Virus record (IMG/VR): IMGVR_UViG_3300021368_000006
Span: 1 to 64,000 of that record
Direction: 5' to 3' (one strand)
Source of the DNA: an uncultured virus (IMG/VR IMGVR_UViG_3300021368_000006)
Lineage: Duplodnaviria; Heunggongvirae; Uroviricota; Caudoviricetes
DNA: 64,000 nucleotides
Positions 1 through 64,000 of this stretch are shown here, piece by piece (position 1 is the stretch's first letter; the number at the start of each line of letters is the position of its first letter). Below the pieces are notes generated by a model that ran no database searches, was not told the origin of the DNA, and saw only the letters and a list, made by a program, of their open reading frames with translations. A program made the position numbers and the translations under genes.

Positions 1-189
1 AGAAAGATTCTGAGATTGATTGGGATCGTGCCCCTAGTAAACTCAATTCAGTTTCTGATGGAAGTTTGCCGTTTGGATATCCTGCATTTCATGAAGATGA
101 ACAAATAAAGTATGAGTAATCATGGAATTTATTTTTTTAATATTCGCACTCTTTATTGTTGCCTTCTGGTGGATTCTTAAAGGAGAAGA

Positions 190-435
190 TTGATGAAGTG
201 GTTAATTTTATTTGTCATGATGAATACAGAACCATTTGTAGTAAAGAGTCTGCAATTCGATACACAGAACGAATGCAAGAGTTTCATTAATAACCCTGCA
301 AATAGTGATCGTCTTGCAATAGAGGTGATTTCGATTGCTGGATTTAATGATGAAATTGTCAATGTTGCATGTCTGCCTGCAAATAGAATTACGAAAGAGT
401 TATTGAATGAAGTTAAGACAAGTTACACTCGTTGA
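190..435 (+). CDS. Hypothetical protein with hydrophobic N-terminus and F-x4-EC motif
   Basis: ORF with AGGAG upstream; layout resembles 11629..11817. Confidence 0.6.
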   Translation: MMKWLILFVMMNTEPFVVKSLQFDTQNECKSFINNPANSDRLAIEVISIAGFNDEIVNVACLPANRITKELLNEVKTSYTR

Positions 436-538
436 ATTGAGAAAGATTCTTACAGAGAATAATCTAGAATTCTTTATTAAGAAAGAAAAAGATAATATTG
501 TAAAAGTTAATTTTATCGTTAAGGAAGAGACTGAGTGA
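407..538 (+). CDS. Small hypothetical protein (43 aa)
   Basis: Read by eye: MKLRQVTLVELRK...; overlaps both neighbours as in tightly packed phage operons. Confidence 0.45.
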   Translation: MKLRQVTLVELRKILTENNLEFFIKKEKDNIVKVNFIVKEETE

Positions 539-708
539 AATTTCTAAAAGAGATTACAGAGTGGGAATATCCTAATCATATCTATGCTTTTGAGAATGGA
601 CAATGTGTAGGATATATTAAACAAGGTACAAAAGAATTACTGAGATTTAATAAACCCTCTAAGCAGTTCAGTAAGTCACGAAGAAAGTTCGTAGAAGTTA
701 CAATTTAA
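535..708 (+). CDS. Small hypothetical phage protein (57 aa)
   Basis: Read by eye: (V/M)KFLKEITEWEYPNHIY...FSKSRRKF; GTG start overlaps the upstream TGA. Confidence 0.55.
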   Translation: MKFLKEITEWEYPNHIYAFENGQCVGYIKQGTKELLRFNKPSKQFSKSRRKFVEVTI

Positions 709-768
709 CACAACTAAAATAAGAGTAATTTCGTAGTATACTCTATAGATAAACTAAGGAGAAATGCT

Positions 769-972
769 ATGAAAAAATTAATATTCTTTTTGCCATTCTT
801 GGTATCATGTACAGGTATAACAGAAACAAATTCTAATAGAGAATTACCAGAGTTTGACTGGATGCCAAATTCATTACAATGGGAACATAATATAAGAAAT
901 TGTAGGAGTCAGCCTCAGTGCAATCCTGCAGATTTATTTAATCGAACAGGGTATGTAAATACAATAGGATAA
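769..972 (+). CDS. Putative small lipoprotein
   Basis: MKK + hydrophobic stretch + LVSC lipobox-like motif; AGGAG RBS. Confidence 0.55.
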   Translation: MKKLIFFLPFLVSCTGITETNSNRELPEFDWMPNSLQWEHNIRNCRSQPQCNPADLFNRTGYVNTIG

Positions 973-1069
973 GGAGATGTATCGAATCATTACAAAGACA
1001 GAATTACTGAGTATTCTGATAGTCGTTTTTAGTCTTTCATGGACATATATGCAATTAACCTGAAAGAGT

Positions 1070-1077
1070 TATAAATA
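1070..1077 (+). promoter_or_regulatory. T4-type late promoter box TATAAATA
   Basis: Exact T4 late consensus, intergenic. Confidence 0.45.
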
Positions 1078-1454
1078 GGACTCAGAGGGGAAAAACCATG
1101 GAAAAATTGTCAACGTTTTTAGGATACTGCAGTAGAGAAGAATGCTTTGCGTATGGAGTATTGATAGGACTACTTACACACTGTGTTATAATGAACTGCA
1201 TACCAAGAATTCTTGGAATATAATAAGAAATTTATCCAAATCATCCCACGTTTTCCCACAAAGACCCACAAAAAACCATTGAATCTGTTGCAGAAACCAT
1301 AGAAATACGAGGGCTACAAGTTTTTACCCCCTTGGTCTAAATCTGCGGAGCAAATTTCTGCTCGCCGCTGAGGGGTTCGAAACAAATCATAGATAATATC
1401 GATGATATCTCAGAGAATTATCGAAAAAATCCATGAAAAAACCTTCGAAAATGC

Positions 1455-1483
1455 TTGACAGGGTCTCTAGGCCATGCGAAAAT
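1455..1483 (+). promoter_or_regulatory. sigma70-type early promoter
   Basis: TTGACA-N17-GAAAAT upstream of 1515 ORF. Confidence 0.55.
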
Positions 1484-1514
1484 ATGCATATTGTTTGGTT
1501 AGAGATATTACTGT

Positions 1515-1901
1515 ATGGCTACGATTGCACTGGGACGTATTAAAGACTCTGCAAAAGTATATCAATATGTAAAAGATCTAGAAAAAGATCTAGGTATTAA
1601 TCGATATTATTCCCGCCTTATTCAAATCCGTTTTCGAAAAGATTTAGATGATTGTCTTGGACTCTGTTGGGGTACTGAGAAACTTGTCTATATCGATATC
1701 TTAAAGACATCTGATATGAACCAGATGATGACTACACTTGCTCATGAAATGGTTCACGCAAAACAAATAATCAAGAAAGAATTGGTTGACGGATATATGT
1801 ATAAAGGCCGTAATTATTATGACTGTAATTACGAGACACAGCCTTGGGAGATATCTGCTTATGCTCAGGAAGAAAAATTATTTAAAAAAAATTGGAAATA
1901 A
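1515..1901 (+). CDS. Zincin-like HEXXH metallopeptidase-fold protein
   Basis: TLAHEMVHAKQ and downstream PWE.SAY motifs. Confidence 0.7.
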   Translation: MATIALGRIKDSAKVYQYVKDLEKDLGINRYYSRLIQIRFRKDLDDCLGLCWGTEKLVYIDILKTSDMNQMMTTLAHEMVHAKQIIKKELVDGYMYKGRNYYDCNYETQPWEISAYAQEEKLFKKNWK

Positions 1902-1914
1902 TTTAAAAAAGTGC

Positions 1915-1943
1915 TTGACTTCTTCTTGACAAACTGTTATATT
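1915..1943 (+). promoter_or_regulatory. sigma70-type early promoter
   Basis: TTGACT-N17-TATATT. Confidence 0.65.
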
Positions 1944-1995
1944 AACTATGCTGATGATGATTCAGATAAATTTAAATATTCTATGGAGATTGTGA

Positions 1996-2244
1996 ATGAC
2001 TCATGAAGTTTGGATAGATGCAGAAGCTATGAAAGGTGTTCCTGATGCTTTCTCAGATGTTCTCTCAGAGAAGATTGAAGAAATCTTAGGGCCACTGAAT
2101 AAGAGATCATGTCCTTGTGATACTTGTCCTTTAGCTGCTTCATGTATGGTAAATGAAACTGAATGTTCAGCCTTTCGTAACTGGGCTAGTAAGGGAGACT
2201 TCTTAGACGGCCAAGTAGGTAAACATGTTCGTGCTATGAGTTAG
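1996..2244 (+). CDS. Cys-rich hypothetical protein (possible Zn/Fe-S binder)
   Basis: CPCDTC-x5-C-x6-C cluster; GGAG RBS. Confidence 0.6.
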   Translation: MTHEVWIDAEAMKGVPDAFSDVLSEKIEEILGPLNKRSCPCDTCPLAASCMVNETECSAFRNWASKGDFLDGQVGKHVRAMS

Positions 2245-2255
2245 GAGAGTTAGAT

Positions 2256-2495
2256 ATGAATACTGTTTTTGATATGCAAAGACAATCCATTCTAAATGAA
2301 GCCTTTGATGTTTTGACAGAAGGTATGGAGAATTGGAAAGATCCTATTGAGAATGTTAGAATATTCTCAAAGGATTTCGACATCATGAATGAAGCCTGTA
2401 TTCATTTTACAGGTAGTGAATTAAGAGTAATGAGTAGTGAAGATGAGTATGTGACTGTGAGTGCTGATGGCTATTATTTGACCATCGGTGCATGA
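2256..2495 (+). CDS. Hypothetical phage protein
   Basis: ORF with AGGAG RBS. Confidence 0.65.
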   Translation: MNTVFDMQRQSILNEAFDVLTEGMENWKDPIENVRIFSKDFDIMNEACIHFTGSELRVMSSEDEYVTVSADGYYLTIGA

Positions 2496-2556
2496 TATTT
2501 TACCTAAGTAGTATTAGGAACTGACTGAAATATCTCCTTAGATAATGGTAACTTGC

Positions 2557-2596
2557 CCTTAGGGAGTCTGCAAGGATTCTCTAAGGGTTTTTTTAT
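2557..2596 (+). terminator. Rho-independent terminator
   Basis: cccttagggagtc/gattctctaaggg stem followed by T-run. Confidence 0.75.
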
Positions 2597-2788
2597 TTGT
2601 CATCTTCGAAAATACTTAGAGTGTAACTTTAAATTTATGGGACTCCTAAAAAATATTGCGGAGATGATATAGTCACCCGACACGCCTCTAAAAAGTCTGC
2701 AAGTTTTCTAAAAGGTGTTTTTAAAAAATTTTTTTTGGGGGGTAAAATCTCTAAATACCTTTAAGAGAGAAAAAGAAGGAATAACACA

Positions 2789-3355
2789 ATGCGAGAAAGT
2801 CTTGCAAGAAGTATGACAAAGTTTTTTAGGTTTTTTGCAGATACATTCTTTGCAAAGCGTTATGGACATCGTGCAGTAGTCTTAGAGACAATTGCAGGAG
2901 TCCCAGGCATGGTTGCAGGAATGTGGATTCATCTCAAGTCTCTAAGACAAGCAAAGACAGGTTACGGCCCTATGATTAGAGAACTTCTCGCAGAAGCAGA
3001 AAATGAACGTATGCATTTAATGTTCTTTATAGAGATTGCAAAACCTAATTGGTTAGAAAGACAGATTATTCTAATTGCACAGATACTCTTTTGGAATTTC
3101 TATTTCTTATTATACGTTCTCAGTCCAAAGACAGCACATCTTATGATACATTACTTCGAAGATGAAGCCGTCAAATCCTACACAGAATACCTAGCAATGA
3201 TAGAGAATAAACAAATAGAAAATGTTCCAGCACCACAATTAGCAATCGATTACTATGGTTTAAATCAGAATGCACGTTTATCGGATATGATAAAGTGTGT
3301 AAGAGAAGATGAAAGAAAACATTCAGAAGTGAATAAGAAGTTCTCTAATGTCTGA
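2789..3355 (+). CDS. aox: Alternative oxidase (di-iron ubiquinol oxidase)
   Basis: LETIAGVPGMV, EAENERMHL, FEDEAVKSY and REDERKH di-iron motifs; FFADTFFAKRYGHRAVVLET is typical of bacterial AOX. Confidence 0.93.
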   Translation: MRESLARSMTKFFRFFADTFFAKRYGHRAVVLETIAGVPGMVAGMWIHLKSLRQAKTGYGPMIRELLAEAENERMHLMFFIEIAKPNWLERQIILIAQILFWNFYFLLYVLSPKTAHLMIHYFEDEAVKSYTEYLAMIENKQIENVPAPQLAIDYYGLNQNARLSDMIKCVREDERKHSEVNKKFSNV

Positions 3356-3650
3356 TATCCTAGTATTTCTAATTGTTTTTCTTCCTATCTGTTGGTGGGT
3401 TTGGTGGATGAATAAGGATACACCGAAAACAAAACTGGACTTTGGCCCAGAACGTCCGAAGTCTTTACGTTCCTTTGATGGATTTCTATACATTCTATGG
3501 AACTGGAAGTCTTATCTAGCAAAGACAGTCTGGATCGGCGCAATGCCATTTATTTGGTACTATGATGGATTCGGCGCCTTTACGACTTGGTTATTCTTTG
3601 GAGGCATTTTAATACTTCTTGGAAGATTTTGGGAGTTGTTTAAGAGATGA
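3348..3650 (+). CDS. Membrane protein, hypothetical
   Basis: Several Trp-rich hydrophobic segments; overlaps aox stop. Confidence 0.6.
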   Translation: MSDILVFLIVFLPICWWVWWMNKDTPKTKLDFGPERPKSLRSFDGFLYILWNWKSYLAKTVWIGAMPFIWYYDGFGAFTTWLFFGGILILLGRFWELFKR

Positions 3651-4243
3651 GAATTGTTTACATTCACGGTGCAACCGCAACTGAAAGAACCTTTGCGTTT
3701 ATTCAAAAAAATATCAATGCAAAGAATCCAATATACCTTAACTATAATTCCAAAGATGCAACTGCGAAAGAGAACCTAGACTTTCTAAAGGAAACGTTGA
3801 GAGAACAAATGCGTCCTAATGACAAGTTATTTTATATTATGCATTCTCTAGGAGGCATCTACGGAATCTACTTGCAGGAAGAATTTGCATACAACTCTTC
3901 GTTTGCGGTTTCACTTGCAACTCCTTTCAATGGTTCTGAAGTAGCACAATGGGGAAGATGGGTTGCACCTCAATATCAATTGTTTGCAGATATCGTTCCT
4001 ACCAGTCGATTTATCACAGAGTCACGAAAGATTAGAATTGCAATTCCTTGGAAACAGGTGATTACAACAACTGGAGATATTCCTTTAATAGCAGGAAAGA
4101 ATGATGGCGTAGTCACAATGGAATCTATGATGAGTCGAGAGGATGTTGATTACTATGCAATTGACCGTAATCACTACGAGATTGTTCAATCAAAAAGAAC
4201 TGTCAGTTTGATTTCAGACTGTTTAAAGGGAATTCGGAAGTGA
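3647..4243 (+). CDS. Alpha/beta-hydrolase (esterase/lipase-like)
   Basis: YIHG oxyanion motif, MHSLGG nucleophile elbow, LATPFNGS, NDGVV, NH catalytic His. Confidence 0.85.
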   Translation: MRIVYIHGATATERTFAFIQKNINAKNPIYLNYNSKDATAKENLDFLKETLREQMRPNDKLFYIMHSLGGIYGIYLQEEFAYNSSFAVSLATPFNGSEVAQWGRWVAPQYQLFADIVPTSRFITESRKIRIAIPWKQVITTTGDIPLIAGKNDGVVTMESMMSREDVDYYAIDRNHYEIVQSKRTVSLISDCLKGIRK

Positions 4244-4414
4244 CGGTGGGAGTTTTCTCTCGTAGTTCAAAATCTTTTCTTTGAGTTCTTTCTCTTGTTT
4301 CTTTGCAAGATAGAGTGCCATCTCCAGTGAATTGATTTTATCGTGTGCAATATTGAGAGATTCTTCTAAGACTCGCATTCTTTCCATGGTTCTATTGGGG
4401 TTTCCTTCCGACAT
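4223..4414 (-). CDS. Small coiled-coil protein
   Basis: Heptad-like sequence; GGAG upstream on - strand. Confidence 0.45.
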   Translation of the reverse strand: MSEGNPNRTMERMRVLEESLNIAHDKINSLEMALYLAKKQEKELKEKILNYERKLPPSLPNSL

Positions 4415-4420
4415 TTTCTA

Positions 4421-4462
4421 TTGACTCCTGTAAGACTTTCTGATATAGTATATGTATAAATA
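4421..4462 (+). promoter_or_regulatory. sigma70-type promoter followed by late TATAAATA box
   Basis: TTGACT-N17-TATAGT; TATAAATA at 4455-4462. Confidence 0.55.
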
Positions 4463-4523
4463 GAAATGAGTCGAAAAATCGGTCAGGTCAAAGTCTTTAA
4501 TATAATATGAAAGGAACTGTGAA

Positions 4524-4775
4524 ATGGGATGGTGGAATAAACTAGCTCAAACTCAATTGAGTGAATGTGACTATGATAAACGTCATGGAGGCCCTTACGA
4601 TAGAGGAAGTGCGGATAGTTATTATAGACGAGCTTACAGTCCTCACTATTATAAAGGTGCGTCATACAATTCTGACCGTGTTGAAATGCAGGATATGACT
4701 GCTCAAGAAATTGTAGAGTACACTAAAGGTTATAATGACAACGAAGAACGTGGTGACTTCAAGGATTGGGGTTAA
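4524..4775 (+). CDS. Hypothetical phage protein
   Basis: RHGGPYDRGSADSYY motif; AAGGA RBS. Confidence 0.7.
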   Translation: MGWWNKLAQTQLSECDYDKRHGGPYDRGSADSYYRRAYSPHYYKGASYNSDRVEMQDMTAQEIVEYTKGYNDNEERGDFKDWG

Positions 4776-4783
4776 AAAAGTAC

Positions 4784-4812
4784 TTGACAAGTTTCGTTCT
4801 TTCTGTCATAAT
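4784..4812 (+). promoter_or_regulatory. sigma70-type early promoter
   Basis: TTGACA-N17-CATAAT. Confidence 0.7.
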
Positions 4813-4842
4813 GTTATAGTGAAATAACGAAAGGATTAGATT

Positions 4843-5007
4843 ATGATTCGTTTTATGATTGGAATGTTGTTGGTTTTTGGTTCTGTTGGTGGACTTGAAC
4901 AGGATACTGCTACCTTTACGGAAGCAATTCTTGGTTCACTGCTTGGATTGACTCTTATGTTATGGGCAATTCCCAAACTTAATGCTCTTGCGGATGAAGA
5001 ATACTAG
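4843..5007 (+). CDS. Small two-TM membrane protein (54 aa)
   Basis: Read by eye: MIRFMIGMLLVFGSVGG...; AAGGA RBS directly after promoter. Confidence 0.6.
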   Translation: MIRFMIGMLLVFGSVGGLEQDTATFTEAILGSLLGLTLMLWAIPKLNALADEEY

Positions 5008-5037
5008 ATTATATCGAAATCTTAAAGGAGACAAAAA

Positions 5038-5241
5038 ATGTCAATAGAAGCTTGGTTGTTAATTACTGCAGTCATTTTCACTGTGTTTGGTTTCATATGG
5101 GGCCGAGGAAACAAAAAAGAAAGTGATGTTGCAGCAATCGAAAACACTTTAGATCAACTCATCGATAATGGATACTTGCGTTTTCGTAAGGACAATGATG
5201 ATAACATTGAACTCTTAAAGTGGAATCATATCGGTGATTAG
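5038..5241 (+). CDS. Membrane-anchored hypothetical protein
   Basis: N-terminal TM; AAGGAG RBS. Confidence 0.65.
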   Translation: MSIEAWLLITAVIFTVFGFIWGRGNKKESDVAAIENTLDQLIDNGYLRFRKDNDDNIELLKWNHIGD

Positions 5242-5260
5242 TTTTTGAAAGGAACTAAAT

Positions 5261-5458
5261 ATGGATATACTATATGGAGTCCAAATCGAAATCGATGAGG
5301 GCGAATATGAATATGTTAGGAAACAAAAAGGAAATAGTTGGACGACAGCTGATTCCGTCTTAACGTTTGACAATAAAGAAGATGCTCTGATTGAAGCTAA
5401 AAAGTGGAACACTGGAGTTGTAGTAAATTTATCGAAACTTTCATCATGGAAAAGTTAG
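5261..5458 (+). CDS. Hypothetical protein
   Basis: ORF with AAGGA RBS. Confidence 0.6.
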   Translation: MDILYGVQIEIDEGEYEYVRKQKGNSWTTADSVLTFDNKEDALIEAKKWNTGVVVNLSKLSSWKS

Positions 5459-5649
5459 AAGAAAATTTATTTCATAATAAAAGAACTATTGTGAAATACA
5501 GAGAAGCATTCCAACAAGGCGCATTAGCATGCCGTGAAGGACTTGGATTTGAACATTGTCCTTGGACGGATGATGATTTTCGAAAACAGGCATGGAGAGA
5601 TGGTTGGGAAACTGCAATGACTTGGGTTCTAGAGAAGGCATATTCTTAA
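5446..5649 (+). CDS. Rmf/CrpP-fold (ribosome modulation factor-like) protein
   Basis: AFQQGALACREG-x5-CPW-x8-AWRDGW matches the Rmf pattern A-x2-G-x2-A-x3-G..CPY..W-x2-GW; likely start ATG 5446. Confidence 0.6.
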   Translation: MEKLEENLFHNKRTIVKYREAFQQGALACREGLGFEHCPWTDDDFRKQAWRDGWETAMTWVLEKAYS

Positions 5650-5666
5650 AAAATAAAAAATAAAAA

Positions 5667-5879
5667 ATGGAGAATAATATGCATGAAGTACAGTTAGAAT
5701 TGTTTAGTGACCCACCATTGCCCCTTAAACATAACGAACACAATGAACGTATAGAGTATCTTGAATATATTATAACACAAATTGGTTTGAAAGTTAGAAC
5801 ATATCAAGAAACTAGAATAGATTCAGTTTTAGAAGTAATTCCATCATACATAGATGATTACTTTAGTAAATATAATTAA
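5667..5879 (+). CDS. Hypothetical protein
   Basis: ORF in co-oriented early cluster. Confidence 0.5.
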   Translation: MENNMHEVQLELFSDPPLPLKHNEHNERIEYLEYIITQIGLKVRTYQETRIDSVLEVIPSYIDDYFSKYN

Positions 5880-5891
5880 AAAGGATATCAA

Positions 5892-6107
5892 ATGTATCTA
5901 GAATGGTGGATGATTATCACCATCGGGATATTCTTTGTAGTCGCACTTACAAGAACTTGGAAAAAGGCACACTTTGAAGGTTTTTGTATGGGAGCAACCG
6001 TCTTATTAAACTCAATGGAAAAAGTAATTCCAGAAGATTCAGTCGAGTTTCATAAAATAGTTAAAGAATTAACAAATAACCCCGATAAAAAATATAAAAA
6101 ATCTTAA
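5892..6107 (+). CDS. Membrane-anchored hypothetical protein
   Basis: N-terminal TM; AAGGA RBS. Confidence 0.6.
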   Translation: MYLEWWMIITIGIFFVVALTRTWKKAHFEGFCMGATVLLNSMEKVIPEDSVEFHKIVKELTNNPDKKYKKS

Positions 6108-6115
6108 AATAGAGC

Positions 6116-6144
6116 TTGACATTTGTATGTGGAGTACCTATATT
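6116..6144 (+). promoter_or_regulatory. sigma70-type early promoter
   Basis: TTGACA-N17-TATATT. Confidence 0.7.
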
Positions 6145-6173
6145 AATAGTATAGGGAACAGTTAGAGGTTGTT

Positions 6174-6626
6174 ATGGTAGATTTTGAAGAACTCTATGTC
6201 AAAGGTTCCACTAAAAATAAAAGAAAACTGGCGGAGTTAGTAGTAACTTTCGCTAAAAGTATTTTATTTCCTCGACACAGAAACGTTGTTGTCGAAGTCG
6301 AACTCATTCCAAACTTAAATGGTAAAGAAGGTATCTGGGGCGATTGTATTGACGATGATGATCGTTGGTATATTGTTCGTGTTGATTCCAAATTGCCTGC
6401 AAAAGACTTTGTTGAGACAATTTTACATGAGATGGTTCATGTAAAACAGTATGTTCGTAAAGAATTAATACAACACTCAATCAAACATCAGTTGTGGAAG
6501 GGTGGTCAAATACCCTCAGAAACTAAATATGAAGAACGTCCATGGGAAATTGAAGCGTTTTCATTAGAAAAACAACTATCAGAATCATTTATTAATATTC
6601 ATGGATGGAAATTCTTAGGAGTCTAA
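6174..6626 (+). CDS. Zincin-like HEXXH protein, paralog of 1515..1901
   Basis: TILHEMVHVKQ and RPWEIEAF motifs. Confidence 0.7.
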   Translation: MVDFEELYVKGSTKNKRKLAELVVTFAKSILFPRHRNVVVEVELIPNLNGKEGIWGDCIDDDDRWYIVRVDSKLPAKDFVETILHEMVHVKQYVRKELIQHSIKHQLWKGGQIPSETKYEERPWEIEAFSLEKQLSESFINIHGWKFLGV

Positions 6627-6630
6627 CCGA

Positions 6631-6840
6631 ATGTATTTGGCTGAACGTCAATGCCAGCAAGAAGAAGCGTTTGAAGAAATTGTAATTCAGACTGTACAGG
6701 AGTCTGAAAGTTTAGAACATGCAAAAAATGAGTGTATGAAATCTAAAGAACTTGTCGAACACTGGAGTCAAGAAGAAATTGATGACTTTATTGCAGACCT
6801 TTGGAGTGAACACTGGTCAAAATACTTGGCCGATTACTAA
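6631..6840 (+). CDS. Acidic hypothetical protein
   Basis: ORF with AGGAG RBS. Confidence 0.55.
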   Translation: MYLAERQCQQEEAFEEIVIQTVQESESLEHAKNECMKSKELVEHWSQEEIDDFIADLWSEHWSKYLADY

Positions 6841-6856
6841 AAATTGTAAAATATTC

Positions 6857-6885
6857 TTGACTTTATCGTAATTTTACTGTATTAT
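6857..6885 (+). promoter_or_regulatory. sigma70-type early promoter
   Basis: TTGACT-N17-TATTAT. Confidence 0.65.
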
Positions 6886-6916
6886 ATAAAATATAGTGAA
6901 CAGATGAGGTGAAAAA

Positions 6917-7255
6917 ATGTCGAAGATGGGTAATTATGTTGTTGGTTTGATGGAAGATGGACTTTGGGATGAGCCAGATTATCCAGAACCCGACATTGAA
7001 GCGTATTATGAAGAATATTATAAAGAAAAACTTAGTGCCTTCAAGTCTGCTCTAAAACAAGCTATGATGATTTACGATTGTAGTTGGATCCCCGCCCTCA
7101 GAACCATGTATCAAGTAGAAAAAAACGATGCGGAACCGTTTGATCTTCAATCGGATGCATATTGTTATAGAAAATTAGAGAATTATCTCTACGAATGGGA
7201 ATTGGGCAAGGAAAAAATTGACGAAATATGTAAAAAATTCTTCTTTAGGGCTTGA
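6917..7255 (+). CDS. Hypothetical protein
   Basis: ORF with GAGG RBS after promoter. Confidence 0.65.
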   Translation: MSKMGNYVVGLMEDGLWDEPDYPEPDIEAYYEEYYKEKLSAFKSALKQAMMIYDCSWIPALRTMYQVEKNDAEPFDLQSDAYCYRKLENYLYEWELGKEKIDEICKKFFFRA

Positions 7256-7280
7256 CAAACACCCCAAAAAGTATTATATT
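7252..7280 (+). promoter_or_regulatory. sigma70-type early promoter
   Basis: TTGACA-N17-TATATT. Confidence 0.7.
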
Positions 7281-7321
7281 ATATATGTAAGTTGATGAAA
7301 ACAGTGATGAGGATCTAAATT

Positions 7322-7744
7322 ATGGCATATGTTTCCCAAGAAATGAAAAAATCACTCGCCCCTGCGATCAAATCCGTTCTTAAGAAGTACGGTTATAAGG
7401 GTTCGATTGCAGTGGACAATCATAGTTCTCTTGTTGTGAACATTAAAGAAGGTGTTGCTGATTTTATTGGTATGGCAAATGCTAAAAACAAAGAGATCGC
7501 AGAACGCCGCAATGGCCGTTATTATCCAAGTGAAGGATATATTCAAGTCAATACCTACTATCCCGAACACTACGGTGAAGCGCAAGAGTTTCTAGAAGAA
7601 CTTATTGCTGCAATGAAAGGTACTGGTTGGTATAACAACACAGATGCCCAGATTGACTATTTTGATATTGCATACTACTTGGATATCAATGTGGGTAAGT
7701 GGGATAAACCTTATGTTTGCACGGCTCTAGAAGAGGCGGCATAA
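7322..7744 (+). CDS. Hypothetical phage early protein
   Basis: GAGG RBS; D-x3-DYFD..YY..INVGKWDKPY C-terminal motif of a kind common in phage early genes. Confidence 0.75.
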   Translation: MAYVSQEMKKSLAPAIKSVLKKYGYKGSIAVDNHSSLVVNIKEGVADFIGMANAKNKEIAERRNGRYYPSEGYIQVNTYYPEHYGEAQEFLEELIAAMKGTGWYNNTDAQIDYFDIAYYLDINVGKWDKPYVCTALEEAA

Positions 7745-7747
7745 TTC

Positions 7748-7996
7748 ATGGCAGTTCGTACAAAAAAATACAATGAAAAAATTCATATCGATTTGGATGG
7801 CCCCCAAGGGAATGCATTTGTTCTTTTTGGTATCGCAGAAAAACTTGCCTCTATATGTGGTGTAGATTCGGAGTCTATCATACAAGATATGAAATCTGGA
7901 GATTATCTCAATCTCCTTAAAGTATTTGAAGAGAATTTTGGACACATCGTAGTTTTGGAAACTAGTAATCAGGAGTACTTAGATGTTTTTTGTTGA
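7748..7996 (+). CDS. Hypothetical phage protein
   Basis: IDLDGPQGNAF...MKSGDY motif. Confidence 0.7.
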   Translation: MAVRTKKYNEKIHIDLDGPQGNAFVLFGIAEKLASICGVDSESIIQDMKSGDYLNLLKVFEENFGHIVVLETSNQEYLDVFC

Positions 7997-8182
7997 AGTG
8001 AAAGAAAGATTCGGTGAAGAAAAATTCCGTTGGGAAGCACTAACGGAAGAACAGGCATTAGATGTTGTTGCAAAACTTAAATCTGATGGTAAATATTGGT
8101 CATTTGAAATTGGAGAAATGTAGAATGTTACTTTACATTTTTGGTTTTTTCGACTAAGTATTATAGTTAAGGAGAATTATAA

Positions 8183-8389
8183 ATGTCGAAAATACAAGAA
8201 AAAATAAAAACCCTCATGGATACTGTACAAGAGAGTTTAGAGAGTCAGAGACATATTGAGTCACCAGAAGAGTTTATGATTGAACTGGATAAAGTTGGAC
8301 TTTACTTCAGTCACATGAACGATGAAGATCGTGATTACTATCAAGCGGCACAAATCGCTTTTGAAGAACAAAGGAAGTGGACTATTTAA
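8183..8389 (+). CDS. Hypothetical protein
   Basis: AAGGAG RBS. Confidence 0.65.
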   Translation: MSKIQEKIKTLMDTVQESLESQRHIESPEEFMIELDKVGLYFSHMNDEDRDYYQAAQIAFEEQRKWTI

Positions 8390-8390
8390 A

Positions 8391-8690
8391 ATGAAACTTG
8401 CAGATTTTAAAATGATTGAAAAGGACTATATGCCTGGCGGTTTCCATTCATTATTGTCTTTTGGTGAGCATCATCAACTGAGTGTTGTCAGTGGTGAAGG
8501 TGCATATGGTTCCAAGAATGCCCCTTATGAAATCGCAGTATTCATCAATGGAGAATTTGCAAATTTGCCTGGCATTGTTGAAGATGATGTTAAGGGATAC
8601 TTGACAGAAGATGAAGTTGATACGATCATAAAAAAACTTCATACCATTACAAAAGAAATTCCTGTTCAAGTCAATTTGATGGAGAGTTAA
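8391..8690 (+). CDS. Hypothetical phage protein
   Basis: LSVV.G..AYG...YEIAV...DDVKGYLT; likely start ATG 8391 just after upstream stop. Confidence 0.65.
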   Translation: MKLADFKMIEKDYMPGGFHSLLSFGEHHQLSVVSGEGAYGSKNAPYEIAVFINGEFANLPGIVEDDVKGYLTEDEVDTIIKKLHTITKEIPVQVNLMES

Positions 8691-8691
8691 A

Positions 8692-8895
8692 ATGTCACAA
8701 ATTTCTGAAGTAAAAAATAATATAGGTAGACTGTATTCTGTTGGACTTGATTATGATTCTGCAAAGAAACAGTTTTTTGAGTCTGCATATGAAAAGATTT
8801 CTAGAGAAAAGTTGGAAACAATTTTTGATGAAGAGTGGAATAGGTATGAACATATGTATTTCGCCAATTTAAATTTCTTCAAGAAAGGAACTTAG
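8692..8895 (+). CDS. Hypothetical protein
   Basis: Tightly packed ORF with GGAG RBS. Confidence 0.55.
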   Translation: MSQISEVKNNIGRLYSVGLDYDSAKKQFFESAYEKISREKLETIFDEEWNRYEHMYFANLNFFKKGT

Positions 8896-9159
8896 ATGGA
8901 TTTGGATGAGTATGAGGAAGATATTAGATTAAATGCAGTAAGTTATAGTATTATAGCATTTAAACCTCAAACCTCAACAAAACAAGTCGGGGAAACAAAA
9001 ACTTTTGAAGATGCTATAAAAATGGCATATGAAATTCATAAAGAAAATAGTTTCCGCAGTGTATTGATTTATGCAGTTAATGAGACTGGACGATTTGTTT
9101 TAAATGCCTTCGTTAGAAGTGATGACATGAAACTCAAAATAATTGGGAGTAGAAAATGA
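8896..9159 (+). CDS. Hypothetical protein
   Basis: Abutting ORF with AAGGA RBS. Confidence 0.55.
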   Translation: MDLDEYEEDIRLNAVSYSIIAFKPQTSTKQVGETKTFEDAIKMAYEIHKENSFRSVLIYAVNETGRFVLNAFVRSDDMKLKIIGSRK

Positions 9160-9380
9160 GTAATCAGCGAAGAGGAAACTGGAAACCAGCTGCAATGAAT
9201 GATAGTAGTAAAATAGATGCAATGTCTTTAACTACTTTCTGCAAAAATGCAAAGGTTCTTTTAGAAGAGCGTGGAGAAGAAGATGCTGCATTCTACTTTG
9301 GACAGGTAGAAGATTGGTTGCGTGATGGGGGAAGAATTCAAACTGGACACAATGATGTTGCCAGAATTCTTGGTGTGTAA
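9156..9380 (+). CDS. Hypothetical protein
   Basis: ATGA overlap with upstream ORF. Confidence 0.6.
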   Translation: MSNQRRGNWKPAAMNDSSKIDAMSLTTFCKNAKVLLEERGEEDAAFYFGQVEDWLRDGGRIQTGHNDVARILGV

Positions 9381-9571
9381 TGAATTTTTTAGAAAGTGAA
9401 GTTTCAGATATTCGTATTAACGATGATGAAGCAAAAATGTTTGGTATCTCTGATAGAGAACTTATTAAACATCTTTTTAAAAAGGTTGTTCTATTAGAAG
9501 AAACAGTTTATGAACTTGAGCATCAACTTAGAGTTCATGAAGAATGGATAAAGTTAAGGGAAAAAAATTAA
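9380..9571 (+). CDS. Hypothetical coiled-coil protein
   Basis: TAATG overlap. Confidence 0.55.
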   Translation: MNFLESEVSDIRINDDEAKMFGISDRELIKHLFKKVVLLEETVYELEHQLRVHEEWIKLREKN

Positions 9572-9578
9572 AAATATA

Positions 9579-9607
9579 TTGACAATATGTTTCATATATG
9601 GTACATT
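9579..9607 (+). promoter_or_regulatory. sigma70-type promoter of tRNA cluster
   Basis: TTGACA-N17-TACATT. Confidence 0.7.
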
Positions 9608-9643
9608 AATACTTGTAATGACTATTTTATGAAACATAGAAAT

Positions 9644-9720
9644 CTGCCCTTAGCTCAGCTGGATAGAGCAACAGCCTTCTAAGCTGTGGGTCGTAGGTTC
9701 GAATCCTACAGGGCAGGCCA
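9644..9720 (+). tRNA. tRNA-Arg (UCU)
   Basis: Cloverleaf with CTGCCCT/AGGGCAG acceptor stem, anticodon loop CTTCTAA, TTCGAAT T-loop, encoded CCA. Confidence 0.95.
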
Positions 9721-9726
9721 ATTAAT

Positions 9727-9950
9727 ATCGGGCGAGTCGGACGCTCGATTTGTCGAGTGAGTAAAAACACGGTTAAGCCTGAAAACGACACTAAATAGAA
9801 GACTCAGGTGGGAAGTTGGAAATCCCTCACTAGAAACCAACAAGATTAAACAGGGGCGGACAGTAGGAAGAGGCGACTAATGTATAAGAAAATAAAGCGG
9901 CCTGTAACCCCTCAAACTGCTAAAAGTAAAAACACCTACTGTCCCTTTTA
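9727..9950 (+). ncRNA. Candidate structured non-coding RNA(s) in tRNA cluster
   Basis: GC-richer stretch with no ORF >=60 codons and several complementary segments, including ggacagtagg/cctactgtcc. Confidence 0.4.
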
Positions 9951-9965
9951 TTCGGAGTTACTATA

Positions 9966-10169
9966 ATGCAAGTATCACCAGTACCACCAGTAAGAATTGT
10001 GAGTGAGTATGTTAGGCAACTAAATGTCGGTGATAAGATTCATAACATTGTAGTAACGCATAAAGACTTTGGAAACTCTGTTAGGGTTGAAGAAGTTTAT
10101 AGAACATACGACAAAACTGGAAAGATTAGAACAGTCGAACCAGTTAGTAAAGTTGATGTTGAAGTTTAG
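9966..10169 (+). CDS. Hypothetical protein
   Basis: GGAG RBS; stop abuts tRNA-Gly. Confidence 0.6.
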   Translation: MQVSPVPPVRIVSEYVRQLNVGDKIHNIVVTHKDFGNSVRVEEVYRTYDKTGKIRTVEPVSKVDVEV

Positions 10170-10243
10170 GCGGATGTCGTATAATGGTATTACCTTAGCC
10201 TTCCAAGCTAATGACAGGGGTTCGATTCCCCTCATCCGCTCCA
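10170..10243 (+). tRNA. tRNA-Gly (UCC)
   Basis: GCGGATG/CATCCGC acceptor stem, anticodon TCC, CCA end. Confidence 0.95.
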
Positions 10244-10252
10244 AAAATTTAT

Positions 10253-10329
10253 CGGGGTATAGCGCAGTCTGGTAGCGCATCTGCTTTGGGAGCAGAGGGT
10301 CGTTGGTTCGAATCCAGCTACCCCGACCA
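10253..10329 (+). tRNA. tRNA-Pro (UGG)
   Basis: CGGGGTA/TACCCCG acceptor stem, anticodon TGG, CCA end. Confidence 0.95.
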
Positions 10330-10341
10330 ATTTAGGAATAT

Positions 10342-10417
10342 TCCCAGATAGCTCAGTTGGTAGAGCAAATGACTGTTAATCATTGGGTCGGGGGTTCGAA
10401 CCCCTCTCTGGGAGCCA
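10342..10417 (+). tRNA. tRNA-Asn (GUU)
   Basis: TCCCAGA/TCTGGGA acceptor stem, anticodon GTT, CCA end. Confidence 0.95.
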
Positions 10418-10438
10418 AATAAACAGTAAGGACACAAG

Positions 10439-10723
10439 ATGTATAAACCTCTACCAGAAGAAGTAACAATAAAAAAATCAGGTATACATGGACTTGGCCT
10501 TTGGTGTGTAAAACCGATCAAAGAAGGAACAGAGATCGGAATGTCACATTTTTATTGGGGAGAAGAATTGCAAAGAACTCCATTGGGTGCTTTTTATAAT
10601 CACTCTGATGAGCCGAATATAGTAAAGATTAGAAAAGATAGTAGGTTCTTTATTGTTGCCACTAGAGATATTTGGCCAGGCGAAGAACTTACATGTGAGT
10701 ATACATTATACGACATAAAATAA
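10439..10723 (+). CDS. Minimal SET-domain protein (putative lysine methyltransferase)
   Basis: KSGIHGLGL, YNHSDEPN and ATRDI.PGEELTCEY are the SET signature motifs. Confidence 0.88.
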   Translation: MYKPLPEEVTIKKSGIHGLGLWCVKPIKEGTEIGMSHFYWGEELQRTPLGAFYNHSDEPNIVKIRKDSRFFIVATRDIWPGEELTCEYTLYDIK

Positions 10724-10861
10724 ACTTATACCCCATAAAAAATTTCTGTGCAAAAAAGTCTTGATTTCTTATACTTTTTTGATATATACTAGTATCTGTT
10801 AGTAATTAATCATTTACTAATATATTAGCACTACCGCACCAATTGGTGCAAGGAAAATACA

Positions 10862-11128
10862 ATGAAAACTTTAATCGCAATTTTGGCAATGACTTCGACT
10901 TCTGCATTTGCATTTATCAATGATGGTAATGGCAATTCGTCTGGTGGCGCATCATCTACAATGAACGGTGACGCAGAAGGCCGTGGTGTTGCAACCTTCT
11001 CTATGAACTTCTCTGCATCTGCAAACACCAAAGCAGACTTTGATGCAGATGGTGAAGGTTCGATGCAGAACATGTTCTCTGGTGAGGATACGTCATACTA
11101 CTATCGCCCAGAGGGTTACGGTAAATAA
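10862..11128 (+). CDS. Secreted Gly/Asn/Asp-rich small protein
   Basis: Sec signal peptide ending AFA; AAGGA RBS. Confidence 0.7.
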   Translation: MKTLIAILAMTSTSAFAFINDGNGNSSGGASSTMNGDAEGRGVATFSMNFSASANTKADFDADGEGSMQNMFSGEDTSYYYRPEGYGK

Positions 11129-11140
11129 TAAATTTACCTA

Positions 11141-11169
11141 TTGACAATCACTCCTCATTGAGTTACACT
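11141..11169 (+). promoter_or_regulatory. sigma70-type promoter
   Basis: TTGACA-N17-TACACT. Confidence 0.65.
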
Positions 11170-11269
11170 GGCTATTAAGTGAATTTGATGAGGAGTGAAA
11201 AAGGATTTATATATTATGAAAATGCATTCTAATTAAGTTGGAGTTAACTTTAAAAGAATAGGAACAGTT

Positions 11270-11467
11270 ATGTCACTTGGGTTTAGGGACAATTACCAAA
11301 ACATAATTAAGAATTTAGTTCAGAACGCCGATCAGTGCAGTCAACAATGGATACTTACTGGAGATGCAGAATGGTATGAAGCATACATGATGTATGTTGA
11401 AAAGGTATGTGAATTAAAGGAATGGATTAAAAAAAGAGAAAGTGAAATAGAAAATACGCCGCTGTAG
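11270..11467 (+). CDS. Hypothetical protein
   Basis: AGGA RBS; last codons overlap tRNA-Thr. Confidence 0.55.
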   Translation: MSLGFRDNYQNIIKNLVQNADQCSQQWILTGDAEWYEAYMMYVEKVCELKEWIKKRESEIENTPL

Positions 11468-11533
11468 CTCAGTTGGTAGAGCAACTGATTTGTAATCAGT
11501 AGGTCGGGAGTTCGAATCTCTCTAGCGGCACCA
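11458..11533 (+). tRNA. tRNA-Thr (UGU)
   Basis: GCCGCTG/TAGCGGC acceptor stem, anticodon TGT, CCA end. Confidence 0.95.
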
Positions 11534-11538
11534 TTAAT

Positions 11539-11612
11539 ATGGGTGTGGTGTAGTGGCAACACATCAGTCTCCAAAACTGAAGATGGCAGTTCGATTCTGT
11601 CCGCCTGTGCCA
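11539..11612 (+). tRNA. tRNA-Trp (CCA)
   Basis: Anticodon arm tcagt-ctccaaa-actga, TTCGATT T-loop, CCA end; acceptor stem has 3 G-U pairs. Confidence 0.88.
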
Positions 11613-11628
11613 ATTAGAGGAGAATCTT

Positions 11629-11817
11629 ATGTGGACTTTAGTTTTTATTGTCTTCATTCAAGGCGAACTAACGTCTACAGTGGAAGGAACATACCCAACA
11701 ATGTACGAATGCTTTGACAATAGAGAATTATTATCGTATAAAGTTGGCAGAGGTGATGGTTATTTTAAACCAGACAGTCAGGCAATTTGTATATATAGAG
11801 AAGATATTGAAGTATAG
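11629..11817 (+). CDS. Hypothetical protein
   Basis: GAGGAG RBS; MW + hydrophobic start, Y-x4-EC and A.C motifs like 190..435. Confidence 0.65.
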   Translation: MWTLVFIVFIQGELTSTVEGTYPTMYECFDNRELLSYKVGRGDGYFKPDSQAICIYREDIEV

Positions 11818-11830
11818 TTAGGAATTTAAT

Positions 11831-11932
11831 ATGTTTAATTGGATAATAAACTTCTTTAAAATGAAAGAACATCACGGCGATCTTTCAAAACATAGATTGC
11901 ATAGCGAAAGATACGAAGACTGTTGTATGTAA
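11831..11932 (+). CDS. Small peptide (33 aa)
   Basis: Read by eye: MFNWIINFFKMKEHHGDLSKHRLHSERYEDCCM; AGGA RBS; abuts next ORF. Confidence 0.5.
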   Translation: MFNWIINFFKMKEHHGDLSKHRLHSERYEDCCM

Positions 11933-12202
11933 ATGGAAGACAAAGAAAGAAAAATAATTCTTCTAACTGATATAATAGAACAAAAGGTTCGAAAAGAAAA
12001 AGAGCTTGAATATTATCAACGAGAGTTAGAAAAATTAAATCATAAAATGTTTTTCATTCGCAAAGAAATCGACCTAACAAATCTTATAATAGATATGATT
12101 GGAAGAGAAAAAATTATGGACATTCGTGAAGTCATTGATGACAAGAGTGCAGAAAAATTGATTGGTAATGATAATGGTGAAGAAGACGGAAGCGAAACCT
12201 AA
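11933..12202 (+). CDS. Coiled-coil hypothetical protein
   Basis: IIEQKVRKEKELEYYQRELEKL. Confidence 0.65.
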   Translation: MEDKERKIILLTDIIEQKVRKEKELEYYQRELEKLNHKMFFIRKEIDLTNLIIDMIGREKIMDIREVIDDKSAEKLIGNDNGEEDGSET

Positions 12203-12839
12203 ACGGAAAAGAAGAACAAAGGCAGAAATGGAGGCCGCCCGAGCGGCCGAGTCTCAATCCTCAAAACCAAAACAAAAGAGGAAGCGCAGAACCAAAGCAG
12301 AGATGGAGGCCGCTCGGGCAGCATCATTACCACCAGAACCCAAGTGGTATGAGATTGGGTATAAGGGCCCAAAACCGTCCCCACCAAAATCAAAAAAGAA
12401 ACCTCGTTCATATCCCCCACCCCCACCAAGACAAAAGTTCGATACTAGTTTAATTGATGAACAAATAAAATTTCCAGGCAAAGATGGCGCCAAGTACGCA
12501 ATTACTAAGGAAACAAAACATGGTAGACATGTATTGTCTTGGGGAATGGGTGATTGGAGTATATTATATGATGCAAAATATAATGATACTGAAAAACATT
12601 GGAATTTTTATCTTGACTTATACAAAAAAACATGCGATACTGATAAAAATGTAAATGCAAAAAAGGTGAGAAATAATGGTAGAACAAATGCAACAACAAA
12701 GTCCAATATCAAATCTGGACGCACCAACACTAAGGGCAATACTACAGGAAAAGGCACAACGAGTAGTGTTCGAAAAGGCAGACGGAACTCTAAGAGTAAT
12801 GCATTGCACGACAAATCCGAAGATCGTGCCGTGGCCTGA
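12162..12839 (+). CDS. Basic Lys/Arg/Pro-rich protein with duplicated KRKRRTKAEMEAARAA motif
   Basis: Two copies identical in protein but differing at synonymous DNA positions; start may be 12174. Confidence 0.65.
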   Translation: MVMIMVKKTEAKPKRKRRTKAEMEAARAAESQSSKPKQKRKRRTKAEMEAARAASLPPEPKWYEIGYKGPKPSPPKSKKKPRSYPPPPPRQKFDTSLIDEQIKFPGKDGAKYAITKETKHGRHVLSWGMGDWSILYDAKYNDTEKHWNFYLDLYKKTCDTDKNVNAKKVRNNGRTNATTKSNIKSGRTNTKGNTTGKGTTSSVRKGRRNSKSNALHDKSEDRAVA

Positions 12840-12972
12840 TAACCCAGTAGAGGTGGAAGGATCAGTTCAAAAAGAAAAAGACCCAAACCTTATTGTTGTT
12901 TGGGATTTGGAAAAAGAGGGATGGAGATCGTTTCGATTTGAAAGGCTTAAAGAGTATGGAGATTTAGATTAA
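12676..12972 (+). CDS. WYL_2-type SH3/Sm-like beta-barrel protein
   Basis: FEKADGTLRVM.CT and VWDLEKEGWRSFR motifs. Confidence 0.8.
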   Translation: MVEQMQQQSPISNLDAPTLRAILQEKAQRVVFEKADGTLRVMHCTTNPKIVPWPDNPVEVEGSVQKEKDPNLIVVWDLEKEGWRSFRFERLKEYGDLD

Positions 12973-13244
12973 TGGGTGGAAAATCAAAGGGAAAGAATTA
13001 CACATCTAAGGGCGAACGCCCTAGTGTATCACGGAAGAATAGAACTAAAAACCCAAAAGGAACTCTTGCACATGCAATTCGTCAACGAGAGGCATGGCAG
13101 CAAGGAAAGAATGTAGTTCTTACAATTCCAAACCCAAATACCTCAGAAACAAATAAACCTTTTATAAGAGTTAAGGCAAGTGAGGTTTGGGGCGATTTTA
13201 GAAAACAGAAAAAGTTTATGATGAGAGGAGAACCGGCTGTATGA
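12972..13244 (+). CDS. Basic hypothetical protein of T4-like phages
   Basis: YTSKGER...AW.QGKNVVLTIPNPN...NKPFIRV. Confidence 0.7.
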   Translation: MGGKSKGKNYTSKGERPSVSRKNRTKNPKGTLAHAIRQREAWQQGKNVVLTIPNPNTSETNKPFIRVKASEVWGDFRKQKKFMMRGEPAV

Positions 13245-13828
13245 TAGAAGGATTTAGACCACCTTGTGTGGTATTCAGAACTAGGGTTAGAGATGAATCA
13301 ATCGAAGGCCCAAACCCATTTAGATGGGAAGATGTAACAAGTGATGAATTGTTTAAAGGTAAGAGAGTAGTTTTATTCAGTTTGCCCGGCGCATTTACGC
13401 CCACTTGTTCTACATACCAATTGCCAGGCTTTGAGAGTAATTATTCAAAGATTAAAGATTATGGTATTGACGAAGTATACTGCATTTCAGTTAACGATGC
13501 ATTTGTTATGAATGCATGGGCCAAGGCACAGAACATTCAAAATGTAAAAGTGATTCCAGATGGTTCTGGAAACTTTACTCGTTTCATGGGAATGTTGATT
13601 GGTAAAAACCACTTAGGTTTTGGTATGCGTAGTTGGAGATACATGTGTGTAATTAATGATGGGGTTGTTGAACATTGGTGGCAAGAGCCAGGCATCAATA
13701 ACGATGGTAGTGATGATGACCCATATGTTCAAACAACTCCAGAAAATATGATTAGTTATCTAGATCAGAAAAGTATGTGGAATGAAGTTGAACAACGAAC
13801 CACTATGGGCGATTATAAGGTTGTTTAA
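13241..13828 (+). CDS. Peroxiredoxin (Prx5/redoxin family)
   Basis: LPGAFTPTCS active site; SVNDAFVMNAW; DGSGNFT; RSWRY. Confidence 0.93.
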   Translation: MIEGFRPPCVVFRTRVRDESIEGPNPFRWEDVTSDELFKGKRVVLFSLPGAFTPTCSTYQLPGFESNYSKIKDYGIDEVYCISVNDAFVMNAWAKAQNIQNVKVIPDGSGNFTRFMGMLIGKNHLGFGMRSWRYMCVINDGVVEHWWQEPGINNDGSDDDPYVQTTPENMISYLDQKSMWNEVEQRTTMGDYKVV

Positions 13829-14625
13829 TGTATGATATAAGGCCCCTTCACAAGAATAATGCTTCTGTATTTGTTGCAGAACGCCATTATTCTGCAGTTA
13901 TGCCTCGATTAACTAAACATTATCTAGGTTTTCACTTAGATGATAAGTTGGTTGGGGTTTTAACATTAGGATGGGGAACTAATCCGATGGGAACTATTAA
14001 AAAGATGTTTCCAGATTTGACTACATCCGATTACTTTGAGATCGGAAAGATGTGCATGGATGATTCTATGCCCAGAAACTCCGAATCCCAAATGTTATCT
14101 CAAACGGTAAAGTGGATGCGTGAAAATACAGATGCAAAATATCTGTATACTTGGGCAGATGGAATAGTTGGAAAGCCAGGATATGTTTACCAATCTGCAA
14201 ACTTTCTTTACGGCGGTTTTATATGGTCTGATGTATATGTCTCTGAGACAGGCGAGAAGGTGCATTTTAGGACTATACAGAGGAAGATGAAGAAAGAGAT
14301 GGGTAGACATGATACGAAGTATGGCCCTCGACCAAATGACGCCAAAATGGGTGATATGGGGTTTTCAAGAGTATGGGGTAAACAGTTCAGATATATCTAT
14401 CCATTGACAAAAACAGATAGAAAGTATATGAATAGATATTCAACTTGTTGTTGGACAAATCAGTATCCAAAAGATGATGATTTGCAGTGGAAAATTAAAC
14501 GGCCTGGCGAAACAGAATACGAATGGTGTGATGATATGCCATTCATTCACAGTAATGACATAAAACATAATAAGAGTAATATCGCAAGATACAAGGCAGA
14601 TATTACGATTGATAGTTTTTTTTGA
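13828..14625 (+). CDS. Mom-like (GNAT-fold) DNA base-modification protein
   Basis: HYS, EIGKMC...PRNSES..LS, TWAD...GYVYQSANFLYGG motifs like Mu Mom relatives. Confidence 0.7.
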   Translation: MYDIRPLHKNNASVFVAERHYSAVMPRLTKHYLGFHLDDKLVGVLTLGWGTNPMGTIKKMFPDLTTSDYFEIGKMCMDDSMPRNSESQMLSQTVKWMRENTDAKYLYTWADGIVGKPGYVYQSANFLYGGFIWSDVYVSETGEKVHFRTIQRKMKKEMGRHDTKYGPRPNDAKMGDMGFSRVWGKQFRYIYPLTKTDRKYMNRYSTCCWTNQYPKDDDLQWKIKRPGETEYEWCDDMPFIHSNDIKHNKSNIARYKADITIDSFF

Positions 14626-14775
14626 TAACCTATATAATTGTGGAGTATATAATGAAAAGATCAAATATAAATCAATTAAGGATTAGATTGCGAGACGCAA
14701 GGTCAAGGATGAGGCAATATTTACAACGACAGGCGTATATAAACAGACAGATGAAAATATCTCAGGAGATTAATA

Positions 14776-15303
14776 ATGGAAGACTATAGTACAAAATACA
14801 CTTTTAGTAGTGTACACGATGACGGGGGCAAAGAAGATGTTGTTACTTATTCATTTGATGGGACAGATGCAACACTTGGTGAAGTGTTGGAGAAAATCGA
14901 AATCTTTTTGATCGCTGCAGGTTTTGATTGGATTAAGAAAGGTGAAATTCAACATATCGAAAGTGTTTCCGATGAAGACTATGACCTTGCTGCAGGAAAA
15001 GAATTATTTGATGAATATTCTGTAAGTGCAGAAGAAATGTATAATAGACTTAATGGTTTAGATACCACTGCCAAAATTGTTGAATTTCCTAAAAAAGAAG
15101 ATTCAGAAGATACCATAACATTAACTGGTAATGGGTTGGATGATTTGCTTTTTACTGGAGATTATGACATCGGTTCTGTCACCTTCGATAATATGGATGT
15201 CACACTAGATACTTCTGATATCACTTTTACAGACTCATATAATGTGTCACTTACTCCAAGTGATATTACAATTAATTTTGACAAAGACAAAGAAAAGGAT
15301 TAA
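14776..15303 (+). CDS. Acidic hypothetical protein
   Basis: AGGAG RBS; FL.AAGF motif; Asp/Thr-rich C-terminus. Confidence 0.65.
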   Translation: MEDYSTKYTFSSVHDDGGKEDVVTYSFDGTDATLGEVLEKIEIFLIAAGFDWIKKGEIQHIESVSDEDYDLAAGKELFDEYSVSAEEMYNRLNGLDTTAKIVEFPKKEDSEDTITLTGNGLDDLLFTGDYDIGSVTFDNMDVTLDTSDITFTDSYNVSLTPSDITINFDKDKEKD

Positions 15304-15305
15304 AA

Positions 15306-15761
15306 ATGACTTTTAAATTATCAAACAGATCACTTTCTAAACTGGAAGGTGTTCATGATGACATGGTTAGAGTTGTCAGCCGTGCTATCGAATTGACTGA
15401 GGTCGACTTTGGAGTGATCCAAGGTTTAAGAACTCTTGAAGAACAAGAGGCTTTAGTTGCTAAGGGTGCAAGTCAAACAATGAAGAGTAAGCATCTTGAC
15501 GGACTTGCAGTAGACTTAATGGCTTATGTTGGAGGCCGTGGAGTCTGGGAACTCAATGTGTATGATGAAGTTGCAGACGCAATGAAGGCCGCTGCAATAG
15601 AAGAAGGTGTAGCAGTCCGCTGGGGCGCAGCCTGGCACATTGATGACATTAGAGAGTGGGATGGTTCCATGGAAGACGCCATGAACGCCTATGTTGATTT
15701 GAGGCGCTCTCAAGGAAGACGCCCATTTATTGACGCTCCACACTTTGAGCTGATGGTATGA
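15306..15761 (+). CDS. Endolysin, peptidase M15 (L-Ala-D-Glu peptidase type)
   Basis: LS.RS...LEGVH, GLRT.EEQ, SKHLDGLAVDL, DAPHFEL. Confidence 0.9.
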   Translation: MTFKLSNRSLSKLEGVHDDMVRVVSRAIELTEVDFGVIQGLRTLEEQEALVAKGASQTMKSKHLDGLAVDLMAYVGGRGVWELNVYDEVADAMKAAAIEEGVAVRWGAAWHIDDIREWDGSMEDAMNAYVDLRRSQGRRPFIDAPHFELMV

Positions 15762-15955
15762 AAATAAGTTGGGGGTACTTTGTGTGTATCCCCATAGTTT
15801 CTTACTTTATCCTTTTATTCCTTTTAGGTTTATTTGGAAAAAGTTTAATGGTATTTACACCAGAAGAAAATATCGTATTGTATGAATTTCTTGGTGTTGT
15901 ATTATTACACTATATTTTTTATATTATTTTTTGCTTGACAAAAATAAAAGAATAG
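15758..15955 (+). CDS. Two-TM membrane protein (possible lysis accessory)
   Basis: ATGA overlap with endolysin; hydrophobic; 3' end overlaps the ssrA promoter. Confidence 0.4.
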   Translation: MKISWGYFVCIPIVSYFILLFLLGLFGKSLMVFTPEENIVLYEFLGVVLLHYIFYIIFCLTKIKE

Positions 15956-15965
15956 TGTATAAATA
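15935..15965 (+). promoter_or_regulatory. Composite sigma70 plus T4-late promoter for tmRNA
   Basis: TTGACA-N17-TATAAA where the -10 box is part of TATAAATA. Confidence 0.7.
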
Positions 15966-15969
15966 AACT

Positions 15970-16350
15970 TGTAATTGTTGATACGATTCAACATGCATAC
16001 TGGACTTGGGGGCAGTACCCAACGCCTCCACCATAAACACATGAGGATATAATGAATTGGGATTGGCACTGGATTAGTTGGTTTAAAGGAACACCTTTTC
16101 AATGGGGCGAATTTAGATTTAACAGTGGGAATCCTTATAAAAGTTATAGATTTGGGCCATTACTTATTCGTGTGTTTATGATGGGGGCGAACTAGGATCG
16201 ACAGGTGTGTAGAGATGAGAGTAGATTACCGTGTTGACCTACGATATTCGGTCGAACAAAACTAAACGCAAACGATAACTTTGCACCTGAATTTGCTCTA
16301 GCAGCATAATCAGCGGGGTATGGGCTCCACCTTGTTACCAAACGGGCCCG
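15970..16350 (+). ncRNA. ssrA: Two-piece circularly permuted tmRNA (alphaproteobacterial type)
   Basis: Acceptor piece ends GGCAGTA T-loop...CGCCTCC-A-CCA at 16033; coding piece starts GGGGGCG at 16183 with G3-U70; tag frame 16268-16309 = ANDNFAPEFALAA*; outer ends approximate. Confidence 0.93.
16052..16195 (+). CDS. 47-aa Trp/Phe-rich peptide encoded in the tmRNA intervening segment
   Basis: GAGGA RBS then ATG; MNWDWHWISWFKGTPFQWGEFRFNSGNPYKSYRFGPLLIRVFMMGAN*. Confidence 0.55.
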   Translation: MNWDWHWISWFKGTPFQWGEFRFNSGNPYKSYRFGPLLIRVFMMGAN

Positions 16351-16375
16351 CAGTCATAGTAAAAGGATTTAATAA

Positions 16376-16723
16376 ATGACAAAGTTTTTAGTTGGAGCCG
16401 CTTCGGCGGTTTTTTTATGCACATCTGCAATGGCAGAAGGCATTAGAGGCCATGTAGATGGTGAAGTTGAATATAGTTTGGAAAATGAAAAATTTACATC
16501 TGAATTAGGATACACAATGGCACTTCCACAAGGATTGGTGCTGCGCCCATGGGCAGATTTTTCATATGACCGTAACTTAGCATCTGATACAATTAATTTT
16601 GACGGTGTTAATTTGGGAGTTTCATATGCAGTATCTCCTGCACTTTCTCTTTACAGTGATATTAGTGCAGATCATGACTTTGAATATGAAGATACATCAG
16701 TTGGTGTTCGCTTTACATTCTGA
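16376..16723 (+). CDS. Small outer-membrane beta-barrel-like protein
   Basis: Signal peptide (SAMA), alternating beta-strand pattern, C-terminal VGVRFTF BAM-type signal. Confidence 0.7.
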   Translation: MTKFLVGAASAVFLCTSAMAEGIRGHVDGEVEYSLENEKFTSELGYTMALPQGLVLRPWADFSYDRNLASDTINFDGVNLGVSYAVSPALSLYSDISADHDFEYEDTSVGVRFTF

Positions 16724-16799
16724 GTTTCATACTATATAATAAAGGTGGCAACTTCCTATAAAGTTGCTAATTACACACATCACACAGAAAAGGAGAAAT

Positions 16800-17051
16800 A
16801 TGATGAGTAATAAAAATCCATTTGAAATTAGATTAGAAGTTTTAAAAATGGCAAAAGATATGTCTGAACAAAGTTACCATATGGCAATGGATACATATTG
16901 GCAAACTTTGAATGCGACTGCAGAGACATGGAATAAAAGTGTTGAGGAATTGGTTCAACATACACAACACTTGAAACCAGAAATGCCCGCCCCTCAAGAC
17001 ATTATGAAAAAGGCTCAAGAGTTGTATACTTTTATTTCAACTAAAGAGTAA
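16800..17051 (+). CDS. Hypothetical protein of T4-like phages
   Basis: KNPFEIRLEVLKMAK...AQELYTF; AAGGAG RBS before ATG 16800. Confidence 0.75.
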   Translation: MMSNKNPFEIRLEVLKMAKDMSEQSYHMAMDTYWQTLNATAETWNKSVEELVQHTQHLKPEMPAPQDIMKKAQELYTFISTKE

Positions 17052-17056
17052 ATTTG

Positions 17057-17083
17057 ATGGGGGGTGCAATGCCCCCCATTTTT
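17057..17083 (+). terminator. Rho-independent terminator
   Basis: atggggggt-gcaat-gccccccat stem followed by T-run. Confidence 0.8.
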
Positions 17084-17226
17084 AAAAATGCGTGAAACGC
17101 AAGGTTGTAGACATTGTTAGTGATATATAATGATAGAGGTAATTAAACCTCTAAAACCTTAACCAATGGAATACTATTGTGAAAAATAAATTCACGCAAG
17201 AACTTATTATGGAGAAACAATAAATT

Positions 17227-17496
17227 ATGCCAAGATATGATTTTAAATGTACTGATTGTGAACATGAATATGAAATTTGGTGTCGTATTGCTGAAAGAGA
17301 AGAACATTTAAATGGCTCTTGTCCCAACTGTAACGTTACAGGAAAAATCCAACAATTTCTTACTGGTGCTCCTTCTATTGGAGATCCTATTCGTATGGGC
17401 AGACAAAAGGTTCCACAATCATTTAAGGAGAATGTATTAGATAAAGTGGCAAAGGTGCCTGGAGCAGCTAAAACAGAGTCTAAATTTAATATGTAA
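17227..17496 (+). CDS. FmdB-family zinc-ribbon protein
   Basis: MPRYDFKCTDC...CPNC. Confidence 0.85.
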   Translation: MPRYDFKCTDCEHEYEIWCRIAEREEHLNGSCPNCNVTGKIQQFLTGAPSIGDPIRMGRQKVPQSFKENVLDKVAKVPGAAKTESKFNM

Positions 17497-17536
17497 TTTT
17501 TCGCCGTAGATTCCAGCTTTCAGAGGAGTCTCATTA

Positions 17537-18253
17537 GTGAGTAGAAAAGCTAGAAAGACAAAATCAAACAATAATAGTAGATTAATAGGGATTGACGCAC
17601 GAACACAACTAAAAAAAATTACACCAATAACACCGGCACAAGAAGAAGTATTCGATGCCTTTTATGAAGATCATTTGTTTCTTCATGGAGTTGCAGGGAC
17701 AGGAAAAACATATATTTCTCTATACCTTGCACTAGATGAATTAATGAACAAATCTTCTAGTTATAGAGATATACAAATTATCAGAAGTGTTGTTCCGACA
17801 AGGGATATGGGTTTTCTGCCCGGCTCGGAAAAACAAAAACTTCAATCATACGAAACCCCATATAGAACCATAATAAACGAATTATTCGAATGCGGTAGTG
17901 CATACGAAAGTTTACGAAAAACTTCCCTCATAAATTTTAATTCAACATCTTACATAAGAGGTATGACCTTTTATGATAGTATTATTATTGTGGATGAATG
18001 CCAGAACATGAATTTTCATGAACTGGATTCTGTCATAACTAGAATAGGAGACAACTGTAAAATAATTTTCTGTGGAGACTTTAGACAGTCAGACTTTAAA
18101 TGGAAAGATGAAAAAGATGGAATACTTGACTTTATGAAAATCATAAAAAGTATGGATCGTTTTTCTTTCATTGAGTTTATGCAACAAGATATTGTCAGAA
18201 GTCCTTTGGTAAAATCCTACATAATTAATAAATTAGAATTGGGTTTTGCCTAA
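17537..18253 (+). CDS. phoH: PhoH-like ATPase
   Basis: GVAGTGKT Walker A, GFLPG, RGMTF, IVDECQN, GDFRQSD, DIVRS. Confidence 0.95.
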   Translation: MSRKARKTKSNNNSRLIGIDARTQLKKITPITPAQEEVFDAFYEDHLFLHGVAGTGKTYISLYLALDELMNKSSSYRDIQIIRSVVPTRDMGFLPGSEKQKLQSYETPYRTIINELFECGSAYESLRKTSLINFNSTSYIRGMTFYDSIIIVDECQNMNFHELDSVITRIGDNCKIIFCGDFRQSDFKWKDEKDGILDFMKIIKSMDRFSFIEFMQQDIVRSPLVKSYIINKLELGFA

Positions 18254-18265
18254 AGGAGGCTCAAA

Positions 18266-18613
18266 ATGAAAAACATAATCGAAGCAAAAGATATTTTTTC
18301 TGCTAAAACAAAATCTAAAAGTAATAACTTGGAAGATATAAAGTCGTTTATTAACTTAGGTGGTATGGATGAAGATTATGATGTGTCTATTGGAATGACA
18401 AATGAACTCCTTGATGAATTTGTTTATATTATGTCAGACGAGTATGGATTTGATTTAAGTAATAAAGTTCTTGTCGATGATTTAAGTTTCCTTGGGATTA
18501 TACTGCAGGCCATAATGGATAGACATTATGGTATTGAAAATGCAATGATACAGAATATTGATGAGGCGATAGAAGAACTTAAGTCGAGACACGAAAAGGA
18601 AGAAATTTCATAA
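18266..18613 (+). CDS. Acidic hypothetical protein
   Basis: AAGGAGG RBS. Confidence 0.65.
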   Translation: MKNIIEAKDIFSAKTKSKSNNLEDIKSFINLGGMDEDYDVSIGMTNELLDEFVYIMSDEYGFDLSNKVLVDDLSFLGIILQAIMDRHYGIENAMIQNIDEAIEELKSRHEKEEIS

Positions 18614-18619
18614 AACTGC

Positions 18620-18648
18620 TTGACATATCGAAGGATATTTGATATACT
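18620..18648 (+). promoter_or_regulatory. sigma70-type promoter
   Basis: TTGACA-N17-TATACT. Confidence 0.7.
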
Positions 18649-18669
18649 TTAATAAATTTGGAGTAATTT

Positions 18670-19338
18670 ATGTTTAATCATGTTGAATTGGATCTGCCTG
18701 AAATTTCACTTAGAAGTGAAACCCTTAAGTCTGGTACTAGATATTACTATGATGAAAATGGCAACAAATATCCTTCGATAACAACTGTCATATCACATTT
18801 TTCTAAGAAGTCCATTATGGAATGGAGAAAGCGTGTAGGCGAAAAGGAAGCTAATAGAATTACCACCCAAGCTGCGAGAAGAGGAACTTCTGTTCATCAG
18901 TTGTGCGAAGATTATATAAATAACATAGAAATAGATTATAGTAAACTCATGCCGAATGATACAGAGATGTTTCTTACATTGAAAGAAACTCTTGATACTA
19001 GATTAGATGATGTGTATGTTCAAGAGTGGCCAATGTATTCTGAACATCTAGGAATTGCAGGAAAATGTGATTGTATTGCATATTTTGATGGTAAACTTTC
19101 TATTATTGATTTTAAAACATCAAGAAAGTCAATGCATCCAAATAAACTGGAAAACTACTTCAGACAAGCATCTGGTTATGCTGTTATGTTTGAAGAGAGG
19201 ACAAAAATTCCTATAAATAATCTAGTAATCATTGCGGCCATTGATGACCAAAAAGATGCGGAAGTTTATACTTCTAAACGTGATAGTCATATCAATGGAT
19301 TGATAGAAATGATAACAGAATATAAAGCACAATTGTAG
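18670..19338 (+). CDS. PD-(D/E)XK exonuclease of T4-like phages
   Basis: YPSITTV, WRKRVGE.EA, RGT.VH, AGKCDC, IIDFKTS, YFRQ. Confidence 0.88.
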   Translation: MFNHVELDLPEISLRSETLKSGTRYYYDENGNKYPSITTVISHFSKKSIMEWRKRVGEKEANRITTQAARRGTSVHQLCEDYINNIEIDYSKLMPNDTEMFLTLKETLDTRLDDVYVQEWPMYSEHLGIAGKCDCIAYFDGKLSIIDFKTSRKSMHPNKLENYFRQASGYAVMFEERTKIPINNLVIIAAIDDQKDAEVYTSKRDSHINGLIEMITEYKAQL

Positions 19339-19350
19339 GAAATAAAAAAC

Positions 19351-20142
19351 ATGGTTCAATATCTAAAAAGTAGTGCAAGAAGATATGTAGGAGTCCCAGA
19401 CTATTTGGGAGTGATGTATGATTACAACACAAGAACAAGAGCGGGACATTTGTTTGTCGGTGGTTTTAAAAGAAAGCCTGGCATTCGATCTAGTGATATT
19501 GTACTATTTGATGGAAACATTCTTTTGCCTGCTACTAACAATTACAGAGAAAAAATCTTTCGAGTAAACCCCGCTACTACTATTAAATTTGAATATGAAA
19601 AAACAAATACTTTAGATCGAGTTCAATGTGGTATCATTCCACTTGATGAACCAGAGATTGGTGAAAGTATTAGCACCGCAAACAATTCTACCCACATTTA
19701 TCAAAACAATACAGCACAAGAACAATCTATAAAAATATATTGTAATTATAAAGCATCAGTAGATTCTAAGTTGAGATTCAGAATTACAGAAGTAATCTCT
19801 GATAATACTCCTGTTCGTAGTACGGAACTTTATACTAAAGGAGATTTATGTCCAGGCGCTCCACTTGGATGGCAAAGAATTTTAAGATGGGATATAGATA
19901 AGATTCCAACCGTAGGATTTTCTTTGTCTGTGGGCAAGGAACTTGGCGAGAATGAGTTTATTTTTAGAGATTTTATAAATTCGCAGAATAGTTATTTTAA
20001 AGTTCTGCCCAATTATTTTTCAAAGCAGGGGTCTAAGGTAGACTGCAGGGCAGATATCACCTTCGAAACAGAAGATGTAAGTGCTATGAATTTAGACCCA
20101 GTGGCACAAGTTGAAATCACAAGCATTATAGGGAGAATGTAA
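19351..20142 (+). CDS. Hypothetical beta-rich protein
   Basis: 263-aa ORF with AGGA RBS; no motif recognised. Confidence 0.7.
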   Translation: MVQYLKSSARRYVGVPDYLGVMYDYNTRTRAGHLFVGGFKRKPGIRSSDIVLFDGNILLPATNNYREKIFRVNPATTIKFEYEKTNTLDRVQCGIIPLDEPEIGESISTANNSTHIYQNNTAQEQSIKIYCNYKASVDSKLRFRITEVISDNTPVRSTELYTKGDLCPGAPLGWQRILRWDIDKIPTVGFSLSVGKELGENEFIFRDFINSQNSYFKVLPNYFSKQGSKVDCRADITFETEDVSAMNLDPVAQVEITSIIGRM

Positions 20143-20143
20143 T

Positions 20144-20305
20144 ATGGTAAATTGGATCAAAGCCAGATTGGCAGAAAGAACATCATGGGATGGCGGCGCA
20201 CTTATTGCGATGGGTGTTGTTGCACTTCTCTTTGATGGTTTAATTACATGGGCTGCATATGCAGCGATTGTTTATGGTCTTTGGACTATCTGGAAATCAG
20301 AATAA
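20144..20305 (+). CDS. Small two-TM membrane protein (53 aa)
   Basis: Read by eye: MVNWIKARLAERTSWDGGALIAMG...WTIWKSE; GGAG RBS. Confidence 0.7.
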   Translation: MVNWIKARLAERTSWDGGALIAMGVVALLFDGLITWAAYAAIVYGLWTIWKSE

Positions 20306-20309
20306 TCTA

Positions 20310-20338
20310 TTGACAAAACGTGTGTTATAGCGTATTAT
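20310..20338 (+). promoter_or_regulatory. sigma70-type promoter overlapped by inverted repeat
   Basis: TTGACA-N17-TATTAT; hairpin 20321-20351. Confidence 0.65.
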
Positions 20339-20373
20339 ACGCTGTAACACATATCTAAGGAGAATTTATTATA

Positions 20374-20598
20374 ATGTTGAAACTTAAGAGTTCGAAAGAA
20401 TTTAGTGATGAGATAGAAAAACAGGTTTCTAAATTAAACAGTTCGTATATCGACACAATCACATACTACTGTGAAAAGAATAATTTAGAAATAGAAAATG
20501 TAGTTTCTCTGTTGAGTCCTTTCATTAAAGAAAAAATTAAATACGAGGCAGAAGGACTGAACATGGTTCAGAAGTCTACAGAAAAATTGCCTCTATGA
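20374..20598 (+). CDS. gp33: Late-promoter transcription coactivator
   Basis: FS.EIE...SYID....YCE.N.LE.E...L...KEKI..EA..LN; synteny with gp59 and gp32. Confidence 0.85.
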   Translation: MLKLKSSKEFSDEIEKQVSKLNSSYIDTITYYCEKNNLEIENVVSLLSPFIKEKIKYEAEGLNMVQKSTEKLPL

Positions 20599-21290
20599 TT
20601 ACCATGTCTGGAAAAAAGATAGATGACTTTGAAGCGTTTAAAATTTATCTTGCAATGAAAAGTCATTTTAATAGTGAGTATGATTTTATAAAGTATAAGG
20701 GGAAGGTTTCCCCAAAGAAAGAAACTTATTATAACAGGAGAGACAGAAGAACTTTTGAAGAACTTTCCAGAAGATTTGATAAAAAGAGTTTGGAAGAGTT
20801 TTTACTTGCCTTGTTCTTGAATGTAACAGAAAATGGTAATCTTGCAATTTCTCGCAATGAGTTTATGTGGACAGGAAATCTTTTAGATAAAGAATCCTAT
20901 GATACATATAAAAATTGGAAGAAAAGAATTCAAAGTATAAAGTATACTTTTACTAATGATTGTCATGTGTTGTTTACAAGGGCGTCTGAAGAAAATATGG
21001 AATTCAATTCTATATTTAAATCTATTGACAATGACTACCCATTTATTGTATTCTTAGAAAAACGTGGAGAACTTTCATTAGAAACGTTAATTATCTTTGA
21101 AAAGATTTTTGCTTTCATAGATAAGGTCAAAATAAATGATACAACTTATTGGCCTATATATACTAAGAAAGTAAAAGACTATATGTCTTTCTTGGACATA
21201 GATGTTAATTATTATGTTAATGTTCTTAGGGACATATTGATTGATGATTATTATGAAGATTATGGTCAATTAATTAAAAAAACTAGTTGA
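20595..21290 (+). CDS. gp59: Helicase loader
   Basis: AFKIYLAMKSHF..EYDFIKYKGK; synteny. Confidence 0.88.
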   Translation: MITMSGKKIDDFEAFKIYLAMKSHFNSEYDFIKYKGKVSPKKETYYNRRDRRTFEELSRRFDKKSLEEFLLALFLNVTENGNLAISRNEFMWTGNLLDKESYDTYKNWKKRIQSIKYTFTNDCHVLFTRASEENMEFNSIFKSIDNDYPFIVFLEKRGELSLETLIIFEKIFAFIDKVKINDTTYWPIYTKKVKDYMSFLDIDVNYYVNVLRDILIDDYYEDYGQLIKKTS

Positions 21291-21315
21291 CAGCTCTTGG
21301 ATAATATAGTATATT
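21287..21315 (+). promoter_or_regulatory. sigma70-type promoter for gp32
   Basis: TTGACA-N17-TATATT. Confidence 0.65.
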
Positions 21316-21358
21316 AGTAAAAATACAAAACGCATATAACGTATAAAGGAGAAAATTT

Positions 21359-22267
21359 ATGTCTTTTGCAAACCTTAAAAAAGGTCGCTCTAACTTTGCC
21401 CGTCTTGCGGAAGAGTTGGAAAAAACCCAATCCCCACAACAAACCACATCAAATATCGATGATCGATTTTGGAAACCAACTATTGGTAAGGATGGTAACA
21501 GTTATGCTGTAATTCGTTTCCTTCCCCCTGCAGATGGTGAAGATATTCCTTGGGTTCGTGTGTTTAATCATGGATTTAAAGGCCCAGGCGGTTGGTTGAT
21601 TGATAACTGCCTTACTACAATCAACAAACAGTGTCCTGTTTGTGAGTCTAACACTGAACTATGGAATACTGGTTCACAAGACAATCAAAACCTTGCTCGT
21701 GATCGTAAACGTAAACTCAAGTTTCTTTCGAACATTTATGTTGTAAAAGATCCTGCAAACCCAGATAATGAAGGAAAAGTTTTTCTTTACTCATACGGTA
21801 AGAAAATCTTTGACAAGTTGAACGAGGCAATGAATCCTCATTTTGAAGATGAAGCTCGTTACAACCCATTTGATTTTTGGGACGGTGCAAACTTTAAACT
21901 GAAGTATCGTACTGTTGATGGTTATGGTAACTATGATAAGTCTGAATTCGACTCTCAAGCACCACTTGCAGATGATGATTCAGAATTGGAAACAATCTAT
22001 AACCAACTATATTCATTGCAAGAGTTTGTAAGTGAAGAGAAGTTCAAGTCTTATGAACAACTCAAGGAACGCCTTGACCGTGTTCTTGGACTTCAACAGT
22101 CTGCAGTTTCAGTAGAAACAGATTTTGTTTCTGATGATTCTTCATACTATACTGAACCTACTCAGACTAAATCTGCGCCTGCGCCAGAACCAAAGTCTGT
22201 ATCTTATGATGAAGATGAAGAAGACGATTCAATCTCATACTTTGAACGTCTTGCAGATGAAAGTTAG
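21359..22267 (+). CDS. gp32: Single-stranded DNA-binding protein
   Basis: DDRFWKP..KDGN.YAVIRFLP, NC.TT...CPVCE, YGKKIFDK, GANFKLK, acidic tail. Confidence 0.96.
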   Translation: MSFANLKKGRSNFARLAEELEKTQSPQQTTSNIDDRFWKPTIGKDGNSYAVIRFLPPADGEDIPWVRVFNHGFKGPGGWLIDNCLTTINKQCPVCESNTELWNTGSQDNQNLARDRKRKLKFLSNIYVVKDPANPDNEGKVFLYSYGKKIFDKLNEAMNPHFEDEARYNPFDFWDGANFKLKYRTVDGYGNYDKSEFDSQAPLADDDSELETIYNQLYSLQEFVSEEKFKSYEQLKERLDRVLGLQQSAVSVETDFVSDDSSYYTEPTQTKSAPAPEPKSVSYDEDEEDDSISYFERLADES

Positions 22268-22385
22268 ACAGTTGGTGGCACTGAAGTGTTAGTGTAAGAC
22301 ACGACACAGAGTCCATACAGGTAATAGAGGGTATACAACACACTCGACCGCCATCTATTATCGCATACAAAGAACTGAGTGTGGG

Positions 22386-22417
22386 AAAGGGCAGGGAGAA
22401 ATCCTTGCCCTTTTTTT
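22386..22417 (+). terminator. Rho-independent terminator
   Basis: aaagggcaggga-gaaa-tccttgccc followed by T7. Confidence 0.85.
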
Positions 22418-22543
22418 GTCTTAGATATGTTTAGATTGCATAACGAACTTGCAATAATTACATGACAATTTTCTGCACTTGCGAAATAAATATTTTTGTC
22501 AGAATCGCTGACATTTCACACATATCATACACAGGAGAATAGA

Positions 22544-22645
22544 ATGAGTGTCGAAGAAATTATTAAAAGTTTGAGTGTTCTTACTGTATCACTTACTATT
22601 GTGGCTGCAGTTATGTTTATGTCTATTTTACCGTATGTTAATTAA
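22544..22645 (+). CDS. Small single-TM peptide (33 aa)
   Basis: AGGAG RBS; MSVEEIIKSLSVLTVSLTIVAAVMFMSILPYVN. Confidence 0.55.
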   Translation: MSVEEIIKSLSVLTVSLTIVAAVMFMSILPYVN

Positions 22646-22656
22646 CGGAGAATTAG

Positions 22657-22872
22657 ATGACACAATTAGTATTAACAGCATCAGAATGGTTAAACATTTC
22701 TTCATTTTTAGATCTAATTGATGATTTAAAAAGAAGAATGAAATTGAGAAAACTTCAAAAAGAAACTATAAAAGAATTAAATTCACTATCCGATAGAGAT
22801 TTACATGATATTGGTATTGCTAGATCACAGATAAAATCTATTGCAATGGAATTGGATTTAAAAGATGTTTAA
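22657..22872 (+). CDS. DUF1127 (YjiS-like) small protein
   Basis: TIKELNSLSDRDLHDIGIARSQI signature. Confidence 0.85.
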   Translation: MTQLVLTASEWLNISSFLDLIDDLKRRMKLRKLQKETIKELNSLSDRDLHDIGIARSQIKSIAMELDLKDV

Positions 22873-22978
22873 AAGAATTTTAGAAACTTTTGAACGTATT
22901 GGAAGAGCAAGAGCCGCACATGTTCTTGCACAACAGGGTTTATACGAAGAAGCAAAAAGAGTTATGTGTGGGAACTGA
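22865..22978 (+). CDS. Small protein (37 aa)
   Basis: Read by eye: MFKRILETFERIGRARAAHVLAQQGLYEEAKRVMCGN; overlaps DUF1127 stop. Confidence 0.6.
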   Translation: MFKRILETFERIGRARAAHVLAQQGLYEEAKRVMCGN

Positions 22979-22985
22979 AAGGTTC

Positions 22986-25541
22986 CTACCATGCTCCCAC
23001 TAAAGATAACTTAGCATCCCTCACAGCACCATCAGTATGTCTTACTTCTGGTTTTTGTTTAGGCATAATTGTTGAATTGTTGGTTACATTATTCACAGTA
23101 TTTTGTTGCGGCGCATTTATAATGTTCGCAGCCTGTTTCGCTTCTGATGTAGATTTATCCATAGCAACACTGTCCATCATATTAGACGCTTCTAATTTTT
23201 TGTTAGGAACATCACTTGAGAATGATTCTTGTGCAGAAACACCAGAATCAGCATCCATCATTTCTTGTGCAGAAACACCAGAATCAAAATCCATCATTTT
23301 TGGAGTGATGTTCAATTTGTCTAATTCAGCTTGTAGTTTTTCTATTTCTGCTGCATCTTCTTCTCTGCCTTTAGAATCTCTGCCCCAATAAACATTTTCA
23401 CCACCTTCACTTCTGGTAATTCTATCTTTTGCCTCTGCAATTTTTGACTGAAGTTCTGCTTTTTGATCTTCTGGAGATATCTCTGGAACTGATGCACCTT
23501 CTTCTCCATCAAATGCACCCATATCCTTCGCCATGAGTCCAGCATCAATCGCCGTTGACGCAGCAGTACCAAGGCCTGGTATTATACTAGTAAGTCCAGA
23601 AAGTACCTCTAGGCCTGCACCAGAGAAGTCTCCACTAAATGCTCTTTGAGCACCAAATCCCAATCCTGCAATTAAACCAACGCCGGGGATTTTTTTCAAT
23701 AAAGATTTCCCAAGTCCCTTACTAGCAGTTTTACCAGCAGTTGCAGCCCCCTTTGTAGCGACACTTGCGGCGCCCTTTCCAGTTACTTTAGATGCAAGTC
23801 CACTTATTTTTGCACCAACTCCTTTTGCTGGTGCTGTTATTTTATCCATTACTGATGGCATTTTTGGGGGCACTGAAATACTTGGCGTTTTTGGAAGTTT
23901 GTCGGGTATTGCACTACCAACACCTTTTATTCTATCAGGCATCGAAGTCATTGTATTTTTTACATTACTCGCAACATTACTTGCAGCGTTTGCTGTTTTT
24001 ACCGCTCCAGTTGCAGCAAGTCCTGCTACTGCCCCGCCGCCAAGTTTTAGTGCATTCAATCCAACGTTTTTAATTCCCCCTAATACACCCCTTGCAGCAT
24101 TCAATCCACCACCAATAAAACTTCTTGCTCTTCCTGTAACCCCAGTTCCTACATTTCTTACAAAATTTCCAAGTCTGCCAAATCTTCCGCCGCTTGCCCT
24201 ATTCACTACTGAACCGACTCGGCCGACACCACTTCTTACCGCTCCTCCAACCCTTGAGAATGCACCTCTAATACCGCCTCTTCCTCTAACGTTACCTCGG
24301 CCTCTTCTACCTCTTCGTCCATCTCCAACGCCGTCTAATAGGCCACCTCCGATTCCACCTAACAATCCGTCCAAAAATCCACCCCCATCACCAGAGATTT
24401 CATCTAAGTTTCCAGTGTTTTCTACAATCTGTTCGAGAAGTTTGATTTGAGTTTTTTCTAAATCTTGTTCAATTTTTCTTTCTCTATTATTTTCTCTTTG
24501 ATTTTCTAAATCTAATGGAGATGGATTGTCAGAAGTATCCTGCAAGAATTTTAGAAGATTTACTACTTCTTCTAGATATGGACTGTTTTCTCCAAGTTGT
24601 TCTTTTACTTCATCTAATTTTGTTGCTGTGATTTGAGAAATTTCACTTGGAGCGGATGTCTCTTCTGTAGATAAACTTTGAACATTTTCAGATGGAGATG
24701 GTATTGTAATATTTTCTCTATCGTCTGATACTGAGGTTTCTGGTTGTGGAACAGATACTGGAGACTCTGACATATCAAGTCCATAACTTTTTCTAATGGA
24801 CTCAATTTCATCTTCTCTTGCCTTGTTTGCATCTTCTGTCTCTTTTGCAATCTTTGCCTGACGAATTATAGCATTCTTTTGTTCGTCAATAACCTCTTGT
24901 TCAGTAATACCTCTTGCAAGTGCTTGGTTCGCTACTTCTTCCGATGTTATATTTGCTCTTGAGATGGCTTCTTCATTTGATATTTGTGTTCTTAAAACAG
25001 AAAATTCTTCTTCTTCAATTTTTCTCTGTTCTATAATTCTTCTTTGTCTTTCTTCTTCCTCTGCCTTATTTGCTTTTCTTGTTTCTCTGAATTGTTTAAT
25101 TCTGTCACCAACAAATGATGCACCAAATGCTAATAGTGGACTACCACTCAATGCACCTGTAATAACTCCACCAATTCCACTAATTGAACTTTCTACTGTC
25201 TTTGTTGCAAGATCACCAATAGATTTTTTAAATGTAGTGTTTTGTTTGATACTTTCTTGGGACGCTCTTAATATCTCTTGAAGTGCTTTCTTTTCTTGGT
25301 CAGTAGCACCTTCTAGTTGTGCCAAATCAGCATCAAGAAGGTCAATCTTCTTTTTGGTTTCTTTGAATTCTTTTACAGACACACCTTCTTGCTGTCCAAG
25401 AATATCAGCAACTTCTGTAAGGGCCTGTCTAGCGGCGGCAGATTGCAACTGATCGGTTGCAGCGCTAAATGACGCAGACAATTCCTCTTGGTTTTGTCTG
25501 ATAAGTTTTTCTGTTACCGCTTTTAGATCAGGACTTGCCAT
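22986..25541 (-). CDS. Tape-measure/baseplate hub-like protein (gp29 position)
   Basis: Coiled-coil N-half, Gly/Ala/Lys-rich hydrophobic C-half (KSLLKKIPGVGLIAG); follows gp26/gp51. Confidence 0.65.
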   Translation of the reverse strand: MASPDLKAVTEKLIRQNQEELSASFSAATDQLQSAAARQALTEVADILGQQEGVSVKEFKETKKKIDLLDADLAQLEGATDQEKKALQEILRASQESIKQNTTFKKSIGDLATKTVESSISGIGGVITGALSGSPLLAFGASFVGDRIKQFRETRKANKAEEEERQRRIIEQRKIEEEEFSVLRTQISNEEAISRANITSEEVANQALARGITEQEVIDEQKNAIIRQAKIAKETEDANKAREDEIESIRKSYGLDMSESPVSVPQPETSVSDDRENITIPSPSENVQSLSTEETSAPSEISQITATKLDEVKEQLGENSPYLEEVVNLLKFLQDTSDNPSPLDLENQRENNRERKIEQDLEKTQIKLLEQIVENTGNLDEISGDGGGFLDGLLGGIGGGLLDGVGDGRRGRRGRGNVRGRGGIRGAFSRVGGAVRSGVGRVGSVVNRASGGRFGRLGNFVRNVGTGVTGRARSFIGGGLNAARGVLGGIKNVGLNALKLGGGAVAGLAATGAVKTANAASNVASNVKNTMTSMPDRIKGVGSAIPDKLPKTPSISVPPKMPSVMDKITAPAKGVGAKISGLASKVTGKGAASVATKGAATAGKTASKGLGKSLLKKIPGVGLIAGLGFGAQRAFSGDFSGAGLEVLSGLTSIIPGLGTAASTAIDAGLMAKDMGAFDGEEGASVPEISPEDQKAELQSKIAEAKDRITRSEGGENVYWGRDSKGREEDAAEIEKLQAELDKLNITPKMMDFDSGVSAQEMMDADSGVSAQESFSSDVPNKKLEASNMMDSVAMDKSTSEAKQAANIINAPQQNTVNNVTNNSTIMPKQKPEVRHTDGAVRDAKLSLVGAW
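23226..23299. repeat. 36-bp tandem duplication (MMDxDSGVSAQE twice)
   Basis: ttcttgtgcagaaacaccagaatca repeated at 23226 and 23262. Confidence 0.85.
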
Positions 25542-25544
25542 TTA

Positions 25545-25874
25545 TTACTTCTTCTTATCTGAATATGCGTTGCCCGCAAAGAATGCGGCAACAATTGCAG
25601 CGACAGAAACGAAGTATGTTGCCGCCATGTCACCCAGAATCTTTGATGCTTGATCCAATCCTGCAACTACTGCAATCACTACTGCGAATGGATAGAGTAA
25701 CATACCGAATAAAGAGAACCAGGCCATTTGACGCATTGCATCTCTGCGAGCGTCAGCATCTTCTAGTTCTTTTCTTTTAAACTCAAGATACATCTTTTCT
25801 TCTTCTTTTGAAACCTTTCCATCTCCATTAGTATCGGCGGGGTGATGTCCAGATGCTTTAATTTCTTCTTCCAT
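25545..25874 (-). CDS. Two-TM membrane protein with EF-hand-like loop
   Basis: DTNGDGKVSKEE; two hydrophobic helices; basic C-terminus. Confidence 0.7.
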   Translation of the reverse strand: MEEEIKASGHHPADTNGDGKVSKEEEKMYLEFKRKELEDADARRDAMRQMAWFSLFGMLLYPFAVVIAVVAGLDQASKILGDMAATYFVSVAAIVAAFFAGNAYSDKKK

Positions 25875-25875
25875 A

Positions 25876-26031
25876 TTAACTCCTCATTGCGTCTTTTCTA
25901 CGCTTTTCTTCTTCTTTAATATAGTTTATCAAAAGATTTAAATATATTTCTCTTTCCCACGGTATCATATCTTCTAATTCACTCAAACTATATTTATGGT
26001 GCTGCATCAACGCAAAATTATTTCGATACAT
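25876..26031 (-). CDS. gp51: gp51-like baseplate hub assembly protein (possibly expressed as frameshift extension of gp26)
   Basis: NFALMQHHKYSLSELEDMIPWEREIY motif; reading frame stays open upstream to 26112. Confidence 0.75.
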   Translation of the reverse strand: MYRNNFALMQHHKYSLSELEDMIPWEREIYLNLLINYIKEEEKRRKDAMRS

Positions 26032-26057
26032 CGATGCAAGGGACTCATGATTTAAAC

Positions 26058-26780
26058 TTAGGAAAAAAAATCGGTAATTCCTTTTACTTTCATCGATTTT
26101 TTCCATCCACATTTTCTACAAACAATATTTACATCACATGCAGTTTCTGGCATTGTATTAAAAAAATTGTTAATAGATTCAAACTGTTGCTGTGTTAAAT
26201 TCTCAACAAAAGTTTTTAATTCACTTTCTGAATAATCAGACGCATTATATACTTCACTTCCATCAACGATCATGTCAATACAAGTAGCAACAACATCAAT
26301 TACATCATCTACACTATCTGCAGTTAATACAGAATTTAAGATATTAAAATCTGGATACTTCATAATAATTTTAATATCTGACGTTAGATTCAATTCATTG
26401 GTGTGTCCTTCTTGATTTTCAATCTCTGCCTTTTCTAAGTCTAATGTGAAAGGAATTTGACAGCCCCCCTGCCCCGCTCCTTCTTCTGTACAATCTTCCC
26501 GATTGTAACTCAAACCAATTACGTTTCCAATAGACTTACTTCTAAGTTTGATGAAAATGTGTTCAATATCAAATGTAGAAAGTTTATCAACATCTACATC
26601 AGATACTAAACAGTTTCCAATAATTTGTTTTATCGCATCAATTTTTTCTTGTAACTCTTCTCCCTCTTGTGCCATCAGAAGAATTTTTTCTTCCTTGACC
26701 AAAAACGGACGAAATTTCACACTTTCATTTGTTGATGGTATAGTCAAATCATATGTTGGTGCATTAATTGTAGGTAACAT
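26058..26780 (-). CDS. gp26: Baseplate hub subunit/assembly chaperone
   Basis: MLP.I..PTY.L.IPST...VKFRPFLVKEEKILL, LRSKSIG, MKYP, FF.TMP, G..DFF. Confidence 0.9.
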   Translation of the reverse strand: MLPTINAPTYDLTIPSTNESVKFRPFLVKEEKILLMAQEGEELQEKIDAIKQIIGNCLVSDVDVDKLSTFDIEHIFIKLRSKSIGNVIGLSYNREDCTEEGAGQGGCQIPFTLDLEKAEIENQEGHTNELNLTSDIKIIMKYPDFNILNSVLTADSVDDVIDVVATCIDMIVDGSEVYNASDYSESELKTFVENLTQQQFESINNFFNTMPETACDVNIVCRKCGWKKSMKVKGITDFFS

Positions 26781-26818
26781 ATTTTATCCTCTTCAAGTAT
26801 AATTTAAATTATTATATT

Positions 26819-27403
26819 CTAAATGTCTATATCTAGATTGCTAAGTTCATTTAGAAAATCACGAAACTCCGCTTCAGATTTGGCTGTTTCAGAACGATAT
26901 TTTCTATAGAACATCGTAATCTGACATTGCGCTGGTTCTTCGTTTGCATATGCATATTCAACTGGTCCTATAGATAATGGATATAGATTCTCAAACGTTA
27001 CGGAATGTCGTTTTACATCGTTTTTATCATATGTAATGAGTTCTGCCTGTGGCGCCACATAGTCGTTATAATATGAAATTTTATGTGTAGTAAAATCTAT
27101 AACTTGGTGAAACCAATCTTCAAACCAATCTCTTTCTTTTAAGTTATCACTCAAATATATATTAAACGTCAATTGATCGTATGTAGTTGTGTATGGTGCC
27201 ATTCTTACCGGCCCATAAATCTTGGTTTCTGTTGTTGCAATAGTTTTGCCTGGCAAAGTAATTGACGGAACACGAAATTTTAAGAAATTGTCTGGATTTG
27301 TTAGAAACGACTTCGGCGGCGGTTGAATTCTAAGTTCATACCGATTTACCTGAGTAAGGCCAGATTTTGAAATATTTCCAATGAAATCATCTATTGACGC
27401 CAT
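26819..27403 (-). CDS. Tail tube-fold protein (gp54/gp19-like tube initiator)
   Basis: SITLPGKTI, YGPVR..PY, FEDW, YP.SIG; position in T4-like block. Confidence 0.75.
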   Translation of the reverse strand: MASIDDFIGNISKSGLTQVNRYELRIQPPPKSFLTNPDNFLKFRVPSITLPGKTIATTETKIYGPVRMAPYTTTYDQLTFNIYLSDNLKERDWFEDWFHQVIDFTTHKISYYNDYVAPQAELITYDKNDVKRHSVTFENLYPLSIGPVEYAYANEEPAQCQITMFYRKYRSETAKSEAEFRDFLNELSNLDIDI

Positions 27404-27979
27404 TTATGATCTCCTAGCAGAATCTGACCAAACTTTTGAAGCAGCGGCCTTTTTGAATTTTTGTACTGGTAAAAACAATGCGATATCCCATTCATTTGCC
27501 TCAATTTTTACAAACTTTGATCTAACATGAGCAAACAGGTATTTTTTGAGACAAGGTTTTATGACATTATATTTAGACAGGCCTTTTAGAACATTATAAG
27601 ATAATCTGAGTCTTGTAGTTGAATCATATCTTTTGTTTGATGCAATTTCGGATAACGCATTCATCACAACAATTCTATTTCTTGGAGAAACATAGTGCAA
27701 GTTGATTCCAACAAATCCCCCAGAAATTCTTTCCACCATAAAAATAAGTGGAAATTCATCATAGTATGGTAATTTTTTTGCATACTTAGGGTCATATTGG
27801 TAACAATACATACTTCCAACATTGGGTGTTGCCGCAGAGCGATCTCCATCTCCCAATAGAGATGCTCTTGTGATTCTTGTTTCTCTTGCCTTTTTTCTAA
27901 ACCATTCCCTTGCCTTGTCGGTGTTTGGTCTAATATTTCGGGTAGCGAGTCTATTTAATAGTGGTGTAAAGTCTGTCAT
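27404..27979 (-). CDS. gp2: DNA end protector protein
   Basis: YDPKY.KKLPYYD.FPLI, G.NLHY, PC.K.YL..HVRS. Confidence 0.9.
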   Translation of the reverse strand: MTDFTPLLNRLATRNIRPNTDKAREWFRKKARETRITRASLLGDGDRSAATPNVGSMYCYQYDPKYAKKLPYYDEFPLIFMVERISGGFVGINLHYVSPRNRIVVMNALSEIASNKRYDSTTRLRLSYNVLKGLSKYNVIKPCLKKYLFAHVRSKFVKIEANEWDIALFLPVQKFKKAAASKVWSDSARRS

Positions 27980-27999
27980 TAATTTATGCCGTTTTTTAC

Positions 28000-28007
28000 T
28001 ATTTATA
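28000..28007 (-). promoter_or_regulatory. T4-type late promoter
   Basis: TATAAATA on - strand upstream of gp2. Confidence 0.7.
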
Positions 28008-28012
28008 TCGTT

Positions 28013-28456
28013 TTATTGAGCGAGTTGATCTTCTGTTAAAATTTTAAATTCCCATTTCCTATCTTCGCAGAATTCTTTTGCATATTTCCACTTGGCCTCA
28101 TTGATACTCCAAGTCTTCATTTCACTCAGATATCTTGGTGTAATCTTGGTACGCTTTCTTGGGGGTTTGGTTTCTTTTTTTGGTTTTACTTCGATAACAA
28201 TAGTTCGGGTTTTATTTTCTTCTTGGATCTTTATTACAAAGTCTGGATAGTATTTGTGTTGTCTTCTGTCTATTGGTGAAATGTAAGGTATTACTAATTC
28301 TTCGCTCGACCAGAAAGTGATTGCTTCGTTGTTGTCGCAATACACCATAAACCTTCTTTCCCACGAAGAACGATATACAATGTTATTCACATTGCCTGCA
28401 TATTTTTCTGGATTTGCTGGTTTGTATTTTCCTTTATAAGTAAATCTTTTTCTCAC
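28013..28456 (-). CDS. gp4: Head completion nuclease
   Basis: YKGKYKP.NPEKY.G, YRSSWE, WSSEE..IPY, YYPDF, EVKP..ET, NEAKW. Confidence 0.92.
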   Translation of the reverse strand: MRKRFTYKGKYKPANPEKYAGNVNNIVYRSSWERRFMVYCDNNEAITFWSSEELVIPYISPIDRRQHKYYPDFVIKIQEENKTRTIVIEVKPKKETKPPRKRTKITPRYLSEMKTWSINEAKWKYAKEFCEDRKWEFKILTEDQLAQ

Positions 28457-28470
28457 TTCATAAAAACCTT

Positions 28471-28478
28471 TATAAATA
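28471..28478 (+). promoter_or_regulatory. T4-type late promoter
   Basis: TATAAATA upstream of baseplate operon. Confidence 0.75.
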
Positions 28479-28507
28479 GTATCAAAATATTTAGGAGCAA
28501 GTATTTA

Positions 28508-29353
28508 ATGGCCGCAACAGACTTACCATCCACACTAACGCAACAGAGACAAACAGTTGCAGCGGGCGGAGAAACTTATATCTATCCAATGTCATTGCAT
28601 GAACATGCTGATGTAATTCCAATGCGAGATTTTGTTAGATTCACCGCATATAAAGGTGAGCAGCCTGGTTACACGACTATGCAGACAAGAGGAAGTGCAG
28701 TCGAACTTGAAAAGATCGGGAGTGTCACTCTTCATCTTCCAGAAAATATTGAAAATTCAACAAAGTCCCAATTTGAAGGCGCTGACAGTGGTGCATTGGG
28801 TATGCTGGGCAAGACTGGTGCAGTCGCAGGCGAAGATAATGGATTTCTCGACAAAGTACTTAATCTTGGTGGAGAACTTTCATTATCAGCAACTAAATTT
28901 GCAGGAGGTCTTGCATTTGGTGGTGATGGCAATTTGCAATCTCAAGTTATTGGTGGTAGAGTTTCTGGTGCGAATAAACATATGTTATTCAGAGGAATTG
29001 ATTTTAGGGCGTTCAATTATCAATATAGTATTCTTCCAAGGTCAGATAAAGAATCTATTGAAATTAATAACATGATAAAATTTTTAAGAAAGAATATGCT
29101 TCCTGAAATGGCAGGATTAAATTTTTTCCAAGTTCCTAATACATTTACTGTTGAATACTACTTAGGTGGTAGACCTGCCGAGTTTCTTCACAAAATCAAA
29201 CCATGTGTATTAACTGACTGTACTGTTAAATATGGTGGCAACGGTGCGTTTGCAACTTTCAATGAAACAGATGCTCCTGCAGTTATTGAGTTATCTCTGA
29301 CTTTCCAAGAGGTTCAGTTAGTAACATCTTCGGATGCAGCGGAGGGTTACTAA
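28508..29353 (+). CDS. gp48: Baseplate tail-tube cap
   Basis: LFRGIDFR.F.Y.Y...PRS..E, P..F.VEY, CVLT...V.Y, L.LTFQE. Confidence 0.85.
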   Translation: MAATDLPSTLTQQRQTVAAGGETYIYPMSLHEHADVIPMRDFVRFTAYKGEQPGYTTMQTRGSAVELEKIGSVTLHLPENIENSTKSQFEGADSGALGMLGKTGAVAGEDNGFLDKVLNLGGELSLSATKFAGGLAFGGDGNLQSQVIGGRVSGANKHMLFRGIDFRAFNYQYSILPRSDKESIEINNMIKFLRKNMLPEMAGLNFFQVPNTFTVEYYLGGRPAEFLHKIKPCVLTDCTVKYGGNGAFATFNETDAPAVIELSLTFQEVQLVTSSDAAEGY

Positions 29354-30021
29354 TGTTTAATTATCTAGAGAAAAAGAAATATGATTTAATACTGGACGGA
29401 AAACCAAAAAAGGTAACTAATATCTTTCAAAATGCATACATTATAGAACAATACAGAGAAAATCCTCTTTCGCATTATGAGTATACCGTAAGAGATGAAG
29501 ATACACCAGAAACAATTGCCCATTTATACTATGGCAGTCATACATATGGCTGGGTTGTTTTATGGATGAACGATATTGCAAATGTTTATGATGATTGGCC
29601 AATGACAAGTAGAACACTACAAACTCACATCGAAACCGTTTATGGGGCTCCTGCATATGAAGGGTCAAATTTCTATCCAAGAATATTTAAAACTGGTGAC
29701 TATATCTATGACACATTGGAACAAAAGGTTTTTGTTAGAAGAAATGACAGATGGGAAGTTGTGTTGAATGATTATTCCGCAAGCAATTTAAACGGATTAT
29801 CAATTGCAAGGAATATTCCTATCCATTATACTCACAATGTATTAGGACATAAAATCTCTCCAGACACATATAATCTTCTTACTCCACAAGATAAGAAAAA
29901 ATATACAATCTATAGTGCATATGATTATGAACACGAAAAGAACGAAAAAAACAGAGTAATTAAATTATTAAGAGCAAATTTACTGAATGATTTTCTTTTG
30001 AATTTTGAAGAGGTTATTTAA
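29353..30021 (+). CDS. gp53: Baseplate wedge subunit
   Basis: DTPETIA..YYG...Y.WVVL..N...DWP; E.EKNEKNR.IKLL. Confidence 0.88.
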   Translation: MFNYLEKKKYDLILDGKPKKVTNIFQNAYIIEQYRENPLSHYEYTVRDEDTPETIAHLYYGSHTYGWVVLWMNDIANVYDDWPMTSRTLQTHIETVYGAPAYEGSNFYPRIFKTGDYIYDTLEQKVFVRRNDRWEVVLNDYSASNLNGLSIARNIPIHYTHNVLGHKISPDTYNLLTPQDKKKYTIYSAYDYEHEKNEKNRVIKLLRANLLNDFLLNFEEVI

Positions 30022-31301
30022 TGTCAGATACATTTAAGTTAGGTGATTACAATATTCGTAAATTCACTATTCGTTCACACAACGGATTTGAATTAGATCT
30101 TAAAAGATATTTTACATCAATTCGTATTTTCGAAGATATACTATCGTCTAGTATTACTGCGACAGTTAGTTTTATGGATGTAGAAGATATGCTAACTTTT
30201 ATGCCAATCGTGGGACAAGAAGAAGTTTCATTAGATTTTGAAGTTCCAGAGTGGAAAAATATTAATTTGGATTTTCTTGTTCATAAAATCTCTGAACTGA
30301 CAGATGAGGATGGAACTCAGACTTATAATTTAGAATTGATTTCAAAAGATTTTGCAAAAAATTTTGAAGAAAAGGTGTCGGAATATTTTCAAGGAAGTTC
30401 TACAGACATTGCACAAACTATTTTTTCGAGACTTGGTAGTTCAAAGAGTCTTTCTGTAGAATCGAGTAGTGACCAGTATAGTGGTGATAATGGATTAGTA
30501 ATTCCAAATTATACTCCAATGAAAAGTATTTCATTTTTATGTAATAAAGCGTTTAGTGAGACATATAAAAGTTCTTCCTACATGTTTTTTGAAACAACAA
30601 AAGAATATGTTATGAAACCGTTAGAAATGTTGACACAGGCAGAACCAAAGAATAAATTCATCGTTGGTGCATACAAAAGTGCTGGTGCAAAAGAACTTGA
30701 TGATATCTCAACAAATGTTGAAAATAAGAAAGTAATTAGTTTTAATTTTGATTCAAACTTCGATGTTCTTGGAAATATGACAAAGGGGTTTTATAATTCA
30801 GAAGTTTATGCTGTGGATTTACTAACACGACAGGTTAAGAATTATACACACTCATATTGGGAAAATTATGGAGACTATAAGTACTTGGACAGTAACACTT
30901 TTCAAGATACTACTGGCCAAGGAATGCAATATAAACCAAAAAACTTATATGTTGTTCCAGAAAGAGACTTACAGGGCGGAAACCCCACATTCAATCAGGA
31001 AAAACTTTTTCTTCCAAGATTATTTTATATGCAGTTGATGAAAAATATAAAAGTAACTATTACTGTTTTTGGAGATACTGATGTTTGTGCTGGGGATGTC
31101 TTAGAACTTGAAATGCCAATATACCAAAGAGATAATACAGGAACAAACAAATATTATAGTGGAAAGTATTTAGTGTTTGCAATTAGACATAGAATTGAGG
31201 GTGGGAGATATCAAACCGACATTGAGTTAGTTAGAGATAGTATTGGACTTCCGTTACCAGCGGAATCGCCGACACCTCCATCTGGTGGGAGTATACAATA
31301 A
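30021..31301 (+). CDS. Baseplate hub protein (gp27-like)
   Basis: IFEDI, PIVGQE, FFET, GD..V.AGD, YSGKYLV.AIRH; between gp53 and gp5. Confidence 0.75.
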   Translation: MSDTFKLGDYNIRKFTIRSHNGFELDLKRYFTSIRIFEDILSSSITATVSFMDVEDMLTFMPIVGQEEVSLDFEVPEWKNINLDFLVHKISELTDEDGTQTYNLELISKDFAKNFEEKVSEYFQGSSTDIAQTIFSRLGSSKSLSVESSSDQYSGDNGLVIPNYTPMKSISFLCNKAFSETYKSSSYMFFETTKEYVMKPLEMLTQAEPKNKFIVGAYKSAGAKELDDISTNVENKKVISFNFDSNFDVLGNMTKGFYNSEVYAVDLLTRQVKNYTHSYWENYGDYKYLDSNTFQDTTGQGMQYKPKNLYVVPERDLQGGNPTFNQEKLFLPRLFYMQLMKNIKVTITVFGDTDVCAGDVLELEMPIYQRDNTGTNKYYSGKYLVFAIRHRIEGGRYQTDIELVRDSIGLPLPAESPTPPSGGSIQ

Positions 31302-33601
31302 TGGATATGAATATGTTTTCGGGTAGAGAAGGAATGGTTTGGTGGCAAGGTGTCATCGAAGACGTAAAAGATCCAGAAGCTCTCGGCCGAGTAAAGGTTA
31401 GAATTATCGGATGGCATACTGCAGATAAGGCAATTCTGCCCACAGAAAAACTTCCATGGGCGTCCCCAATCATGCCTATTACTAGTTCATCTACTGGTGG
31501 CATCGGACAATCTCCAACAGGTGCATTGCCTGGTGCATGGGTTATGGGATTTTTTAGAGATGGTGAGCAAGGTCAAGACCCTATAATTTTTGGAACAGTT
31601 TATGGCCGTCCAACAGAGGGTTCCGAAACAAACGCAGATGGAACATATCCTTCAGATAGTGGATCAGTATTTGGTGGTTCTACTAAAGACGAATCTGATG
31701 TTAATAGACTTGCAAGAGGTGTAAAGGATAGTACATCCAATACAAACGGTGGTGATGAAAACACATCTTCTTCTGGAAATACAACCGAATGCGGAAAAGA
31801 AGTTAACCAAGATGGCGTTTCAAGTGATAAAGAAAATAGAAAAAGACTTAGTAAGATTACTACAAAGTCTGGAAAGAGTGCTTGGGTTGCTACAGTATTT
31901 AAAGATCAGTTCCAAGGATTTGTGAATGAACTTGAGGGTACAGGATATGTTATTAAAAGTATTGGTGGATATGCATATAGAAAAAATGTAAATAATCCAA
32001 GTAGATTTAGTTACCATGCCAGTGGTGCTGCTATTGATATTAATCCTGCCGAGAATCCTAATGGTAATACACTAATAACAGATATGCCAGATGGCGTATC
32101 ATCTATTGCCAGAAAGTATGGTCTAGGTTGGGGTGGCGATTGGAATAGTGTTAAGGATGCAATGCATTTTAGTGCTGCGTCTGGGGAAAGGGGTTCTACT
32201 CCCTTAAAAAGAAATGGTATTGTTCCTGACCCAGCATCAGGTAGTCAGGCTGAAAGTACGTCTGGTGGTGGTACTGAGAAGCCTGGAGAGAGTCAGGAGT
32301 GTGATACTGTAACGACTAGTGAATCTGGAGCAACTTCTAGTAGATCCGCAGACACTGCTGCACAACAACAAAGTCAGGCGCCTTCTGCAAGTGCAACGCA
32401 ATGGTCTGCTGGAAAATCTTATAATGAAGGTGATTTGGTGAAATCGCCGCCACTAGAAGAGGGAGAAGAGTCTAGTGGGCCTCCATATACAATGCGTTCT
32501 GGAACTTTGGCAGCTGCCGAAGCACTTGGAATCAGTGCGATTGATCTTGCAACAGTGATGTCATATGAAACTGGTGGCACACTCGATCCTCAGAAAAGAG
32601 GGCCCACCACTAAATGGGGTCAACACAGGGGACTTATTCAATTCGGAGAGCCACAGGCAAAACAATACGGTGTAGACTTCAGTACCCCACAAACAGCAAT
32701 AGACACTCAACTTGGCCCAAGTGGTGCGGTGGTTAAGTATTTACGAGATAAGGGTGTCAGGCCTGGCATGGGTAGACTAGAAGTTTATTCTGCAATCAAT
32801 GCTGGTGGTATCGGAGAAAAGTATTATAGTCGCTCAGATACCGCAGCTGGCGGGGCAGCAGGGACTGTAAGAGACAAAGTAAACAATCAGATGGAAGGAC
32901 ATGAAAGAAACGCCAAGCGTCTTCTAGCGGGTTCTAATGACAGTACATTTGTCCAACAAAAAACCTTTATTGCAAAAAACTCTGGAACATCTGATGTGGA
33001 AGGTAACGGCCCAACATCATCAAGTTTAAAAGATGGTGACATTCTTTGGGAAGTATATGAAGATCCATTACCAGTGATTGATGATGCAGTGGAAGAAGGT
33101 AGTGTGGTAGATGTGGATCAGTCTCCATCAACATTTAATGCAAACTCTGGCAACTCTTCATATGGACAGGACACATATAATCCACGTTCTATTGTCGAAA
33201 TGAAAAAGGAAAGCACTGAAAGTACAGAACTATTTGATGAACCACCAACTCCATACGCTGCAGAGTATCCACACAACAAAGTGTTATCTACTGAGTCTGG
33301 ACACCATCAAGAGTTTGATGACACGCCCGGCGCAGAAAGAATACATACATATCATAGGTCTGGAACATTTGAAGAAATACATCCAGATGGTTCTGTGGTC
33401 ACAAAAGTTGTTAAGGATAATTATGAAATTATCTTTGGTAATAATAATATTTACGTTAAGGGAACGATTAACGTTGTTGTAGATGCAGATGTAAATATTA
33501 GAGTGGGTGGCAATGTCGATGCGAAAGTCGGTGGAACAATTGATACCGAATCTGGTGGGAATACCACAATAAAAGCACCAAACATTCATTTAAATCCATA
33601 A
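31301..33601 (+). CDS. gp5: Baseplate hub/spike protein with M15 peptidase and lysozyme-like domains
   Basis: WWQGVIED..DP..LGRVKVRI OB-fold; YP.NKV..TESGH..EFDDTPGAERI; C-terminal beta-helix. Confidence 0.93.
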   Translation: MDMNMFSGREGMVWWQGVIEDVKDPEALGRVKVRIIGWHTADKAILPTEKLPWASPIMPITSSSTGGIGQSPTGALPGAWVMGFFRDGEQGQDPIIFGTVYGRPTEGSETNADGTYPSDSGSVFGGSTKDESDVNRLARGVKDSTSNTNGGDENTSSSGNTTECGKEVNQDGVSSDKENRKRLSKITTKSGKSAWVATVFKDQFQGFVNELEGTGYVIKSIGGYAYRKNVNNPSRFSYHASGAAIDINPAENPNGNTLITDMPDGVSSIARKYGLGWGGDWNSVKDAMHFSAASGERGSTPLKRNGIVPDPASGSQAESTSGGGTEKPGESQECDTVTTSESGATSSRSADTAAQQQSQAPSASATQWSAGKSYNEGDLVKSPPLEEGEESSGPPYTMRSGTLAAAEALGISAIDLATVMSYETGGTLDPQKRGPTTKWGQHRGLIQFGEPQAKQYGVDFSTPQTAIDTQLGPSGAVVKYLRDKGVRPGMGRLEVYSAINAGGIGEKYYSRSDTAAGGAAGTVRDKVNNQMEGHERNAKRLLAGSNDSTFVQQKTFIAKNSGTSDVEGNGPTSSSLKDGDILWEVYEDPLPVIDDAVEEGSVVDVDQSPSTFNANSGNSSYGQDTYNPRSIVEMKKESTESTELFDEPPTPYAAEYPHNKVLSTESGHHQEFDDTPGAERIHTYHRSGTFEEIHPDGSVVTKVVKDNYEIIFGNNNIYVKGTINVVVDADVNIRVGGNVDAKVGGTIDTESGGNTTIKAPNIHLNP

Positions 33602-33610
33602 GAGGAAGTC

Positions 33611-34126
33611 ATGTCAAATTTAAGTAGTGCAGAAGAAAAACTTGGGATATTACCATCTAAGAGAGATCAATATATTGATTTTGATCTAACGTTTAGACGA
33701 AATCCAGTCAGTGGAGATGTTTTAATCAAAAAAGATATTAGTTCAATAAATCAAAGTATTAAAAATATTTTATTGACTAATAAACTCGAAAAACCATTTA
33801 AACCAAGGTTCGGTGGAAATATTTACAACACTTTATTTGATTTAATGACGAATTGGGATTATAAGGGTTCGCCGCATGACATAAATATGCAAGAAGAGAT
33901 AAAACTTGCGTTAAAAATACATGAACCAAGAATAATAGTTTCTGATGTTAATTTTTTCTCTAGAGAAAGAGTTATGTCATCGTTGAAAGGAATAAAGACA
34001 GAAGACGAAAGAACCAGACAGGCACAGTTAGTAGATAATAATACCTTGGAAGTTAGTATAGTATACAATGTCCCTGCATCTGAAGAAGATATATCATTTC
34101 AATTTAGTATAAAAAGAGTACGATAA
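33611..34126 (+). CDS. gp25: Baseplate wedge subunit
   Basis: Y.D.DL.F...P, SIKNILLT...EKPF.P.FG, EPRI. Confidence 0.9.
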   Translation: MSNLSSAEEKLGILPSKRDQYIDFDLTFRRNPVSGDVLIKKDISSINQSIKNILLTNKLEKPFKPRFGGNIYNTLFDLMTNWDYKGSPHDINMQEEIKLALKIHEPRIIVSDVNFFSRERVMSSLKGIKTEDERTRQAQLVDNNTLEVSIVYNVPASEEDISFQFSIKRVR

Positions 34127-36067
34127 ATGGCTAAAAACATAAACATATCAGATTTAAGTTTTGATGGAATAAAAGACAATATCAAAAAATACATGGAGAA
34201 TGATAAAGTTTTCAAAGACTATAACTTTGATGGCTCTGCACTGTCTAGTATACTCGACATACTATCATACAATACATATTATAACTCATATTATATGAAT
34301 ATGATTGCAAATGAAAGTTTTTTAGATACCGCAAGAATTCGTGAGAACGTTGTATCCAAAGCAAAGTTATTGGGTTATACCCCACGTTCTAATAAGTCTG
34401 CGACTGCATTGGTTGCAGTAACATTTAAGATTATTAGAAAGAATAGGCCCGAAAGAGATTATCAATACAACACATTAAGAATCGATAGACAACTTGCATT
34501 TTCTAGTTCGATTGATAACGAATCTTATATTTTTGTTCCGAAGGTTTCTAGATCGATTACAAGGTCACGCTCTGAAGCAGAAGGCGGGGCAAGAGCGCAC
34601 TACTATACTATAAACGATTTAGAATTGTTTCAAGGTCAACAGGTAGAAGAAAAGTTTGTTGTTGATATTAATAATCCAAACCAAAAATTTATTTTATCTA
34701 ACGAAACTGTAGATACTGACACTATTCAAGTTCTAGTACAGGCAAGTGCAGAAGATGATGTTGTCACTGAATTTAAATTGGCAACTGATACTACACAACT
34801 TTCAGATATTTCTAAAACATATTTTCTTCAAGAATCGAAAGATATGAAGTATGAAATATTTTTTGGAGATGGTGTTCTTGGTGACGAAGTAGAAAATGGT
34901 AATATCATTACGGTTCGTTATATTACAACAAAGGGCGCTGATGGAAATGGTATAACTGGAAGACTTACTGCAGTTGCATTACCTAAAGGTGTGATCGTTG
35001 ATACTGAAAATGTTCAGATTATTGGTGAAAGTTATGGTGGTGCTGACAGGGAAGATATTGAGTCTATTAAATTTTTTGCACCAAGAACATTCGAAAGTCA
35101 AAATAGAGCAGTTACTGCCAGAGACTATAAAGCGATTGTTCCACAAATTTATCCAGAGGTAGACACGATGAATGTTTGGGGTGGAGAAGATAATGACCCT
35201 CCTGCATATGGTTCTGTGTTTATGTCTATTAAACCAAATACTGGATTAATTCTTTCCACTCAAGAAAAACAATATATTTTAAATCAGTTAAAAAGTAATT
35301 ATTCGGTTCTTACTCTTTCGCCTCAAATTGTCGACCCTGATTATTTAAAATTGAAGATAACCACAAATGTAAAGTATAATGATGAGGCGACTTTATTAGA
35401 CGAATCGGCACTAAAAGAATCTGTAAGACAAAATATCATTTCTTACAATAACGAGTTTCTAAATGAATTTAATAGTTATTTTAGATATTCGCAGTTCTTG
35501 TCTGCCATTGATAAAACCGATGATTCTGTTACAAACAATATAACAGAAATTTTGATGATTAATGAAAAAACTCCAGTATATAATGGTGTTGCATCATATA
35601 CATTCAATTTTAATAATGCAATACGTCCTAATAGTTTGTATTCTAATGCATTTACTATTGCTGGATCAAGTGACCCTCATTATATTGAAGATGACGGATT
35701 GGGTGGATTGAGAATATACACATTAACTCCATTATTCGCTAGAAAATATAATAATGTTTTGGGCGGAACTATTAACTATGGAACTGGTAAAGTTGTTTTA
35801 AATGATATTCAGATTACAGGCATTGTTGGCTCAACCGTTTTAGGTTTGGTTGCAGAACCAGAATCTAATGATATATTTCCTGTTCGTAATCAAATTATCT
35901 TTATTGATTATGACGAACTTGATATTGTAATGATGCCTGATACAGATGAGTTTAATGAAAACTATGATATCTCTTCTCAAAGAGTGGTTGTTACTAGATC
36001 TCTTAGAACAACATATAATACATCACAGGCAAGTATTACAAATGTAATATCTGATACTACAACATAA
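34127..36067 (+). CDS. gp6: Baseplate wedge subunit
   Basis: FKDYNFDGS.LS.ILDILSYNT.YN, NESFLDTA..R..VVS.AK.LGYTP, QNRAVTA.DY. Confidence 0.95.
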   Translation: MAKNINISDLSFDGIKDNIKKYMENDKVFKDYNFDGSALSSILDILSYNTYYNSYYMNMIANESFLDTARIRENVVSKAKLLGYTPRSNKSATALVAVTFKIIRKNRPERDYQYNTLRIDRQLAFSSSIDNESYIFVPKVSRSITRSRSEAEGGARAHYYTINDLELFQGQQVEEKFVVDINNPNQKFILSNETVDTDTIQVLVQASAEDDVVTEFKLATDTTQLSDISKTYFLQESKDMKYEIFFGDGVLGDEVENGNIITVRYITTKGADGNGITGRLTAVALPKGVIVDTENVQIIGESYGGADREDIESIKFFAPRTFESQNRAVTARDYKAIVPQIYPEVDTMNVWGGEDNDPPAYGSVFMSIKPNTGLILSTQEKQYILNQLKSNYSVLTLSPQIVDPDYLKLKITTNVKYNDEATLLDESALKESVRQNIISYNNEFLNEFNSYFRYSQFLSAIDKTDDSVTNNITEILMINEKTPVYNGVASYTFNFNNAIRPNSLYSNAFTIAGSSDPHYIEDDGLGGLRIYTLTPLFARKYNNVLGGTINYGTGKVVLNDIQITGIVGSTVLGLVAEPESNDIFPVRNQIIFIDYDELDIVMMPDTDEFNENYDISSQRVVVTRSLRTTYNTSQASITNVISDTTT

Positions 36068-36085
36068 CAGCAGAAGTTAAATTAA

Positions 36086-39000
36086 ATGGATAAAACTAAT
36101 TTACAAAACATTGCATCTAGAATAAGAGAACAACTCCCTACTTACTTGAACAGTAGTGAGTATGATAACTTTGTTCGTTTTTTAGAATTATATTACGAAT
36201 GGTTGGCGTTAGATGACAATGTTAGTAATGTAACTGGAAAACTTACTTCTCTAACAGATTTAGACGAAACTTTTGATATATTTGTCCAAGAGTTTAAGTC
36301 TGAACTTGCTGGTGCATGGCCCACAATTACTAAGATTAAAACAAATAATCAAATTGCAACTGAAATCTTGCAAGAAGAAAACAATGGTGAGGATGCAGAA
36401 ACGTCTATAGATACTACTGCTGACCAAGAATTTTTTACCGATGGAGTTTCTGCAAAATATGTAATGGATTATTTCAATCCGTTTTATTATTTTTCAGATC
36501 AAAATGTAGATACAAAAGTTACTAAGATACGAGTCTTTATAAATGATGTTAATTTTGCTGGAAGGGTCGGTGAATCATTAAGTGAGGTTGTGGATAATTT
36601 AACACCCCCAAATGATGACCCAACAGCAAGCACTGGTGATTGGGTCGAGTTAATTGAGGGAATTGATTATAGACTTTTAGAAAATTCTATTATTTTTCAA
36701 GATGAAAATAACGATCCGATTGTTCACGATAATCGTGATATTATAAAAATCAGATTTTATTTAAGAACTTTTATAAATCCTGTTGCAGACGCAGATACTG
36801 AAGATACAATCCAAAAATTAGTTGAAGAAAGTGGAAAAGAAAAAACCAGATATACTAATGAAAGAAACTTTTTAAAATTAATTAACAAGTTCTACAAACA
36901 AAAGGGCAGCGAAGCTTCCTATAAGTTTTTGTTTAGGGCGTTGTTTAATGAAGATATAGAAATATATTATCCAAAAGAAAACTTGTTAAAACCAAGTTCT
37001 AATACTTGGCAAACACTAACAAGTCTTAGAACTGTTCCGTATGAAGGCCCAATTAAAATTAATCAACCACTATTTATTGAAGGTGTATCTAGTGGGGCCT
37101 CAGCGAACATCGAATATTTTAATGACTATACTTTAAGTGACTATAAAGTTCGTGAATATGTAATTAGTTCAATCAATGGTGAGTTTTCTAGTAAAGAAAC
37201 CGTAAGAATAAAACAAAACGATGCCTCCATTTATGAAGAAAGTTTATATGAATGTGTCGTAGGATTTGAAATAGAAAATCCTGGCGAAGATATGCCAAGA
37301 AATTTAACACTGCAAAATAACTTGTCTTCGAATGGAAGTGGTTATGGGTTTGCTGCAAAAATTGCACATACTTCTTATGGCCCAGTTGAAAATATCAAAA
37401 TTGTCAATAATGGAGATCAGTATATTACTGGGGAAACAATTGAGTTTCAAAATGGTAATACATTAGGTTCATATGCTATTGGACAAATTAGTTCGATTCA
37501 ATCTGTTAAAAATAATTTTAGTGTTTCATTTTTTCAAAACCCAGAAAGTTTGGAATATCCAGTCATGTCATTTGATATTGGACTGTCTGGTTATGATTTT
37601 GGCCCTAGAGCCCAAAACCCATCTGTTACGATTGAGAATATAGATTATCTCTATGATGATGTTTTTTATCTATATGACTATGAGGACATTTATAATAGAA
37701 AAATCACACACCAGGCCCAAACATTTTTTGCCGCTGTCAAAGATTATAAAACTGGGGAGTTGAGTTCGACTTATAGAAGTTCTATAACTCCAGTCGAAGA
37801 ACCACCATTCATAATTACAAATTTAAATGAAGGTGACCCTACAGAATATAGATTAAGAACAGACTTAGAATTTCAAGTTACATCTGTAAATGAATTTGGT
37901 GGTATTACTGGAGTTTCAATTACAAATAACTTAGCAAGTCCAACCAATGTTTTCCCACAAGTCGCAGATGTGAGAAATCAAACCGCAACTTATCATCAGG
38001 GTAGAGGTGTGGGTGCGTTGTTTGATGTTGCATATCTTGATAATGCAATAACTTCTGTTACTTTAGGAAGTCAAGATAATTCTAAACACTATGTTCCTGG
38101 CGATTTTATTAAAATTGATGGTGAACAATTTTATAATGGTGTGTCTGGTGTTCACGATATCTTTATAAAAGTATTAACAGTTACAGGTGGCGCAGCATAC
38201 TTAAATCTAGATTCATCTTCATATACTACAACCTCTAGAATTGGTTCGGGTGCTGTATGGGATATTGATACAGACGAACCAACATATCCTCAAAATCTTT
38301 CTGTTCTTTTGAGTGATGCAAATGCACAAGGAATTTTATCACCAACCACGAATTATATTGTCGGTGATAAATTTACAATTTTAGGTTCTGTTGTGGGTGG
38401 TACTGATGGAGAGAACGATATAACAATTACCGTCACACAAGTCAATGATGAAGGACGAATTGAAGATTTTGAAGTTTTTGCCGATCCAATAGGTGGACAT
38501 ATAGAAACATTTGAAGTTTTAAACCCAAATACTCCAATGCCGGATGGTTACTCATATTACTACGCACCACAATATACCGCCTCTACTCAAAATGGTGGAA
38601 CTTCTGGAACAGGTGCAATATTTAATTTCATTAGAAGAGATGGAACAACATATTATGTGACAAATCCTGCATCAAGATTTAATGGAATTAACTATTCTGT
38701 TGGAGATTCAATCACAATACTTGGTAGTGAATTGGGAGGTGTTGATGGAATTAACGATCTAGTTTTTGATGTAATTAAGATTGATGATAATGGTGGTATA
38801 TTACAGATTGGAAATATTACTGGTACGGCGATTAATTCATCACCAGAAAATCTAGACAAAAATGAAAATCTAGTTAGTGTTATGACCAATGGTTATGGTG
38901 CAACCTTTGATATCAATATTAATAACGGTGTATATAGTGTTACACCAAATCAACCAGGCGCTAATTATCTTGAAGGACAAAATTTTAAGATTAAAGGTTA

Positions 39001-42000
39001 TAAATTAGCACATCAATACTTAAAAGAAGGATTTAAGGCGGGACTTTCGAAAGTTGGAGAACACGCACTATACACAGATTATGGATGGTTAAGAAGTGAT
39101 AACATCGATCTAAAATTTGATAATGAGTTAACTAATAAAGAACTAACAATAGACTTTTGGTATTTCAGAAAATCTATCTCTATTACAGATATAGATTCGC
39201 CTGGCGGTGTTATCTTTGCAATCAATAGTGAAGATGGTGGAACTCAGCATTTAACTCTTTGGCAAAATTATGATGGTACAATTGATTTAATCGATTCTTC
39301 TGGTAATACCCTTGGTGCAAGATCAGTTCCATTTGGAGAATGGAACCATATTGCAATTTATTTCTCTAATGGTGGAACTTCTATCTATATGAATGGCCTA
39401 TTAGAAAACACTATCCCCGGCGTCAACATGTTGAATTATAGTACAAATTCAAATTTCTATATTGGCGCAAGACAGATTGTAGATGGAAATTCTTTAGTAA
39501 TTATGAATGATTATACTCTTGGTTTCTTTGGTGCATTCAGAATGACTAAAGGAGAGAGATACGTTGCCAGTTATGAATCTAATATCAATTTGCAAGGAGA
39601 TCCTGCAGCAATTGAGGCGGCATTTGATGCTTGGTATAGATTTTCACATTCTGGTGCATCATCATACCAAGCAATCCCCAGCGACTTGTCTGCATGGATT
39701 TATAACTCTAGTACAAATAGTATTGAATGTACCGCAAACACAGGTAGTTTTACTGGTTTTATTGGCCCAACTCCTGCAACAAACTTAGAATTTGAATCCG
39801 TCATGTCAAGTACTTCATCAGATGATGATACACTTGCGCTTATAATTGGATTTGTGACTAATGGATTACAACCTACAGACGCTGGATATAAAGAATATAC
39901 TTTAAGTGCGGTCAGAAATATGGGCGGAACTACTCCTAATGTTGGTTGGGGAATAGTATATAATTATCTACAAGATGATCAGATTGTTCTTCAAACATCT
40001 AATGTACCATTTATTTCTGGTGGTTGGAGTGCAAATGGCGCCACAAAAGTAAAAGTAATCAAAAATGGTGCAAATATATATGCAACTACTTCACAGAATG
40101 GATCAACTTCTTTAGATTCATCAACTACACTTTATGTCGATTTAAGTACAAATCCAGTCTTAAATAAATTTGAAGGTGCAATCCAGTGGGGATTTGGCGC
40201 ACATAGTCAAGATGCTGCAAACTTTTCATTGTTAGATGCATCGGGGTCATCTACTGGTGTTACAATTGAAGACAAAGGAACCCAGAATCCTGTTTCTGGT
40301 AATGGAATAAGTCCTGAACATGTCAATCCTATTCCTTTTAAACAAAATATTAGACAGTCATCTAGATATGTAGAAAGAGTGAATGCCGTTGGCGGAGAAA
40401 CGGAAATTGAGTTATTCTATGACGTTGATTCCGCATTGAGAATATTCAAAGTTACAGATAGTATTATCACTCCAGAAAACATTCCAGATGCATTCCCAAC
40501 AAATCCTATAGATCAGTTGATATGGGAATGGGCTGATAATTATTATATCTGGATTGATGGTTCGTGGAAAAATTATATTGAACTTGACCCAGCTGATTAT
40601 AATGCGACAACTGGTACTGCGATAACCTTTACTAATCCGTTGGCCGCTGGTGATATTATAATGATTAGATATTATGGTGCCTTATCAGACAAACTTGAAT
40701 ATGTGATATTCAATAGTGAATCTTTAGTAGAACCAAATAAAATCAGATTGAGAAGGTGGGTAGATAATCCTCAAACTCTTGATGACACTATGGCTCAATA
40801 TCAATTGCCTGATGCCCACACACTGACTGTTGAGTGGGAAGAAATTCCAAAATCTGGTATTGAGACTACTAGACTTATTACAGGTGGCGAAGGTTATGTT
40901 AGATATCCATATGGAAATGTGGCGAGAGAAACATTGTCATACACTTCTACAGGTAGAAATGGAGTTTTACGAGGACTTGGAAAAGATATTGGCAAGATTA
41001 ATAGATTGGAAATATACTCAAACCCATTTAGAGAAGATTTTGACGGTTTCGGGGTTGGATATGATACACCACCTGAAGTTGACTTGAGTGGTTATGGTAA
41101 CGGTCAGGCATCTATTAAAGTATTAACTGGGCCTCTATGTGTTCGTGAAGGTGTTTATGTCAATCAACAAGGATTTATTTCAGATGATAATCGTATTCAT
41201 GATGGATATCTATGGCAGGATTATTCTTATGTTGTAAAAGTAAACAGATATATTGATGAGTGGAGAAGAATAGTTAAGAAGATTATTCACCCCGCTGGTT
41301 TGATGATGTTTGGAGAATTTACTACTCTAACCAAGGCCTCTGTAAGAAAAGGACTTGGAGTTGTATATCGTGAACTCATGTATGAGATCATTAAAAATGT
41401 TAATTTGAGAATGCGTAATATGGATGGTAGTGGAAGTTGGACATATGCTACTGCCCAACAAACTGATATCAACGATTTGAATTCTCATGGTTATTATTTT
41501 GTGTATGATAATCGTCAACTTAGTATTGACAGTGAAATTGATGGTCTTTATCAGGGTGTAGGAACTGGAGAGATATCTGATGATACGGCCGGTGCAGCAA
41601 CAGTAGACAGTGGGTCTGGTAGATACGCATTATTGGATGAAAATGGAAACAATGCGTTGCGTTGGTCAGATGTAAAGAAAATCGCAATCAACTACAAAGA
41701 CGCATACGGAAAAGATTATGGACATTATTGGTCATCTAAAATCCTTGGTAACACATTTACAATATACGATACATCTGATGAGAGTATGACCAATGATGAA
41801 TGGATAAATGTAAGGCCTTGGGCAAAGTATGTTGTAGAGAGTGTGGAATTGGATCCTGACTATCTTGACAGAATTGCAGTTTTTGATGTGAAGATTATTC
41901 AGTCGTATAGAGAACTTCCTTCTACCGCTCCTCAGAATAGAGTTGAGTTTAGGTGGGACAACATTTGGCGTGGAAATGTAAACAGACAACCAAACTATTG

Positions 42001-42751
42001 GGTTGGTGCTATTGCAGATGGTGCAAATCCAAGAGATGAAAAAATGGTGATAAATATAACAGGTAAGTATATGTTCTATAAAAACTATACTGGCGACCTA
42101 CCTACATTGCACACTACATATAGGTCACTAGAAAGGTTTAAGTTTTACTTTACTTCCAGATTCCCTTGGGAAAGGTTGAGACCATTACTGTTTAGTCCTC
42201 AGAGAGAAATGGATAATTCTCCATATCTGATAAAACGACCAATTGTAAATGGAAATGGATTGACTCATATTCCTGCAAAGGCAGAAGGTCTTGGAATTTG
42301 GTATCACTTACCAGTGGATGCAACAGATAATGATTGGATTGCAAATACAGACGGAACAGATCATAATTGGAGAAATACTGTAATTGAAGACATTGTAAGA
42401 CTTGCAGATAACAAATATCGTGCAGTTTTAGATTCGTTTATTAATATTACACCTGTATTCTTGATAATGAGTGAGGAAGAACCAGATATCCCAACTAGAA
42501 AAAGACTGGGCCCTACAAATTTAACAATTGAGAGAATAAAATTTAATGATAGATTACAATCAGGACTTGATTATAACGTAGATAGAATTGACTATGACGA
42601 AAATTTATTAGACTTGAATACTTTTATAAAGTATCAGGCAGAACATATTCACGATAAGTCAAATGTCGCACCAGAATCGTCTATTGTACTGTATAATACG
42701 AATCCAACAACAATTGAAGAATTAAATGAACAGATTGTTCTGAAAGACTAA
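36086..42751 (+). CDS. gp7: Baseplate wedge initiator, greatly expanded
   Basis: FV.FLE.YYEW, FYKQKGSE.SY.FLFR.LF, WQDYSYVVK, IHPAG..MFGE; between gp6 and gp8. Confidence 0.85.
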   Translation: MDKTNLQNIASRIREQLPTYLNSSEYDNFVRFLELYYEWLALDDNVSNVTGKLTSLTDLDETFDIFVQEFKSELAGAWPTITKIKTNNQIATEILQEENNGEDAETSIDTTADQEFFTDGVSAKYVMDYFNPFYYFSDQNVDTKVTKIRVFINDVNFAGRVGESLSEVVDNLTPPNDDPTASTGDWVELIEGIDYRLLENSIIFQDENNDPIVHDNRDIIKIRFYLRTFINPVADADTEDTIQKLVEESGKEKTRYTNERNFLKLINKFYKQKGSEASYKFLFRALFNEDIEIYYPKENLLKPSSNTWQTLTSLRTVPYEGPIKINQPLFIEGVSSGASANIEYFNDYTLSDYKVREYVISSINGEFSSKETVRIKQNDASIYEESLYECVVGFEIENPGEDMPRNLTLQNNLSSNGSGYGFAAKIAHTSYGPVENIKIVNNGDQYITGETIEFQNGNTLGSYAIGQISSIQSVKNNFSVSFFQNPESLEYPVMSFDIGLSGYDFGPRAQNPSVTIENIDYLYDDVFYLYDYEDIYNRKITHQAQTFFAAVKDYKTGELSSTYRSSITPVEEPPFIITNLNEGDPTEYRLRTDLEFQVTSVNEFGGITGVSITNNLASPTNVFPQVADVRNQTATYHQGRGVGALFDVAYLDNAITSVTLGSQDNSKHYVPGDFIKIDGEQFYNGVSGVHDIFIKVLTVTGGAAYLNLDSSSYTTTSRIGSGAVWDIDTDEPTYPQNLSVLLSDANAQGILSPTTNYIVGDKFTILGSVVGGTDGENDITITVTQVNDEGRIEDFEVFADPIGGHIETFEVLNPNTPMPDGYSYYYAPQYTASTQNGGTSGTGAIFNFIRRDGTTYYVTNPASRFNGINYSVGDSITILGSELGGVDGINDLVFDVIKIDDNGGILQIGNITGTAINSSPENLDKNENLVSVMTNGYGATFDININNGVYSVTPNQPGANYLEGQNFKIKGYKLAHQYLKEGFKAGLSKVGEHALYTDYGWLRSDNIDLKFDNELTNKELTIDFWYFRKSISITDIDSPGGVIFAINSEDGGTQHLTLWQNYDGTIDLIDSSGNTLGARSVPFGEWNHIAIYFSNGGTSIYMNGLLENTIPGVNMLNYSTNSNFYIGARQIVDGNSLVIMNDYTLGFFGAFRMTKGERYVASYESNINLQGDPAAIEAAFDAWYRFSHSGASSYQAIPSDLSAWIYNSSTNSIECTANTGSFTGFIGPTPATNLEFESVMSSTSSDDDTLALIIGFVTNGLQPTDAGYKEYTLSAVRNMGGTTPNVGWGIVYNYLQDDQIVLQTSNVPFISGGWSANGATKVKVIKNGANIYATTSQNGSTSLDSSTTLYVDLSTNPVLNKFEGAIQWGFGAHSQDAANFSLLDASGSSTGVTIEDKGTQNPVSGNGISPEHVNPIPFKQNIRQSSRYVERVNAVGGETEIELFYDVDSALRIFKVTDSIITPENIPDAFPTNPIDQLIWEWADNYYIWIDGSWKNYIELDPADYNATTGTAITFTNPLAAGDIIMIRYYGALSDKLEYVIFNSESLVEPNKIRLRRWVDNPQTLDDTMAQYQLPDAHTLTVEWEEIPKSGIETTRLITGGEGYVRYPYGNVARETLSYTSTGRNGVLRGLGKDIGKINRLEIYSNPFREDFDGFGVGYDTPPEVDLSGYGNGQASIKVLTGPLCVREGVYVNQQGFISDDNRIHDGYLWQDYSYVVKVNRYIDEWRRIVKKIIHPAGLMMFGEFTTLTKASVRKGLGVVYRELMYEIIKNVNLRMRNMDGSGSWTYATAQQTDINDLNSHGYYFVYDNRQLSIDSEIDGLYQGVGTGEISDDTAGAATVDSGSGRYALLDENGNNALRWSDVKKIAINYKDAYGKDYGHYWSSKILGNTFTIYDTSDESMTNDEWINVRPWAKYVVESVELDPDYLDRIAVFDVKIIQSYRELPSTAPQNRVEFRWDNIWRGNVNRQPNYWVGAIADGANPRDEKMVINITGKYMFYKNYTGDLPTLHTTYRSLERFKFYFTSRFPWERLRPLLFSPQREMDNSPYLIKRPIVNGNGLTHIPAKAEGLGIWYHLPVDATDNDWIANTDGTDHNWRNTVIEDIVRLADNKYRAVLDSFINITPVFLIMSEEEPDIPTRKRLGPTNLTIERIKFNDRLQSGLDYNVDRIDYDENLLDLNTFIKYQAEHIHDKSNVAPESSIVLYNTNPTTIEELNEQIVLKD

Positions 42752-42760
42752 AAAATAAAT

Positions 42761-42768
42761 TATAAATA
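42761..42768 (+). promoter_or_regulatory. T4-type late promoter
   Basis: TATAAATA upstream of gp8. Confidence 0.75.
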
Positions 42769-42801
42769 GTATAAAATTCATGACACTAAAAAGGTAAAAA
42801 A

Positions 42802-44496
42802 ATGGCAGCGATTATTACAAACAAATTAAGAATTTTCAATGCAATGGAATTCTTACAATCAATTAACAGATCCGCACCTAATTGGAAACCTAACTATACC
42901 TATGCAGAAGGCGATGTTGTGGTTAACAACCAGAACTCATTTATTGCACTAGGAAATATTAGTGGCGCTTCCACAAGTGGTGTTTCTGCTGGTGATGGGG
43001 ATGGCCCAACACCAGATACTCTCCAAGATGGCACTGTACAGTGGGCCCATCAAGGACAATCGGTTTACAATATGCTTTATATGGCAATCGGTAAACAAAC
43101 TCCTTGGTTAAATGATTCAAACCCACCAACACCAGAAGATTCTATTGGTTATTCGTATAGATTTAAATACGATACAATTGCACTTAAGAAAGTCAACTAC
43201 AGTGACATGACTCTTGCAATTCCAAGAATTAACTGGACTTCTGGAAGAGTGTACACTATGTACGAACACGACAACCCAGAAGAAATTATCCCAAATGGAT
43301 ATGTGATCGTTGCATCTGGAAATCAATTTAACGTTTATAAGTGTATTAATAACCAGAAATATGATGCTGCTGCCCAAACAGTGACTACAGTTGCTTCAAC
43401 AATTCAACCATCAACTACTGGAACTGAAATTGAAGAGACTGCAGATGGTTATAAGTGGAAGTTTATGTATGCAATCGACCTTCAAGATTCTCTTAAGTTC
43501 TTGACAAAAGATTACATTCCAGTTAAAAATCTTCTAGAAGATCCAGTTGCGCCTGGTACCGCTGCTCAGGTACAGTGGGATATTAAACAAGCTGCATCAC
43601 AACCAAATCCTGGCCAGATTGAACATGTAAAAATTATGCCAAACGAAGAGGGTGGTGTAATTGGTGGAGGATTGGGTTATCACCCAAACATCCAACAAAC
43701 TGCTTCTGTTACACTAACTGGTAATGTTGTCACAATTTCTGGTGTCGATGGTGCGACAGATTATACTGGTTATGATTTAGTTGACCTTGGCAACCAAGAA
43801 CAGTTTAGAATTACAAACTGGAGTCTTAATGGTAACACTGCAACTGCAACCGTAAATGGTTCATTTACTGGTGGTGCGGGCAGAGATATTCTTATTGCGC
43901 CTGGTATTAGTATTTCTGGTAATGGTTCTTCTTTCAGTGCGTATGGGCTTGTTGTAGATCAACGAATTGAAAAAATTGTCATCACAAATACTGGTGCAAA
44001 TTGGTCTGCTGTAGACAACGCAACTGTAGATGTTGATAATGTTCCAGCATACAATTTCGATGGGACGTTGAATGTTAATGCATGTAAAGTAAAACCAATT
44101 GTTTCTCCAGAAAATGGACATGGATTTAATCCTGTAGAAGAGTTGGGTGGTTATTATGTAATGACTGCAATTAAACTTGAATATGACGAACAGTCTACAA
44201 GAGAAAATTCTTTAGGGAATTTAGAAACTAAAATTATGTTCCCTGTCGAAAACTCAGAGGCGCAGTTTAGACAGATTGCTATTGTTGCTGACCCTGATGC
44301 ACAGACTCAGAGTGGTTCGACTCCTGCAAATGAAGAGTCATATAGAGGCCCACAACACCCAGATTTTGGTTCTGCTGATGAAGAAACATTTGATATTGTA
44401 ACTGGTACAGGTAAAGTTCTTTACATCGAAAACCGCCAGCCCGTTTCAAGGGCCATTGATCAAATTGAAGATATTAAAGTAGTATTTGAATTCTAA
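42802..44496 (+). CDS. gp8: Baseplate wedge subunit
   Basis: MAAIIT..LRI.NA..F, VYKCI.N, DGYKWKFMY, GHG.NPVEELGG, LYIENR.PV.RA.DQ.EDIK.V.EF. Confidence 0.92.
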   Translation: MAAIITNKLRIFNAMEFLQSINRSAPNWKPNYTYAEGDVVVNNQNSFIALGNISGASTSGVSAGDGDGPTPDTLQDGTVQWAHQGQSVYNMLYMAIGKQTPWLNDSNPPTPEDSIGYSYRFKYDTIALKKVNYSDMTLAIPRINWTSGRVYTMYEHDNPEEIIPNGYVIVASGNQFNVYKCINNQKYDAAAQTVTTVASTIQPSTTGTEIEETADGYKWKFMYAIDLQDSLKFLTKDYIPVKNLLEDPVAPGTAAQVQWDIKQAASQPNPGQIEHVKIMPNEEGGVIGGGLGYHPNIQQTASVTLTGNVVTISGVDGATDYTGYDLVDLGNQEQFRITNWSLNGNTATATVNGSFTGGAGRDILIAPGISISGNGSSFSAYGLVVDQRIEKIVITNTGANWSAVDNATVDVDNVPAYNFDGTLNVNACKVKPIVSPENGHGFNPVEELGGYYVMTAIKLEYDEQSTRENSLGNLETKIMFPVENSEAQFRQIAIVADPDAQTQSGSTPANEESYRGPQHPDFGSADEETFDIVTGTGKVLYIENRQPVSRAIDQIEDIKVVFEF

Positions 44497-44530
44497 TTAA
44501 AATAAAAAACCAGTTGAGAGAAAAAGACAC

Positions 44531-47500
44531 ATGGCAATAAATTTAAACGTCACTCCCTATCATGATGATTATGATATCGACAAAGGGTATTTGAGGGTAT
44601 TATATAAGCCTGGAAATTCTGTGCAGGCGAGAGAATTAACACAACAACAAACAATTTTACAACAACAAATTGCAAATATGGGAGACCACTTCTTTAAAGA
44701 AGGTTCCATGGTTATCCCTGGCAGTTCTGCTGTTGATGTTGCTGTTCCTTATATTAAAGTGACTCTTGCAGAAGGCCTTACTACCGCTGCAGAATTTGTT
44801 GGTAAAGTAATTCAAGGGGATAAGACAGGGATTCGTGCTATTGTCATTTCTTATGCTGATGCAGTTGATCTGAATCAAGATGCACAGATTGACAGTGATG
44901 ATGAACCAACAACCTTATTTGTAAAATATCTTGATGGTGTTGCTGGTGGACAAAGAGTGGTAGACGGCGTTACACTTGAAATTGACGATGAAAATGGAAT
45001 TGATTTTGTTGTTAACGGTAACACTATAAATTTAAAAGAGGGTGATACTTCTTCCTTTGTGGAAGGAGAGGTTCTTACTGCAACAAATGATGATGGTTTA
45101 AATTTAATCGCAACTGTTGCTCTTAGTGCTGATCACGCAAATCCTTTGGGTAAGGGTTCTATTGCATTTGTCGAAGAGGGAATTTATTATACTCAGGGGT
45201 TTATGGTCAAGAACCAATCGCAAAGTGTAATTCTAGACAAGTATGATGACACTCCTAGTTATAAAATTGGTTTTGAAATACAAGAAACCGTTGTAAGTGC
45301 AAATGAAGATCCATCTCTTTTTGATAACGCACAGGGAACAACAAACTATAACGCTCCTGGCGCCGATAGATATAGAATCAATCTCGTATGGTCTAAAAGA
45401 ACATTAGATACTCCAACAACAGATAACTTTATAGAAATTATTACCGTTCAAGACGGTATTATTAAAACACATGTTAGAAATACAGAATATTCAGTAATTA
45501 CAGATGTGCTTGCAAGACGAACATACGATGAGTCTGGTGATTACACAGTTCGTCCATTTAATTTAGACATTAGAGAATATTTCAAAGAAAATGGAAATGG
45601 TGGTGTATACACCATGAAAAACTTTGAATTTGATACCGAAGTCGCTGCGAAAGATTTCGCACTAAAGAATTTTGCAGATGAAGATGGAATGGTAGATCAG
45701 AACGGAAACGGCCTTGCACATACAGTAAGTGCATTGGAACTTATACAGTTTTCCGATCAAAATTTGGATTCGACTGGATTAAAATATTACCCAGGCTCTA
45801 GTCATCAGTTCTTGGTTGACGCAGTAAGAAATTATCTTGCACTAGGAGTCGAGAGTGGAAAGGCGTATGTAAGAGGTTATGAAATCACTAAGACGGCTAC
45901 CACATATATTCCTTATAAAAGATCAAGAGAAAATTATCAAGTAAACAACCATTACATTCCTGTCGATCTGGGCCCATACATCTACATTTCAGATGCAAAG
46001 GGACTTCCACTGATAGACGAAGAAGTTAAACTTGTCAATATGAACATTTCTCCAGTGATTAATGAAGACTATACAGTTGTAACATCAAATTTAGACGATG
46101 CTGATACTGCATATTTCCAACCAGTAACATATGATGAAGACTTGACATTTTTTGCTGGTGGTGGAACCAACTTGGGCGCAAACGCATACGGTATTGATGT
46201 AATCGCAACGGCAAAAGTTAAGGCAGTAGAATATTTCTCAGATTCTGATGATGATGCGATAGATGATAATTATGGAACTTCTACTTTTAGACCTTCAAAT
46301 ACTTCCGTTGAAACTGGTATATGGAAAATCTTTCTATATGATATCGAATATGAAGTTAACCCAAGAACAAATGTTCCCTATACCATGTTGGATGCAAGGT
46401 CTATTGTTTCGACTGAGAAAGTAGTTCCAACAACATTAGGTAGTTCAATTTATAGATTTGGCGCAAATGTATTAACGGTGATGTCGTTGTCAGATGTACA
46501 AGGACAATTTACGTTAAAATCTCTAATTTATGACAGATACGATAGAGATGTGAGAGCTATTAACTATTATTATAACTCTGCAGACCAATTCTTATTGGTA
46601 AAAAATCTCAATACTGGAAACGGATTGTCTACAGAGTCGGGAGTATTGCCTAGTGCAACCTTTGTTACAAACGAACTAATCAACGAGGCGATTGCTAGTG
46701 GTTCCGCTGGGACGGACACTACATCTTTTGATGGTAATGCATCTGCTGATATGACAGGAACTCAGGCAAGGATTACTGGTAAATTTGTACTTTTATCAGA
46801 TGGTGGTGCAAGTATTGTTGATACTGGTAAAAGATTTTTACAAACTGTTAGATTTGTTGATGATGAAAGTGGAAGAGAAACAGTAGATACTCAATACGAT
46901 GTTTTAAAAGTTTATGAAGACCAAGTAGTTACCGCCAACGGACAGATTGTTTTAACTGCAACAGATGATAACTCATTCTTCATTTCGACTCAAAGTTTAT
47001 ATTTGGCATTCGATAGAGCAGATTTAAATTCTTCTGTGGGTGAAATTGGTAGAATTACAAGTATTTCATTTTCTTCTGATAGAAGAACTGCCACTCTTAA
47101 TGTCACAAATTTGCCCGCAGGAACAACTGGTGTCACTGTATACGCACCAATCAAAAAGACTTCTTCCAGAGAAAAAATTAAAACTTTGAGAGAAAATCAG
47201 TTACATTTGCCTTACACCTTAGTGGATGCAATTGGACAAACAATTGGACAAACTGACTATGATAATGTAAACGATGCAAATAACGATACATCTCTAAGTT
47301 ATGATGTAGATTTATTAGGATCAAATTCTAGTGTTGCAACAGGAGTTGTGAATTCTTCAATTCCCACTGGCGCAAATAATGATCTTATTCTTAGTGTGTC
47401 TAATTTTCAATTACCACATTCAGATGTATATGAAATCAAAAAAATATATGACACTTGTAATGTAAACAATACTTCTTATAGAATTTCAATTGAATCAAAT

Positions 47501-50500
47501 GACAGAAAATTCCTACATGAAATGACAGAGGCAGATTTTGAATTTGCACTGAAAGCCTATACTTTTTATGAGGCGACTGGTGCCTCTCCATTTTCTGTTG
47601 ATTTAGACCATACCGTATATCCAACACTTGCGAGTATCCAATCGCAACTTACTGTTGACGGAACCGTAAACCCATTCAAGGAAGAAATCGAAGAATTGTG
47701 GTTGAGTAATGTTGGTATCGAAACTCCTGCAGAAGTTCCTGTTAAAATTAATGATATTACTGACAGATATACTTTATTTTCTGGACAAAGACATTCTATT
47801 ATTCAATTGGGCGAATTAGAACTAAAGGCTGGTACATTACCATGTGGCGGCCGCCCTATTATTATTTACTCATATTTTGAACATGGTGCAGGGGATTATG
47901 CATCCGTAGATTCATATGTTAATATACCATATCATAAAATCCCAAGTTTTGAGGGTGTTAGATTGCACAGCGCATTAGACTTTAGACCCGCTGCGGTTTA
48001 CCAACAGCTGTCTGGATATCCGTATGGTAAAGGTGTTGTTTCTGGAATTTCTGATTATCCAATCGATGCAAGTGCAATTAGTGCAGATATGCGTATTTAC
48101 TTTGGTAGAGCAGACAAACTTTATATGGATAAGTTTGGAAATATTAATGTAAAATATGGTGCTCCTTCCGAAACGCCAGTTTTTCCAACAGACCCAGAAG
48201 ACGGCATGGTATTATATACACTTGAAACGCTACCATATACTGGCGTTCCTAAAGATGTACGTGCCAAAATGATCGACAACAGAAGATATACCATGAGAGA
48301 TATTGGTAAACTTGATAAGAGGATTAGTAATTTAGAATATTATACTTCTTTAAATCTTTTAGAAAAAGAAACTAAAGATTTGTTGGTTACAGATGAAAAC
48401 GGACTTGATAGATTTAAGAATGGATTTGTAGTTGAAAACTTTACTGGTTTTGGAACTGCAAACGTTTACGATTCTGATTTCAATGCCTCTATGGATACTG
48501 GAAAAGGAGAACTGCGTCCATTTTTTACTACTAAGAACATTCCAATGCATTTGGATGTCATAAACTCTGAGGGTTTTGAAGTGTCGGGTAGATGGGCAAC
48601 ACTTCCATATACGAGTGAATTATTAATCGAACAGAGAAAATCTTCAAAAACTGTTAATGTAAACCCCTTTGCAATTTTTAGTTTTAAGGGTTCAATGGTG
48701 CTTGTACCTTCAACGGACAACTGGCACGATGATCCAAAGTATTTGGATACAATTACAATTAATGAACGAGGAAACACAGATAATTTTGAAGAACTTGCCC
48801 AAAGGTCGGGAATTCTTGGAACCGTATGGGGGTCTTGGGAAACCACATGGACTGGGGTATCTAACGAGACAACAAGCGGCCCAGTCAATACTACCGAATC
48901 TAGTGGTAATTTTGACCGTACCGTAACAACTACAACCAGAACTTGGAATGATACAGGAACCAGATCCAGAGCTGGTGTTACAACTTCCCTTAGTGAAAGT
49001 TGGACTCCAGTTACAACAGACAAACTAGTTAGTTCTGAACAAGTTCCATTCATTCGTACCAGAGATGTATACTTTAAAGCTACTGGAATGAAACCAAATA
49101 CAAAATTATTTGCATTCTTCGATAACACACCAGTTAGTGATTATGTTACTCCAATAAAAACATTAGATATTACAAATGTTCCACCGGCAACCGCACAATA
49201 TATTAAAAACAACAGAAATATATTTGCAGATCAATACGGTGAGTTGAAATTGCGAGGACAATCCACCGCACATGAAGTTTTTGTTGCGGATATTGATTAT
49301 TTGGATGCAACCTCTCTAAAAGTTTATGTATTAGAAAATGTGCCTGGCAAAAAGAATACTTCTTTTAGTTTAGGTGAGGTTTTATTCTTAGTTGAACGAG
49401 ATGGGAAATCTCATAACATGGGAAGCTTCCCAAATGAAGGTATTGTTGGTGGTTCGACTTTAAGATCAGATTCAGCTGGTACGGTTTACGGTAACTTTTC
49501 AATTCCAAACGATAACCAAACTCCAAATGATGATGATTTAAAATTCAGAACTGGAGAAAGAACATTTAAGTTGTGCGATCAGCAAAATGGTAATCTAGAT
49601 GATTCTGATACAGATACGAGTGCAACATATACTGCAAGAGGTATTATTGAAACTAGACAAAAAACAACCGTAAATACAAGAACAGTTGAAATTGTTGATA
49701 CTACAACCACTCAATCAGAAGATGTTGTTTCAGAATTACGTTCCGACCCAACTACTACTTTTGGAAATTGGAGACAAGTTCGTGGTTGGGGTGACCCACT
49801 CGCACAATCATTCCTAGTTGATGTAGAGGGAGGTGCCTTTATCACAAGTGCAGAAATTTTCTTCTCTACAAAAGATGAGGTTGTTCCAGTAACTTTACAA
49901 ATAAGAAATATGGTGAATGGTTATCCTGGCCAATATGTACTTGGTGAAAAGATGTTGGATCCAAGACAGGACTTAATTCAAATTTCAGATGATGGTTCTT
50001 TAGAAACAATATTTACCTTTGACGAACCAGTATATTTGGAAGAAGCAAAAGAGTATTGTCTCGTATTGATTGCAAATACGCAAGGATACAGAGTTCATGT
50101 TGCAACACTAGGACAAGAGGCACTTGATGGATCTGGAATTATTTCGGAACAACCTTACGCTGGTGTTTTCTTCAAATCGCAAAATGCTTCTACATGGACT
50201 GCAGAACAAATGGAAGATTTGAAATTCACAATTTCTAGGGCGAAATTTGATATTAATAGAGATAGTAGTCTATACTTTACAAATTCCGAAATTGATGTTG
50301 GAATGTCAGACATTAATGTTATGGAGAGAATATTCGATGATAATTCGATGTTTGTCCATAAAGATAGTTCTCTCATTACATTTAAAGTAAATGATAGTTC
50401 TGGGTGTGTTCCTACAAGTTTCTGGCAACCAAACGGATATAATTATGTCACTCTTAAAAATTTCCATGGAACTTACGACCAATACAGTGCAGCAGATTTA

Positions 50501-51469
50501 AATGGTTCGCATTTGGTTGTTGCAACAACATATAATTCGTTTACCATTGATATGAGAGGATTTTTCTATCCAGAAGGGGTACAAACACCAAGAATCGCTC
50601 ATGGTGGAACTATTCCATCAGTTGATTCTGTGTTTACTCCTGCATCAAATACATTTACGCAGTTTAGACAAAAGAAACCCGCCAGTTGGTGTACTAATGT
50701 TAAATATGATTTAATGAAACCCAATATTACATCTGTTGAACTTGCTGGTACTGGTATTTCGATGAAATTTAAGGCCCTAACAGGTACATCGCAAGATTCG
50801 ACTGAGGCGCCAGGAGTCAAAGATTTAAGTTTTAGAGGAATTACTCCAAACCAAAACTACACATTTAATAGACCAATGATGGTTGCAGATAATTACAATG
50901 AGACTCTTTTCGACACATCTTCGAATTCTCTTGATAAAAAGTCATTGATTTGGAAAGTAGATTTAGTTTCTAATAAAGATAATTTAAGTCCTATTATCGA
51001 CTTAGAAAGAATTGCAGCTGTCTTGGTATCCAATGTAACAAATAGTGCAGAAAGTGTTCCTGCTGGAGTACGAGGACATGTCAATACTGGATTTATTGAT
51101 GAAACGAATCCACACGGTGGTTCAGCAGCAACCAAGTATATAACTAGAGAAATTAAATTAGATCAATCATCGACATCTCTAAAGGTTTTAGGTTCAGTTT
51201 ATCGTCCAGATATGACAGATGTAGATTTTTATTATAAGATTAAAACATCACCAGACCAAAATTTTGAAAAACTTGATTATGTATTACTTGACCGTCCTAC
51301 CGTTTACGGTAAGGCATCTAAAGATGTTTCTGACTATAAAGAATTTGATTATGAAGTAAGAAATTTACCAGAATTTAATTCTGTATCAATCAAAATTGTT
51401 CTTAAGAGTAAAAACTCCAGTGTTGTACCAAAAGTCAGAGATTTTAGAGTTATTGCGTTGGCAACTTAA
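44531..51469 (+). CDS. Large virion structural protein (DUF4815/VrlC-like)
   Basis: NLNV.PY.DD, VQARELTQ.Q.ILQ.Q, APGADR, NRRYTMRDIG.L..RI.NLEYYTSL.LLE, DPLAQSF, P.VRD.R.IAL. Confidence 0.88.
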   Translation: MAINLNVTPYHDDYDIDKGYLRVLYKPGNSVQARELTQQQTILQQQIANMGDHFFKEGSMVIPGSSAVDVAVPYIKVTLAEGLTTAAEFVGKVIQGDKTGIRAIVISYADAVDLNQDAQIDSDDEPTTLFVKYLDGVAGGQRVVDGVTLEIDDENGIDFVVNGNTINLKEGDTSSFVEGEVLTATNDDGLNLIATVALSADHANPLGKGSIAFVEEGIYYTQGFMVKNQSQSVILDKYDDTPSYKIGFEIQETVVSANEDPSLFDNAQGTTNYNAPGADRYRINLVWSKRTLDTPTTDNFIEIITVQDGIIKTHVRNTEYSVITDVLARRTYDESGDYTVRPFNLDIREYFKENGNGGVYTMKNFEFDTEVAAKDFALKNFADEDGMVDQNGNGLAHTVSALELIQFSDQNLDSTGLKYYPGSSHQFLVDAVRNYLALGVESGKAYVRGYEITKTATTYIPYKRSRENYQVNNHYIPVDLGPYIYISDAKGLPLIDEEVKLVNMNISPVINEDYTVVTSNLDDADTAYFQPVTYDEDLTFFAGGGTNLGANAYGIDVIATAKVKAVEYFSDSDDDAIDDNYGTSTFRPSNTSVETGIWKIFLYDIEYEVNPRTNVPYTMLDARSIVSTEKVVPTTLGSSIYRFGANVLTVMSLSDVQGQFTLKSLIYDRYDRDVRAINYYYNSADQFLLVKNLNTGNGLSTESGVLPSATFVTNELINEAIASGSAGTDTTSFDGNASADMTGTQARITGKFVLLSDGGASIVDTGKRFLQTVRFVDDESGRETVDTQYDVLKVYEDQVVTANGQIVLTATDDNSFFISTQSLYLAFDRADLNSSVGEIGRITSISFSSDRRTATLNVTNLPAGTTGVTVYAPIKKTSSREKIKTLRENQLHLPYTLVDAIGQTIGQTDYDNVNDANNDTSLSYDVDLLGSNSSVATGVVNSSIPTGANNDLILSVSNFQLPHSDVYEIKKIYDTCNVNNTSYRISIESNDRKFLHEMTEADFEFALKAYTFYEATGASPFSVDLDHTVYPTLASIQSQLTVDGTVNPFKEEIEELWLSNVGIETPAEVPVKINDITDRYTLFSGQRHSIIQLGELELKAGTLPCGGRPIIIYSYFEHGAGDYASVDSYVNIPYHKIPSFEGVRLHSALDFRPAAVYQQLSGYPYGKGVVSGISDYPIDASAISADMRIYFGRADKLYMDKFGNINVKYGAPSETPVFPTDPEDGMVLYTLETLPYTGVPKDVRAKMIDNRRYTMRDIGKLDKRISNLEYYTSLNLLEKETKDLLVTDENGLDRFKNGFVVENFTGFGTANVYDSDFNASMDTGKGELRPFFTTKNIPMHLDVINSEGFEVSGRWATLPYTSELLIEQRKSSKTVNVNPFAIFSFKGSMVLVPSTDNWHDDPKYLDTITINERGNTDNFEELAQRSGILGTVWGSWETTWTGVSNETTSGPVNTTESSGNFDRTVTTTTRTWNDTGTRSRAGVTTSLSESWTPVTTDKLVSSEQVPFIRTRDVYFKATGMKPNTKLFAFFDNTPVSDYVTPIKTLDITNVPPATAQYIKNNRNIFADQYGELKLRGQSTAHEVFVADIDYLDATSLKVYVLENVPGKKNTSFSLGEVLFLVERDGKSHNMGSFPNEGIVGGSTLRSDSAGTVYGNFSIPNDNQTPNDDDLKFRTGERTFKLCDQQNGNLDDSDTDTSATYTARGIIETRQKTTVNTRTVEIVDTTTTQSEDVVSELRSDPTTTFGNWRQVRGWGDPLAQSFLVDVEGGAFITSAEIFFSTKDEVVPVTLQIRNMVNGYPGQYVLGEKMLDPRQDLIQISDDGSLETIFTFDEPVYLEEAKEYCLVLIANTQGYRVHVATLGQEALDGSGIISEQPYAGVFFKSQNASTWTAEQMEDLKFTISRAKFDINRDSSLYFTNSEIDVGMSDINVMERIFDDNSMFVHKDSSLITFKVNDSSGCVPTSFWQPNGYNYVTLKNFHGTYDQYSAADLNGSHLVVATTYNSFTIDMRGFFYPEGVQTPRIAHGGTIPSVDSVFTPASNTFTQFRQKKPASWCTNVKYDLMKPNITSVELAGTGISMKFKALTGTSQDSTEAPGVKDLSFRGITPNQNYTFNRPMMVADNYNETLFDTSSNSLDKKSLIWKVDLVSNKDNLSPIIDLERIAAVLVSNVTNSAESVPAGVRGHVNTGFIDETNPHGGSAATKYITREIKLDQSSTSLKVLGSVYRPDMTDVDFYYKIKTSPDQNFEKLDYVLLDRPTVYGKASKDVSDYKEFDYEVRNLPEFNSVSIKIVLKSKNSSVVPKVRDFRVIALAT

Positions 51470-51481
51470 TTGGAGAATATA

Positions 51482-51682
51482 ATGAGACTAAAAGTTAAAG
51501 GTAATAAAGACCTTGTCAGAGATACGAACACGCAAGCGATAATAAATACTGATAACAATGGTTATAATAATTTTATTAGAAGGTCTAATGCACTTAGAAG
51601 GCGTGACGAAGAAATAAGAGATTTACAACAAGAAATGAATGAAATTAAAAACACACTAAACTTAATATTGGAGAAACTTTAA
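51482..51682 (+). CDS. Small coiled-coil protein of T4-like phages
   Basis: KVKG..DLVRD..T.AIINT; GGAG RBS before ATG 51482. Confidence 0.7.
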   Translation: MRLKVKGNKDLVRDTNTQAIINTDNNGYNNFIRRSNALRRRDEEIRDLQQEMNEIKNTLNLILEKL

Positions 51683-52882
51683 ATGGCCGTAGAATATCCA
51701 TCTATTGTAGATGTGTTGACAACAGATACTTTCGAAGAGTGGAGAGTCAAAACCAATAACTTGAAAGCATATGCGGAAGCAGCTGCTGCAAATATTGGTA
51801 ATCTTGCATTCTTAGAAACTGATGCACAGTCTACAATCGTTGATGCAATCAACGAAGTAAACACTCATACAGATATCAATACTAGAAATATTGGTAACAT
51901 GTCTACTCTTGACCCAGAAAATCGTGGGTGGAGAAGAGATAATCTTGTAGACACAATTAATGCAGAAAATCAATGGTCTGTAGAATATACAGATGATGAA
52001 GTAGAAAAAGAAAGAAATGCACGAATTGCAGCAGACAATGCCCTACAGGCAGAATTAGATGTAACCCAAAATGCTGCTGGATTAAACGCTGACGGAACAT
52101 ATTCATTACTTTCTACGGCAACATATGTTCCCGCTGCGACTAGTCTTAGACAGGGAATTAGTCTTTTAGATACCACTTTGAAAACTAAATCTGATTTATT
52201 AGACAGATTAAATCTTACAGTTGGTGGTGGAGCTCTTACAGGACAGTTTAACTATGAAGGTTTAGGTGTTAATTATCTTACTACAGATAGTGATAATAAT
52301 GCAGTAGTAAAAACAAATCTTGTTGAATTGGATAGTGCAGTAAAAATCAATGAAGACGATATTACCGCATTAGAATCTAGAGCAACTAGATTAGAAAATG
52401 TACAAAACTTTTTGAAAAACTCAGTAGGCACAAATAATGATGGTGTATATGTGTCAGTGCCGGCAAATGAGTTTGCTATTCATAATACCGTAAAAGAGAA
52501 TATAAACACTCTTGATTCTACATTAAAACTTTTAAGTGATGAAGTTTATGGCAGTCTTAAAGATAGAGTTGACAATATAGAAACGGATTTAGATACTAAA
52601 GAAGATAAGTTAATTGTAAGAGGGCCCGGCGCAACTGATGTAGACCCACTTGGCAATTTGAACAGTGGTGTTGGTGATACTACTTCGATTGTTGCCGCTA
52701 TTAATGCACTGTATCAACAAGTTCTTCCACTAATCCAAGATCATAATGCTGGGGGATATGTCAAGAAAACTGGCGACACCATGTCTGGAACATTGACAAT
52801 CGAAGGTGCAGACCTCAAAGTTACTGGAAATCAGTCACTGAAAATTGAATGTAGTGGTGATATTATTGCATTCCAAGTTTAA
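51683..52882 (+). CDS. Fibritin/fibre-like coiled-coil structural protein
   Basis: TDTFEEWRVKTN start, IG.L..L.T...IV.AINE repeats, YVKKTGDTMSG. Confidence 0.7.
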   Translation: MAVEYPSIVDVLTTDTFEEWRVKTNNLKAYAEAAAANIGNLAFLETDAQSTIVDAINEVNTHTDINTRNIGNMSTLDPENRGWRRDNLVDTINAENQWSVEYTDDEVEKERNARIAADNALQAELDVTQNAAGLNADGTYSLLSTATYVPAATSLRQGISLLDTTLKTKSDLLDRLNLTVGGGALTGQFNYEGLGVNYLTTDSDNNAVVKTNLVELDSAVKINEDDITALESRATRLENVQNFLKNSVGTNNDGVYVSVPANEFAIHNTVKENINTLDSTLKLLSDEVYGSLKDRVDNIETDLDTKEDKLIVRGPGATDVDPLGNLNSGVGDTTSIVAAINALYQQVLPLIQDHNAGGYVKKTGDTMSGTLTIEGADLKVTGNQSLKIECSGDIIAFQV

Positions 52883-52910
52883 TTAATTAGTAAGAGAAGA
52901 GAATTCTAAC

Positions 52911-55900
52911 ATGGCAATACCAGCAGACGGCAGACTGAAAATGACGCACATTGTTGCGGAGTTTAAACCAGTAAATAACTCCGCACCCCATTCTCTGTCT
53001 GAATATTATAGAGGTGGTGGTAATGTTCCAGATCGATTTAATAATAGAAATATTCCTGTTGGGCCAAGAGGGCGCACAATAAAATATTCTGATTTTCGTG
53101 GAACATCAGATGCAACACTTCCTTATAATATTTTAATTCCTACTATTTGTGTTGAAGACGCATGGAAATTTATGCGTCTTAAAAATGGAACATTCATGAC
53201 TAGGTGGGATCAGATTAATGATAATAATACTGCCTATTTCACAAGAAATGAAGAACTTGGTTCTGTAAGAATTGATACTCCGCAGGATTGGGAATATGTT
53301 AAGTTAACTATTCCTGCAATGAGTTTCAAGATGGGAACTGAAGAAGGATTTGAACAAGTTGGGTATGAACAACACTGGTCTAACAAAGTAGATAATCAAC
53401 AAGTCTTTGAGGCGGGTGATTGGAAAATTAGAATTCCAAAGGGATACAGAAGACTTAGAATTTTAGCAACTGGTGCTGGTGGGTCTGGTTCTTCACAATA
53501 TATCCCTGGCCAACCTACTGTAGAAGATTATGTTCGTGAAGGATTGGTAGGTACAGAAGATCAAGGATTTGATGGTGAAGATACAACCATTACAATGCCA
53601 AATAATCAGAAGATTAAAATCTTTGGTGGCGTTGGTGGTAAACTTTCAAATGCAACAGGAGAATCTACAACAATTCCTGGCGAAACCACTGATACACTTC
53701 AGACGGAAACTGGAACAGTAACACTTGCAGGTGGGTTTTCAGAGACTGATTATGCAGAAGGTAAGTACAATGGTTCATATATTTTAGAAATTGATAACTC
53801 AAGTTATAAATTTTATTGGCAAAACCAACTTCTTGCAACATCAACCGATATTGCAGAAGATGTTAGAGATAGTTCTGGTTGGGTGTATACTTCGACTTCT
53901 GAAATAATTGACGAAAATTCTGAAGGTACATTAAAGTGGTATAAGATATCCAGAGTTAAAAGTTTAGAGGTCTCTGCAGAAGTTACGGATAGAATATACA
54001 ATAGTATGTTGGAAAGAAATGCTTCTACTACAGAGAAGTCTAGACATGTAAACGCAGACACTGTAGTAGATGTAATTCGTTACATACAGGGAAAGCCTGG
54101 CTTTGTTGATATCATCAATGCAAATACAGACTTTGGCCCAAATACATTTGGAACGCCAGACGGATTTAGATATTTACTTGCTCAGGCAAGCAATTTATCT
54201 ACAAGTACAACAACAAATATTCCAAACTATACTGGAACCGATACTGGTACTATCAATACTAATGGAAATCTCTATCAACACAGAGTTTATGCAGAAAACG
54301 GATCAACCGACAATAACAATCAAACAACAACTATAACTACATCAAATATAGTGGAAGATGCATTCGTTTCGTTTGAACACGTTGGTGACACTACTTATGT
54401 ATATAGTGCAACTTTCACGAATCCGATTACAAACATCCGAGGTACAGTTGCCGCTGGACTGCCTGCGACAGGAGAATATATATTTACTGGTACTAATAAT
54501 GTGAGGTATTACAGAGGTAATCAATTTGCCGGCAGGGACGGCAATGAAATATATCAACTTTGGACTGCATCGACAGCAACTACTGAAGTAACATCTACTA
54601 CTGCAAATACTCCTATTCCTGCAAATTCTGCCACAACAGATTCCGAATTTGTTGTTTCAAGTAGTGGAAATTTCTATTATGAATATAATGCATACTTACA
54701 AAATACTACACAGAGTGTTCGTCCAGAATTAGAAATTTATGTGGACGGTGTTCGTCAAGTTAATTTTACTGGTTCAAGTGCTCCTACTCTAACAGGAAAT
54801 CAAGGAGAAATTAGACTCGCATCTGGTAGATTGAATATTACGAATCCAGACTCCACAGTTAGAGTTATTACTGATTTAAAAACGATAACAACATCTACAA
54901 TTTTACCAGAAATTGATGGAGGTGCGTTTAGTACCCTTTCAAGGAGTGGAACACACGATTTACCACTTGGTGCAACTGGCCAACCAGCTGGGAAGGGCAT
55001 CTTTATTTGGGGTCATAATTTTTATAGATCTCAGAAACTATACACCGACACCAATGGAAATGTCAGTGTTGTACATCCAAGTAGTTCTGACCCAGAAACT
55101 TGGTTCTTTATGACAACAGAAGAAAAGGCTGGCCAGTTTAAAACTCCAGCAGGCACAGGTGGTAACCCGCACAGAGAACCTGTAGGTACTACAGATGCTG
55201 GGAAACCTGTATTTATTTGGGGAAAAAACTTTTTCCGATCATACACATCTATTGTTGAGTCTGATGGGCGTTTTGTTATGCCACATGGGTCGTCAAGTGA
55301 TGAGGAACAATGGTATTATGCAGTTGGTAAAAGGGGTGCTAATTTTACAACTCCAGCTGGATCTGGAACATATACATTAAACCTTGGCTCTGATTATGCA
55401 GGAATGGAACTTTTAATTTGGAGTCATAACAGATGGGTAATTAATGGCAGTGCCACGGCAACCTCAACGAACCCCGCTCCAAGACATCTTGTTTTTGATT
55501 CTGAGGGTAAGGTTGAATTTTATCATACTTCCTTGGGAGATCATGAAGAAGAATGGTACTGGTGTGTTACGGATGGTGGTACTGTGTCTCAACCAACAGG
55601 TGTTGGTGGAGTTTCAATGAATAGTTTCACATTAGAAACTTCACTAGATACAGAAACCATTGATAAAATTTATCAAAAATATGTTGGAAGAAACTCTAAT
55701 GTAATTGACAGAGACCTTTTCCGTCAACAAAATTATACAGTATTCCAAGGTATCAATTATGTTGTGGGTACTGCCGAATATGCAGCACAGTTTGGTTCTA
55801 CAATTACAGAGGAACCTGTTATCATACCTGGCCAGGGAACTATACCAACAAAGAATCAATTGGTTAGTGTTACTGGTGGAGTTGCAACCAATAGAACTTA

Positions 55901-58529
55901 CGCATTATCTACTTTACCAACAAACTCTTTGAAATATACAAGAGATAACTTACAAAGTACTCCATTATCATATCATGCAGACCTTCCATCAAGTGGTGCA
56001 AATATTGTAAGTGCATTGGTTGAAAAATTCCCAATTAATACTTACTGGTTTGAACGTTCAGGATTGGGGGAATTACATTTCTTTAATAATGATGGTGGAG
56101 ATGGTGGTTCTTCATGGCATGGTTCTGGTACAAGTGTTGCTAGTGAATTCCCAACCAATGGAAGTCCATCAGAACCAAATCCAGTATATGGGTCGGGTGG
56201 TGCAGCTGGACAACACGGTGGAAGATATTACAATAGTACATCGAAAAGCGCTACTATTGGTGGCCAGGCCGCTGCCAGTGGATTCTTTGGAGACTTCATG
56301 GTATCGCCCGGCGATATTGTTGATATTAAAGTTGGTAGAGGTGGACAATCAAATCAGACTTCATACTTAGATTTGGTGCCTGGCAGTCAAACTCAAGAAG
56401 GCACTTACGAATCTAACTCAGGAGATGGTGGAGATGGTGTAGTTGTTGTATTTGGTTCTAAAGGAAACGACTATACAAAAATTTCAAAACCTGGCATTGC
56501 ACTGATTGATGATAGGGGTGCGGTTGTTATGTACTCTGTTGCTAACGTGTCATGTGAAGGAAATCAAGAGTTAACTGGTTCGATTTCCTCAAAAGAAATT
56601 CTTTTATTTGGAAAGGGGAAACAGTATTACTTGGTTCATACTTTCCAATTACAAAAAAATGGTTCACAAAAATATCGTGTGTATTTTTGTCAAAATGGAG
56701 AACATTACGCAAAGGTAGAAAACAGTTTAAATGCGCCAGGCCCGTTCTTTAGTCCAGCGCCACCGGCTGGGTATCTACCATCTGTTAGTATATCCACAGA
56801 TCCCGTGAATGCACCAGATGAATATGTTGTCACAGGTGCAAAGAGAAGTGACATCGATAATGATATTCAAAGTCCAGACCCATGGCCGATTAGAAAATGT
56901 ACAGTTACATTTGATACTACTAGGTCAGCGGCGTATGAGAATACAATGACATTTACTAATATTGGTTCTGGTGGGATTGGCCCAGCATCAATTGTATTTG
57001 GTCCGAATGCAAGTACACAAACCATTAAAATGAGTGAAGACGATATCTATGTCTTAAATCCTTCTGGATTAAGAAGTAATGCATCCTCAAAAATGACAAC
57101 AAGAGTAATTGATGACGGAAGGCCTCATCAAACAACTACTGGAACTACAAGTTCTAGTTTAGGTGTGAGAGAATATCCAGAGTATTTCCATTCTGGTAAT
57201 TGTGATGAACCCGCTACAGGTGGTGCATCAGTTTGGGCTCAAGGTAGAGATCAAGACGGAAATACTAGGGTATTCATCAAATACGGAACTGAGGTGATTA
57301 AGGGCGATCAAAATGGTATATTTGGAACTGTTGCCAATGCAGATGGTAGTGGTAGTTGGTATGGATTTGGAGATAGTACTGGGTTTAATCCTTTAGGAAC
57401 TGCATGGTCATTCAATTATGATGATCAAAGGCATCAAACTATAGATTATAATGGGTATCGTTATTATAGAAATGATCGTGAAGAAGATGCTCTTGGTGTA
57501 TGTACCAAGAATGTCAATGATGATTTTACATTTGGTGGCGGCGGCCAATTCGAAATGAAATATACATTATATAAGGTCTTCAGAAGAAAGTTGGGTGGTG
57601 AACCGATAACTGAAGATAATAATAACAGTTGGACTACTCTTGAACTTGAAGACAAAACTGATAATGACTATACTGACTTAAGAGTTACACCTTCGTCAAT
57701 GGGTAACTTCTATGTAGAGGGTGGACTAACACGTTTCTCGTGTTTCTCTTTGGGGGGAACTGGTACTGGAACAACTTGGACTCGCCCACCGCCTGCAGAC
57801 ACAGGTGGCGGTGGCGGTGGTGGTTCTAATACCACTACAACCACTAGCACTGCACCTATAACAGTAGTTACGGATGGAAATGGCAATCCTGTTACAGATG
57901 GAAACGGAAATCCAGTATATTCTGGTGGTGGTGGAAATGATGATAATAATAATGAACCGACATTTTCATCTCACTATGAACCATCAACTGGCACTGTAAC
58001 ATATTTTGATAGTCCTATGACACATGATGAAATTCAATCCCTAAGAGCGGATCAACCAGATGGTGTGTTCTCTACTGGAACAGGACAGACAGGGACAATG
58101 ATTGGCCCAACTAGAGATGACAATATTAGTGATTCTGGAGGTAGTGGTACTTCTGGTCAGTCTGATAAAATTGTTTGTACAGAAATGTATAGACAAACAC
58201 AACTAGATGATTGGAAAATTGCAATGAAGATTTGGGGATTGCATACAAAGACTCATTTGACTCAGTATCATCAAAGAGGTTATCATTTCTTATTCATGCC
58301 TTGGGTTAAAGGAATGAGAAAGAGTACCACCTTAACTAAGTCTGGTGGATGGTTGGCGCAAAGAAGAACGCAACACTTAAAGTATATTTTAAGTAGAGAT
58401 GGTTATGCAGGACACTTAGGTATTGGTGAAAAAGAGAAAGACGATATTGTAGGAAGAATTTGGTGTACTGTGTGGCATCCAATTACTTTTGTAACAGGAA
58501 AAATTCTTTCAATATTTAGAGATAAATAG
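52911..58529 (+). CDS. Tail fibre/adhesin-like protein
   Basis: PHSLSEYYRGG..VP..N.NIP...I..SDFRG N-terminus; Gly-rich segments; internal repeats. Confidence 0.7.
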   Translation: MAIPADGRLKMTHIVAEFKPVNNSAPHSLSEYYRGGGNVPDRFNNRNIPVGPRGRTIKYSDFRGTSDATLPYNILIPTICVEDAWKFMRLKNGTFMTRWDQINDNNTAYFTRNEELGSVRIDTPQDWEYVKLTIPAMSFKMGTEEGFEQVGYEQHWSNKVDNQQVFEAGDWKIRIPKGYRRLRILATGAGGSGSSQYIPGQPTVEDYVREGLVGTEDQGFDGEDTTITMPNNQKIKIFGGVGGKLSNATGESTTIPGETTDTLQTETGTVTLAGGFSETDYAEGKYNGSYILEIDNSSYKFYWQNQLLATSTDIAEDVRDSSGWVYTSTSEIIDENSEGTLKWYKISRVKSLEVSAEVTDRIYNSMLERNASTTEKSRHVNADTVVDVIRYIQGKPGFVDIINANTDFGPNTFGTPDGFRYLLAQASNLSTSTTTNIPNYTGTDTGTINTNGNLYQHRVYAENGSTDNNNQTTTITTSNIVEDAFVSFEHVGDTTYVYSATFTNPITNIRGTVAAGLPATGEYIFTGTNNVRYYRGNQFAGRDGNEIYQLWTASTATTEVTSTTANTPIPANSATTDSEFVVSSSGNFYYEYNAYLQNTTQSVRPELEIYVDGVRQVNFTGSSAPTLTGNQGEIRLASGRLNITNPDSTVRVITDLKTITTSTILPEIDGGAFSTLSRSGTHDLPLGATGQPAGKGIFIWGHNFYRSQKLYTDTNGNVSVVHPSSSDPETWFFMTTEEKAGQFKTPAGTGGNPHREPVGTTDAGKPVFIWGKNFFRSYTSIVESDGRFVMPHGSSSDEEQWYYAVGKRGANFTTPAGSGTYTLNLGSDYAGMELLIWSHNRWVINGSATATSTNPAPRHLVFDSEGKVEFYHTSLGDHEEEWYWCVTDGGTVSQPTGVGGVSMNSFTLETSLDTETIDKIYQKYVGRNSNVIDRDLFRQQNYTVFQGINYVVGTAEYAAQFGSTITEEPVIIPGQGTIPTKNQLVSVTGGVATNRTYALSTLPTNSLKYTRDNLQSTPLSYHADLPSSGANIVSALVEKFPINTYWFERSGLGELHFFNNDGGDGGSSWHGSGTSVASEFPTNGSPSEPNPVYGSGGAAGQHGGRYYNSTSKSATIGGQAAASGFFGDFMVSPGDIVDIKVGRGGQSNQTSYLDLVPGSQTQEGTYESNSGDGGDGVVVVFGSKGNDYTKISKPGIALIDDRGAVVMYSVANVSCEGNQELTGSISSKEILLFGKGKQYYLVHTFQLQKNGSQKYRVYFCQNGEHYAKVENSLNAPGPFFSPAPPAGYLPSVSISTDPVNAPDEYVVTGAKRSDIDNDIQSPDPWPIRKCTVTFDTTRSAAYENTMTFTNIGSGGIGPASIVFGPNASTQTIKMSEDDIYVLNPSGLRSNASSKMTTRVIDDGRPHQTTTGTTSSSLGVREYPEYFHSGNCDEPATGGASVWAQGRDQDGNTRVFIKYGTEVIKGDQNGIFGTVANADGSGSWYGFGDSTGFNPLGTAWSFNYDDQRHQTIDYNGYRYYRNDREEDALGVCTKNVNDDFTFGGGGQFEMKYTLYKVFRRKLGGEPITEDNNNSWTTLELEDKTDNDYTDLRVTPSSMGNFYVEGGLTRFSCFSLGGTGTGTTWTRPPPADTGGGGGGGSNTTTTTSTAPITVVTDGNGNPVTDGNGNPVYSGGGGNDDNNNEPTFSSHYEPSTGTVTYFDSPMTHDEIQSLRADQPDGVFSTGTGQTGTMIGPTRDDNISDSGGSGTSGQSDKIVCTEMYRQTQLDDWKIAMKIWGLHTKTHLTQYHQRGYHFLFMPWVKGMRKSTTLTKSGGWLAQRRTQHLKYILSRDGYAGHLGIGEKEKDDIVGRIWCTVWHPITFVTGKILSIFRDK

Positions 58530-58557
58530 TTGATAAAGTAATGAGAGAAAAAAATTA

Positions 58558-60609
58558 ATGGCACAGAGAAATATAGACCCAAACTACTTTCCTAATTTTG
58601 GAATATCTCGTCAAAGAAATTCGTTTACTTCTGTAATCGGCAACGGCGGCGTAAATAGTAATGATGGTAGTATTAGTGGTGGATTTATGGGCGTTCTTGC
58701 TGAAGATTTGGCAAGAGAATGGCCATTATTTGCTGGTGAACCAATCGCTGGAAATGAATTAATTGATGAGACTCAAACTCTAGTTACAACTCAGGTAACA
58801 AAACAGTTTTTTAGTCAGATATCATTAAACCGCCCATCTTCTGCAAATGGTGGTGGTAGTGGTGTATACGCTGGTGTTGCAAACTTCAGTGAGGTTGGTG
58901 ATGGAACCAATCCAGAGCAACATGTTATGATTTTTCAGACTACAAATCAAATTCTGCCTAAGTCTGGTGCAGTTGCGAGAGGTATTGATCAAAATTATAG
59001 AATAAGATTTGAATTCGACCTTAGACCACGTTTAATGGGTGCTGGTGTTGGTACAACTGGTGATAGAGAATTTAATAATGAATTATATCAATTGAATCTT
59101 AGAATGGCATCACAAGGAAGACCACAATACCAAGAAGGAAATACTGTATTAGAAGCAGAGTATCAACCAGAATACCATCCAGGCTACAGTTATAATGGGA
59201 TTTTAAATAGTGGTTGGGAAAGTACAGTCGGTATTCCAAATCCCATGTATGGATGGTTTAAGGTAAATGTAGGCACATCTAATCAGATTAGTACAGATGG
59301 AACTATTTCAAATCCACAACTTACGACCGATGGATTAATTACATTAGAGAATGGTTCAACTGTTGATACTTCTATTATAAGAATGCCGGGAGAACTAGCA
59401 GACTTGCATTTTGATGATGTAACTATTACTGCAGATGTTGCAAATACAGGGCCGTATTTTGTCTTTGGACAAAACACAGATACTGGTACTTATGGTGTAA
59501 CTCAAGGTTATTACTATCCAGTATACTTGGACAAGGCTGCGGCAGATCAGGCAGATATTAGTGCTGGTGGAACAGGTTCTTCTACAGTTCATACTTTTTC
59601 GGAGTACCCACTTGCAACCTTCTATATGCCAGATACAGGTTCTTCTTTTAATCAGGCAGCTGCCCCTTCTGGAACAGATTATAAGAAATATATCAATAAC
59701 AGATCAATTAGATTTAGAAACAAAAGAAAGGGTTATGGTTGGTTCAAAAGATTTCCAAAAATGAATGCAGAACTGCAAGGAACATACCCATTTTCGTATA
59801 GACTCACTATGACAGAAAAAGGTATTGTTCTTTATATGTATGATGATGCTGCAGCAGATCAGGCAGATGATTATGCATGGTTCTGTATTCAAAGAACATC
59901 AAGTAATGAATCAGGACTTCCAAGAACTGACGAAGCGTCTAAATTCCCTGTTCACTGCATGTACTCTTGTTCTAGAGAAAGTTTTTATTCTTCTGATGCT
60001 GGAATTTACTTTTCCAATCAAGCAGCAAACCTACAGACTGCAGAAGATTTGGTAGACACAGTATTTGACGAAGCGGGAAATATATACAATTTATCAAACA
60101 TGGACAATTCAAAAACATTCTATATATTGAGTCCATACGATAGAGAAGACTATCTTGCGGATGAATGGCAAGCAAAAAATATTTGGAGATTTGTTGTAAG
60201 AGAATTTGATGTATTAAAACCAACTGATGTGCATAAATTTGCAACAAAACATCAGACAGATAGTAATGCAGTTATCAATCCATTAGAACAATTAGCCATC
60301 ACAGATGAAAATAGATTTATTATCACTTTCCCAACTGGACTTACGACACAAAGATATATGTATCCTAAAGAAGAGATGGATATGATTTGTTTTTCTTCTG
60401 CAGAAGTAGTAGCAGAATCCAGTAATGTGCCAATGACAACATATCTATACAATGGTACTAATGTAGATAAAAGAAGATACCAAGGAATGCGTTCAACCAT
60501 GGCGTTTGGAAATGGAATGAGATTACTAGTCTTAGTAAATGGACAATATATCTTTAATAGTGATATCAATCTTGACACATATGACCCTGTAGGAACACCA
60601 GCAGTATGA
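58558..60609 (+). CDS. Virion structural protein, unknown function
   Basis: 683-aa ORF in tail cluster; paralogous to next ORF. Confidence 0.7.
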   Translation: MAQRNIDPNYFPNFGISRQRNSFTSVIGNGGVNSNDGSISGGFMGVLAEDLAREWPLFAGEPIAGNELIDETQTLVTTQVTKQFFSQISLNRPSSANGGGSGVYAGVANFSEVGDGTNPEQHVMIFQTTNQILPKSGAVARGIDQNYRIRFEFDLRPRLMGAGVGTTGDREFNNELYQLNLRMASQGRPQYQEGNTVLEAEYQPEYHPGYSYNGILNSGWESTVGIPNPMYGWFKVNVGTSNQISTDGTISNPQLTTDGLITLENGSTVDTSIIRMPGELADLHFDDVTITADVANTGPYFVFGQNTDTGTYGVTQGYYYPVYLDKAAADQADISAGGTGSSTVHTFSEYPLATFYMPDTGSSFNQAAAPSGTDYKKYINNRSIRFRNKRKGYGWFKRFPKMNAELQGTYPFSYRLTMTEKGIVLYMYDDAAADQADDYAWFCIQRTSSNESGLPRTDEASKFPVHCMYSCSRESFYSSDAGIYFSNQAANLQTAEDLVDTVFDEAGNIYNLSNMDNSKTFYILSPYDREDYLADEWQAKNIWRFVVREFDVLKPTDVHKFATKHQTDSNAVINPLEQLAITDENRFIITFPTGLTTQRYMYPKEEMDMICFSSAEVVAESSNVPMTTYLYNGTNVDKRRYQGMRSTMAFGNGMRLLVLVNGQYIFNSDINLDTYDPVGTPAV

Positions 60610-60648
60610 AGATAGTTTGAGAATTTAGTAAAACAACAAAAAAATTTT

Positions 60649-60656
60649 TATAAATA
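60649..60656 (+). promoter_or_regulatory. T4-type late promoter
   Basis: TATAAATA, intergenic. Confidence 0.7.
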
Positions 60657-60682
60657 TAAAGAAAAATACAAAGGAGATATGA

Positions 60683-63600
60683 ATGTCTATTGCCAGTGGA
60701 TATAGCATACAAAGAAATGACATTATCGATGTCCCTCACCGCAGTCAAGTTGAAACACACAATGCACTGAGTGGGTCTAATACTTATTTTTTAAGATCAA
60801 AAGTTGATATTTCTGATAAGGATTGGGAGTGGGACATCAGAATTGGAGAAACACGTTTTTACCTTAACAGACGTTTTGGTAATAACTCCTTGGTGTCTGG
60901 AGTAACTGCAACTGATGCAGAATTATACAGAGATAAAGTTTATGTGGAAGGTAGTACTTCTGCAGGACAAGGTTCAATTAAATACGATTCTGCATTAGGA
61001 GAGTTCGGTGCAATTATTTTTGCCGACAACGTTAGTCCTATTTCTGGAGAAGTAATTGAAATCAAGTATATCGAACATGTTACACATTTCACAGGAAATG
61101 ATGGTGGACTTTTATTCCAACTGGCACACGATTTAACAGTTCATCCATTTGAATTCCCAGAAATATTTAATTTAAATTTAAGTAGAGATGTAACTTTTGA
61201 TACTGCTGCAGATGGTACTCCCGGCAATGAAATTACCAGTGATTTTACAACAAGTGAAATTCTTAATGAAATTGACGCAGGAACTGGAAATCTTACTGCG
61301 TATCAACAAGTATTACCAGTCCAGTATAATAGAGATTATTCCGAAGATGGTACACCAGCAGACCAATTAGTTGCTGGTAAACTTTGGAAAGTTGTAAGAG
61401 AACATAAAGTAGTTACAGAATTAAACTTAGGTTCGGGTGGTTCAACGCCTTTTGCAAATATTGACCCTACTGACTCAAACACATGGCCATCAATTATTGG
61501 TGATTTCCCACTTACAATTTCTGACCTTGGTTCTGGTGAATTTAGAGTTTCTTTGAATGGAAGAGTTTTGCCAGAAGAAGATTGGGTTGCGACTTCTAAT
61601 AATGTTTCAAGGTCAACTTTATTTAAATTTAAAAGAACAGAGGTAATGCCTTGGGTCGCAGACCTAAGTCAATGTGTGTTTACTATATCTTACCATTGGG
61701 GTAAGACAATTGATGTTCCATACGGTGCATTGGTGGGGCCTAACGGACTTGGCCCACAACAAGAGACACTTTCTGGTGGTGCAAATGATTATTCGTGGCC
61801 GAAAAACAATGGTTCCGACACCGATTACTGGGCGTATTCAAAAGCAACAACATCAGATGGAGAACCAACAGGTACTGCAGTAAATGGTTTTGTTGCAATT
61901 TTCTACGATCAAGCAAATAATACTCCAAATATTACATCTGCGATTACGGCATCTGGACAGAAAGATGAATTGGCAAGTACAGAAGAAGGCACATCTTGGA
62001 TGCTTACATTCCAAGAAAATGATAACTTCCAAAGACCATTCGATTTGATATATCCTACTCCAGTTAGTAACGATAAAGAAGATGTTAAAGATGCATTGAG
62101 AAGAATTACAAATGGATTCTTAGTTGAGTCTAACAAAGGTGTCGATTTATTATCAGATACAAACTTAAGTTTTGCATCAAGTCTCTCTCCTTCTGCAGTC
62201 AGAAAACCACAGAAGTGGAGAATGAGATTTGAGTGGAATGATGATGAAAAATACTTAAAAGTAAATGTTGCAACTGCTTATCAATTGCAAGATGACTTTA
62301 CGATTTCACAACCACAAGGCCGTGATGGTATTAAAAATCCTGTCTATAGAGAGCCCGGCGAATTGTGCGATGTATATACCTCTCCAATGGTCGGTAGAGG
62401 TGCAATCTTACAAATGAGTAAGGCAAAATCACAGTGGTTTAGAAAAACTCAAGTAGAAGACTCAATCTCAACAACATATCCAATGTCTTATAGACTTACG
62501 GTTACAAACCATGGTTTGGGACTTTTCTTATTTGACCATGCATCAGTAGATCAAGATGATGATTATGCATGGTTAGTAGTACAGAGACATGTTGACCAAA
62601 CAACTGGCCAACCAGAGTTTACAGAAAAATCTCCAGTGCATTGTGTATATTCACCATGCAAACGTCCTGTAGATGTTTCTAGTTTGACACCATATTTTGC
62701 ATCACAAGATTTGGATGATTTGAGTAAACCTGCCCCAATTCAAAACTCACTTGGACAAGTTTTCAGATCAGAAGCACCAACTATCTATGTTAACAGAGAT
62801 GGTGGACTATTCAATGGCATTGTCAATGCTATTGACTTTACTGCACTTGGATACGCAACTGGTGGTAATACACAAAACTCACTTGGACAATTATATCACA
62901 CCGATATAAGAGTAGATTTAACTAGAGGTTTTTCTAGTAATGCGATGTCAGAAAATCAAAATCTTTGGGGACAAACACTATACAGACTGCAAGTGGATGT
63001 TACAAACTCGCCTGGCGCAATCGCAGGGGAAACTTTGACGCCTGGTAAATATATTCTGGAATCTGATGCACAAACAGGTGGTGGACGTATTGTTTCATAC
63101 AATTCTTCAAATGGCGAACTACTTGTTAGTGGTTGGTCTGCTGCAAATATTGTTGGAACAACACAGACATATGCTGCTGGCCCTCCAATTGTCCCTGCAC
63201 AGGGAACCATTGAAGAAGGAACATCTAGTTCTGGTGATGTTATGGTAGACTTTACAGTAAATCCATCAGGATCACCACAGTGGATTATTGTACCAACCGA
63301 TGGACTTTCTGGTTCAACATGGGCAGAACAGATACTTGACCCAGTATTTGACCTTCAAATTCAAGGTTTTAACTCATTACCAAGAAGAAAAGATGTCTCA
63401 CTTGCTGCTGGGGCTTCCGCATCTCCCGCTGCTCTTGAACAAGTCACGGTTGGTGGAGGATCTCCAGTATTAGAACATTATGACAGAAGTGGTTCTTTGT
63501 TAACTGCAACTACTCCTATTTCGGCTAATTATGTTCTTGGAAACACTGCAGGAATTTCATTCTCCGAAAATATTGCGTTTCCACAAAACATTATTGAAAG

Positions 63601-64000
63601 AATGTCTACATTTAAAGATGCATCTCAAAGTGGAACAGGTGTTCCTGCTGCAACAGAATCTGTTGGTTTGGTTGATTATAAAGAAGCGGATTCTGCATTA
63701 CTTGATATTCTATTTGGCTCTCCTGTCGGGAATATGGACAAAGTTTTTGAATCTTTGGTTGTTGCATTGGATGATGTTGAGGTAATTAGAGATAGTAATG
63801 CATATATTTTAACGTATGAAGATTGGGTTAACAATGGCGACCCAAGTACAGTTCAAAGATTTATTGAATCTCTAGACGCCGCAGGGGTTGACACGCTTGG
63901 TACAGACTTTAAATTCCCATCTGTAGATGGTAACTCTGTTGAGTGGAATAATAGTCAAATTACGCTTACAACTCCATATACAATTGATTCGGGAACTTCA
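60683..64000 (+). CDS. Large virion structural protein (3' truncated by window edge)
   Basis: AAGGAG RBS; starts MSIASGYSIQRND; start and final codons are in frame over 1106 codons; absent from ORF track, consistent with no stop in the window. Confidence 0.8.
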   Translation, partial: MSIASGYSIQRNDIIDVPHRSQVETHNALSGSNTYFLRSKVDISDKDWEWDIRIGETRFYLNRRFGNNSLVSGVTATDAELYRDKVYVEGSTSAGQGSIKYDSALGEFGAIIFADNVSPISGEVIEIKYIEHVTHFTGNDGGLLFQLAHDLTVHPFEFPEIFNLNLSRDVTFDTAADGTPGNEITSDFTTSEILNEIDAGTGNLTAYQQVLPVQYNRDYSEDGTPADQLVAGKLWKVVREHKVVTELNLGSGGSTPFANIDPTDSNTWPSIIGDFPLTISDLGSGEFRVSLNGRVLPEEDWVATSNNVSRSTLFKFKRTEVMPWVADLSQCVFTISYHWGKTIDVPYGALVGPNGLGPQQETLSGGANDYSWPKNNGSDTDYWAYSKATTSDGEPTGTAVNGFVAIFYDQANNTPNITSAITASGQKDELASTEEGTSWMLTFQENDNFQRPFDLIYPTPVSNDKEDVKDALRRITNGFLVESNKGVDLLSDTNLSFASSLSPSAVRKPQKWRMRFEWNDDEKYLKVNVATAYQLQDDFTISQPQGRDGIKNPVYREPGELCDVYTSPMVGRGAILQMSKAKSQWFRKTQVEDSISTTYPMSYRLTVTNHGLGLFLFDHASVDQDDDYAWLVVQRHVDQTTGQPEFTEKSPVHCVYSPCKRPVDVSSLTPYFASQDLDDLSKPAPIQNSLGQVFRSEAPTIYVNRDGGLFNGIVNAIDFTALGYATGGNTQNSLGQLYHTDIRVDLTRGFSSNAMSENQNLWGQTLYRLQVDVTNSPGAIAGETLTPGKYILESDAQTGGGRIVSYNSSNGELLVSGWSAANIVGTTQTYAAGPPIVPAQGTIEEGTSSSGDVMVDFTVNPSGSPQWIIVPTDGLSGSTWAEQILDPVFDLQIQGFNSLPRRKDVSLAAGASASPAALEQVTVGGGSPVLEHYDRSGSLLTATTPISANYVLGNTAGISFSENIAFPQNIIERMSTFKDASQSGTGVPAATESVGLVDYKEADSALLDILFGSPVGNMDKVFESLVVALDDVEVIRDSNAYILTYEDWVNNGDPSTVQRFIESLDAAGVDTLGTDFKFPSVDGNSVEWNNSQITLTTPYTIDSGTS

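What the first reader, a model, noticed from the sequence alone, without database searches (positions are those of the whole stretch)
16032..16195. Protein-coding gene nested in the tmRNA intervening segment, with its stop codon inside the mature tmRNA: a possible self-sensing ribosome-rescue circuit
Seen: the spacer between the CCA end (16033) and the mature 5' end (16183) is 149 nt and is closed by a perfect 10-bp stem (cataaacaca 16032-16041 / tgtgtttatg 16171-16180). It is almost entirely filled by an ORF with a GAGGA RBS (16052-16195; 47 aa, five Trp). The TAG lies 10 nt inside the coding piece. Known: this spacer is excised during maturation of two-piece tmRNA (RNase P makes the 5' end) and is normally regarded as non-coding; arfA is a precedent for regulation via non-stop mRNA and tmRNA tagging. 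Inference: the precursor yields full-length peptide, whereas the excised spacer is a non-stop mRNA whose product would be tagged and degraded by tmRNA itself. Ribosomes on the ORF would also unwind the processing stem. This would couple peptide level to RNase P and trans-translation capacity. I know of no description of this arrangement.
Basis: partly seen in the sequence, partly recalled or inferred. Interest (0 to 1): 0.85.

Follow-up and report, generated by a model that had tools for sequence, protein, structure and literature searches.

The report
Small phage gene inside tmRNA spacer
A real, conserved mini-gene for a 43-47-residue protein sits in the stretch of a phage two-piece tmRNA precursor that is cut out during maturation, and such spacer-lodged mini-genes are common in marine phages, but the proposed self-sensing ribosome-rescue circuit does not look like the reason it is there.

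Summary

The ORF is a genuine gene. 70 viral loci encode relatives, with dN/dS 0.13 in frame against 2.7 and 1.3 out of frame. A profile finds 61 clusters of 40-60 aa proteins. AlphaFold gives a confident four-stranded sheet ending at residue 42.

It is also general. 30 of 54 long phage tmRNA spacers carry a spacer-filling ORF, against about 6 in controls, and cellular spacers are short.

The stop inside tmRNA looks incidental:
- 6 of 39 spacer-lodged relatives have their own stop.
- Other relatives lie in the tmRNA leader, beside it, or far from any tmRNA.
- The same tmRNA allele occurs with 149-, 103- and 39-nt spacers.

Best reading: the loop of the pre-tmRNA processing hairpin is a swap site for small early-expressed gene cassettes. 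No description was found in print. There is no expression evidence.

The parts
15935..15963 (+). sigma-70-like promoter of the pre-tmRNA: TTGACA (15935-15940), 17 nt, TATAAA (15958-15963)
   Evidence: Read by eye. The same TTGACA-17-TATAAA layout stands before the Melnitz ssrA and in L164 and L151. The consensus scanner missed it because it requires a T at position 6 of the -10 box. The Melnitz paper places its ssrA right after an early promoter (PMC9004378, section 8).
15971..16033 (+). tmRNA acceptor piece (T arm, 3' acceptor strand CGCCUCC, discriminator A, CCA at 16031-16033)
   Evidence: Rfam RF04321 and RF01849 alignments; ARAGORN.
16034..16182 (+). intervening segment (149 nt), removed on maturation
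   Evidence: It lies between the CCA and the 5' acceptor strand. Removal itself is inferred from what is known of two-piece tmRNA.
16032..16045 (+). 5' arm of the processing stem (10 perfect pairs at 16032-16041; the predicted fold extends it to 14 pairs including G-U pairs)
   Evidence: covariation across 86 viral spacers; compensatory TAAGCAC/GTGCTTA in L317.
16167..16180 (+). 3' arm of the processing stem; also encodes residues I39-M43 of the peptide
16043..16169 (+). 127-nt gene cassette (SD plus codons 1-39), the part that is present or absent between otherwise near-identical phages
   Evidence: Contigs of near-identical phages join 16042 to 16170 with 17 or 51 other letters between. L317 and L313-315 carry the same tmRNA allele with a 39-nt or a 103-nt spacer.
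16043..16047 (+). Shine-Dalgarno GAGGA; its first three bases are paired in the predicted stem
   Evidence: In the listing the upstream GAGG is kept in the spacer-lodged relatives except L129 and L140.
16052..16195 (+). ORF of 47 aa (MNWDWHW...RVFMMGAN), a member of a small phage protein family with the motif RFNSGNPYxSYRxGP
16183..16352 (+). tmRNA coding piece: 5' acceptor strand GGGGGCG at 16183-16189 and the tag reading frame at 16268-16309 (ANDNFAPEFALAA, then stop)
16391..16416 (+). terminator-like hairpin plus T run at the end of the ARAGORN tmRNA call
   Evidence: consensus match only.

Best explanation
The window is part of a marine T4-like myophage, kin of Methylophilales phage Melnitz, that carries its own alpha-type two-piece tmRNA gene.

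In these phages the CCA end of the acceptor piece and the 5' leader of the coding piece pair into a conserved hairpin. The loop of that hairpin, which is the intervening segment, tolerates any content because it is discarded. The loop has become a swap site for small gene cassettes.

Here it holds a 127-nt cassette (16043-16169) with a Shine-Dalgarno site and the first 39 codons of a widespread small phage protein. The core of about 42 residues is predicted to be a four-stranded beta-sheet. The last codons and the stop are borrowed from the 3' arm of the stem and the first 13 nt of the mature tmRNA.

Shown:
- The gene is real and under purifying selection.
- The stem is conserved by covariation.
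- The cassette is optional and exchangeable.
- Relatives work with their own stop codons and outside tmRNA genes.
- Unrelated cassettes fill the same loop in other phages.

Inferred:
- The gene rides on the strong early tmRNA promoter.
- It is translated from the nascent precursor before the stem, which covers part of the SD, can close.
- RNase P and 3' processing then release the two tmRNA pieces and discard the spacer.
- The position of the stop inside the tmRNA is a by-product of where the cassette was joined.
- The peptide acts as an early accessory protein whose target is unknown.
For: Coding:
- 70 of 81 candidate stretches in viral contigs encode a relative, and there are 26 protein clusters.
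- The 43-codon core aligns without gaps.
- dN/dS is 0.13 for 24 unique close sequences and 0.22 for 14 distant ones. The shifted frames give 2.67/1.28 and 1.49/1.18. Variable columns by codon position are 9/10/25.
- A profile search finds 61 clusters at E<=1e-3, nearly all 40-60 aa.
- AlphaFold2 on 60 sequences gives pLDDT 88.9 with strands 2-7, 16-24, 27-34 and 37-42, and a weaker tail at 43-47.

Generality:
- Of 54 non-redundant viral spacers of at least 90 nt, 30 have an ATG-ORF covering at least 70% of the spacer, 19 of them with an SD.
- The reverse strand gives 6 (1 with an SD). Shuffles give a mean of 5.9, maximum 12 (with an SD: mean 0.38, maximum 3).
- 77 cellular spacers have a median of 34 nt; 2 reach 90 nt and none of those has such an ORF.
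- Three other spacer ORF families have dN/dS 0.18, 0.12 and 0.44.

Stop is incidental:
- 33 of 39 spacer-lodged members stop in the tmRNA and 6 stop in the spacer.
- The gene lies in the 5' leader in L191 and upstream of the promoter in L164/L165. L149, L150, L154, L160, L171-L190 and L192 have no tmRNA within 1.5 kb.
- L150 and L154 keep about 10 nt of the tmRNA 5' end at a non-tmRNA site.

Swap site:
- The same tmRNA allele occurs with spacers of 149, 103 and 39 nt.
- Contigs of near-identical phages replace 16043-16169 by 17 or 51 letters.
- The spacer is 88.5% identical among 24 unique loci, against 68% for each tmRNA piece. Flanks beyond the tmRNA are unalignable in 9 of the 10 loci compared.
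Against: - There is no evidence of transcription, translation or processing for this locus. The four runs laid are assembled contigs of RNA libraries, which may hold DNA, and they gave no cover of 16074-16141.
- Most spacer-lodged members (33 of 39) do keep the stop inside the tmRNA. All 30 spacer-filling ORFs run into the 3' arm. A selected coupling between translation and processing is therefore not excluded.
- The pairwise dN/dS values are not phylogenetically independent.
- The peptide has no Pfam or PHROG family and no structural match, so 'early accessory protein' is only a category.
Confidence: 0.68

Rival explanations
1. Self-sensing circuit. The precursor yields the full peptide. The excised spacer is a stop-less message whose product is tagged by tmRNA and degraded, so the peptide level reports RNase P and trans-translation capacity. 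The arrangement would be selected for that purpose.
For: - The geometry is as required. There is no in-frame stop before 16182, and the cut at 16182/16183 splits codon 44.
- The run-off product would be 43 aa. That is the same length as the natural own-stop variants L155-L159, and it contains the whole predicted fold.
- 33 of 39 spacer-lodged relatives keep the stop inside the tmRNA.
- 14 of 30 spacer-filling ORFs of other families do the same.
Against: - 6 of 39 spacer-lodged members, and every member outside a spacer, have their own stop.
- The tail after F42 varies with the acceptor stem and is outside the fold.
- The frame choice across families (10 at the TGA, 14 inside the tmRNA, 6 own stop) shows no preference for the stop-less outcome.
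- The cassette is dispensable in near-identical phages.
Confidence: 0.12
2. The peptide works on trans-translation or on the tmRNA itself, for example by binding tmRNA, SmpB or the ribosome. That would explain why it keeps company with tmRNA genes in several different arrangements.
For: The family is found inside the spacer (39 loci including the window), in the 5' leader (L191), directly upstream of the promoter (L164/L165), and next to a second tmRNA copy (L151).
Against: - 25 loci carry it without any tmRNA within 1.5 kb. Some lie next to a DNA ligase gene, and in L160 the two copies lie beside thymidylate synthase and purM-like genes.
- Several of the W-rich copies outside tmRNA genes carry tmRNA-derived flank remnants. 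That points to recombination out of a tmRNA site rather than to a functional link.
- Unrelated peptide families occupy the same loop.
Confidence: 0.1
3. The cassette is mainly a selfish passenger. It would spread between phage tmRNA genes by recombination or by homing-endonuclease-driven gene conversion of the tmRNA region, and the peptide would contribute little.
For: - The spacer is more conserved than the tmRNA that hosts it.
- There is presence/absence polymorphism.
- In L151 an HNH endonuclease gene sits between a broken cassette-bearing tmRNA copy and an intact copy.
- In L160 the gene is duplicated, the two copies lie beside a thymidylate synthase gene, and a junction sequence is repeated.
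Against: - Strong purifying selection on the protein and a confident conserved fold argue that the product matters.
- No endonuclease gene lies next to the window's tmRNA.
Confidence: 0.08
4. It is not a gene: the open frame would be a by-product of a conserved RNA structure in the spacer.
For: The spacer folds well (z = -4.66) and is highly conserved at the DNA level.
Against: - The substitution pattern is that of a coding region in one frame only.
- Distant relatives keep the protein motif with a different DNA sequence and at non-tmRNA sites.
- Most of the fold's energy comes from the closing stem, which exists without the cassette.
Confidence: 0.02

Closest known systems
Permuted (two-piece) tmRNA genes of Alphaproteobacteria and their phages (Rfam RF01849/RF04321; Melnitz ssrA)
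   Same: The gene order is acceptor piece, then intervening segment, then coding piece. The tag ends in ALAA and an early promoter precedes the gene.
   Different: In the literature I could read, the intervening segment is treated as non-coding. The 2025 tmRNA database paper mentions only a tRNA gene and a repeat element inside one, and the word ORF does not occur in it (passages). The Melnitz paper never uses the word 'intervening' (passages) and mentions no spacer ORF in the section I read (section 8). The four Melnitz records annotate only 'SsrA' over their spacer ORF. Cellular spacers are short, with a median of 34 nt.
arfA of E. coli (regulation through a stop-less mRNA and tmRNA tagging); recalled, not read here
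   Same: An RNA-processing cut upstream of the stop codon would make a stop-less message whose product tmRNA would tag. The truncated product would still hold the whole fold.
   Different: In arfA the arrangement is the point of the gene. Here relatives do without it. In addition the cut here is the maturation of the tmRNA itself.
Homing-endonuclease genes inside group I introns of tmRNA, tRNA and rRNA genes
   Same: A protein gene sits in a part of a structural-RNA gene that is removed from the transcript. The 2025 database paper reports introns in 883 tmRNA sequences.
   Different: There is no intron here: the only Rfam matches in the window are tmRNA and tRNA. The segment is removed by tRNA-type end processing, and a 43-47 aa beta-sheet peptide is too small to be an endonuclease.
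Small exchangeable ORFs of the hyperplastic regions of T4-type phages (PeSL cassettes; PMC2839356 and PMC4122927, search listing only)
   Same: Small genes of unknown function are swapped between related T4-like phages at sites bounded by a promoter and a stem-loop. Here the bounds are the tmRNA promoter and the processing stem.
   Different: The dock here is the inside of a functional RNA gene. The stem belongs to the RNA's own maturation and the cassette borrows its stop codon from it. I did not test for PeSL motifs.

Membership tests
Permuted (two-piece) tmRNA, alpha type | tRNA-like domain with the T arm and 3' acceptor strand plus CCA lying upstream of the 5' acceptor strand | tested here: met
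   RF04321 at 123.2 bits (gathering score 47) and RF01849 at 114.6 bits (gathering score 50), both over the full model. ARAGORN reports tmRNA*.
Permuted (two-piece) tmRNA, alpha type | Tag reading frame with a resume codon and a proteolysis tag ending in ALAA | tested here: met
   ANDNFAPEFALAA followed by a stop at 16268-16309.
Permuted (two-piece) tmRNA, alpha type | The intervening segment is excised, with the 5' end made by RNase P | not testable with these tools
   Only the conserved closing stem speaks for it. The runs laid were contigs, which cannot show RNA ends.
Protein-coding gene | Frame kept open in relatives, with purifying selection in that frame only | tested here: met
   All 38 unique core sequences are open up to codon 41. 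dN/dS is 0.13 and 0.22, against more than 1 in the other two frames.
Protein-coding gene | Translation signals | tested here: met
   GAGG lies 5 nt before the ATG. It is kept in the spacer-lodged relatives except L129 and L140 (listing), and free-standing relatives have GGAG-type sites of their own.
Protein-coding gene | The product is made | not testable with these tools
   No Ribo-seq or proteome was at hand. The RNA-library contigs gave no cover of the cassette.
arfA-like control by a stop-less mRNA | Stop codon downstream of an RNA-processing cut, with no earlier in-frame stop | tested here: met
   This is sequence geometry only: the TAG is at 16193-16195 and the predicted cut is at 16182/16183.
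arfA-like control by a stop-less mRNA | The arrangement is conserved among homologues | tested here: not met
   6 of 39 spacer-lodged members, and all members outside spacers, have their own stop.
arfA-like control by a stop-less mRNA | The product is tagged by tmRNA and degraded | not testable with these tools
   Needs an experiment.
Group I intron with a nested ORF in a tmRNA gene | Intron core structure in the inserted segment | tested here: not met
   No intron family reaches its gathering score in the window. The insert also lies between the CCA and the 5' end, not in the T loop.
PeSL-type mobile cassette of T4-type phages | Early promoter plus stem-loop motifs flanking the exchanged ORF | not tested
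   I saw the papers only as a search listing. The analogy rests on the promoter and stem seen.
Known protein families (Pfam, PHROGs, PDB folds) | Significant match to a profile or to a solved fold | tested here: inconclusive
   No Pfam or PHROG hit for 5 members. Best Foldseek E-value is 2.2. Best VIA Z is 4.2, to TolB and WD40 propeller blades. hhalign against an FG-GAP protein gives probability 1.5%.

The most novel reading that the evidence does not exclude
The closing hairpin of phage pre-tmRNA is a dedicated expression dock for exchangeable mini-genes. Each cassette would be translated only from the nascent precursor, because the stem later covers part of the SD and the spacer is cut out. 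For the roughly half of cassettes that borrow their stop from the mature tmRNA, any translation of the excised spacer would be policed by the tmRNA itself. Peptide dose would thus be tied to tmRNA synthesis, RNase P activity and trans-translation capacity.
Probability: 0.15. Interest if true: 0.8.

Novelty: new variant of a known kind. Interest (0 to 1): 0.62.

Why it matters
The intervening segment of two-piece tmRNA genes is treated as discarded filler. Here it proves to be a frequent home of small, selected protein genes in abundant marine phages, and annotation pipelines skip them because an RNA feature covers the site.

- It adds a class of hidden phage mini-proteins. The family studied here has 61 clusters and no known fold.
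- It shows an RNA-processing hairpin serving as a gene-swap site.
- It gives a natural system in which translation, RNase P processing and trans-translation meet on one transcript.
- A cultured phage-host pair with such a spacer ORF exists (Melnitz on OM43 strain H5P1), so the questions can be tested directly.

Tried and rejected
- Expression: the four RNA-library runs I laid are assembled contigs. They gave no cover of 16074-16141 and cannot show RNA ends or strand. This says nothing about expression.
- Function of the peptide: Pfam and PHROGs gave nothing for 5 members. The ESM Atlas returned only unnamed clusters at scores of 0.80 or less. Foldseek on the PDB gave a best E-value of 2.2. The VIA wide search gave a best Z of 4.2, to single propeller blades.
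- A profile hit to a repeat protein with FG-GAP domains did not hold up in hhalign, with probability 1.5%.
- The first AlphaFold run, on 24 sequences, was poor (pLDDT 65.5).
- tblastn of the peptide, and of a distant relative, against 50,697 GenBank phage records found nothing.
- The founding papers on two-piece tmRNA (PMC16621, PMC516066) are not held. My statement that spacer ORFs are undescribed therefore rests on seven full-text searches and on the passages and section read in two papers. Supplements were not consulted.
- 'Not coding, only RNA structure' was considered and rejected.

Full report
**1. What is there**

The window is the first 64 kb of a 72.8-kb IMG/VR virus record judged 36% complete. 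Its nearest named relatives at this locus are the four Melnitz myophages of Methylophilales (Kyanoviridae), at 77% identity over the conserved tmRNA parts.

ARAGORN finds six tRNA genes at 9644-11612 and a permuted tmRNA at 15940-16400 with tag ANDNFAPEFALAA. Rfam confirms it with RF04321 at 123.2 bits and RF01849 at 114.6 bits.

- CCA at 16031-16033 and the 5' strand from 16183, giving a 149-nt spacer.
- A perfect 10-bp stem, 16032-41 with 16171-80.
- GAGGA at 16043-47.
- An ORF at 16052-16195 of 47 aa with five Trp.
- A TAG 10 nt inside the mature piece.

A TTGACA-17-TATAAA promoter stands at 15935-15963. I read it by eye, and the same layout occurs in Melnitz, L164 and L151. A terminator-like hairpin follows at 16391.

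**2. The ORF is a gene**

A search with the peptide found 70 viral loci and 26 protein clusters. The 43-codon core aligns without a gap and carries the motif RFNSGNPYxSYRxGP.

| Set | dN/dS in frame | dN/dS in the two shifted frames |
|---|---|---|
| 24 unique close sequences | 0.13 | 2.67 and 1.28 |
| 14 distant sequences | 0.22 | 1.49 and 1.18 |

In the close set the variable columns fall 9/10/25 on codon positions 1/2/3.

A profile search of 1.84 billion representatives gave 61 clusters at E<=1e-3, almost all 40-60 aa. With 60 sequences AlphaFold2 gives pLDDT 88.9 and four antiparallel strands (2-7, 16-24, 27-34, 37-42). The last five residues are less confident.

Nothing known matches:
- Pfam and PHROGs give no hit.
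- The best Foldseek E-value is 2.2.
- The best VIA Z is 4.2, to propeller blades.
- hhalign to an FG-GAP protein gives probability 1.5%.
- 50,697 GenBank phage records hold no relative of the window peptide or of one distant family member at the tblastn thresholds used.

**3. The phenomenon is general**

A pattern in the T arm and acceptor strand, blind to spacer content, fetched 120 viral loci and 120 loci from cellular genomes.

| Measure | Viral | Cellular |
|---|---|---|
| Non-redundant spacers | 94 | 77 |
| Median length | 96.5 nt | 34 nt |
| Spacers of 90 nt or more | 54 | 2 |
| Of those, with an ATG-ORF covering at least 70% | 30 (19 with an SD) | 0 |

For the 54 long viral spacers, the reverse strand gives 6 such ORFs (1 with an SD). 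200 dinucleotide shuffles give a mean of 5.9 and a maximum of 12; with an SD the mean is 0.38 and the maximum 3.

The ORFs fall into several unrelated families. Three of these have dN/dS of 0.18, 0.12 and 0.44. One of the three is Melnitz's own spacer ORF, which its GenBank records cover only with an 'SsrA' feature.

**4. The stem belongs to the tmRNA, not to the cassette**

Across 86 viral spacers the ten pairs are 92% paired, against 31-57% when the partner is slid by 1-3 columns. Pair types are frequently compensatory, for example AT 59, GC 22 and TA 3 at one pair.

The window's precursor region folds at -53.6 kcal/mol, z = -4.66. In that fold the stem extends to 14 pairs and covers the first three bases of the SD.

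**5. The stop inside the tmRNA is incidental**

Placement of the gene in the 70 relative loci and the window:

| Placement | Count |
|---|---|
| In a spacer, stop inside the mature tmRNA (31 at +13, L146 at +25, L166 at +8) | 33 |
| In a spacer, own stop inside the spacer (L155-159 at -17, L162 at -106) | 6 |
| Cut by a contig end | 3 |
| 5' leader of a pre-tmRNA (L191) | 1 |
| Just upstream of a tmRNA promoter, behind a T-arm/CCA remnant (L164/L165) | 2 |
| After the acceptor piece of a broken tmRNA copy (L151) | 1 |
| No tmRNA within 1.5 kb (L149, L150, L154, L160 with two copies, L171-L190, L192) | 25 |

In L151 an HNH endonuclease gene and an intact second tmRNA follow the broken copy.

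L150 and L154 still carry about 10 nt of a tmRNA 5' end. So at least some free-standing copies left a tmRNA site.

The residues after F42 (MMGAN, LRGAN, LRGAK, MRGSK, MKGLK, MRGVN and others) follow the acceptor stem of the host tmRNA.

In the unbiased set of 30 spacer-filling ORFs, 14 stop inside the tmRNA, 10 stop at a TGA abutting the 5' end and 6 stop 7-15 nt before it. The TGA is present in 73 of 94 spacers, and a stop at +11..+13 in 72 of 94. The tmRNA flank therefore supplies a stop in two of the three frames, and no frame looks favoured.

**6. The cassette is exchangeable**

A 26-nt exact match to the window's acceptor piece found five viral loci with nearly the same promoter and both tmRNA pieces. 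Their spacers differ: 149 nt with the ORF (L316), 103 nt without an ORF (L313-315), and 39 nt (L317). L317 has a compensatory change in the stem.

Contigs from three RNA libraries cover 15705/15880-16042 and 16170-16700 at 93-99% identity. They replace 16043-16169 by 17 or 51 other letters.

Among 24 unique spacer-lodged loci the spacer is 88.5% identical. ORF third positions are 84% identical, the acceptor piece 68.5% and the coding piece 67.8%. The spacer beats both tmRNA pieces in 241 of 276 pairs. Outside the tmRNA the loci are unalignable with the window in 9 of the 10 loci compared; the exception is L124, a near-identical genome.

**7. Reading**

The loop of the pre-tmRNA processing hairpin serves as a dock for small gene cassettes that ride on the early tmRNA promoter. 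The window's cassette encodes a selected beta-sheet mini-protein of unknown target.

Three points follow from the sequence:
- Translation must open the stem.
- The stem covers part of the SD.
- The excised spacer of this member lacks a stop.

Whether any of this is used for regulation is open. The run-off product (43 aa) would equal the natural own-stop variants and hold the whole fold, so an arfA-like behaviour is physically possible. The comparative data show the family does not depend on it.

**8. Literature**

Seven full-text searches found no description of coding spacers.
- The 2025 tmRNA database paper (passages) notes a tRNA gene and a repeat element in intervening sequences and never uses the word ORF.
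- The Melnitz paper never uses the word 'intervening' (passages). Its section 8 describes the two-piece tmRNA, an early promoter and a glutamine riboswitch, and says nothing about the spacer.
- The founding papers were not available.

**9. Limits**

- There is no expression evidence of any kind.
- The redundancy filter is heuristic.
- dN/dS is pairwise.
- The structure is predicted.

Noticed in passing
L151:996-2111: A tmRNA acceptor piece with the peptide cassette has lost its coding piece. It is followed by an HNH endonuclease gene on the minus strand (1251-1757; Pfam HNH 22.6 bits) and then by a complete second permuted tmRNA with a 32-nt spacer, which Rfam scores best as beta type. This looks like a homing-endonuclease event in a tmRNA gene.
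   Followed up: partly
L160:687-1644: There are two copies of the peptide gene, one on each side of a thymidylate synthase gene. The junction sequence is repeated at the end of copy 1 and the start of copy 2. A purM-like gene follows.
   Followed up: partly
L164:1-700: The peptide gene sits between a T-arm/CCA remnant and the promoter of a complete tmRNA. That tmRNA's own spacer holds a different 37-aa ORF (367-477) with no Pfam hit.
   Followed up: partly
L191:1400-1830: A family member starts 6 nt after a -10-like box, so its message may be leaderless. It fills the 5' leader of a pre-tmRNA whose spacer (75 nt) has no long ORF.
   Followed up: no
L313-L315 (spacer of 103 nt): A third spacer allele of the window's own tmRNA lineage has no ORF and an unrelated sequence. 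I did not examine what it is.
   Followed up: no
window 16376-16723 (+): A 115-aa ORF with a signal-peptide-like start begins inside the 3' end of the ARAGORN tmRNA call and contains the terminator-like hairpin at 16391-16407. It has no Pfam family.
   Followed up: no
window 9644-11612: A cluster of six tRNA genes (Arg-TCT, Gly-TCC, Pro-TGG, Asn-GTT, Thr-TGT, Trp-CCA) lies 4 kb upstream of the tmRNA.
   Followed up: no
window 13241-18253: Neighbouring genes are a peroxiredoxin-like gene (Redoxin), a Mom-family DNA modification protein (164.5 bits), a peptidase M15, a zinc-ribbon protein and PhoH. No endonuclease gene lies next to the tmRNA.
   Followed up: partly
window 16183-16400 versus Melnitz: The Melnitz paper reports a glutamine riboswitch in the 3' domain of its ssrA. 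No riboswitch family reaches its gathering score anywhere in this window.
   Followed up: partly
L129 and L140 (spacer start): Two spacer-lodged relatives with an identical peptide have lost the GAGGA: the sequence before the ATG is replaced.
   Followed up: no
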